32,000 nt of DNA from Candidatus Saccharimonadota bacterium (GTDB taxonomy: Bacteria; Patescibacteriota; Saccharimonadia; Saccharimonadales; Saccharimonadaceae): the NCBI GenBank assembly GCA_023898645.1, contig CP060232.1, positions 780,001 through 812,000 of the forward strand. The letters run 5' to 3'. Under the pieces are notes generated by a model. The model ran no database searches. It had not been told where the DNA came from and saw only the letters and a program-made list of their open reading frames with translations. The first letter of the stretch is position 1. Every line of letters begins with the position of its first letter. Shown here in pieces: positions 1 to 32,000 of this stretch. A program made the position numbers and the translations under genes.

Positions 1-497
1 TTTGGATGAACGGTCAATTTATCCGTCAACTATCACTTGATGATTTGTGGAACCGTGTTACTGAATTCTGGTCACCTGAGGCAAGCGGTGCGGACGAAGC
101 ATACAAGCGTCGCGTACTCGCCCTGGCGCAGGACCGCCTGAAAACTTTGTGCGACCTGCCGACATTAACCAGCTATTTCTTTACCGAACCAACACCCGAC
201 TGGACTATGATCGAAGGCAATAAACAACTTGCCAAGTTTGAACGACAACGACTCGTAGAACTGTTAGGGCAGGCTAAAGTAGCGCTAGAATCGTCTGACT
301 TTTCCGCCGACGCACTACAACAAACGCTTAATAATCTACTCGAACAAACTGGCGAAAAACCTGGCACGTTGTTTAGCCTTATTCGCTTTGCCATCACCTG
401 GGCGCCATTTAGCCCAGCGCTACCTGAAACTATGGAAGTTTTGGGAAGAGACAAGACTCTTAGCCGCTTGCAAGCTGCTATTAATAACGCAAACTAA
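1..497 (+). CDS. gltX: glutamyl-tRNA synthetase, C-terminal fragment (5' end outside window)
   Basis: The frame is open from the window edge to the stop at 495-497. The tail ...GTLFSLIRFAITWAPFSPALPETMEVLGRDKTLSRL resembles the conserved C-terminal anticodon-binding tail of bacterial GluRS. A hairpin terminator follows. Confidence 0.7.
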   Translation, partial: WMNGQFIRQLSLDDLWNRVTEFWSPEASGADEAYKRRVLALAQDRLKTLCDLPTLTSYFFTEPTPDWTMIEGNKQLAKFERQRLVELLGQAKVALESSDFSADALQQTLNNLLEQTGEKPGTLFSLIRFAITWAPFSPALPETMEVLGRDKTLSRLQAAINNAN

Positions 498-503
498 CAA
501 TTT

Positions 504-540
504 GTTCTTTCTCTGCCGATACGAGAAAGAACGACTTTTG
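504..540 (+). terminator. intrinsic terminator after gltX
   Basis: 10-bp stem gttctttctc / gagaaagaac (504-513, 523-532) followed by gactttt. Two further hairpins follow at about 541-562 and 572-593. Confidence 0.55.
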
Positions 541-628
541 GTACTTTGGGGCACCAAAGTACATTAAGCTTGGTTCTTGGAATCGCAAGAACAAAAGATG
601 GCTCTATCTGTTACAATAAGCATAAGCT

Positions 629-1732
629 ATGCATGCATTACATAGGTCAATTATGGATCGTATCCATAAATGGATGGGCAAGCACCACGCAGCAACCATA
701 GCAATTGCTGTTTGTGGCCTATTGCTCGCAACCGCAATGGCGGTCTTTGCAGTGCTGTATCAATCTCCCAAGCAAGTCGCCGCTCCAAACGCCAATCCTA
801 CACCTACACCCACGGCTACGCCCGCACCTATCTATTACTCGCCGCTGACCGGTGAAAAGGTGCCAGACCAAGCGTCGACACAACAAGTAGTTACCGGCGT
901 TATGATCGAAAACAGCCTTAACGCGCGACCACAGTCCGGCCTCCAGCAAGCAGGCGTTGTCTTTGAAGCCATCGCCGAAGGCGGCATTACGCGCTTCTTG
1001 GCTTTGTACCAGCAAGAAAAGCCGCAGATGATCGGACCCGTTCGCAGTTTACGCCTATATGACATCGACTGGTTTGCGCCGTTTCAAGCATCCATTGCAC
1101 ACGTTGGCGGCAGCTTATATGCGCTTCGCGAGGTCAGAAACGGCAGCTACCGCGACATCGACCAATTCTTCAACAGCGCATACTACTGGCGCTCAACCGA
1201 CCGCTGGGCACCACACAACGTCTACACTAGTTTCGCCAAACTAGATCAACTCAACAGCAGGCGAGGGTACTCCACGTCCACCTTTACGGCCTGGCCACGC
1301 CAAGACGGTAAACCTGCTAGTAAAATCGACGCAAACAGTGTAGACGTTACCATCAGCGGGCCGCTCTACAACAGCCACTACGCTTACGACAAGACGACTA
1401 ATTCATACGTCCGTTACCAAAACGGAGCACCGCACCTAGACCGCGAAAAGGGCAAAATCAAGCCGGCAGTCGTCATTGTCATGGACGTACAGGAACAAAC
1501 GGTGCTGCAAGACGGATATCGCGAACAAATCACGACAAAAGGCATTGGCAAAGCGCATATATTTCAAAATGGCACCGAAACTGAAGCATATTGGCACAAA
1601 AAAGACCGTGGTAGCCAAATTCGATTCACCGATGCGTCAGGCAAGGACATTCCGCTCAATCGCGGACAAACGTGGATTTCTGCAGTACCAGCAAATGAAG
1701 GGGGAGGAGTGACATGGAAACTCACGAAGTAA
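629..1732 (+). CDS. DUF3048-domain protein (YerB-like), N-terminal membrane anchor
   Basis: N-terminal TM helix and Pro/Thr linker. The block VTGVMIENSLNARPQSGLQQAGVVFEAIAEGGITRFLALYQ is typical of DUF3048. The exact start is uncertain (ATG at 629 or 653). Confidence 0.7.
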   Translation: MHALHRSIMDRIHKWMGKHHAATIAIAVCGLLLATAMAVFAVLYQSPKQVAAPNANPTPTPTATPAPIYYSPLTGEKVPDQASTQQVVTGVMIENSLNARPQSGLQQAGVVFEAIAEGGITRFLALYQQEKPQMIGPVRSLRLYDIDWFAPFQASIAHVGGSLYALREVRNGSYRDIDQFFNSAYYWRSTDRWAPHNVYTSFAKLDQLNSRRGYSTSTFTAWPRQDGKPASKIDANSVDVTISGPLYNSHYAYDKTTNSYVRYQNGAPHLDREKGKIKPAVVIVMDVQEQTVLQDGYREQITTKGIGKAHIFQNGTETEAYWHKKDRGSQIRFTDASGKDIPLNRGQTWISAVPANEGGGVTWKLTK

Positions 1733-3261
1733 AACCCGACCCTATAAATAAACCTCTTATGCGTGACTATTGGCCAAAGTATCGCAACCGAGCATATATT
1801 ATCATCACAGCCGCTCAATCGAGCGCCATATTGGTGATTATGCTGACCTTACAGCTGACAGGTGCCATGCATCTTAATTTTTATTGGTTCTTTGCAGCTG
1901 CGCTCCTGTCGTCAATTCTCATGAACTCAGCAACACTATTATTGGCTATCGTGCTCGGGGCACCGTTCCGCGACCTCGTCTATGCAATTGTGCTTGCGGC
2001 AGGCGAACCCTCCGCCGAGACGCCGCCCAATCCTAACAAGTACGAGTACGACAACGACGGCTTCAGAGAAATCCTTCAAACCGTCTACGAGATGGCGTCA
2101 CAAGAGGACGCACCCGTTAAACCTGTCGAAACCGTCGACACTTTCATCAAGGACGGCCTAGACAGCACTTCAACCGGCATCGTCATTTTAAACAGCGACC
2201 GTGAGGTTGTGTATCACAACCGTCACGCGCCTGTGCGTGTCGACACGAAAGAGCGCGACGTTCTTGATTTAATCTTTCCTGACCACGACTCGCTAACCGA
2301 CTGGTTAGACAATGAAACTAAAAACAAACTTACGGCAGAACGCACCTGGACCCGTGTGTCCGACAAGTTACCCGGCGAAAAAGGCCGACGTATTTTCGAC
2401 TTAGTCGTAAGCTATCACAAGGACAACGCCGCCGAAACGGTGCTCACAATGTTCGAACGAACCAAAGAGTATATGCCCGAAGAAGATGACCTCGACTTTA
2501 TATCGTTCGCTGCACACGAGTTGCGCGGGCCAATCACGGTCATACGTGGCTACCTAGACGTCATAAATGAAGAGCTAGGCCCCAAAATGGAAGACGATCA
2601 AGAAGAACTAATGCAGCGCCTCATTGTCGCCTCTAACCGGCTAACAAGCTACATAAACAACATTCTGAATGCCTCGCGCTATGACCGACGCCACCTTAAG
2701 CTACATCTAACCGAAGAATCCGTTCGTCATATCTACGATTTGATTTCCGACGACATGCAAATGCGCGCCTCGGCGCAAAACCGCATACTAGTCACGGATC
2801 TTCCGGAATCATTGCCCACGGTCGCGGCTGACGCTAACGCAATTGGTGAAGTTCTCGGCAATTTGATCGACAACGCCATCAAATACAGCAACGAAGGAAG
2901 CCTCGTCCACGTCACCGCTCATGCCATACCAGGATTCATAGAAATATCCGTCATCGACCGTGGCATCGGTATGCCGTCAAACGTCATACAAAACCTCTTT
3001 CATAAATTCTATCGCTCGCATCGTAGTCGCGAGACCGTCGCAGGTACAGGAATCGGTCTGTATATCTGCCGTGCAATCGTGTCTTCACACGGCGGCACCA
3101 TTACGGCACGTAGCGTCGAGAACGAAGGTGCCACCTTTACCTTTACGCTGCCGATTTACGACACCGTTGCAGATAAAATTAAGTCCGAAGCAAACAACAA
3201 CAAAATATTAATCGATAAAGGCGGTGGCTGGATTAAAAATCACTCTATGTACAGAAACTAG
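1714..3261 (+). CDS. membrane sensor histidine kinase (HisKA + HATPase_c)
   Basis: GGAGGAG RBS before the ATG. N-terminal TM helices, H-box FISFAAHELRGPITVIRGY, N-box NLIDNAIKYS and G-boxes DRGIGM / GTGIGLYICRAIVSSHGG. Overlaps the upstream gene by 19 nt. Confidence 0.88.
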   Translation: METHEVKPDPINKPLMRDYWPKYRNRAYIIITAAQSSAILVIMLTLQLTGAMHLNFYWFFAAALLSSILMNSATLLLAIVLGAPFRDLVYAIVLAAGEPSAETPPNPNKYEYDNDGFREILQTVYEMASQEDAPVKPVETVDTFIKDGLDSTSTGIVILNSDREVVYHNRHAPVRVDTKERDVLDLIFPDHDSLTDWLDNETKNKLTAERTWTRVSDKLPGEKGRRIFDLVVSYHKDNAAETVLTMFERTKEYMPEEDDLDFISFAAHELRGPITVIRGYLDVINEELGPKMEDDQEELMQRLIVASNRLTSYINNILNASRYDRRHLKLHLTEESVRHIYDLISDDMQMRASAQNRILVTDLPESLPTVAADANAIGEVLGNLIDNAIKYSNEGSLVHVTAHAIPGFIEISVIDRGIGMPSNVIQNLFHKFYRSHRSRETVAGTGIGLYICRAIVSSHGGTITARSVENEGATFTFTLPIYDTVADKIKSEANNNKILIDKGGGWIKNHSMYRN

Positions 3262-3303
3262 CTGCTAACTCTATAGATAAAATATGCAATTTATATTAGG
3301 ATA

Positions 3304-3684
3304 ATGACAATGGCAATTAAGAAAATTCTCGTAATCGAAGATGACCGATTCATCGGTGAGATGTACGTCCGCAGTCTCAAAAAGGCTGGCTATGAAGTTG
3401 ACTGGATGGTCGGTGGTAATGATGGCCTGATAGCCGCGCGGAACAAACCATATGACCTCATCTTACTTGACGTCATGCTCCCAGAGCGTCGCGGCAATGA
3501 AATCCTAGAATCTCTCAGGGGCAAAGAGAACCTGATTCCAGATACCAAGATTATCGTCCTCACTAACTTCGAACAAGACGAAGAATCACGTACCGCTATG
3601 GAGCAGAATGCCGACGGTTATCTCATTAAAGCCGAAATCACTCCGCGCAAGCTTCTCGATGTTATCGCAAATCTAGAAAAATAA
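3304..3684 (+). CDS. single-domain response regulator (CheY-like receiver, no output domain)
   Basis: KILVIEDD...DLILLDVMLP...LTN...K receiver motifs. An alternative ATG at 3310 has better SD spacing. Confidence 0.88.
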   Translation: MTMAIKKILVIEDDRFIGEMYVRSLKKAGYEVDWMVGGNDGLIAARNKPYDLILLDVMLPERRGNEILESLRGKENLIPDTKIIVLTNFEQDEESRTAMEQNADGYLIKAEITPRKLLDVIANLEK

Positions 3685-3728
3685 CCCCTCTTTTCAAGTG
3701 CGCTTATAGCGCTCCTTACTAAGAGGGG
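3685..3728. terminator. nested hairpin terminator shared by convergent genes
   Basis: cccctctt (3685-3692) pairs with aagagggg (3721-3728), with an inner GCGCT-TAT-AGCGC hairpin. On the minus strand it is followed by ttatttttct. It contains the stop codon of the 3719-4387 gene. Confidence 0.55.
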
Positions 3729-4387
3729 GGTCCCCAGTGAATGTCGACGTGGTTACGTTCGGACAAACTGGCTTTCTGGAGGACGTACTGGCCGTACCGA
3801 GAATGCTGTGCGCAAAATGACCGCAACGGCAGTAAAGCATCACTATGCACGTGCTCTTTAGACATGGCGCATAGATATTTCGCCTTGGCGCCACAAGCAG
3901 CACAACAGTCATCAAAAAACACGTCCGCCACACGCTGGTCTGAAGCCCTATAACCCCACTTGTCCCAGCCCTTGCCAGCGTCAAGCGTGCCTTCTATGAC
4001 ATCGCCATGCATGCCGACTCGCAGCAGAACCATGCTTCTGAGCCAACCGTACCTCGGCATAGTCCCAATGCTCTGCATGTTTCTAATGTCAGATTCATGA
4101 TACATACCGATGTACCGCATCGCCAAGTCATCATTGTCCCATGCGTTAAAACCACATCGACAGAGATTTCCAGGCACTTTATGTTTAGGCCGATGACCGA
4201 AACATACAGCCTTGTCATTCACGCCATATATTCCAGCATTTACGATCAGTGGCTTAAATCTCAAAGTTCTGAGATCCGGCGCCACCGAGGCATATGCACC
4301 CTTCCAGCCTATGACCCAATTCGTCGAAACGCCATCCACGACATGGATTTTACTTCCGTCCGCAGCGCGCGAATATGCATCACCCAA
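3719..4387 (-). CDS. Cys/His-rich hypothetical protein, tandem paralog 1 (unrecognised family)
   Basis: 222-aa ORF with a TTG start 5 nt after AGGAG. Aligns end to end with the 4497-5132 product. Confidence 0.7.
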   Translation of the reverse strand: MGDAYSRAADGSKIHVVDGVSTNWVIGWKGAYASVAPDLRTLRFKPLIVNAGIYGVNDKAVCFGHRPKHKVPGNLCRCGFNAWDNDDLAMRYIGMYHESDIRNMQSIGTMPRYGWLRSMVLLRVGMHGDVIEGTLDAGKGWDKWGYRASDQRVADVFFDDCCAACGAKAKYLCAMSKEHVHSDALLPLRSFCAQHSRYGQYVLQKASLSERNHVDIHWGPPS

Positions 4388-4423
4388 CGTTACTCCTAAG
4401 GTTCAATCCACCTGGACGTTATT

Positions 4424-4452
4424 ACTATGATTTGCCTGCGGAAACTTGTCAA
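4424..4452 (-). promoter_or_regulatory. putative sigma70-type promoter of paralog 1
   Basis: On the minus strand, TTGACA (4447-4452), a 17-nt spacer, then CATAGT (4424-4429), upstream of the conserved leader GGATTGAACCTTAGGAGTAACG. Confidence 0.4.
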
Positions 4453-4465
4453 CGCCAAAGAAAAT

Positions 4466-4508
4466 CCCTCCTTTTGAGAACGCTTTATAGCATTCTCTAC
4501 TCAGAGGG
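4466..4508 (-). terminator. nested hairpin terminator of paralog 2
   Basis: Homologous to the 3685-3728 hairpin (ccctc...gaggg with an inner gagaa...ttctc). On the minus strand it is followed by attttctttgg. Contains the TAG stop. Confidence 0.5.
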
Positions 4509-5132
4509 TAGTTCCCGGTATATTCCGATGTCGTTATGCCGCGACAATGCCGGGAGTTGCAGGATGTAGTGCCCATATGCGGCGTGCTTCGCACAGAATG
4601 TCGCGAGTGGATATAGTTCCTCGTCGTTTATTCTCGTTTTTGCCGTAGCGCAAACATATCGAGCCTTTGCGTTACAAGCGGCACACTTACCATCAAAGAA
4701 TACGTCTGAAACCAGCTGCCTTGAAGCCCTGAAGCCCCATTTTTCCCAGCCAGTTCCAGCATCGAGCGTACCCTCGACCACCTCGTCGTACATGCCAACC
4801 CGCAATAATGCAAGGCTTAGCCGAAAAACACTTCGCGGGTAGTAGCGAAAGGCATAGCCAACGCGCATTGCTTGATGAAATTTCATATAACTCACGGCTG
4901 TGTCGTATTCATTCCATGAGTTAAACCCACACTTGCATGAATCATGCGGTGCCGTGTGTATGTCTCCAAACATACGACACGATGCGAGTGCGTCAACGCC
5001 GTACGCAGAGCTACTTATTGCAGCAGGACTAAACCTTAGCGTACGTAAATCAGAAGCCAAGGCTACGTTGGCAGTTTTCCAGCCGATTATCCAATCAGTG
5101 GAAACGCCTCCAACGACATGCAATTCACTCAT
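4497..5132 (-). CDS. Cys/His-rich hypothetical protein, tandem paralog 2
   Basis: 211-aa ORF paralogous to 3719-4387. Its ATG overlaps the TAA of a small upstream ORF (TAATG). Confidence 0.7.
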   Translation of the reverse strand: MSELHVVGGVSTDWIIGWKTANVALASDLRTLRFSPAAISSSAYGVDALASCRMFGDIHTAPHDSCKCGFNSWNEYDTAVSYMKFHQAMRVGYAFRYYPRSVFRLSLALLRVGMYDEVVEGTLDAGTGWEKWGFRASRQLVSDVFFDGKCAACNAKARYVCATAKTRINDEELYPLATFCAKHAAYGHYILQLPALSRHNDIGIYRELPSE

Positions 5133-5263
5133 TATGCGGGAGTCTTTTCAGGCTCTTTGGCGGGTGTAGCAGGGGCGGGAGCGGGCGATGGTGTCGGTAC
5201 GTGCTTCGGTATGGGCTTATTCGGCTGCACATGACGTCTGCGTATCGGGTTTTCAATCCCCAT
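5132..5263 (-). CDS. possible 43-codon Pro-rich leader ORF coupled to paralog 2
   Basis: ATG 4 nt after AGGAGA within the conserved leader. Product is MGIENPIRRRHVQPNKPIPKHVPTPSPAPAPATPAKEPEKTPA. Its stop overlaps the downstream ATG. Too short for the ORF track. Confidence 0.35.
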   Translation of the reverse strand: MGIENPIRRRHVQPNKPIPKHVPTPSPAPAPATPAKEPEKTPA

Positions 5264-5304
5264 TGTTTCTCCTAAGGTGCAATCCGTGACGGATAGTGGG
5301 CCGA

Positions 5305-5333
5305 ATTATAGCCTAGTCCCATCCTTGTTTCAA
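5305..5333 (-). promoter_or_regulatory. putative sigma70-type promoter of the paralog 2 unit
   Basis: On the minus strand, TTGAAA (5328-5333), a 17-nt spacer, then TATAAT (5305-5310). Confidence 0.45.
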
Positions 5334-5398
5334 CTCACTGCATCTGGACAACCTCTGTTAATTTTGGTAAAGTAGGCTGGACGCAATCCGAATTATGC

Positions 5399-5432
5399 GG
5401 CCTTATATGAATCCTTCGGACCATATAAGACC
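5399..5432 (+). other. tRNA-Glu acceptor-stem-like minihelix (decayed tRNA copy or recombination scar)
   Basis: GGCCTTATATG-aatccTTCGgac-CATATAAGACC. The outer 7 bp mimic the acceptor stem of the adjacent tRNA-Glu. It is preceded by the same atgc context as the tRNA. Confidence 0.4.
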
Positions 5433-5496
5433 TAGCATTCCTCGGAAGAGCGCAAAAATGAGCAAGCTAATTTTTGCCGCTCATCGCTCGAAATGC

Positions 5497-5571
5497 GGCC
5501 TTATCGTCTAACGGTTAGGACATCAGGTTCTCATCCTGGCAATCCGGGTTCGATTCCCGGTAAGGTCACCA
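5497..5571 (+). tRNA. tRNA-Glu (anticodon CUC), CCA encoded
   Basis: Manual cloverleaf: acceptor GGCCTTA/TAAGGTC (one G-U pair), D arm GTCT-AACGGTT-AGGAC as in bacterial tRNA-Glu, anticodon arm TCAGG-TTCTCAT-CCTGG, T arm CCGGG-TTCGATT-CCCGG, discriminator A, then CCA. Confidence 0.9.
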
Positions 5572-7144
5572 AATCGGAACTAAAACGGAAACGGTCGCCC
5601 TGTCGGGCGGCTTTTTCGGTGGCGGCGCGGAGCGCCTGCCAGCGGTTTTTCAGGGGGGGGATAAGAAATTGGTCGTCATTTATGACGACTTCTTTTTGTC
5701 GCATTTGTAGGTTCGACCCGAAGATTTCGAGTAAGAGCGACTTTTTCGCTAGTAAGTCATCACTTTTTGCAATTTTACAGATAGAAACGGCAGTTTCTAT
5801 CCATTGTTTCATCGGTTCGACCCACGTCGAAACGCCAAGTGCCGTTTGCTCGATTTGCTCCTGCAAAAGTTTCTTTTCGCCCAGTATTTCGGCTCGCTTG
5901 GCTTGGTATAGTTCGCGCTCCACGTCGCCGTCTAGGTAACTATCAAGCAGACGCTGCAACTTTTCGGACAGCTGCGCGATACTAGCTTGCAAGGCTTTAG
6001 TTACGGTCGCATATTGGGTCTGCTCTTTGGCTTCGTCCTCACGTATCAGGTCGCGCAGCTTGTCCGCCCACGCGGTGGGCATAGCGTAGCTCTGTAGTAA
6101 TACAGACACTTGCTTGTCCAGCTCCTCGGCTCTGATGTGCGGCTCTCGGCAAGCTACTGTTTTGCTCTTGCGAGTACAGCGGTAGTAGGTATAGACATGT
6201 ACATTACCGTTTTTCTGCCGCTTTATGCGTGTTTCTGCGGTAAACATCATACCGCACGAGCAATACACCGAGCCGCACAGTGGCTGGGGGTTGTTGGCTT
6301 TTCTGGTTGGTTTGCCGCGCTGGTGTAAGACAGCTTGCACCTTGTCGAATAGCCGTTTTGAGATAATACCCGTATGCTTGCCCTCATGGACTTCGCCAAG
6401 ATACAGAAAATGTCCATAGTAAAACGGATTTGATAGCATACGCGTTACGCGAGTGCGCGAGTGGGGTTTGCCTCCTGTGGTCTTTTTGCCACGTATCATG
6501 CCTTGTTTTGTTTGTATGCCATTGGCATACAGAAAGTCGGCGATTTCGTCTAATCGTTTATCACCGCGAGCATACAGCTCGAACGCCCCCTGCACGATCG
6601 GCGCAGTCTTGCGGTCAATCTTTATGGTTTTTGTTCGCAGGTCGTTATAGTAACCGAGCGGTGCGCCTCGTGGGTAGCGTCCGTCGCGTACCATTTGCCG
6701 CAAGCCTCGTTTGGTATTGAGCGATAGGTTATCGACATACTGTTTAGAGGCGTTAAACTCATTGGCAAGCATATATTTGCCTTGTGGCGTGTTCTCGAAC
6801 CAAAAGTGCGGAAACTTTAAGTCAATCAGCACATACTCATCGAGCATGTAAATAATCTTGCCGCTATCTATACTATTACGAGAAAGTCGGTCAGGCATCC
6901 ACGCTAAAATCCCGTTAGCCTCGCCAGCCTCTATGCGTTCTAGCATTTTGTTAAACTTCGGACGCCCTGGCTTTTTCGCTGTTTGTTTTTCTATAACCGT
7001 CTCGATAATATGTACGTCCATACGATCAGCAAACTCTTTGAGTTCGGTAATCTGCGCCGCAATGGACAATACCTGTTTATCTTCTACGTCCGTACTCTTG
7101 CGGACATACAAAAAATATATAAGTTTTTGCGCGATAGGTAACAT
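5531..7144 (-). CDS. large serine recombinase (resolvase/invertase N-domain + recombinase domain + zinc ribbon + coiled coil)
   Basis: The ATG at 7144 lies 5 nt after GGAGGG; the track start at 7201 has no RBS. N-terminal YVRKSTDVEDKQ...PDRLSRN catalytic domain, a Cys-rich CGSVYCSCG...YYRCTRK ribbon and a long helical C-terminus. The 3' end reads through repeat A1 and stops inside the tRNA-Glu anticodon loop. Confidence 0.9.
   Translation of the reverse strand: MLPIAQKLIYFLYVRKSTDVEDKQVLSIAAQITELKEFADRMDVHIIETVIEKQTAKKPGRPKFNKMLERIEAGEANGILAWMPDRLSRNSIDSGKIIYMLDEYVLIDLKFPHFWFENTPQGKYMLANEFNASKQYVDNLSLNTKRGLRQMVRDGRYPRGAPLGYYNDLRTKTIKIDRKTAPIVQGAFELYARGDKRLDEIADFLYANGIQTKQGMIRGKKTTGGKPHSRTRVTRMLSNPFYYGHFLYLGEVHEGKHTGIISKRLFDKVQAVLHQRGKPTRKANNPQPLCGSVYCSCGMMFTAETRIKRQKNGNVHVYTYYRCTRKSKTVACREPHIRAEELDKQVSVLLQSYAMPTAWADKLRDLIREDEAKEQTQYATVTKALQASIAQLSEKLQRLLDSYLDGDVERELYQAKRAEILGEKKLLQEQIEQTALGVSTWVEPMKQWIETAVSICKIAKSDDLLAKKSLLLEIFGSNLQMRQKEVVINDDQFLIPPLKNRWQALRAATEKAARQGDRFRFSSDLVTLPGIEPGLPG
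5567..5699 (+). repeat. inverted repeat A, left copy (A1)
   Basis: 5567-5651 is identical to the reverse complement of 7360-7444. The outer 48 bp are diverged, with a substituted hairpin but conserved flanks. Confidence 0.9.
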
Positions 7145-7177
7145 ACAACCCTCCCAACTTAAAAGGCTACTCCGCTT

Positions 7178-7276
7178 GGAAAACAATTCAGCATACGCCA
7201 AATAGTTGCGAAGTAGCCGTTTAAGCCTACAAAAATAGCATATGCCTTGAATTGTTTTCCATTTATCAGTATACCA
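7178..7276 (-). promoter_or_regulatory. recombinase promoter and leader inverted repeat
   Basis: Minus-strand extended -10 TGgTATACT (7268-7276). A 13-bp perfect inverted repeat ggaaaacaattca / tgaattgttttcc (7178-7190, 7248-7260) lies between the -10 and the RBS. Confidence 0.4.
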
Positions 7277-7312
7277 CGCTACGGACGCGGAGCGTGTCGG
7301 CTATGCCGACTA

Positions 7313-7444
7313 ACAAAAAGAACCATGCCGTAGGCATGGCAATTTCTTACCTCCCCCCAGAAAAACCGCTGGCAGGCGCTCCGCGCCGCCACCGAAAAAG
7401 CCGCCCGACAGGGCGACCGTTTCCGTTTTAGTTCCGATTTGGTG
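7313..7444 (-). repeat. inverted repeat A, right copy (A2)
   Basis: Reverse complement of A1. Shares the 6-bp core ttggtg (7439-7444) with B1. Confidence 0.9.
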
Positions 7445-7613
7445 CGATTTTACGCCGAAGTCCGAACCGATTTCCGAGAAAATCCCTAAGCTCAGCCCCG
7501 ACGCCTGCGGGCGCACGCGCCCGCTCGCCCCACCAGAAAAACCCTTTGCCTATTTTTTTATTTTTCCCCGCCGAATTTCTTTTTTGAAACTGAAAAGGGT
7601 GTTTTCTGGTGGT
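7439..7613 (+). repeat. inverted repeat B, left copy (B1)
   Basis: 175 bp whose reverse complement matches 11013-11187 at every position I compared. Confidence 0.9.
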
Positions 7614-7870
7614 GGCGATTATCTGCATCTATTGCCTAGCAAAAATACGGTGTAAATAGTACAATCATGACAAGCATTTATGCTAGACCTAAACCAAACG
7701 CAAGTTTGGCATGGTCGTCAAATCAACAAAGAGAAACAGCTCGTCATGAGTACTTCTCTTTGTTGTCATTGCTGGAAACGGCAGTGGGTAGCTCTCGGGC
7801 TGCCGCTCGTGGCGGGCTTTTTGGTTCGCTACATCCATTCAACAAAGTATAGCAATAGGAGACCAGCGAC

Positions 7871-8416
7871 ATGACAGAAAATAGTAAAATGGAACAATCG
7901 GAGAGTCAGGGGCTTGCGATAGCATCGTTAGTTCTTGGTATTCTGGCAATTATTACTTGCCTAGTGCCGTATATCAGCATAGCTCTTGGAGTTATAGCGA
8001 TTATTCTTGGTGTAATTTCTGTCAAAACGAAGGGTCGCAAGAAGGCAATTTCAGGAATTGTTACGGGAAGTGTCGGAGTGGTTTTAGCTATTATCGTGTC
8101 CGTCATGACTTTCGTAGCACTTCCAGCTCTACAAAAAAATCAACGTGACACAGCACGCAAAAATGATGTAAGCATAGCGTCTAGTGCGGTTGCTACATAT
8201 TCGTCAAATAATCGTGGACAAATGCCAGATAGTGCTGTTGATTTAAGCCAATATATTACCGACCTAACTCTTATATCAGTTGAAAGCGAAGGCACGCCGA
8301 CAACCGACACGGCTATTTACAAAAAAGGTGCGAACTGCGATGGAACAGCCTCAGGTCGTGCATATGCAATAACAGTGCTCCTAGAAAACGGCTCAGAGTA
8401 CTGTCAGGGGTCATAG
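7871..8416 (+). CDS. membrane protein: DUF4190-like TM pair fused to a type IV pilin-like globular domain (no prepilin cleavage motif)
   Basis: AGGAGA RBS. QGLAIASLVLGILAI...GVIAIILGVISV is DUF4190-like. The third helix plus LPALQKNQRDTARKNDVSIASSAVATYSSNNRGQMP resembles the pilin alpha1-C region. There is a C-terminal Cys pair (NCDG...EYCQGS). Confidence 0.6.
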   Translation: MTENSKMEQSESQGLAIASLVLGILAIITCLVPYISIALGVIAIILGVISVKTKGRKKAISGIVTGSVGVVLAIIVSVMTFVALPALQKNQRDTARKNDVSIASSAVATYSSNNRGQMPDSAVDLSQYITDLTLISVESEGTPTTDTAIYKKGANCDGTASGRAYAITVLLENGSEYCQGS

Positions 8417-8422
8417 AATACG

Positions 8423-9097
8423 ATGGAACGATTTTTCACCGGACTTATTACAACACTCAGCATACCTATTCTTCTGCTAAACGTTTTAGGCGGTATCATC
8501 GGGGGTATTTGGCTCATGGTTGCCGGTGAGTGGTCATTATTCATAGGCGGCTTACTCTACATGATGTTTGGTGCAATGATTATCGGTCTATTTCTTATGC
8601 CTAGCTTACTTTTTGCCGCACCAGCGGCAGCATTTGCTGAAAAGCGCAAATACGTGCTGTTTTTCATCTTTGGCTTGCTTGGGATTGCATACACCTATGG
8701 ACTTATTGCGGTATCTACATACTACGTTGCGGATATTGCCTTGAGTTCTCAATCTGCGCCACTTTGGGCAAGTCTACTGTGGCTTTATGCGGTAGTTCTT
8801 GCGCCGTGGCAATATATGGCTTCAAAAGAACAAGATAACACCTCAACAGGTATGACAACATTCTTTCTTGCGCTTGGTGTTCTCGCATTGATGGTTTGCA
8901 TTGGCATATTTGGCATGACACTTGGTCAGGCATTTCCTGTGCTTGTTGTAATCCTTGTAATATCTCTGGTTATGCAATTGCTTTTCACTTACGCGCTTAC
9001 TCGTGCCGAGAAACAAGCGACTCGACACGAAGATGGAGATGTCATAGATATTGAACAGACAGACGACAATAAACGAACTTGGGGAGATTTAGAATAA
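8423..9097 (+). CDS. multi-pass membrane protein, unknown function
   Basis: 224-aa ORF with about six hydrophobic helices. Its stop overlaps the next ATG (TAATG). Confidence 0.6.
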   Translation: MERFFTGLITTLSIPILLLNVLGGIIGGIWLMVAGEWSLFIGGLLYMMFGAMIIGLFLMPSLLFAAPAAAFAEKRKYVLFFIFGLLGIAYTYGLIAVSTYYVADIALSSQSAPLWASLLWLYAVVLAPWQYMASKEQDNTSTGMTTFFLALGVLALMVCIGIFGMTLGQAFPVLVVILVISLVMQLLFTYALTRAEKQATRHEDGDVIDIEQTDDNKRTWGDLE

Positions 9098-9915
9098 TGC
9101 AACTTCCACACTCAAAAACTCGTCAAACGTATATAGATCAAATTAAAGTCGTCGAGGCGAACCTCAAAGACGCGACATCTGGCGAGAAAGACAAGGCGTT
9201 ACTTGCTCAAGTGCAAAAACGACTCGATTCTCTGGCTGAAAAATATCAATTTAGCGAAGAAATTGGCACAGCAAGATACAAGCTCTACGAATTGCAGGCG
9301 TTAGTTCATTATTTTAACGGTCATGACGATGACGCACTAGATTTTATCAATCAAGCCATAGATACGCGCGGCGAAACATATGCAAAAGCAGAAAAAATCA
9401 AACAGCGATTATCACTTGGCGACTCTCATGTTACAAAAACTGTAAATCCCGATAAAATTACGAAAGAACAGCGACGCGAACAAAAAATTGGGCTTGAAGG
9501 TTGGTTGGCGCTTTTTACCGTCGGCATTATCTTAGCCGTAGTTCTTCACTTAGTGGCTGTAGGTTTTGGATTTTATAATTTAGGCAACCTAGGTAATACA
9601 GCTGATGACTTTGCAGCCAGCTTACTTGGTCCTTACTATACTTTCTTAATGCTTGCTTCGTTTGCGATGGCTTCTCTATCTGCTTGGCTACTATACTTAC
9701 TGTTTAAGTGGAAGCGATTAGCTCGCTGGGTCGGTATTATTCTACTCTCGCTATCAATACTGATATACTTCATCGATTATATGTGGTATGCAAATCTAAT
9801 GTCCCAGATATCTGGACTTGACCCCCAAAGGGGTGACGCTAGCGTAGGTTGGGCTATTGTATGGATAATATATCTCTGCGTTTCAAAGCGAGTCAAAAGG
9901 ACGCTCACGAAATGA
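9097..9915 (+). CDS. membrane protein with a soluble helical N-domain and a 4-TM C-domain, unknown function
   Basis: The ATG at 9097 is preceded by GGGGAGA. The track start at 9079 overlaps the upstream gene. The GWLALFTVGIIL... TM region is DUF2569-like (low certainty). Confidence 0.55.
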   Translation: MQLPHSKTRQTYIDQIKVVEANLKDATSGEKDKALLAQVQKRLDSLAEKYQFSEEIGTARYKLYELQALVHYFNGHDDDALDFINQAIDTRGETYAKAEKIKQRLSLGDSHVTKTVNPDKITKEQRREQKIGLEGWLALFTVGIILAVVLHLVAVGFGFYNLGNLGNTADDFAASLLGPYYTFLMLASFAMASLSAWLLYLLFKWKRLARWVGIILLSLSILIYFIDYMWYANLMSQISGLDPQRGDASVGWAIVWIIYLCVSKRVKRTLTK

Positions 9916-10289
9916 CGCAGCACAAAGAAAACTATTCATGGATTTATATCGGGCTTGCAATACTTATTGGCGGCACGATTCTGTATTTCCTCTTTTTCTC
10001 ACCTAGTTCTGGCTACGTCAAAATCAAATATCGTGATGACAAAGTAAATATTTCAGCAAGTAACTTTGAACCTCTCAATAAATCAGACTCAACTGTTAAA
10101 GGTGCATGGTACGACGGTAACAATGAATATATGGTTATAAAGTTGAATGGCACATATTATCACTATTGCGGTATGCCAAGCAGCGCATGGCGCAACTTTT
10201 CATCTTCAAGCTCGCTTTATTCTGCCTACCAAGACGACATCAAAGGCAATTTTGATTGTCGTGTAAATCCTGTACCGAGTTATGACTGA
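9912..10289 (+). CDS. membrane-anchored KTSC-domain protein
   Basis: ATGA overlap with the upstream stop. One N-terminal TM helix. VKGAWYDGNNEYMVIKLNGTYYHYCGMPSSAWRNFSSSSSLYSAYQDDIKGNF fits the KTSC domain pattern. Confidence 0.6.
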   Translation: MTQHKENYSWIYIGLAILIGGTILYFLFFSPSSGYVKIKYRDDKVNISASNFEPLNKSDSTVKGAWYDGNNEYMVIKLNGTYYHYCGMPSSAWRNFSSSSSLYSAYQDDIKGNFDCRVNPVPSYD

Positions 10290-10603
10290 TGAAAAATAAT
10301 ATTTCGATCAACAAGTTTTTACTCATCGGCTTGATTGCCGCCGCGTTAGCTGGTGGCAGCTACGCAGGCTTTTACTACACTAGCCAACATTACGAGGCAA
10401 AGGAAAGCGCAAGGCTCGCACAGGAAGAAGAAACCGACCGCAAGAACTTGATTTGCGAAGCTCGAGTGCAACGCGGTAAAACAGGCGACGTTAAAAGTGA
10501 CTATTTCATTTTTGAGCGGAGCGAAAAAGAGGACGATTGCAAAAGGTTTATAGAGTATAAGAATATACCCGATGATACCGAGGGATTTTGGCTAGGGTTT
10601 TAA
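10289..10603 (+). CDS. small membrane-anchored protein, unknown function
   Basis: The ATG overlaps the upstream TGA. N-terminal TM helix and a charged C-terminal domain with two Cys. Confidence 0.55.
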   Translation: MKNNISINKFLLIGLIAAALAGGSYAGFYYTSQHYEAKESARLAQEEETDRKNLICEARVQRGKTGDVKSDYFIFERSEKEDDCKRFIEYKNIPDDTEGFWLGF

Positions 10604-10612
10604 GGAGATAAA

Positions 10613-10924
10613 ATGAATTTACCGAAAGACAGCGCACATAAAACAAAACATCACGAACCAAAGCGACAGACTTGGGTCGCTGTTCTGGCGATTATCGCTA
10701 TTGTCATTAGCGTGGCTAGTGCTGGTTTTTCGGCGTTAGTATATTTCAATACACCGCTTCAAATCAATAACTATGTACAATCACACAAAGACGAATTAAA
10801 GGGTGCAGACGGTCAAGATGGGCGTGATGGTATGGATGGTCGCAATGGCTCAAACAGCTACTCTCCGACTCACTGTAGTAGCTATGATTATGGCTACGGT
10901 TATTCGTCAACTAATTGTTATTAG
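10613..10924 (+). CDS. small membrane-anchored protein with a collagen-like G-X-Y run
   Basis: AGGAGA RBS. One TM helix, then six consecutive G-X-Y triplets GADGQDGRDGMDGRNGSN and a Tyr/Gly/Ser tail. Confidence 0.55.
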   Translation: MNLPKDSAHKTKHHEPKRQTWVAVLAIIAIVISVASAGFSALVYFNTPLQINNYVQSHKDELKGADGQDGRDGMDGRNGSNSYSPTHCSSYDYGYGYSSTNCY

Positions 10925-11012
10925 ACGAGGGGTTTATGTGTCGCTTAAGCGACACATGGCGGCTTCGCCGCCTGAGCGAAGCCTCGACGCCTCTGCCATT
11001 TATGGCAGTCGA

Positions 11013-11187
11013 ACCACCAGAAAACACCCTTTTCAGTTTCAAAAAAGAAATTCGGCGGGGAAAAATAAAAAAATAGGCAAAGGGTTTTTCTGGTGGGGCG
11101 AGCGGGCGCGTGCGCCCGCAGGCGTCGGGGCTGAGCTTAGGGATTTTCTCGGAAATCGGTTCGGACTTCGGCGTAAAATCGCACCAA
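11013..11187 (-). repeat. inverted repeat B, right copy (B2)
   Basis: Reverse complement of 7439-7613. Ends in the CACCAA core that abuts the tRNA terminator. Confidence 0.9.
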
Positions 11188-11194
11188 GAAAAGC

Positions 11195-11218
11195 ACCCGT
11201 CATAAGACGGGTTTTTTT
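11195..11218 (+). terminator. intrinsic terminator, probably the original tRNA-Glu terminator
   Basis: ACCCGTC-ataa-GACGGGT followed by a T7 run. Confidence 0.7.
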
Positions 11219-11220
11219 CT

Positions 11221-11252
11221 TGGTGACCTTACGCGCGGAATTGAACCCGGAT
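11221..11252 (-). other. inverted tRNA-Glu-like 3' fragment (not a functional tRNA)
   Basis: tggtgaccttac is the reverse complement of the tRNA-Glu 3' end including CCA. The next 20 nt align to the reverse-complemented T arm with a 2-nt insertion. No 5' acceptor strand or D arm is present. Confidence 0.55.
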
Positions 11253-11555
11253 GCGAGATGCTCTCAGCATCGCGCGAATCCGGGTTCGGCGTAGTGAACG
11301 AAACGAAAGAAAGCGCCGAAGGCATTTTCTTGAGCGAGTGAGCGAAGGAGCGGAGATTTCTATAAGAAATCGGAGCGATGTCCCGGTAAGTTATATCATC
11401 CTTTCATCGCCCTCATAAATCCACAAATTAAAAAGCCGGAGCCGTAGTTTGCTTTTGCAAAACCACGACACCGGCCGGCTAACAGAACACGCATACCGAT
11501 GAGCCCTAAAGCCATCCAGTACCCGTACAAAGGTGTGTACACACGATCCAATCGT

Positions 11556-11894
11556 TCACTGCTCTGTGTGACGCCGTTTACGTTTGTCAGTGACACTGAA
11601 TACCACAGCCGCTACGCTCAACACTGCAAGTGTAACTAGAACCGGGTAAGCAACCTGTGCAGGCAGAATATCTTCATACCGCCAAGCAACATCGTGCCCA
11701 TTCAACAACAGGTATATAACTGCCGGTACTGCGGAGGCAACGAATAGGGTAGCTCCGAAACTTTTCGTCAGCAATTCTGACTCATCGCGCCAAAGTACCG
11801 TTAAAACAGCTAGCGGAACCACTACTACCGCATACAGCAGGAGGATCGGCGGAATTGTGCCCATCGACAAAATATTATGAATTACAGCATCCAT
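11556..11894 (-). CDS. small multi-pass membrane protein
   Basis: The ATG at 11894 lies 4 nt after AAGGAGA (the track start at 11984 has no RBS). Three to four hydrophobic helices and a basic tail. Confidence 0.5.
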   Translation of the reverse strand: MDAVIHNILSMGTIPPILLLYAVVVVPLAVLTVLWRDESELLTKSFGATLFVASAVPAVIYLLLNGHDVAWRYEDILPAQVAYPVLVTLAVLSVAAVVFSVTDKRKRRHTEQ

Positions 11895-12027
11895 GTCGTC
11901 TCCTTTGACGAGTGTTCTGTGGATGTGAGGTACAACACCCCACCGTGTGCCCCTATTTGTACAGCAAAAAGCAATAATTTGCAATAAAAAAGCCGAGACT
12001 GCAATCCGATTCTACGAATTACAGTGC

Positions 12028-12270
12028 TCAGCTTTGCTTGCGTTTGTTCTTAATACCACGTCGCCACGCGGCAAGCCACCTGATGACCACTACCGTCACA
12101 AGCGATACTACATACCATGAAGCGCGCACCAACACGGGCGCATTCACGATGTATGTCACCACCATGACAATGAGCGGCAATGAAAATGACCACCAAACGC
12201 GACCATATCGTTGCTTCGACAGCACGAGTAACAATAGCGTCATTACAGCCAGTGACAGCAGCACCGACAC
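12028..12270 (-). CDS. small membrane protein
   Basis: 80-aa ORF with a GTG start after AGGGG. Three hydrophobic helices and a basic C-terminus. Confidence 0.45.
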   Translation of the reverse strand: MSVLLSLAVMTLLLLVLSKQRYGRVWWSFSLPLIVMVVTYIVNAPVLVRASWYVVSLVTVVVIRWLAAWRRGIKNKRKQS

Positions 12271-12438
12271 GTTTCACCCCTTTAAGGTATCGCTCTGTTG
12301 GACATCAACAGCTACTAATAGTTTCATATAAAATTGCAACTTTGTCAATGCCCAGAATGACCGACCAGCGGCAAAGTCTTTTGCATTTTTTTCAGAAGTT
12401 TACTATACTTAGTATATTAATTACGCACAGGAGGAACT

Positions 12439-12711
12439 ATGAATCCAATAATCGTCGATGTTCGCGAACCAAGCGAATACGCCCGCGGGCACGTAGCTGG
12501 CGCACTCAATATACCGCCAGCCAAAATCATGGCCGGAGCCAGTGATCTGGCCGGAGTTGAAAAGAATGCCGAAATCGTACTGTACTGCATGTCCGGCAGT
12601 CGCTCTAACGCCTCTATGCACGTGCTACGTTCACAAGGTTTCACAAATCTCAAAAATGGCATTAACGCTCAACAAGTCGCTACAAAATACGATCTCGAAA
12701 TCGTCCGTTAG
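12439..12711 (+). CDS. single-domain rhodanese-like sulfurtransferase
   Basis: AGGAGG RBS. VDVREPSEYARGHVAGALNIP and the active-site loop CMSGSRS. Confidence 0.85.
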   Translation: MNPIIVDVREPSEYARGHVAGALNIPPAKIMAGASDLAGVEKNAEIVLYCMSGSRSNASMHVLRSQGFTNLKNGINAQQVATKYDLEIVR

Positions 12712-12730
12712 ATCAATAGTCAGCGGTTAA

Positions 12731-12770
12731 ATCAGGGTGCTCACATCATGCGAGCACCCTGATATTATTT
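12731..12770 (+). terminator. intrinsic terminator after the rhodanese gene
   Basis: 12-bp stem atcagggtgctc / gagcaccctgat followed by attattt. Confidence 0.65.
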
Positions 12771-12778
12771 ATGAGACT

Positions 12779-12807
12779 TTTACAACTCTTTATAAAAATT
12801 GTATAAT
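12779..12807 (+). promoter_or_regulatory. sigma70-type promoter of the PE-PPE gene
   Basis: TTTACA (12779-12784), a 17-nt spacer, then TATAAT (12802-12807). Confidence 0.5.
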
Positions 12808-12898
12808 ATAAATATATTCAATCTCGGTAATCCAACCGCGTGTGAATAGTCTGTGTTTTTAAACACACGTCACAATTCAATCGAGAGACAGGAATGCT

Positions 12899-14185
12899 AT
12901 GAAACGTTTGTTTTGTGCATTATTAGTAGGACTACTGAGTATTCTCGCCGCAGTCTTCGGTGCCTTTTCGGCGAATGCCGTGATAGCAATACCGCAGATC
13001 AGTGCGGACGTCGTCGCCTATATGGGACCGACATTCGACCCGACCGGTCGTATAGCATACGAAAAGGCGAAACCCTACTTCGGTCAAATCAATGACGGTA
13101 GAGAAGTGCAATTTATCGAGTATCCAGCTGGCCTGTGGCCAGCAACAGGACCCGGTACTGACACTCTCGACGAATCAGTAAAAAGTGGTACGTCGAGTGC
13201 TATTGCCTTGATCAACGCCGATGTGCAGGACGGGCATAAAGTTGCGCTACTGACTGGCTCGCAGGGTGCTGTTGTATTCACTGAAGTAAAGAAATACTAC
13301 GACAGCCTGCCACCGGACCAGTCGCTACCGGCAGACACGTTCATGATGATACTAATTGCCAACCCTGATCGCCCCAACGGCGGCATGTTGTCTCGTTTCC
13401 CGGGACTACATATTCCAGGCTTGAACATCACGTTCAACGGACCGACGCCAAACGATCAATTTGTAACCTACGATGTAGGAAATGCCTACGACGGCTTTTC
13501 GAACTTTCCGCGGTATCCGCTCGATTTGCTCTCAACAGTAAACGCCATTATGGGTATCACGTACGAGCATGGCACACCGCCAAATGTATTCGATCCAAAC
13601 GTAGACGTATCAACATCCGTAGTGGGCAATACGACGTATTACCTCATCATGCCAGAGCACCTGCCGTTACTTCGTCCGTTGTACGACGCAGGGTGGGGTG
13701 GAGTTGCGAACGTCATTGAACCGCTTCTGAGAGTATGGGTAGACGCAGGTTACGACAACAATGATCCGCGGTCAAACCCAGGGCTTCCGGAATCGGCACG
13801 ACTTTTCATACCGCTACGCAACATCGTCACGGCTTTGAAAAAGTCGCCTGATGCAATCATGGAAGGACTCAACACGATTCCCGCCAGTATTCATCAGTTC
13901 CTCTCGCATCCCGTCGCCAACACGAGCGACACGGTGAAGGGAACAGTGCGAGAAGTTAAGAGTCTGACAGCAATCGGAACGCAAAAGATTCGCTCAACAA
14001 CAGGCTTGACTGTGCCCAGCCAACCTAACGTTACGGGCAAACCAACTTCCGTCAAATCTGTCAGTTCGTTCAAACCGGGAGATGGCGTGAAAAAAGCCGT
14101 TTCAGCAAGCCATAGAACGAATCGCCCACAGCCAACCAATCGTCGACATTCTTCCGTCGGCAAAGCTAGGGCTGGCAGAAGCTAA
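12899..14185 (+). CDS. secreted PE-PPE-domain (alpha/beta hydrolase-like) protein with a basic Ser-rich C-terminal tail
   Basis: Signal peptide ...AFSANA. Motifs TGSQGA, NPDRPNGGMLSRFPG and YDGFSNFPRYPLDLLSTVNAIMGITYEHG match the PE-PPE domain pattern (GYSQGA, RPNGG, YDxxaDFPxYPxN...NA). Confidence 0.7.
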   Translation: MKRLFCALLVGLLSILAAVFGAFSANAVIAIPQISADVVAYMGPTFDPTGRIAYEKAKPYFGQINDGREVQFIEYPAGLWPATGPGTDTLDESVKSGTSSAIALINADVQDGHKVALLTGSQGAVVFTEVKKYYDSLPPDQSLPADTFMMILIANPDRPNGGMLSRFPGLHIPGLNITFNGPTPNDQFVTYDVGNAYDGFSNFPRYPLDLLSTVNAIMGITYEHGTPPNVFDPNVDVSTSVVGNTTYYLIMPEHLPLLRPLYDAGWGGVANVIEPLLRVWVDAGYDNNDPRSNPGLPESARLFIPLRNIVTALKKSPDAIMEGLNTIPASIHQFLSHPVANTSDTVKGTVREVKSLTAIGTQKIRSTTGLTVPSQPNVTGKPTSVKSVSSFKPGDGVKKAVSASHRTNRPQPTNRRHSSVGKARAGRS

Positions 14186-14210
14186 GTCCATCTAAACTTT
14201 CGATTGAAGC

Positions 14211-14265
14211 AACCCCGCTCAATGCGTCCAAGCCATGGATGTAGTGAAGCGGGGTTCTTTATTTT
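14211..14265 (+). terminator. intrinsic terminator
   Basis: aaccccgct / agcggggtt stem with a large loop, followed by ctttatttt. Confidence 0.5.
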
Positions 14266-14347
14266 GCTATATCATAGATTGTTATTTTTTTCACAGTTAT
14301 GGTAAAGTACTCCAATTTACTATAGTCAGGTTGTACAATATAGGTAT

Positions 14348-14785
14348 ATGCTCTTCTATGAAAACGTCGACGAACTGACACTACTCAACGACGCAATCGG
14401 TGCGAGCGATATGGCATGGTGGGTCATGGAATTTCCAAGCGGAGTTGTCTTTTTTCACCCAAACAAAGTTAAAATGCTCGGCTTCAGCGAGCAAGACGCA
14501 GATAGATTTGCACACTATTCATCATTTACGGACCGCATACACAAAGATGATTACGACAAAACGATGCAGGCCATGCGTAATCACTTGCAAGGCAAGTCAG
14601 GTCGATACGAAGCGTCATATCGCATCAAAGCAAAAGACGGCACTTATCGCCGTTTTTTTGACCGCGGAAAAATCGTCGCTCGCGACAAAGAAGGCAACGT
14701 AGCACTCGCCGGAATTGCCATAGAAGTATTAGACGAAACCTTGCCTATAGCAACTCGGCAAAAAAGTAGTAAGTCGGCCAAATGA
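14348..14785 (+). CDS. stand-alone PAS-domain protein
   Basis: PAS_3-like W.MEF....V.F...K..LGF...D...IH.DD........H......YE..YRIK.KDG.YR.F.DRG.I..RD..G pattern with no output domain. TACAAT lies 8 nt before the ATG. Confidence 0.7.
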   Translation: MLFYENVDELTLLNDAIGASDMAWWVMEFPSGVVFFHPNKVKMLGFSEQDADRFAHYSSFTDRIHKDDYDKTMQAMRNHLQGKSGRYEASYRIKAKDGTYRRFFDRGKIVARDKEGNVALAGIAIEVLDETLPIATRQKSSKSAK

Positions 14786-14788
14786 AAG

Positions 14789-14845
14789 AGCCCCGCCCGT
14801 ACAGTCACCCATGAGGGCGATACTGTACGAACGGGGCTTTTGATT
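14789..14845. terminator. bidirectional terminator between convergent genes
   Basis: 17-nt arms agccccgcccgtacagt / actgtacgaacggggct (two mismatches), with A-rich sequence on one side and T-rich on the other. Confidence 0.6.
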
Positions 14846-14853
14846 AAATCGGA

Positions 14854-16203
14854 TCAGGAACCGCTACGTGACGCGCGTCGTGACGACGAATGCTTGACTG
14901 AAGACGAAGCACTCGCACCAGAAACTTGCGTGTTACGGTGAGCCACCGCATTGCTTCGGTTCAGAGCATGCTTCAAACCATCACCCGGCTTCCATTGACT
15001 GCCTGCCGACCGCTTATTGTCGTTCGACACGAGAGCAACGTTTCTATCAACACTTGTCATCCTCGGCCTACGTGGCTTCAGTTGCGTGCTAGTAGAAGGC
15101 GTGTTATCGGGCTGACTATTACTAGTCGGCCGATCGCTTACCGTGCTACCACTATTCGTCGTTGAACTCGGTAAAGCTGTCGACGGATGCAACTCGGTTT
15201 GCAAGGTATTCACACCCTGCTTGACCGAATCCGCAAACTGCGGCAACGTCTGGAAAAAGCGCTGAATCGACGATCCCGGCTGGAATGTCGTCGGCGTACC
15301 TTGATTTGTTCGGTCGTAACCGAGCTCCACGAAGTACTTCAGTACTGGTTCCATCGCATCAATTAACGGTGTCTGAGTACGACCCATTAACGCTGCAATA
15401 TTGCGAAGCGGTTGAAGCAGAGGCAACGACTTTGCCGGCTCCATGATATACGTCGTGTTGCCGCTAGTCTCAACCCAATTCTCTGGGCTGTTAACGTCAA
15501 CGTTCAGGTAATCACCATGAATTGCACCTGCATCTGCGATTATGTTCAACATCGCAAATACATTTAGCGGGTCTACAGGAAAGTCCGCAAACAAGTCATA
15601 CTGACGCACAACGTCCGTCACCTTGTACTGGCTTTCGGGCGTCGCACCGCTAAATGGCACACCGATCACTGGGATGTAAATCCCGGGGACTCTGGCTAAC
15701 AACCCACCGTTTGGCCGATTAGGATTCCCAATCAAGACAAACGACACATCATTCGCAGCAGGGGCACTCGGATCTTTACCATTTGCATGATCGTTCAGCC
15801 ACAGATTAACAACTGTTGCTCCTTGAGAATAACCAAACCCGACAACGCCCAAATCGACGCTCGCGTCGATGAGACAGTTCAGATTTGCATTACCGATAGC
15901 AGTTGATACTGCAAACAGCGGATCACCACTGCCGGTAAACGCTCCCATGGATCGAGGATACTGGTCTGTGACCCAACCATCTACTGCTTGGGCGTGAACC
16001 CATCCCTGCAACTCCTGTTGCAATACTGCAGTCGATTTTGCATCAATTTCAGCGGGAACATCACCAGGTCTAGTACCCGGCACCATGACAACAACAGCTG
16101 TCAGCACGATGGCCGATACGGCTTTAAGTGCAGCCATACTGCACCATATTGCTAGCGTCACCAGAGCTCCCATGAGCCCCGAACGCATTCGCGATAGCGT
16201 CAT
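14854..16203 (-). CDS. secreted PE-PPE-domain protein, divergent paralog
   Basis: GGAAGGTGGAG RBS and an N-terminal TM/signal segment. Motifs GFGYSQGATVV, GNPNRPNGGLLARVPG and QYDLFADFPVDPLNVFAMLNIIADAGAIHGDY. The Ser/Thr/Pro-rich basic tail shares KPGDG(V/L)K with the 12899 gene product. Confidence 0.7.
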   Translation of the reverse strand: MTLSRMRSGLMGALVTLAIWCSMAALKAVSAIVLTAVVVMVPGTRPGDVPAEIDAKSTAVLQQELQGWVHAQAVDGWVTDQYPRSMGAFTGSGDPLFAVSTAIGNANLNCLIDASVDLGVVGFGYSQGATVVNLWLNDHANGKDPSAPAANDVSFVLIGNPNRPNGGLLARVPGIYIPVIGVPFSGATPESQYKVTDVVRQYDLFADFPVDPLNVFAMLNIIADAGAIHGDYLNVDVNSPENWVETSGNTTYIMEPAKSLPLLQPLRNIAALMGRTQTPLIDAMEPVLKYFVELGYDRTNQGTPTTFQPGSSIQRFFQTLPQFADSVKQGVNTLQTELHPSTALPSSTTNSGSTVSDRPTSNSQPDNTPSTSTQLKPRRPRMTSVDRNVALVSNDNKRSAGSQWKPGDGLKHALNRSNAVAHRNTQVSGASASSSVKHSSSRRASRSGS

Positions 16204-16380
16204 ACTCCACCTTCCGATTTGTCATACCCGTCGCTACAACGGGTGGGGGAACATTCAAACGTATACTTTCGTACAAAGCTCGAATTAATATTATTATAGC
16301 ATAAAAATGATAAAAAGTAAATCAAGTGATATGAAAGGCCCCGCATTTACGAGGCCTTTTTGGGGCTAGTAAATACGGGG

Positions 16381-16770
16381 CTACATGAAATAACGAGCGC
16401 GCTCGGCAGTTCGTGCATCCACGAAACTATCGAGTCGTCGTTTCTCGTCGGAAAAATCGAGATCCAAGGCAGCGTCCTGCAGTCGCTCAAAAAGCCGATC
16501 AGCCCAAGCACTCCATTTGTTATCGAGTGCTTCAAACTTCTCAACATCCGGCGCGTACAGGAAGTTCGCCTCCTCGATGATCAAGTCTTCCGCTTGCTGG
16601 CGCTGCTCATCAAAGTTAACGCCATATGCCTGCTCGTGACGCTTGAAGTACTCCATGAGTTCGATAAGCGGCTCAATCAAGCCGAGTAGGTGAGCGGCCA
16701 TCGTTCTCGGATGTACGTTTACACCGGTGTTCGTCAATGTCACGCGGGGCTCTGCGGTGTTATCCACCAC
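16381..16770 (-). CDS. hypothetical protein
   Basis: 129-aa ORF with a GTG start 7 nt after GGAGA. It has its own extended -10 (TGtTATAAT on the minus strand, about 16812-16820) and a hairpin terminator at about 16340-16366. Confidence 0.5.
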   Translation of the reverse strand: MVDNTAEPRVTLTNTGVNVHPRTMAAHLLGLIEPLIELMEYFKRHEQAYGVNFDEQRQQAEDLIIEEANFLYAPDVEKFEALDNKWSAWADRLFERLQDAALDLDFSDEKRRLDSFVDARTAERARYFM

Positions 16771-16839
16771 TGATTTCTCCTTCTGTAAGGTGCTCTCTTT
16801 CGACTTATTTATTATAACATATTTTGTGAAAAAATAAAT

Positions 16840-17700
16840 CTACAGTAGCCTAGCATTGACGATAAGAACCATCGTTACCACGAAACCCGTAATGAGATTG
16901 AGCCAGATAAACCGTCGCCATGCCTTATTTACCATTCCTGACGTTTTGTCCGTAACGTGCAAATAAGGCGCAACATTCGCTGCATATAAAAGCCCTGTCG
17001 CTCCTACAATCGCTGGCAACAAGCCTAACGTCATCATTATGGCACTGCTTGCAAGGTATAAACCAAACACTATACGCGTCGTAGCTCGTGCGCCAAAAAC
17101 CGTAGCAACCGAGGCCAATTTACCTTCGCGATCAGGTATGATGTCTTGCACTGCACCAAGCGCATGGCTAGCCACGCCCCATAAAAAGAAAGCTACGACA
17201 AAGGGTATGTACTCGGGTTTAAAGCCCGTCAGTACCATGGCATACACCATAGGACCGACAAAATGAATGCTACTCGTTACCGAATCAAGCACAGGTATTT
17301 CTTTGAAACGAAGTCCGGCCATCGAGTAAGCAAGTACAAAAAAGACCAGCGCCACAAGAACCGCATTTGAAACTACCGTGCCCGTCGCAAACAGCCACAC
17401 GACAAAAGGCAACGTACTCAACGTCGAGGACCACAGAATCGTCGGATGAAACGCTTTTTGCTCACGTGCGCCTTCTATGCCTCCTTTGCGCGGATTGCGC
17501 ATGTCAGACTCATAGTCAAACACATCGTTTACGCCATACATCAACAAATTGTAAGGGATCAAGAAAAAGAGCGTCGCCACCCAAAACGTTATGTCGAGAG
17601 TACCGCCAGTTACCACATACGCCGCTGCAAATGGGTAGGCCGTATTCGGCCACGAAATCGGACGTGAAATTACAAACAATTTTTTAAGTGCATCAAACAT
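16840..17700 (-). CDS. crtEb: UbiA-family prenyltransferase, lycopene elongase type
   Basis: Multi-TM protein with NDVFDYESD (NDxxDxxxD). Last gene of the carotenoid operon, in the same position as crtEb in Corynebacterium-type C50 clusters. Confidence 0.7.
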   Translation of the reverse strand: MFDALKKLFVISRPISWPNTAYPFAAAYVVTGGTLDITFWVATLFFLIPYNLLMYGVNDVFDYESDMRNPRKGGIEGAREQKAFHPTILWSSTLSTLPFVVWLFATGTVVSNAVLVALVFFVLAYSMAGLRFKEIPVLDSVTSSIHFVGPMVYAMVLTGFKPEYIPFVVAFFLWGVASHALGAVQDIIPDREGKLASVATVFGARATTRIVFGLYLASSAIMMTLGLLPAIVGATGLLYAANVAPYLHVTDKTSGMVNKAWRRFIWLNLITGFVVTMVLIVNARLL

Positions 17701-17983
17701 GTTTTTCTCCTAATTTATGCCAAATCGTCGGTACTATAATTGCCGCCAAAAGTGCATACATAAAATCCTCTATCGGTGCGACGCCAATCCGCAACCCAAG
17801 TATCTTGTGCGGATCATAGTCAACAATCGACAAGCCCACAATCGCGTTGTCAAATACCGCCGTCAACACCAGCAACACAACCATAGTGGCAACAACGGCA
17901 CGAGACAATTTGCTCAAACGTACTCGCGCAATGGTAAGCACCAGAGCCATAACAACCAAGTTCAAAACTACATATGTGGCCAT
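17693..17983 (-). CDS. lycopene cyclase-domain small subunit (second of a heterodimeric pair)
   Basis: 96-aa protein with three TM helices. Overlaps both neighbours and sits where crtYf (or crtYd/Yh) lies. Confidence 0.6.
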   Translation of the reverse strand: MATYVVLNLVVMALVLTIARVRLSKLSRAVVATMVVLLVLTAVFDNAIVGLSIVDYDPHKILGLRIGVAPIEDFMYALLAAIIVPTIWHKLGEKHV

Positions 17984-18285
17984 TTTTTTCGTACCCCCTG
18001 GTAAACAACAAGCGCACTATAGCAAAGCAACGTCAGGAAAAACAATTCTTCGACAGGAAATTCAGGAAGCAAACGGAGCGGAAGTGTCAGCTGACTGCCA
18101 CCATGGAAAAATATACCGAGTGCTATTCCCAAAAGATCCCACACGACAAATATCGCTACGGCTATCGCGAGTGTCTGCAGCGTCCGTTTTCGATCATGCC
18201 AATACGCCAATTCGTAGCGCCAATCAATCACTGCCATGCCACAAATGCCGACCAGCAAAAATACCAAATAGCTGAATTGAATCAT
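17968..18285 (-). CDS. lycopene cyclase-domain small subunit (first of a heterodimeric pair)
   Basis: 105-aa protein with three TM helices. Overlaps crtI by 4 nt and sits where crtYe (or crtYc/Yg) lies. Confidence 0.6.
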   Translation of the reverse strand: MIQFSYLVFLLVGICGMAVIDWRYELAYWHDRKRTLQTLAIAVAIFVVWDLLGIALGIFFHGGSQLTLPLRLLPEFPVEELFFLTLLCYSALVVYQGVRKKWPHM

Positions 18286-19808
18286 GATCTATCTTTCACT
18301 ATTTTTTTGATACTTTTTATCGGGCCACCGCGCTTGTCGCCAGCTAGTCGTTTGTATACCAACTCAGCGCCAATCAAGCACATCGGCAAACCAATACCGG
18401 GAGTTGTCGAACCTCCCACATAGTAGAGGCCTTTGACCTTTTTGCTGACATTTGGCGTGCGAAACATCGCGCTCTGGCGCAGCAAGTGCGAAGGTCCCAG
18501 GGCCGTCCCTTGCCATGCGTTGTACTTGGTCACAAAATCATTCGGACCGAAAAGTTCCTTTACCACCACGCGCTCACGAAGATTTTCGACACCCATTTTT
18601 TGCTCAATCATTTCAAGATACTTGTCGGCAGCCGTCTTCAACTCTTTGTCGGTCAACGACAGTCCGGCTGGTAGTGGCACAAGCACAAATACGTTTTCGG
18701 AACCTTTCGGCGCGACAGTCGTGTCGCTCGCACTTGGTTTGCACACGTATACAGACGCCGGCCAAGGAAGTTTCTTGGTTTCAAATATACTGTCAAAATT
18801 GTCTTTCCAATCTTCAACGAAAAACAAGTTGTGGTGCTCCATTTGTGGCAGTTCACCTTTGACCCCCAAGTACATCAGCAAGGCGCTAGGCCCGGCCTCA
18901 CGCTTGTCCCAATACGACGCAGGGTAGGAGCGGTCAGGCTTGTCGAGCAATTTTGTTTCCGTAAAATGCAAGTCCGCGTTTGATATGACAATATCCGCGC
19001 TCACGCGAGTTCCATCTTGTAGCGTCACGCCAGTCGTGCGCCCATGCTTGGTATCGATATGCTGTACCGGCGTCTTGTAGTGGTATTTCACGCCAAGTTC
19101 ATGGCCCAGTTTCACCATGCTTTCAATGATCGTATACAATCCGCCTTTCGGGTAATACACGCCCTCGCGAAAATCGAGCGCACTCATGAGACTGTAAATT
19201 GCAGGTGCGGCAAACGGCGACGAACCAAGAAACACCATAGGGTATTCTAAAATCTGTCGTAGCCGCTGGTCGGTCACGTATCTACTCACGTATTTGTCTA
19301 TCGACGTAAATGCCAGCTTGGTCATCAGATGGCCGCGCTTCACCACATCAAACTTGGCAAAATCACGCGGCGACGAAAAGTTCGTATACAAAAAGTGCTT
19401 GAGCGATAGCCTATAAATATCATCACCACGCGACACATAGCGACGCAGCTTTTCGCCGGCTCCTGGCTCTATAGCCTCAAATGTTAGGGCGTCTCGCTCT
19501 TCGTCGCTCGTCACCATGACTGGCGATTCGTTTTCAAAAAACACTTTATATGCCGGCGACAGTCGTACAAGGTCGAGCTCATTCGCAACTGATTTGCCAA
19601 ACAATTCAAAATAATGCTCAAAAACTTCCGGCATCAAATACCACGACGGGCCAGTGTCAAAACGAAAGCCATCTATTTCCATCATGCCCGCACGTCCGCC
19701 AGCTTGGTCGTTCTTTTCATACACGGTCACATCGTAGCCGGCCTTGGCCAGCATATTCGCCGTTGCCAAGCCGCCAATACCCGCTCCGACTATCACAACT
19801 TTTGTCAT
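18282..19808 (-). CDS. crtI: phytoene desaturase
   Basis: N-terminal FAD fold VVIVGAGIGGLATANMLAKAGYDVTVYEKNDQAGGRAG and C-terminal GLYYVGGSTTPGIGLPMCLISAE-like motif. Confidence 0.88.
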   Translation of the reverse strand: MTKVVIVGAGIGGLATANMLAKAGYDVTVYEKNDQAGGRAGMMEIDGFRFDTGPSWYLMPEVFEHYFELFGKSVANELDLVRLSPAYKVFFENESPVMVTSDEERDALTFEAIEPGAGEKLRRYVSRGDDIYRLSLKHFLYTNFSSPRDFAKFDVVKRGHLMTKLAFTSIDKYVSRYVTDQRLRQILEYPMVFLGSSPFAAPAIYSLMSALDFREGVYYPKGGLYTIIESMVKLGHELGVKYHYKTPVQHIDTKHGRTTGVTLQDGTRVSADIVISNADLHFTETKLLDKPDRSYPASYWDKREAGPSALLMYLGVKGELPQMEHHNLFFVEDWKDNFDSIFETKKLPWPASVYVCKPSASDTTVAPKGSENVFVLVPLPAGLSLTDKELKTAADKYLEMIEQKMGVENLRERVVVKELFGPNDFVTKYNAWQGTALGPSHLLRQSAMFRTPNVSKKVKGLYYVGGSTTPGIGLPMCLIGAELVYKRLAGDKRGGPIKSIKKIVKDRS

Positions 19809-20635
19809 CGTTTTACACCCTCGCGTAGCAACGTACGTACCATCAATGTCAGCTTGCGGCGAGAAGGCAATCGTATGCGAGTAGTCTTGATCACGTCCGC
19901 CGGAGTATTCTCAAGCTTCTTGAGCAACTCCGCATAATACACATAGCTCATCATCGTTGCTCGACGACTCGTCACAGGCAACTGCTGCAGGGCAGGGAGG
20001 GCTTTGGCAAAGTCTTGTTTGATATCGTCGACAATCGCTTGCTTTGCTGTGTCGTCAAATTCTTCGTAGCTAACACCCGGAAAATACAGTCGCCCCAGCT
20101 CTTTATAATCAGCCGCCATGTCACGCAAAAAATTAACCTTTTGATACGCCGAGCCTAGCGCCGCCGCGCCATCGCGAAGCGCATCGTACCGCTCCTTGTC
20201 GCCGTCTAAAAAAACTTTCAAGCACATCAGCCCGACCACTTCGGCAGAACCATGTATGTACTTTTGATAGTTTTCTGGCACGTATGTTTGCGGGTGTAAG
20301 TCCATGCGCATACTCGCAAAAAACGGACCAATCAACGACTTGTCGATATTATACAGCGCTGCAGTTCGGGCAAAGGCATGTACCACAGGATTAGTACTAT
20401 AGCCAGACTGTATCGACGCATATGTCGTTGCTTCTAGGTCGTCTAGCAGTGTCGCGGCGTCCGCTCCTTTGTAAGTATCGACGATTTCATCGGCGATTCG
20501 CACCAGCCCGTAAATCGCATATATATGCTTTTGCATAGCCTGCGGAAACAACCTGCTACTCATACCAAAAGATGTCGAATACCTCAGTGTCAGGTGCTTA
20601 CTGTTTTCGTACGCAACGTCGTCGTACAACTCCAT
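19805..20635 (-). CDS. crtB: phytoene synthase
   Basis: Squalene/phytoene synthase motifs YGLVRIADEIVD and YQKVNFLRDMAADY. 4-nt overlap with crtI. Confidence 0.85.
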   Translation of the reverse strand: MELYDDVAYENSKHLTLRYSTSFGMSSRLFPQAMQKHIYAIYGLVRIADEIVDTYKGADAATLLDDLEATTYASIQSGYSTNPVVHAFARTAALYNIDKSLIGPFFASMRMDLHPQTYVPENYQKYIHGSAEVVGLMCLKVFLDGDKERYDALRDGAAALGSAYQKVNFLRDMAADYKELGRLYFPGVSYEEFDDTAKQAIVDDIKQDFAKALPALQQLPVTSRRATMMSYVYYAELLKKLENTPADVIKTTRIRLPSRRKLTLMVRTLLREGVKR

Positions 20636-21702
20636 CAGTGCGAACGCTCCGTCACTTTTGCCACAAGTTTTTCAAATTCATTTACATATTCGGCGCTTAT
20701 CTGCATATCAGCAATGGCCTTGCGCGCAGTCTCGGCATATTCGTTTGCAAGATCAATCGTCGCTTGTTTGGCACCAGTAGATTCAAGCAAATTATATACA
20801 GCCGCAACACCCGCGTCGGTTGCGTCACGGTTGCCAAACCACTGCTCAAATTCTTTCTTTTCATCATCGCTCATGGCCGCTAGTGCTCGCTCGACCATGT
20901 AGGTCATTTTGCCTTCGCGTATGTCGCTCAACGTCGACTTACCAGTCTTTGCTTCATCGCCAAATACTCCCAGTAAATCATCAACCAGCTGAAACGCAAC
21001 ACCAAGTGAAAGAGCATATTCGTAGAGCGCCTCTCTCTGTTTTTCGTTAATACCAGCAAGTGTCGCACCGGCAAGTAGTGGCGCAACAAACGAATAGCCG
21101 GCAGTTTTGTAACGCGCGACCTTGAGCGCGTCTCCTTCGCGATAGGGCATAAAGCTCAGCTCGGTATCGAGCAATTCGCCACCAGCAACCTCAAAAATAC
21201 TATGAGCCAAAAAACCTTGCGCTATGATCTTGTCTTTGTCGCTCAGCATACTCGAAGCGATCATCTGATGTGCGCCCGATATCATCAGGTCGCCACCCAG
21301 CAGCGCCGCACTATGCGAAAAGTGCACCAAATCATCAGGAGTTTTTGCATACTCCGCATATACATTTTTGTAGACACCTGCGACATTCGCCGTGCCGTAG
21401 CGCGTATAATCGCGATCGATAATATCGTCGTGTACAAGTAGGCTAAAATGCAATAGCTCTTGTGCCGCGGCAATGGGAATCATTTTTTCTACGTCCTTGC
21501 CGCCAAATGCCTCGTAGGCAAGCATCGTCATGCGCGGTCGAAGGCGTTTACCACCCGAGCGAATCAGTTTATACAGGGTTTCCCACAAGCGTTTGTACGA
21601 CGGGTCTATACGCGCAGCGTAATCAATAGAACGTTCAAAAAAGCCATATAAAGTCTGGTTTACAGAGTTAACGGTACTAGTCCGGTGCTGGGTTTGTGCC
21701 AT
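20635..21702 (-). CDS. crtE: polyprenyl (geranylgeranyl) diphosphate synthase
   Basis: FARM LLVHDDIIDRD and second Asp-rich motif FQLVDDLLGVFGD. First gene of the operon. On the minus strand TATAAT lies 8 nt before the ATG. Confidence 0.75.
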   Translation of the reverse strand: MAQTQHRTSTVNSVNQTLYGFFERSIDYAARIDPSYKRLWETLYKLIRSGGKRLRPRMTMLAYEAFGGKDVEKMIPIAAAQELLHFSLLVHDDIIDRDYTRYGTANVAGVYKNVYAEYAKTPDDLVHFSHSAALLGGDLMISGAHQMIASSMLSDKDKIIAQGFLAHSIFEVAGGELLDTELSFMPYREGDALKVARYKTAGYSFVAPLLAGATLAGINEKQREALYEYALSLGVAFQLVDDLLGVFGDEAKTGKSTLSDIREGKMTYMVERALAAMSDDEKKEFEQWFGNRDATDAGVAAVYNLLESTGAKQATIDLANEYAETARKAIADMQISAEYVNEFEKLVAKVTERSH

Positions 21703-21710
21703 TTCTATAC

Positions 21711-21716
21711 ATTATA
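21711..21716 (-). promoter_or_regulatory. -10 box of the carotenoid operon (near-leaderless)
   Basis: Minus-strand TATAAT, then gtatagaa, then the crtE ATG. Confidence 0.4.
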
Positions 21717-21774
21717 TAGTATTTTCTCAGTTCAATCTGTATGCTTTCTTAAATTTTTTGCATCGCTAGGGGAA

Positions 21775-22446
21775 ATGTTGTTAAATGAACCTATGAAACG
21801 AGGTGAATTCAGTGACAAAGAACAGCTTGTCCTAGCCGGGCTCGACTTTGACCGTTACAGCGATCCTGTGGCTAAAAGTATCGGCGACTGGCACGAGGCA
21901 TTCGATCGCTGGAACCATCAATTACATTTAGTACACTACGGGGAAGGAGGGCGTACGCAGGCCGAAGCCGACGTTAAACTAGCACACCTCCAAGATGGCT
22001 ACACCCAGGCATTTGAGCATGCGGCTCGGCAGGTAGCGGCCGACAGCCCCATAGAAGAAAGTGCCGTCGACACTTTGCATAATCTCTTTCGCGCCGAAGA
22101 ACAGCGCCGATTGACGCACGTGAGCCAGTGGTACACGACCGAAAAGCTACAGCCGTCATCGGACGAATATTTTCACGACATAGTCATGCCATTTGCCGAC
22201 CCAGAAGGCAAAACAATCATACACAGCAACGACGAATTTGTGCTCAGCCAAGAAGCCGCCCTAGAACTTTATCGCGCTCGACTAGAAGACCATTCACGCG
22301 CCATACTGCTACAAAAATACCGCAACCTAGCCGAAAGCGGACGCAACATCCGCAGCGTAAATCGTAAATTTTACACGGCGCTCGGAGCCGTTGGTCTTGG
22401 CTCGTTTTGGGCTGCATTTCGCGCCTTTAGACCAAAGCGAAAATAG
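21775..22446 (+). CDS. hypothetical protein with a C-terminal TM anchor
   Basis: Long ORF whose start is uncertain (ATG at 21775 or 21793; the track start at 21685 overlaps crtE). The tail ALGAVGLGSFWAAFRAF is hydrophobic. Confidence 0.5.
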   Translation: MLLNEPMKRGEFSDKEQLVLAGLDFDRYSDPVAKSIGDWHEAFDRWNHQLHLVHYGEGGRTQAEADVKLAHLQDGYTQAFEHAARQVAADSPIEESAVDTLHNLFRAEEQRRLTHVSQWYTTEKLQPSSDEYFHDIVMPFADPEGKTIIHSNDEFVLSQEAALELYRARLEDHSRAILLQKYRNLAESGRNIRSVNRKFYTALGAVGLGSFWAAFRAFRPKRK

Positions 22447-22447
22447 T

Positions 22448-23317
22448 TTAAAAGTCGTTTTCTAACTGTCGCATGCGCTCCACCAGCATACCGCGCACTT
22501 TATATAAGTCGTCCAGCGTCAGGTCATATATTCCGCTAGGTGCGCCGTCGTGCCTGCAATCAATTGCAGCATAGTATCGTCCGCGCGCATATAATTCTAA
22601 CTCGTCCAGCTCGGCTTCGCTCAACATTTTTTCAGACATAATCCGAACTTCGGCCAATTTCATATCTAACTCATATTCCGGTATGTTCCCGTGCAATATG
22701 CGTACCAAATTACTCACTTGGCCTGGATGAATTTTGCGCAGCAATTCATCTTCATCGTCATCATCTTGCTCGACCGCAACGCTCACGCCGCCCCACATTT
22801 TGTTATCAATACCAAGCGCCACATTGTACGCCTTCGCCAGGCCGTCTTCGATATCCATCACGCTAGCAACCATAGCCATGCCGGCTTTACCTAGCTGCAG
22901 CACCGTAAATGAAACCCCGCGGCTGCTACCATTTTCAGACCTGTATTGTGACATAGCAAACCAGCCGTCGCACGCAGGCACATCACCAATCATAGCCAGT
23001 TCAATCATCATTTCTTCAGCCGTTTTCACTGATTTCAATTGTGGGTACAGCCGCTCCAGAGAATCCGAATACAATGCATGGATCTGGTTGTATGCAAACT
23101 GTCGATCGCTTTCATCTTGTGAGTCCGAAAACATCTGAAGCTGCTCCCAAGTTGCGCGCCAGATGTCCGATCTTTGGTCGTCTTCTTCGCCTTCGTCTAT
23201 CAGCAAATCCTGCACAATCTCAATGACTTCAACGGCAAGTGACGCCCGTTCATTGTTTTGCGACGATTCCGGTTGCGAAGATTCGTGGTTTGTCATGGGT
23301 TTATATATACCACACAT
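22448..23317 (-). CDS. acidic hypothetical protein
   Basis: 289-aa ORF with an alternative ATG at 23296. No domain recognised. Confidence 0.5.
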   Translation of the reverse strand: MCGIYKPMTNHESSQPESSQNNERASLAVEVIEIVQDLLIDEGEEDDQRSDIWRATWEQLQMFSDSQDESDRQFAYNQIHALYSDSLERLYPQLKSVKTAEEMMIELAMIGDVPACDGWFAMSQYRSENGSSRGVSFTVLQLGKAGMAMVASVMDIEDGLAKAYNVALGIDNKMWGGVSVAVEQDDDDEDELLRKIHPGQVSNLVRILHGNIPEYELDMKLAEVRIMSEKMLSEAELDELELYARGRYYAAIDCRHDGAPSGIYDLTLDDLYKVRGMLVERMRQLENDF

Positions 23318-23364
23318 TTATGGCAACAAATACCGACAGGCGTTGTAATGTTTAAACAAAACTG

Positions 23365-23370
23365 TATAAT
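23365..23370 (+). promoter_or_regulatory. -10 box, leaderless configuration
   Basis: TATAAT, then ttgcgc, then the ATG at 23377. Confidence 0.45.
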
Positions 23371-23376
23371 TTGCGC

Positions 23377-23865
23377 ATGGAATCGGAGCCAAAAACTCCC
23401 GACAACTTTACCGACTACGAGCAGTTCGCAGTAGAGATCTTTGACGGCGTAGACGAACTATTTGCACAGCGTAACATACCATCTATCTATGAAAAAATTT
23501 CCGACCGCCACTCCGTCGTCGAGCTTACAGTCGAGGAGCTAGAGCAAGTCGGCCCACTACTCGAAAGCTACGCGATAGACGCACCAAATTCAGTCAATAT
23601 CACCATCAACGGCCACAATCCGTTTTACAAAGGCGCGCACGAACCAGGCTCACTCGTAATCACCACGAACCACTGGGACACTTTCGGCAATGATGTCAAA
23701 AGCAAGTACACAATTTGGATCGATCGCAACTACACCCAAGCAATCGAAGCCATCATTGACGTCAAAATTGGTAACCAGATATTCGCAAACAACGAGCGCA
23801 TCGGCAGTATTGAGCAGCGCGCCTTGCGCGGACTCATCAACTATCTTAAACAAACAACGAAGTAG
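23377..23865 (+). CDS. hypothetical protein
   Basis: 162-aa ORF from the ATG at 23377 (the track uses TTG at 23371). The next gene starts 6 nt downstream. Confidence 0.55.
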   Translation: MESEPKTPDNFTDYEQFAVEIFDGVDELFAQRNIPSIYEKISDRHSVVELTVEELEQVGPLLESYAIDAPNSVNITINGHNPFYKGAHEPGSLVITTNHWDTFGNDVKSKYTIWIDRNYTQAIEAIIDVKIGNQIFANNERIGSIEQRALRGLINYLKQTTK

Positions 23866-23871
23866 CAACAC

Positions 23872-24522
23872 ATGCAGTCAAACAACAAACTACGCGTCGG
23901 AATCTATCGAGACATCGAAACCCCGGAAACAAACATCGGGGGAGCGGTCGTAGCAATCGACAATCTACGCGAAAAATACAAAAATATTGAAATTGCCGAA
24001 ACCAACAAATTCGTCAGGCTGACGCCATCAGGCGAAAAATCAGTCCCGACAAACACCGTCAATTGGCTTGAAACGCTCAACCACATAAACATCGTCATGA
24101 CAGATAGGCGCATCGTCGACAAACCTGGCGACACGCCACCCGAAAATTTCGGCGTTATAGGCACGACGTTATATCGGCGCCTTCGTAGACCTTTCGTCAT
24201 AGTAGACGCACGCTTCGCGTGGGACAGCGCCGACAGAGTCGTCACTCACGAAGTCGCACATGTACTTCGCATCAAAGACAGCGGTACATATTTCGACAAA
24301 GTAGATCACTGCAACCACCCCGCGTGCATCATGCAGCCCATTACCAGACCTCATCTTGTCGATTTTTGCGGCGAATGCAGCGAACAGCTCGACGAACGCT
24401 TTTATAAACTTTCCAAAAAAAGGATTCGCAACGCTAGTATGCTCGGTCGGGCGCTACAAAATCTGTCAGACAATTTAGTTCAAACAACTCGTCCCTTCCC
24501 ATACCCAAACACCATCGAGTAG
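23872..24522 (+). CDS. archaemetzincin-like zinc metalloprotease
   Basis: HEVAH...HCNHPACIM...CGEC fits the archaemetzincin signature HExxH...HCxxxxCxM...CxxC, with non-canonical spacing. Confidence 0.55.
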   Translation: MQSNNKLRVGIYRDIETPETNIGGAVVAIDNLREKYKNIEIAETNKFVRLTPSGEKSVPTNTVNWLETLNHINIVMTDRRIVDKPGDTPPENFGVIGTTLYRRLRRPFVIVDARFAWDSADRVVTHEVAHVLRIKDSGTYFDKVDHCNHPACIMQPITRPHLVDFCGECSEQLDERFYKLSKKRIRNASMLGRALQNLSDNLVQTTRPFPYPNTIE

Positions 24523-24578
24523 GGCACTCTAGGCCTCGACTATTTACAATTAACATATTTTATTGTAGTATAGCGCAA

Positions 24579-25175
24579 ATGAATCAGTTCGACACGGATC
24601 CATCCATAAACATGGCGCCCACGACCGATACGGAGACTACCAAACCGGCGGATATTTCGTTTGAAGAATTGTATGCGAACTACTACACAAAGTTAACTCT
24701 GTTGGCAAAAAGTTTTAGAGTACGAGACCCAGAGGCCACAGCGCAAGAAGCATTCATAAAGGCATATGAACATTATGACTCATATGTTGACATGGGTTAC
24801 TCTCGTTATACTTGGCTATGCCGCATATTGCGCAACACGGCAAACAGCGAACTACGTAAATCTAAACTCAGACCACTAGACAAAGTATCTAGAGACGCCG
24901 ATATACTCGAACATTACAACCTACCTGACGCCCATGCGTTAGAAGATTTCAAAGATATCGAGCTAGACGAAATCATGGACCGAGTCTACCAAGTTATTTC
25001 CCCTAAATCCCCAAACTGGTATGAAATTTTCACTAAACGCGTTTTAGACAACGACAAATGTAGAGAGATCAGTGAAGATCTCGAAATCCCCATGGGCACA
25101 GTCCAGGCAAGTCTTTTTCGCGCTTGTAAATTACTCGCAGAAGACGAAGAAATCCGTGCCGCGCTTGGCAAATAG
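24579..25175 (+). CDS. ECF-type sigma-70 family RNA polymerase sigma factor
   Basis: Region 2 QEAFIKAYEHYDSY...YTWLCRILRNTANSELRK and region 4 REISEDLEIPMGTVQASLFRACKLL. Confidence 0.75.
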   Translation: MNQFDTDPSINMAPTTDTETTKPADISFEELYANYYTKLTLLAKSFRVRDPEATAQEAFIKAYEHYDSYVDMGYSRYTWLCRILRNTANSELRKSKLRPLDKVSRDADILEHYNLPDAHALEDFKDIELDEIMDRVYQVISPKSPNWYEIFTKRVLDNDKCREISEDLEIPMGTVQASLFRACKLLAEDEEIRAALGK

Positions 25176-25195
25176 TAGACTTCAAGAAAGATCAT

Positions 25196-25666
25196 ATGTC
25201 AGAATTTGTCGACAAATCACCAAGTAACAACATACAGCCGTACGACAAGTTTCAAGGCGACAAAGAAGCCTCGGCCGAACTACTGAGCGCCATTCGAATT
25301 TATTTCCGCCAAGAACTCGACCAGTCGGGCTTCACTAAGCATTTTATCGACGCCCTTAACGACGTCGTCATCACCGACTCGCAAGCCCAGCTCTACATAG
25401 CCCAAACGTTTCGGGCAGGCAACGACATCCGCGTCATCAACGCAGTATTGCGTGAGCAAAAAACCGACGACGGCTTTACGCTGCACGTACGAAAAGTAGG
25501 CGAAGAAATGAACGGCATGCGTATAGCCGCGCGCTGTTTTAACGACGAAGACCTCGACCTAGCCATAAGCCAGCTCGAAAATCTACAGCAGCTAAAAGAC
25601 AGCAAAATGATATCACTTGACCAAACCCTGTCATGGCCAGCTGACGCCACTCCACTAATCAAATAA
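25196..25666 (+). CDS. hypothetical protein (positionally a candidate sigma-factor partner)
   Basis: 156-aa ORF 20 nt after the sigma gene. No domain recognised. Confidence 0.5.
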   Translation: MSEFVDKSPSNNIQPYDKFQGDKEASAELLSAIRIYFRQELDQSGFTKHFIDALNDVVITDSQAQLYIAQTFRAGNDIRVINAVLREQKTDDGFTLHVRKVGEEMNGMRIAARCFNDEDLDLAISQLENLQQLKDSKMISLDQTLSWPADATPLIK

Positions 25667-25836
25667 GCCTCAGTCACTCATCCGCCTAGGGCATACGCAC
25701 ACCCTGCAGAAAACACTCCAAACCACCGCTCACTTCAACCGCGTGCAGAGCGCTAAAGCACTCTATACGCTAGCGCTTGCAAATTCTTACTCATTAGTGC
25801 ATTATATTGCAGGGTACGCATCTCTTGGAGGAGAAT

Positions 25837-26409
25837 ATGCACGAGCAAACAGTTGACCATCCGTTCATGTATACGCTTGTCGCAGGAATCTGGATCGTTT
25901 TTTGGCTATCTTGGATCGTACTAATGTTCAGCGCCAAACGTTCCACGCACAAAGTATCAAAAAACATGATGATACGCATCGTCATAATTGCCACGGCGCT
26001 CATCGTCATGCGCCTGGGCCACTTCGATTCCGGAGCAACTCTGACACACAACATGGCAGTACGTGTCGTCGGAACGACCATGGTCATACTCGGACTCGGG
26101 TTCGCCGTATGGGCAAGGGTGCACATCGGCCGTAACTGGAGTATGCCGAAGGCAACCGTGGAAGATCGCGACCTTGTTACGTCGGGTCCCTACCATTACG
26201 TTCGCCACCCGATTTATTCCGGCCTGCTACTAGCTTTAGTCGGCACGGTCATGTCAATCGGCTGGTACATCGCTATCATCCTCGTAGTGTTCGGCAGTTA
26301 CTTCGTCAGTAGTGCACTGACCGAAGAACACATGCTGGCGCGCGAATTCCCCAAGGCCTATCCGGCCTATCGAGCCAAAACCAAGATGCTCATACCGTTC
26401 ATCTGGTAG
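25837..26409 (+). CDS. isoprenylcysteine carboxyl methyltransferase (ICMT/PEMT) family membrane methyltransferase
   Basis: GGAGGAG RBS before the ATG at 25837. Multi-TM protein with LVTSGPYHYVRHPIYSGLLLALVG. Confidence 0.75.
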   Translation: MHEQTVDHPFMYTLVAGIWIVFWLSWIVLMFSAKRSTHKVSKNMMIRIVIIATALIVMRLGHFDSGATLTHNMAVRVVGTTMVILGLGFAVWARVHIGRNWSMPKATVEDRDLVTSGPYHYVRHPIYSGLLLALVGTVMSIGWYIAIILVVFGSYFVSSALTEEHMLAREFPKAYPAYRAKTKMLIPFIW

Positions 26410-26560
26410 AGCTAATCGCCCCGGGTCATCACCGACCCGGGGTTTTTCCATGCCTACTATTAATCAATACTGAGTTCCTCAAGATAATAAAACAAAACAC
26501 TCCATCGTCTTTGCGTGTCATTTTACACTTCGGCATATTCCCGACAAGTTTTCAAAAAGG

Positions 26561-26569
26561 TGTTATAAT
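26561..26569 (+). promoter_or_regulatory. extended -10 box, leaderless configuration
   Basis: TGtTATAAT, then gcccgc, then the ATG at 26576. Confidence 0.5.
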
Positions 26570-26575
26570 GCCCGC

Positions 26576-27349
26576 ATGTCTAGACCCAAAGTCACACTAG
26601 AAAACTACGAAGAAGTTTACGACTGGTATGCCAATTATTATCAGCCACGCCGCGCAACCAAGCTTGCCTATAGCGTACTCAACCGCCGCTTCAATCCTGA
26701 AGTTCACTACGAGCCAGGTGCTCTCGACGAATTCAGCGACTTTCGCCGCAGCGACACTCCGCAAATCTTTGCGCTCAATCACCTCACAAATACTGTCGAC
26801 CAGTTCGTCGCATCTTCCTTTGCGTACCAAGCCGTACCCGAAGACGTCGGCCGCACGCGCGTCATGGCCAAAGACGAGTTATTTCGCAAATCATACCGTC
26901 GCTTCATCGACCTGATGGGCGCCATACCTACATACCGCATGAAAGACCACGCTCAAATGGAAGGCGGCGAAGAGTTAGTGCGCCAGAGCAACGACATGCT
27001 CATAGACACTTGCGGCATCATACTAGCCAGCGGCCAAAATTTGGGCGTGTTCGTCGAAGGCTCACACAACAAAGTCGACCCAGCAGTCGTACAAACTGTC
27101 CGCTCAGGCTTTGCTCGCACGGCGTTCAACGCGCTGAGTAGGGGAGTCAGCACCATGGTGACACCCGTCGGCATGTCGTTTGGTACCAGCCTCGAAAATC
27201 TCGACCCACGCCAAGCCGTCTTGGTCGTAGGCCGCTCCATACCTGTCACCACCGAGCACACCGAAGACTCACTTATTGCTAGCACAGCTACAGCACTGCA
27301 AACCGCAGTAGACCGCGCAAACGAAATCCGTAGCACCAGAACTAATTAA
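26576..27349 (+). CDS. PlsC-like acyltransferase family protein (tentative)
   Basis: ALNHLTNTVD (H-x5-D instead of the canonical H-x4-D), VFVEGSHN and VTPVGMSF resemble acyltransferase blocks I, III and IV. Confidence 0.45.
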   Translation: MSRPKVTLENYEEVYDWYANYYQPRRATKLAYSVLNRRFNPEVHYEPGALDEFSDFRRSDTPQIFALNHLTNTVDQFVASSFAYQAVPEDVGRTRVMAKDELFRKSYRRFIDLMGAIPTYRMKDHAQMEGGEELVRQSNDMLIDTCGIILASGQNLGVFVEGSHNKVDPAVVQTVRSGFARTAFNALSRGVSTMVTPVGMSFGTSLENLDPRQAVLVVGRSIPVTTEHTEDSLIASTATALQTAVDRANEIRSTRTN

Positions 27350-27424
27350 TCACTGGCAGCTGGTATACACCATTCATTCAAGCACTGCCTAAAAGTTGCT
27401 TAGCTATACATTTCAATTAAAAAG

Positions 27425-27468
27425 GTCGGGGCCATGAGTTTGCGCATTGCAAACTCATGACTCCCGAC
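27425..27468. terminator. long hairpin between convergent genes
   Basis: gtcggggccatgagtttgc / gcaaactcatgactcccgac, near-perfect arms of about 19 bp. Confidence 0.5.
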
Positions 27469-27510
27469 TACATCTAGTGTGGAACTACTCGACGAGCAAC
27501 GTAACACTCA

Positions 27511-27765
27511 TCATCGCTTTTGGAGTCGCCTATGTGGCCCAACAAAAAACGATGCACCGAGATACAGAAGCGCCACAACAAATAGGTTGAGCAAGAACTG
27601 CACTGCGACGCTGTCAAGCAGTATGAACCGATTAACGGTAAAGCTCATCGAAAACCCATACGCTAGGCCAGACGCGTACCACTTCCAGTCTGTAGTATCC
27701 TCGAGTCTCAAAGTGACCCACAAAAGCACGAGGCTCAGGACACACAACATAACAGTAATAACCAT
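27511..27765 (-). CDS. small membrane protein
   Basis: The ATG at 27765 is preceded by GAGGTGG. Three hydrophobic helices. Confidence 0.5.
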   Translation of the reverse strand: MVITVMLCVLSLVLLWVTLRLEDTTDWKWYASGLAYGFSMSFTVNRFILLDSVAVQFLLNLFVVALLYLGASFFVGPHRRLQKR

Positions 27766-27945
27766 TTTCCACCTCTTTTTCAGTACCAAGATGCTCGGAC
27801 AAGCAACTCGGCTCATCTGACTAGACTATTATACAATAAGCACATAATATAGCAATGTACTGTCGCGCTCTTCGACACCTTGAAGCAGCCACACACCTCA
27901 AATTGAAAACGAAGTACAAAAAGGGTATAATAACCTCATAAAATT

Positions 27946-28191
27946 ATGACCGAAGTAAATTTCCAAAAATGCAGCAAAGACCCAGAGACTTGTGACGTCA
28001 TACACGACTTGATCGAACTCGACACATTTTACGAAATCGCCAGCGACATGGACGAGCACTACCAAGAACCACGCAAAATCGTCTGCGGTCTTTTCAACGC
28101 CTGCGTAAACGGCACATGCCCCGGCCAAGCGCCAGAACTCCTCGAACACTTCAACCGGGAAATCACTAACGAACTACGCGAACGCGAATAA
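27946..28191 (+). CDS. small acidic hypothetical protein
   Basis: 81-aa ORF with TATAAT 14 nt upstream. Four Cys. Confidence 0.45.
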   Translation: MTEVNFQKCSKDPETCDVIHDLIELDTFYEIASDMDEHYQEPRKIVCGLFNACVNGTCPGQAPELLEHFNREITNELRERE

Positions 28192-28204
28192 ACTCCGCAA
28201 CCGT

Positions 28205-28981
28205 CTACGGCAGATCTTCGACAGATTCAAGGGTAGTCAAAAGCTCTTCAATCTCGTCAGCAGACATCTCGAGCAAGCCAAGTTCTTTGGCCGTTGCTTC
28301 CGAGCGGCGCTTGTCGTGGTAGCGGGTTTCTATGGCTTGCATAAACCGCTCAGTCTCGGCTTGGTCATAGTGCTCGGCCACAAAATTCCTGAGAGCATTC
28401 AGGCCTTCGGTCAAATCATTAGGGCTCATTGCGCCACTCAGCAGGGGCAGTACCATATCTCTTTTGCCAGCGCCTACTAGTTCCAAAGCTTCGTTTATCA
28501 GCTCATCGTCTCGCGACCTCGCGCTACTCATCGTTTCAAATCTGCCATCGTCATTCATATATACAGTACTTCCGCTCAGCACATATTCGTCGCGTACTGT
28601 CACTGAAACCGCCTGTAACGAACGCCCCTCTGCCAGTATCAACGTCGTAGCCAGAAGCATCATCTTGTTGCCGGTGACGGCATCGTGTAGCGGAAGCGCC
28701 GAGTGCACGCCGTCTTCGAGTCGTACAGACGTTGCGTCGGGGTATAGTCGTTTATAAAAAGCCGCCAAGCAATGCACGTGACTCTTGGCAGACATCCGCA
28801 TCAATTCATTTTGCCCATCAGACTCATCGTTGGCGACTTCCGAGCGGTGCAATTCCACCACGTCTAAACTCTGCGTGCGTGCATGCGAAAGCAATACATC
28901 ATTAACTCTCTCCACCAGCGCTATCACAGCATCTTGCTGCTTCTCGTATTCGCTACGTTCGCGGGCTCCAAATTCACTCAT
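28205..28981 (-). CDS. acidic hypothetical protein
   Basis: 258-aa ORF. No domain recognised. Confidence 0.5.
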   Translation of the reverse strand: MSEFGARERSEYEKQQDAVIALVERVNDVLLSHARTQSLDVVELHRSEVANDESDGQNELMRMSAKSHVHCLAAFYKRLYPDATSVRLEDGVHSALPLHDAVTGNKMMLLATTLILAEGRSLQAVSVTVRDEYVLSGSTVYMNDDGRFETMSSARSRDDELINEALELVGAGKRDMVLPLLSGAMSPNDLTEGLNALRNFVAEHYDQAETERFMQAIETRYHDKRRSEATAKELGLLEMSADEIEELLTTLESVEDLP

Positions 28982-29072
28982 ATGTCAATCTCAACACACC
29001 CACCTAAAAAATACAACTCGCCGCCATGCACAAGCACTTTAATTTCTGCTTAATTTATATTACTGTTATCAC

Positions 29073-29537
29073 ATGTCTAAAAGCCCCGAAAACCATTCCG
29101 AAAACGAATCAGAACTAACCATGTTGCGTTCCGACATCTCCGAACTCTTTCAGGCGCATGCCGACAAACTCGCTTTTCGACAGCCCAAAGACCTACGAGA
29201 ACCAATCGAAGTAATCTTGGCAGGTACATACGACACGACCTACAACAACAATCCCATCAATCTCGAAGTACAAGTGCGCCAGCGCCTCGACGACAATGGC
29301 ACAGACTATCTCATCATCATTGGCAAACAGGGCAGCTTCAAGTGGTGCCAGATCACCGACAACTTCGCGAGTGTCATATACGACAAAGGTGAAAAGCCCA
29401 TCAATGCAGAAGACATCATGGTTATCCGAAAAGTCGCCTCTGCAGACAGCACCGACTGGTCGACCAAAGATTCACAGCGTTGGGCAGGCAAAGGCGACCT
29501 TTACCAAGTAGCTGAAACCCACGCACGCCGAACATAA
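29073..29537 (+). CDS. hypothetical protein
   Basis: 154-aa ORF. No domain recognised. Confidence 0.5.
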   Translation: MSKSPENHSENESELTMLRSDISELFQAHADKLAFRQPKDLREPIEVILAGTYDTTYNNNPINLEVQVRQRLDDNGTDYLIIIGKQGSFKWCQITDNFASVIYDKGEKPINAEDIMVIRKVASADSTDWSTKDSQRWAGKGDLYQVAETHARRT

Positions 29538-29554
29538 CCCACAAGGCTCACAGC

Positions 29555-29896
29555 ATGAACACAGAACGACCACTACAACACACGCCCGACCAAAACCTCC
29601 AGACACTTCTTGGCCGATACAGCCTGGTAGGCGAGGGCGACGATTACTTCACTGAGTACATGCATAGTCCAGAATCGCCACGGCAGCTCGGCCAACGTAT
29701 CGGCTACCTATACGGCGAGCTCACGTCAAAAGGCCTCGTACACGTATGGGCCGACCCGGAAAAGTCCGACTACGCCAACGCCGAAGTACTAATCATCGAC
29801 CACAGCTTTGTGTCGACATACACGCACGTATACACACTTGCCAGGGACTCGAAGTTGATTATGTCGGAGTTATCATTGGGCCTGACTTTATCGTAA
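29555..29896 (+). CDS. hypothetical protein whose 3' end overlaps a DUF2075 remnant in another frame
   Basis: 113-aa ORF. The last ~25 codons are the out-of-frame reading of the DUF2075-like QGLEVDYVGVIIGPDF segment. Confidence 0.4.
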   Translation: MNTERPLQHTPDQNLQTLLGRYSLVGEGDDYFTEYMHSPESPRQLGQRIGYLYGELTSKGLVHVWADPEKSDYANAEVLIIDHSFVSTYTHVYTLARDSKLIMSELSLGLTLS

Positions 29897-30159
29897 GAGA
29901 CGGCGTGGTCGTAACCCACCCAGAACACCGTGCAACCACCGACAAGTCTATATGGGGTTGGAAAAAAATGATGAACGAAGACTCCGAAGGCACCTACGCA
30001 AAACTCGATGCAATCATAAAAAATACCTACCGGACGCTCATGACGCGCGGGCAAAAGGGCTGCTATGTATACTGCACAGATCCTGAGACTGCAGCGTATT
30101 TACGTTCGATGATACGAGTCAATCAGGAGAATAGCTTAGCTGATTTTTCTAGGTCGTGA
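29812..30159 (+). pseudogene. 3' remnant of a DUF2075-family ATPase gene
   Basis: ...HTCQGLEVDYVGVIIGPDFIVRDG...IIKNTYRTLMTRGQKGCYVYCTDPETAAYL matches the conserved DUF2075 C-terminus (QGLEFDYVGVIIG...N.YRVLLTRG.KGCYVYC.D). There is no matching N-terminal part upstream. Confidence 0.6.
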
Positions 30160-30199
30160 CGCGCACAAAGTAGACGTATGGGGCAGTATACACTACTGA

Positions 30200-30208
30200 T
30201 GATATAAT
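30200..30208 (+). promoter_or_regulatory. extended -10 box, leaderless configuration
   Basis: TGaTATAAT, then acgtgc, then the ATG at 30215. Confidence 0.5.
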
Positions 30209-30214
30209 ACGTGC

Positions 30215-32000
30215 ATGAGAGCCTGGTGCCGCAATAGTGTTTCTGAATTCTTACTCGAAAATATCAATAGTGTCATAGGCGAGCTGGCAACATCTAGCGT
30301 TAATGATGGTTTTGACGTAGAACAACTGCAAAACGATTCATGGCGATATGAAATATCAAATCTCCAAGAAATCTTACCAGCGAATATCCCATGCCATATT
30401 TTTTTTGAGTTCAACATTCCTCGTATGGGCCGAAGGATTGACGCCGTATTACTTGGGCCGAATTTTCCGTACGTTTTTGTAATTGAATATAAAGTGGGCG
30501 CCGATAAGTTCATGAGATCCGATATTAATCAGGTGCATGATTACGCATTAGAACTCAAGAACTTTCACAAGGGAAGTCACAAATCGACTATTATCCCAAT
30601 CTTGGTCGCAACGGAAGCGGAAGATACCGAATTTAACATCAAATATGCTGTTGACAATATAGCAGAACCTATATGCGTGAATCCGGACGGCCTAAAACGG
30701 GTGATCGACGGCTTTGCTTTCGAAGGTCAAGTTGATGGCCTAGATTGGGAAAATGCACCATATGAACCAACACCTACGATAATTGAAGCAGCGCGCGCGC
30801 TTTACCGCGACCAAAAAGTCGAGGATATCACGCGAAGCGAAGGGGGCTCAGAAAACATCAAGTCTACTTCATCTCGCGTTTCGGATATTATTAATGATTC
30901 ACGAATTAATAACAAAAAGACCATTATATTTGTCACAGGCGTACCTGGCGCGGGCAAAACACTCGTGGGCCTAAACATCGCAACTCAAAAACGGCAAAAT
31001 ACTACCGATCATGCTGTCTATCTATCGGGTAACGGTCCATTAGTTGAGGTCTTGCAAGAAGCTCTTGCGCGGGATGATGTAAAACAAACCGGTGTCAAAA
31101 AGGGTAGTGCCGTCACCAAAGCGAAAACATTCATACAGAATATACACCACTTCCGCGACGAGGCTCTTAGATCCGACACTCCACCCTCGGAGCATGTTGC
31201 TATTTTTGACGAAGCACAACGGGCCTGGAACCGTGAACAAACAAGCAATTTCATGCGCCGCAAAAAAGGCGTTCCAGATTTCGATGCTGCCGAATCAGAG
31301 TATCTGATATCATACATGGATCGACACAAGGACTGGGCTACGATTGTTTGCTTAGTTGGGGGTGGTCAGGAGATTAACGTAGGAGAATCCGGCATTTCAG
31401 CTTGGATAGAATCAATTTTCACAAAGTTTCCAAACTGGAATATTGCGATTTCAGACAAATTGCATGACAAAGAATATGCACTACCAGAAGAAATAAACGA
31501 AGAGCTTTATTCGTCACAAAGCGTTTCGGTATTTTCAGAACTTCATCTTGGCGTATCGATGCGCTCATTCAGGGCAGAAAATGTGTCCAGTTTCGTCAAA
31601 GCACTACTCGACCTCAACCACGATCAGGCCAAAGACTACCTAGAAAAGTTTAATGAAAAGTATCCAATAGTAATCACTAGGGATCTAATGGAAGCAAAAA
31701 AATGGGTACGCAAAAAAGCGCGCGGTACCGAGAGGTATGGATTAGTCGCCTCATCCAAAGCTATGCGACTAAAACCATTTGCAATAGATGTAAAATCAGA
31801 GGCAAAGCCAATACACTATTTTCTAGATGGTAGTGATGATTTACGCTCGTCATATTTCCTGGAATCTGCAGCTACGGAATACCAAATACAAGGTCTCGAA
31901 CTAGACTGGACAATAGTAGGATGGGACGCTGATTTACGACTAGTTAATGATAGATGGTCATACCACGATTTCAAGGGTCATAAGTGGCTAAACATCCACA
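30215..32000 (+). CDS. DUF2075-family ATPase (nuclease-like N-domain + P-loop NTPase), 3' end outside window
   Basis: My own translation from the ATG at 30215 is open for 595 codons to the window edge. This ORF is absent from the supplied track. Walker A VTGVPGAGKT, Walker B-like VAIFDEAQRAW, and N-terminal RRIDAVLLGPNFPYVFVIEYK, a PD-(D/E)xK-like block. Confidence 0.8.
   Translation, partial: MRAWCRNSVSEFLLENINSVIGELATSSVNDGFDVEQLQNDSWRYEISNLQEILPANIPCHIFFEFNIPRMGRRIDAVLLGPNFPYVFVIEYKVGADKFMRSDINQVHDYALELKNFHKGSHKSTIIPILVATEAEDTEFNIKYAVDNIAEPICVNPDGLKRVIDGFAFEGQVDGLDWENAPYEPTPTIIEAARALYRDQKVEDITRSEGGSENIKSTSSRVSDIINDSRINNKKTIIFVTGVPGAGKTLVGLNIATQKRQNTTDHAVYLSGNGPLVEVLQEALARDDVKQTGVKKGSAVTKAKTFIQNIHHFRDEALRSDTPPSEHVAIFDEAQRAWNREQTSNFMRRKKGVPDFDAAESEYLISYMDRHKDWATIVCLVGGGQEINVGESGISAWIESIFTKFPNWNIAISDKLHDKEYALPEEINEELYSSQSVSVFSELHLGVSMRSFRAENVSSFVKALLDLNHDQAKDYLEKFNEKYPIVITRDLMEAKKWVRKKARGTERYGLVASSKAMRLKPFAIDVKSEAKPIHYFLDGSDDLRSSYFLESAATEYQIQGLELDWTIVGWDADLRLVNDRWSYHDFKGHKWLNIH

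Follow-up and report, generated by a model that had tools for sequence, protein, structure and literature searches.

Integrative elements of Saccharibacteria that carry an inverted internal attachment site and a serine recombinase gene spanning the crossover core

Organization of the element

The window, a 32-kb stretch of DNA analysed as a whole, contains at positions 5567-11187 one copy of a family of integrative elements. The element adjoins a tRNA gene and consists of a recombinase module and a cargo module, each ending in repeated arms. Its features and immediate surroundings are as follows.

5497-5571, plus strand: tRNA-Glu(CTC) gene (ARAGORN; Rfam tRNA, 59.9 bits)
5531-7144, minus strand: large serine recombinase (LSR) gene in its integrated form, 537 aa (translation, Pfam and tail analysis)
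5567-5572, plus strand: attL core, caccaa, overlapping the CCA end of tRNA-Glu(CTC)
5567-5671, plus strand: outer A arm, with a P'-type half-site, a terminator and codons for recombinase residues ~490-524
7145-7339, minus strand: recombinase 5' region, with a terminator on the minus strand and a ribosome-binding site (gggaggg) for the start codon at 7144 (ATG)
7340-7444, minus strand: inner A arm (A*), inverted copy of 5567-5671
7439-7444, minus strand: attI core, ttggtg, centre of a complete inverted attP-like site
7439-7489, plus strand: spare 3' end of the recombinase gene, whose reading frame continues that of A* and encodes LVRFYAEVRTDFRENP plus a stop
7439-7613, plus strand: inner B arm, with a P-type half-site, recombinase tail codons and two hairpin structures
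7686-7804, plus strand: LOOT RNA (RF03000), cargo operon leader (Rfam score 75.5 bits; gathering threshold 46.4)
7871-10924, plus strand: cargo, six small ORFs, mostly membrane-type (DUF4190, DUF2569 and KTSC; three without a Pfam match)
10930-11012, plus strand: Z module, three hairpins adjoining the outer B arm; a conserved backbone piece at the end of the cargo slot
11013-11187, minus strand: outer B arm (B*), perfect inverted copy of 7439-7613, forming attR with the native flank
11182-11187, plus strand: attR core, caccaa (sequence and repeat search)
11195-11212, both strands: native bidirectional terminator of the tRNA gene, moved away by the insertion (terminator scan)
11220-11252, minus strand: 33 nt that repeat the tRNA-Glu 3' end in inverted orientation at 91%, with ggtcaccaa as the final bases (self-BLAST)

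A repeat search and a self-BLAST of the whole window both recover two pairs of inverted arms. The B arms (7439-7613 and 11013-11187) are 100% complementary over 175 nt (E = 2.5e-89), a match that is not expected by chance in 32 kb, and the A arms (5567-5671 and 7340-7444) are 97% complementary over 105 nt (E = 2.0e-45). Apart from these pairs, the window contains just one significant repeat, a 33-nt match derived from the tRNA. The two pairs overlap at the shared 6-nt core and thereby form the internal inverted site: apart from three mismatches, all in the distal A arm, 7340-7613 is the reverse complement of the joint between the right and left ends of the element. Because this inverted copy of the joint (A arm, core and B arm) lies between the recombinase and cargo modules, each module has long, near-identical inverted repeats on either side. 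An initial annotation had proposed both the perfect 175-bp repeats and a full inverted attP equivalent, which our searches bear out; the A arm that it gave as 132 bp is 105 nt long, and the 34-mer that it placed at 7425-7458 occupies 7423-7457. Beyond 105 nt, self-BLAST finds different hairpins in the two A copies, followed by the same T-run.

Terminator scanning also recovered the two terminators named in that annotation, on the plus strand at 11195-11212 and on the minus strand at 7340-7322; the latter would stop transcription arriving from the cargo side. Intrinsic terminators are present in the outer A arm (5593-5612, plus strand, pointing away from the tRNA) and the inner A arm (7418-7399, minus strand), and the LOOT leader ends with a terminator-like hairpin at 7800-7815. 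Of the two hairpins in the inner B arm (7439-7613, plus strand), one is a covarying GC hairpin, and the other is long and has an invariant loop motif, CCCCGCCG.

A tRNA-targeted family in Saccharibacteria

The element represents a very large family that occurs almost exclusively in Saccharibacteria and is apparently undescribed. More than 547 relatives are found in genomes and 562 in metagenomes, and the recombinase family comprises at least 3849 protein clusters. The layout with three sites recurs in ~130 related elements from independent assemblies, whose recombinases are 48-94% identical, and each of these elements adjoins the CCA end of one among many different tRNA genes. Of the 173 related recombinase genes examined, 57 have a B pair, always on the promoter side, and 126 have an A pair; the latter number is too low, since loci on the minus strand escaped the filter. 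In the 57 elements with both pairs, the A arms have a median length of 124 nt and are 100% identical in 29, and the B arms are 100% identical in 40, despite divergence of 8-25% between the arms of different elements. The window element itself, at 92-95% nucleotide identity, occurs at tRNA-Leu(TAA) in L081 and at tRNA-Gly(TCC) in L082, and the same six-gene operon accompanies it at these other tRNAs. In L082 homology ends at both cores; the L081 sequence breaks off within the cargo and shows the end next to the tRNA only.

The integration target, or attB half-site, is the tRNA 3' end, comprising the discriminator and CCA. A tRNA gene is convergent with the recombinase 3' end in 113-123 related elements (173 recombinase genes examined). 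Across the family, attL, attI and attR share TGG plus 2 nt, the two additional bases being complementary to tRNA positions 73-72. The motif TCGAAC begins at x = 23 in the B arm in 42 of 46 elements, and at x = 19 in the tRNA half in 20 of the 22 elements that have it there, 24 of the 46 having no exact match. Relative to the target half-site, the element half-site thus has the shared motif displaced outward by ~4 bp, and LI integrase sites have a similar motif offset of ~5 bp. The other attB half (the X side) lacks conservation in site logos; in the window this B' side is occupied by the terminator at 11195-11212. The inverted tRNA copy at 11220-11252, in which neither ARAGORN nor Rfam predicts a tRNA, is either a scar or an additional attB-like half-site in inverted orientation.

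The recombinase contains the Pfam domains Resolvase, Recombinase and Zn_ribbon_recom and is similar to the A118 integrase (4KIS; E = 4.7e-9). A mediocre AF2 model (pLDDT 66.8) predicts long helices at the coiled-coil position. The resolvase, recombinase and zinc-ribbon architecture is common to LSR elements such as phiC31, Bxb1, A118/LI, TP901-1, SCCmec (Ccr) and Tn4451 (TnpX), as are the short core at both ends and the asymmetry of attP and attB. Unlike those systems, the elements described here retain a complete inverted attP when integrated, place the core within the recombinase ORF, and use as target the CCA end of essentially any tRNA that matches at positions 72-73. Also unlike them, the other attB half is unconserved, and we found no conserved second gene across the elements that might be a directionality factor.

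The recombinase 3' end and natural inversions

Since the attP core sits 16 codons upstream of the end of the recombinase gene, insertion swaps a conserved tail for tRNA-antisense residues. The ORF in the window crosses the A arm and core into the tRNA antisense strand and ends in a nonconserved tail, LVTLPGIEPGLPG. The internal copy consists of an intact attP together with the last ~50 recombinase codons, and its 3' end encodes LVRFYAEVRTDFRENP, the conserved C-terminal tail missing from the integrated gene. Reading the ORF through the core into the B arm gives the conserved tail LVxFYxxARTxFxxxx, whereas reading into tRNA genes gives tails of 1-52 aa of unrelated sequence, and the internal site is therefore a spare, inverted recombinase 3' end. 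Because the core falls within the recombinase ORF, a point that the initial annotation had missed, it is the recombinase segment whose inversion is functionally meaningful.

A tail of 15-17 aa extends across the core in 41 of 54 elements. Arg9, Thr10 and Phe12 are invariant in all 45 elements compared, 35 of which have the stop at codon 17, and the codons vary synonymously (CGA/AGA, TTT/TTC, TAC/TAT). Entropy by codon position (0.87/0.57/0.83 bits) gives a weak signal, and protein- and DNA-level constraint are not fully separable because the tail codons double as the P half-site. Among the top 120 protein clusters, 13 have the conserved tail and the remainder end in tRNA-antisense sequence.

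Judging from the sequence, a flip of the recombinase segment would exchange the junk C terminus for the conserved one at the internal site. Such an arrangement exists in L170-L177, where the order is tRNA-Leu(GAG), A, recombinase (5' to 3'), A*, core, B, cargo, B*, core; the recombinase segment is flipped and the gene is full length via the internal copy. This layout is present in two scaffolds (77 and 92 kb) and in k141 contigs, for which k exceeds the 105-nt arm, whereas L018 and L019, 91-93% identical to L170-L177, have the usual order. Compared with the canonical layout, L170 has only the recombinase segment inverted; Y and Z, the markers of cargo polarity, are unaltered. The flipped state is stably dominant in L170-L177 in several samples, so a full-length gene by itself does not lead to rapid loss. 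The truncated state outnumbers the full-length one ~20:1 despite near-identical A arms.

Cargo segments are also found in both orientations. In L054 versus L056, 922 nt at 92.8% identity are inverted beside a colinear recombinase, and in L178 versus L179, 1909 nt that are 100% identical are followed by 2966 inverted nt at 99.4%; because B arms are longer than k, cargo orientation in short-read assemblies rests on read pairs only. The flipped arrangements that the initial annotation proposed to seek in related genomes thus exist for both modules. Its suggestion of a multi-state DNA switch holds structurally, given several isomers in public assemblies, but the cargo as the regulated unit is not supported.

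Possible functions and related systems

From this arrangement we infer a function, and we lean, with some reserve, towards reading the element as the equivalent, among bacterial serine recombinases, of the archaeal "suicidal" integrases, equipped with an inversion of its own that can rebuild the gene. In the usual state, as in the window, the recombinase would have a swapped tail and the element would be quiescent or altered in specificity. Inversion over the A arms, by the recombinase acting on attL and attI or by host RecA acting on the 105-139-nt repeats, could restore the full-length gene in situ and re-arm the element without a separate excision factor. Cargo inversion over the B arms would be a by-product of the same symmetry and not an expression switch. 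Ongoing recombination plus selection may maintain arm identity, the selected content being perhaps the half-site, terminators and codons in the A arm, and the half-site, tail codons and conserved structured region in the B arm. The invertible layout may govern when the element moves. Against this reading stand the need of canonical LSRs for a directionality factor in excision, which would make any bidirectional activity of this enzyme conjectural, the stable dominance of the full-length state in L170-L177, the excess of the truncated state despite near-identical A arms, and the failure to recover an excised circle or empty site.

Precedents exist for self-splitting integrases. In the SSV-type "suicidal" integrases, found in viruses and plasmids of archaea (SSV1, pTN3, pT26-2), the site lies inside the integrase gene, a tRNA gene is the target, integration breaks the gene, and the intact gene itself serves as directionality control; a review states that they are exclusive to archaea (PMC8371274). 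In Myxococcus phage Mx8 (IntP/IntX), attP is inside int, and integration creates a new 3' end and alters the properties of the protein (PMC6070905). The elements described here share with the SSV type a recombination site within the integrase gene and a tRNA-gene target, but SSV-type enzymes are archaeal tyrosine recombinases whose gene is split into two large parts, whereas here a bacterial serine recombinase has only its last ~14-16 residues replaced. We know of no inverted spare copy in SSV-type elements. Mx8 also differs, being a phage with a tyrosine recombinase that lacks an internal inverted att copy and inverted repeats.

If instead the architecture is passive, an ancient duplication might be kept for its insulators or terminators and by gene conversion, with inversions as incidental RecA events and the tail swap tolerated. 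This would fit with the inward-facing terminators that the A arms place on both sides of the recombinase gene, with the rarity of inversions on the evidence at hand, and with the diverged arms of the decayed elements L136, L055 and L075. However, in ~45 independent lineages the internal site has retained its two half-sites, a core that exactly matches the tRNA target of the element, and an open reading frame for the conserved tail of 16 codons, whose stop has a fixed position; insulation requires none of these. The arms are also better conserved than coding sequence between copies of the same element, and we consider a passive role unlikely.

The geometry is an exact fit to a circle with two attP sites, on which two ~280-nt inverted repeats would each carry a usable att site; the duplication would let the circle isomerise, amplify and integrate either way, and the integrated layout would be one attP split by the chromosome. 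Such a circle would resemble the yeast 2-micron plasmid (FLP/FRT), in that two long inverted repeats with recombination sites separate a segment bearing the recombinase from another unique segment. The 2-micron plasmid, though, is an autonomously replicating eukaryotic plasmid that uses a tyrosine recombinase and inversion for copy-number amplification. L104, L114 and L115, rare elements in which the recombinase reads into the B arm, could be circles or second-site integration products. Among the relatives we recovered no excised circle, empty site or circular contig, the elements contain no replication gene that we could find, and IMG/VR yielded no relatives. Moreover, equal use of the sites predicts recombinase orientations of ~50:50 relative to the tRNA, but 113 were seen against a handful, and second-site integration would flip both segments, whereas in L170 the recombinase segment is flipped alone. 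We regard this explanation as quite improbable.

The initial annotation focused on the six-gene operon, which the recombinase might invert between the B arms, toggling surface or membrane proteins. In favour of this, near-identical elements carry cargo segments of opposite orientation, the cargo of the window is of membrane type, and the operon faces terminators either way. Nonetheless, the sequence makes an expression switch unlikely: the flipped segment includes both the LOOT leader and the probable promoter region, to which the cargo stays coupled on inversion. Cargo is also unrelated between elements and includes, besides membrane proteins, restriction-modification systems, aminoacyl-tRNA synthetases (LeuRS, PheRS-like), ABC-F and AAA_13, none of the latter being typically phase-variable. 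LOOT RNAs were found in two other elements (L058 and L061) and not in five others. Relative to the backbone, cargo genes run in the same direction in 23 elements, opposite in 23 and mixed in 11, and the Z module adjoins the outer arm in 24 elements, against 3 in which it adjoins the inner arm. Element pairs that share a cargo protein have the same orientation in 18 cases and opposite in 5, but at ≥57% identity orientation is the same with the sole exception of L046/L068, and all 7 contigs with the window's operon next to its recombinase match the window. We regard a phase-variation role for the cargo as improbable.

Another conceivable role for the internal attP is that of an architectural partner without crossover, its A* and B arms pairing with the attL A arm and attR B* arm in a three-site synapse that licenses excision without a directionality factor. 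Such a role could account for the lack of a conserved directionality-factor candidate and for arms that far exceed a minimal LSR site, with their repeated ATTTC motifs and conserved structure. It is purely speculative, leaves the conserved tail ORF and natural inversions unaccounted for, and to our knowledge no LSR works through an architectural internal attP; we give it little credence. Finally, many contigs end at arms and de Bruijn graphs cannot orient segments between inverted repeats longer than k, but a chimera or collapsed repeat in the window contig is refuted as a source of the repeats, and has a negligible probability overall, by the same layout in ~130 elements from different assemblers, samples and studies, including scaffolds >75 kb and k141/k127 contigs with k above the 105-nt A arm.

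The reading as a self-rebuilding integrase also invites comparison with the Gin/Cin/Hin/Min invertases and the R64 shufflon (Rci), where inverted repeats bound segments beside or holding the recombinase gene, inversion swaps a gene 3' end, and alternating sites give multiple isomers, as here. Those invertases are small serine recombinases with an enhancer and Fis, and Rci is a tyrosine recombinase. These systems use short sites of 26-34 bp, are not integrases at att sites, and switch a gene for a tail fibre or pilin; here the arms are long and the gene switched is that of the recombinase itself, an LSR. The tycheposons of Prochlorococcus (bioRxiv 10.1101/2020.12.28.424599) mostly use tyrosine recombinases, have flanking partial tRNA copies and often replication genes, and lack an internal inverted att site, but are likewise small, tRNA-targeted cargo shuttles in a streamlined genome, with tandem arrays and with defence and niche cargo.

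Inverted arms and a retained attachment site

Two pairs of inverted repeats frame the element at 5567-11187. A repeat search and self-BLAST of the whole window place a 175-nt inverted pair with 100% complementarity (the B arms; self-BLAST E 2.5e-89) at 7439-7613 and 11013-11187, and a 105-nt inverted pair with 97% complementarity (the A arms; E 2.0e-45) at 5567-5671 and 7340-7444. The overlap of the A and B pairs is a 6-nt core, and the sole other significant repeat is a 33-nt tRNA-derived match. Positions 7340-7613 are the reverse complement of the joint formed by fusing the right end to the left end, and therefore amount to an intact, inverted attP equivalent. An inverted internal attP copy with a perfect 175-nt repeat had been proposed in the initial annotation and is confirmed by both searches. 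Two of its measurements needed correction: the A arm, put at 132 bp, is 105 nt long according to self-BLAST, beyond which the copies have different hairpins and then the same T-run, and the 34-mer at the internal site starts at 7423 rather than 7425.

Features of the element and its borders
7144-5531, minus strand: large serine recombinase (LSR) ORF with Resolvase, Recombinase and Zn_ribbon_recom domains, related to A118 integrase
5567-5572: core caccaa at the left end (attL), overlapping the CCA end of tRNA-Glu(CTC) (5497-5571)
5593-5612 and 5671-5690, plus strand: terminator-like hairpins pointing into the recombinase segment
7418-7399 and 7340-7322, minus strand: terminator-like hairpins pointing into the recombinase segment
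7439-7444: core ttggtg at the internal site
7686-7804: LOOT RNA (RF03000), the cargo-operon leader, just inside the inner B arm
7871-10924, plus strand: cargo, six small, mostly membrane-type proteins (DUF4190, DUF2569, KTSC; Pfam)
11182-11187: core caccaa at the right end (attR)
11195-11212: the tRNA's own bidirectional terminator, now just outside attR

At 11220-11252, 32 nt past attR, lies a 33-nt inverted copy (91%) of the tRNA-Glu 3' end that ends in ggtcaccaa, which suggests that, in the native locus, a pair of inverted attB-like half-sites stood back to back with one terminator in common. In the related locus L080, the left end of the window's element is joined to a similar tRNA-like stub, not to an intact tRNA.

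Scans with the recombinase detected more than 547 relatives in genomes and more than 562 in metagenomes, as well as at least 3849 protein clusters, and the hosts are nearly all Saccharibacteria. When the fetched loci are compared with themselves by BLAST, the recombinase lies within an A pair (61-160 nt, median 124) and a variable cargo of 0.76-8 kb within a B pair (69-310 nt, median 179). In relatives the two pairs likewise meet by core overlap at the internal site, and the majority keep a complete inverted attP equivalent. A convergent tRNA adjoins the 3' end of 123 of 173 recombinase genes, and the B pairs lie on the promoter side in 57 of 57 cases. The three-site layout is a family hallmark, widespread and internally consistent. 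An assembly product, which the initial annotation had offered as one explanation, is ruled out by self-BLAST of 79, and then 170, related loci with the same design. Many contigs end at the arms, as is expected of repeats, and several assemblies used k = 141 or 127, which exceeds the 105-nt A arm, so that k-mers resolve orientation across that arm. Literature searches found no description of this architecture for Saccharibacteria or Patescibacteria.

The arms of one element are often 100% identical (B in 40 of 57, A in 29 of 57), yet arms diverge by 8-25% between elements, a pattern that indicates concerted evolution. Purifying selection is also indicated, since the B arms of the window's element and L080 are 100% identical when the remainder of the element is 93-95% identical. 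Decayed copies were also observed (L023, L024, L038, L113, L136), some of them N-terminally truncated recombinase remnants with the tRNA still adjoining. The arms of L136 are down to 83% identity or a 24-nt trace, showing what becomes of the repeats once upkeep ends. According to their record titles, five loci (L004, L021, L052, L053, L068) were binned as Spartobacteria, Acidobacteriota, Rhodoferax, Arachnia or Sphingomonadaceae. These contigs, several of which are short (2-5 kb), probably for the most part represent Saccharibacteria DNA placed in the wrong bin; oral Saccharibacteria are known to live on hosts of the genus Arachnia.

The recombinase gene and its target sites

The recombinase is 537-540 amino acids long and has an LSR-type C-terminal region. 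Its N-terminal resolvase domain (PF00239, E 1.7e-15, residues 11-156; Pfam) contains R15 and S17, which are nearly invariant (>=90%) across 38 homologues. PF07508 (E 1.9e-13) and PF13408 (E 2.3e-7) follow the catalytic domain, and residues 220-432 align with A118 integrase (4KIS/6DNW, E ~5e-9). An AF2 model that is weak as a whole (pTM 0.39) predicts long helices at 357-404 and 410-436 (pLDDT 81-93), where LSRs have a coiled-coil motif inserted in the zinc-ribbon domain. An exact-protein look-up of the window's recombinase returned no identical entry on record.

In translation, the recombinase ORF passes through the A arm and the core. When it is read on into the B arm, a reading that arises at the internal site, a tandem junction or a circle joint, it stops after 15-17 codons in 41 of 54 elements and yields the tail LVxFYxxARTxFxxxx. 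At tail positions 9, 10 and 12, all 45 elements compared have Arg, Thr and Phe, and in 35 of the 45 the stop is codon 17. The codons vary synonymously (CGA 27 / AGA 18, TTT 28 / TTC 17, TAC 34 / TAT 7). Six elements have a second TGG (TTGGCTGGGG), and the conserved tail is present in these as well when the correct frame is read. In the usual integrated state the ORF instead reads into the tRNA, and the tail consists of 1-52 residues of unrelated sequence. In the window the integrated gene ends LVTLPGIEPGLPG, and 7439-7489 encodes LVRFYAEVRTDFRENP followed by a stop. Among the best 120 database homologues, 13 have the conserved tail and the remainder end in tRNA-antisense sequence. The AF2 model places the tail within a C-terminal helix (522-538, pLDDT 77-79), again subject to its overall weakness. 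Because the ORF crosses the core and its tail is conserved only into the B arm, attP lies inside the recombinase gene and integration swaps the C-terminus. At the internal site, the last ~50 codons of this gene are thus present a second time, as a spare in inverted orientation. The tail codons also serve as a DNA site, which calls for caution in interpreting the role of the internal site.

Elements abut the 3' ends of tRNAs for Glu, Leu, Gly, Met, Arg, Lys, Thr, Val, Gln, Cys, Asn, Tyr, Trp and Ser, among others. The three sites of an element share TGG plus two bases (TGGTG, TGGAG, TGGCT or TGGTA), a sequence complementary to CCA together with tRNA positions 73-72 that in every case fits the element's own tRNA. 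This match suggests that positions 73-72 are likely the crossover dinucleotide. As a target, the CCA end of almost any tRNA gene is unusually general and yet precise. In the site logos the chromosomal side of attR is unconserved. In the tRNA half of the site, TCGAAC begins at x=19 in 20 of the 22 elements that have the motif there, 24 of 46 having no exact match; in the B arm, where the motif doubles as the Arg-Thr codons of the tail, it begins at x=23 in 42 of 46. A motif shift like this one separates attB from attP half-sites in the case of the LI integrase.

The window's element recurs, at 92-95% nucleotide identity, at tRNA-Leu(TAA) in L081 and tRNA-Gly(TCC) in L082. Homology with L082 stops at the cores on both sides, and L081 ends inside the cargo so that only its tRNA-side end is visible. 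Occurrence at other tRNAs with homology ending at the cores indicates a mobile element with precise ends. The short identical core at both ends, the precise ends and the several targets are those of an element integrated by attP x attB recombination; such integration consumes attP, but here a complete inverted attP equivalent is present at 7340-7613. The element is an LSR integrative element, and the inverted spare gene end is its novel part.

Tandem arrays with B*-core-A junctions, in which an outer B arm meets an outer A arm, occur in L083, L084, L147 and L183. The array member that does not touch the tRNA has a full-length recombinase gene because this junction restores the tail. Elements form arrays at one tRNA and are also found on neighbouring tRNAs of the same genome (L083, L084, L147, L183; also L068, L069, L034). 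Two of these loci were considered as circles and rejected: L183 is a tandem junction, and L084 is a tandem array whose start and end B arms are just 90.7% alike and whose right end has a terminator flank of the tRNA type. Neither a circle nor an empty site was recovered.

Inversion of the recombinase and cargo segments

The related loci L170-L177 carry protein P0100, a recombinase whose tail is full length. Two of the loci are scaffolds (77 and 92 kb), others are k141 contigs drawn from several samples, and all read tRNA-Leu(GAG), core, A, recombinase (5' to 3'), A*, core, B, Y-cargo-Z, B*, core, where asterisks mark inverted arms and Y and Z are conserved end modules of the cargo slot. L018 and L019 carry the same cargo and are 91-93% identical to these loci, but have the usual order. 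L178 differs from L003 in this way too. Of the loci ranked by homology, 113 are in the usual, truncated state and about 6 in full-length states. Some lineages hold the flipped state stably, and the truncated state is dominant; both points call for caution in interpreting the role of the internal site.

The cargo segment is likewise found in both orientations. Between L054 and L056 the recombinase is colinear at 90% identity and 922 nt at 92.8% are inverted, and L178 and L179 share 1909 nt at 100% identity followed by 2966 nt inverted at 99.4%. Module Z takes the outer position in 24 elements and the inner one in 3; for module Y the counts are 11 inner and 4 outer. Overall, 18 pairs have their cargo in the same orientation and 5 in opposite orientations; pairs sharing a cargo protein at >=57% identity have the same orientation throughout, with the sole exception of L046/L068. 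The window's operon is in the window's orientation in 7 of 7 contigs where it adjoins its recombinase. B arms are longer than short-read k-mers, so cargo orientations in short-read assemblies rest on read pairs. An exact look-up of the last cargo protein found only cargo-only Logan contigs, all of which break at the arms. As with generic invertible segments, relatives show both orientations between inverted repeats, and these pairs for both segments indicate that inversion happens in nature.

Cargo is unrelated across elements, and includes restriction-modification systems, EcoRII, Dam, AAA_13, ABC-F, LeuRS and PheRS-like proteins. When the cargo flips, it takes its probable promoter region and the LOOT leader along, and cargo inversion need not regulate anything. 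Of the initial interpretation, the internal attP and the invertibility hold, and neither the cargo switch nor the assembly product does.

The LOOT RNA scores 75.5 bits against a gathering threshold of 46.4 over the full-length covariance model (1-121; Rfam), and the leader terminates in a terminator-like hairpin (7800-7815). It is placed alike in L058 and L061. A role in the core machinery was rejected, as the RNA occurs only in the window and these two loci and is absent from five other elements. This orphan RNA thereby gains a genomic home, in the cargo of Saccharibacteria integrative elements.

Module Z (10930-11012 in the window) has three covarying hairpins around GAGGCGGCGCGGCT and is usually beside the outer arm. 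Module Y is a TGTCGC-TTTA-GCGACA hairpin, usually beside the inner arm. Genes between them point either way, judging by the cargo ends of L001-L105. In L019 (around 5330-5390) the outer B arm is missing and Z runs straight into ...CTACTGGTG, which suggests a deletion between the core and a CTGGTGG, similar to the core, at the B arm's distal end. Besides restriction-modification systems, cargo includes a complete leucyl-tRNA synthetase (L069, 6583-9006), a monomeric PheRS-like enzyme (L010, 562-1695) and ABC-F ATPases (L055, 7856-9472). Such synthetases and ABC-F proteins could provide resistance or back-up translation functions.

Possible roles of the internal site

Of the purposes that the internal site may have, rebuilding of the recombinase gene by a flip is tentatively the likeliest, although we stop short of calling it probable. 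Integration at a tRNA end would strip the conserved C-terminal helix and leave the serine integrase disarmed or re-programmed. If the recombinase segment then flipped across the A arms, the inverted spare 3' end would rebuild the full gene without excision, and the restored enzyme could license excision or further movement with no accessory protein. Cargo inversion would be a consequence of the element's symmetry. A flip that rebuilds the gene accounts for the conservation of both half-sites, for a core that matches, for a tail frame kept open up to a stop at a fixed position, and for the absence of a directionality-factor gene. No second ORF conserved across elements was found, and directionality factors are too diverse to be excluded by sequence. 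That the whole forms a self-contained directionality switch, in which tail loss disarms or re-programmes the integrase and the flip restores it to license excision or movement, is possible but somewhat more doubtful. A ratchet in which the full-length flipped state is always transient is weakened, as that state is the consensus in several of the L170-L177 samples. That neither a circle nor an empty site turned up, and that IMG/VR holds no relatives, likewise calls for caution about these roles.

Mobilisation by recombination between the internal attP and a second tRNA site predicts either large chromosomal inversions or the flipping of both segments at each move, and the orientation data fit neither. 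A folded single-stranded DNA substrate of the CTX-phage kind was rejected because recombination of the fold-back with attB would leave hairpin-capped chromosome ends. A circular plasmid resembling 2-micron would have a free circle, its own origin and replication functions, but there is no circular contig, no replication gene among the ORFs and no relative in IMG/VR. Hin/Gin invertases are small serine recombinases with ~190 amino acids, a C-terminal HTH, ~26-bp inverted sites and an enhancer, unlike the 537-540 amino acids and 105-175-nt arms found here. A viral origin was dismissed because IMG/VR yielded no relatives.

As in 'suicidal' integrases, the core lies inside the integrase ORF. Archaeal SSV-type elements similarly break their own integrase gene on integration (PMC8371274), but they use tyrosine recombinases in archaeal hosts, whereas this family has serine recombinase domains and Saccharibacteria hosts. 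Mx8 integrase represents a milder form of the same gene disruption (PMC6070905). A 2021 review describes self-disrupting integrases as exclusive to archaea (PMC8371274), and the present finding would carry them beyond this domain. If the reading as a self-contained switch is correct, the family would supply the first 'suicidal' integrase that is both bacterial and a serine recombinase, and also the first equipped with its own way back. Serine integrases are workhorses of genome engineering, and a separate protein normally controls their one-way behaviour. If DNA geometry alone set the activity of an integrase, through a gene split at its own att site and an invertible spare end, this would be a new control principle and also a compact, programmable tool. 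In Saccharibacteria, genomes are tiny, recognised mobile elements are few and genetics is very limited. The family seems to be a major carrier of accessory genes in this lineage, moving restriction-modification systems, tRNA synthetases, ABC-F proteins and membrane proteins.

The distal B arms (7490-7613 and 11013-11136) contain, past the tail codons, a structured module of ~125 nt that is conserved family-wide. It has no Rfam match and no terminator signature. A role as structured RNA was considered and set aside: RNAalifold on a MAFFT alignment recovers 6 pairs only, owing to indels, and forward and reverse folding energies differ weakly (p = 0.036), with neither strand singled out. In the module, a GC hairpin whose stems covary and whose loops are GNRA-like is followed by a hairpin with a 19-bp stem, the loop of which carries the near-invariant TTTCCCCGCCGAATTTC. 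In L009, the loop of this long hairpin is inverted relative to that in the window.
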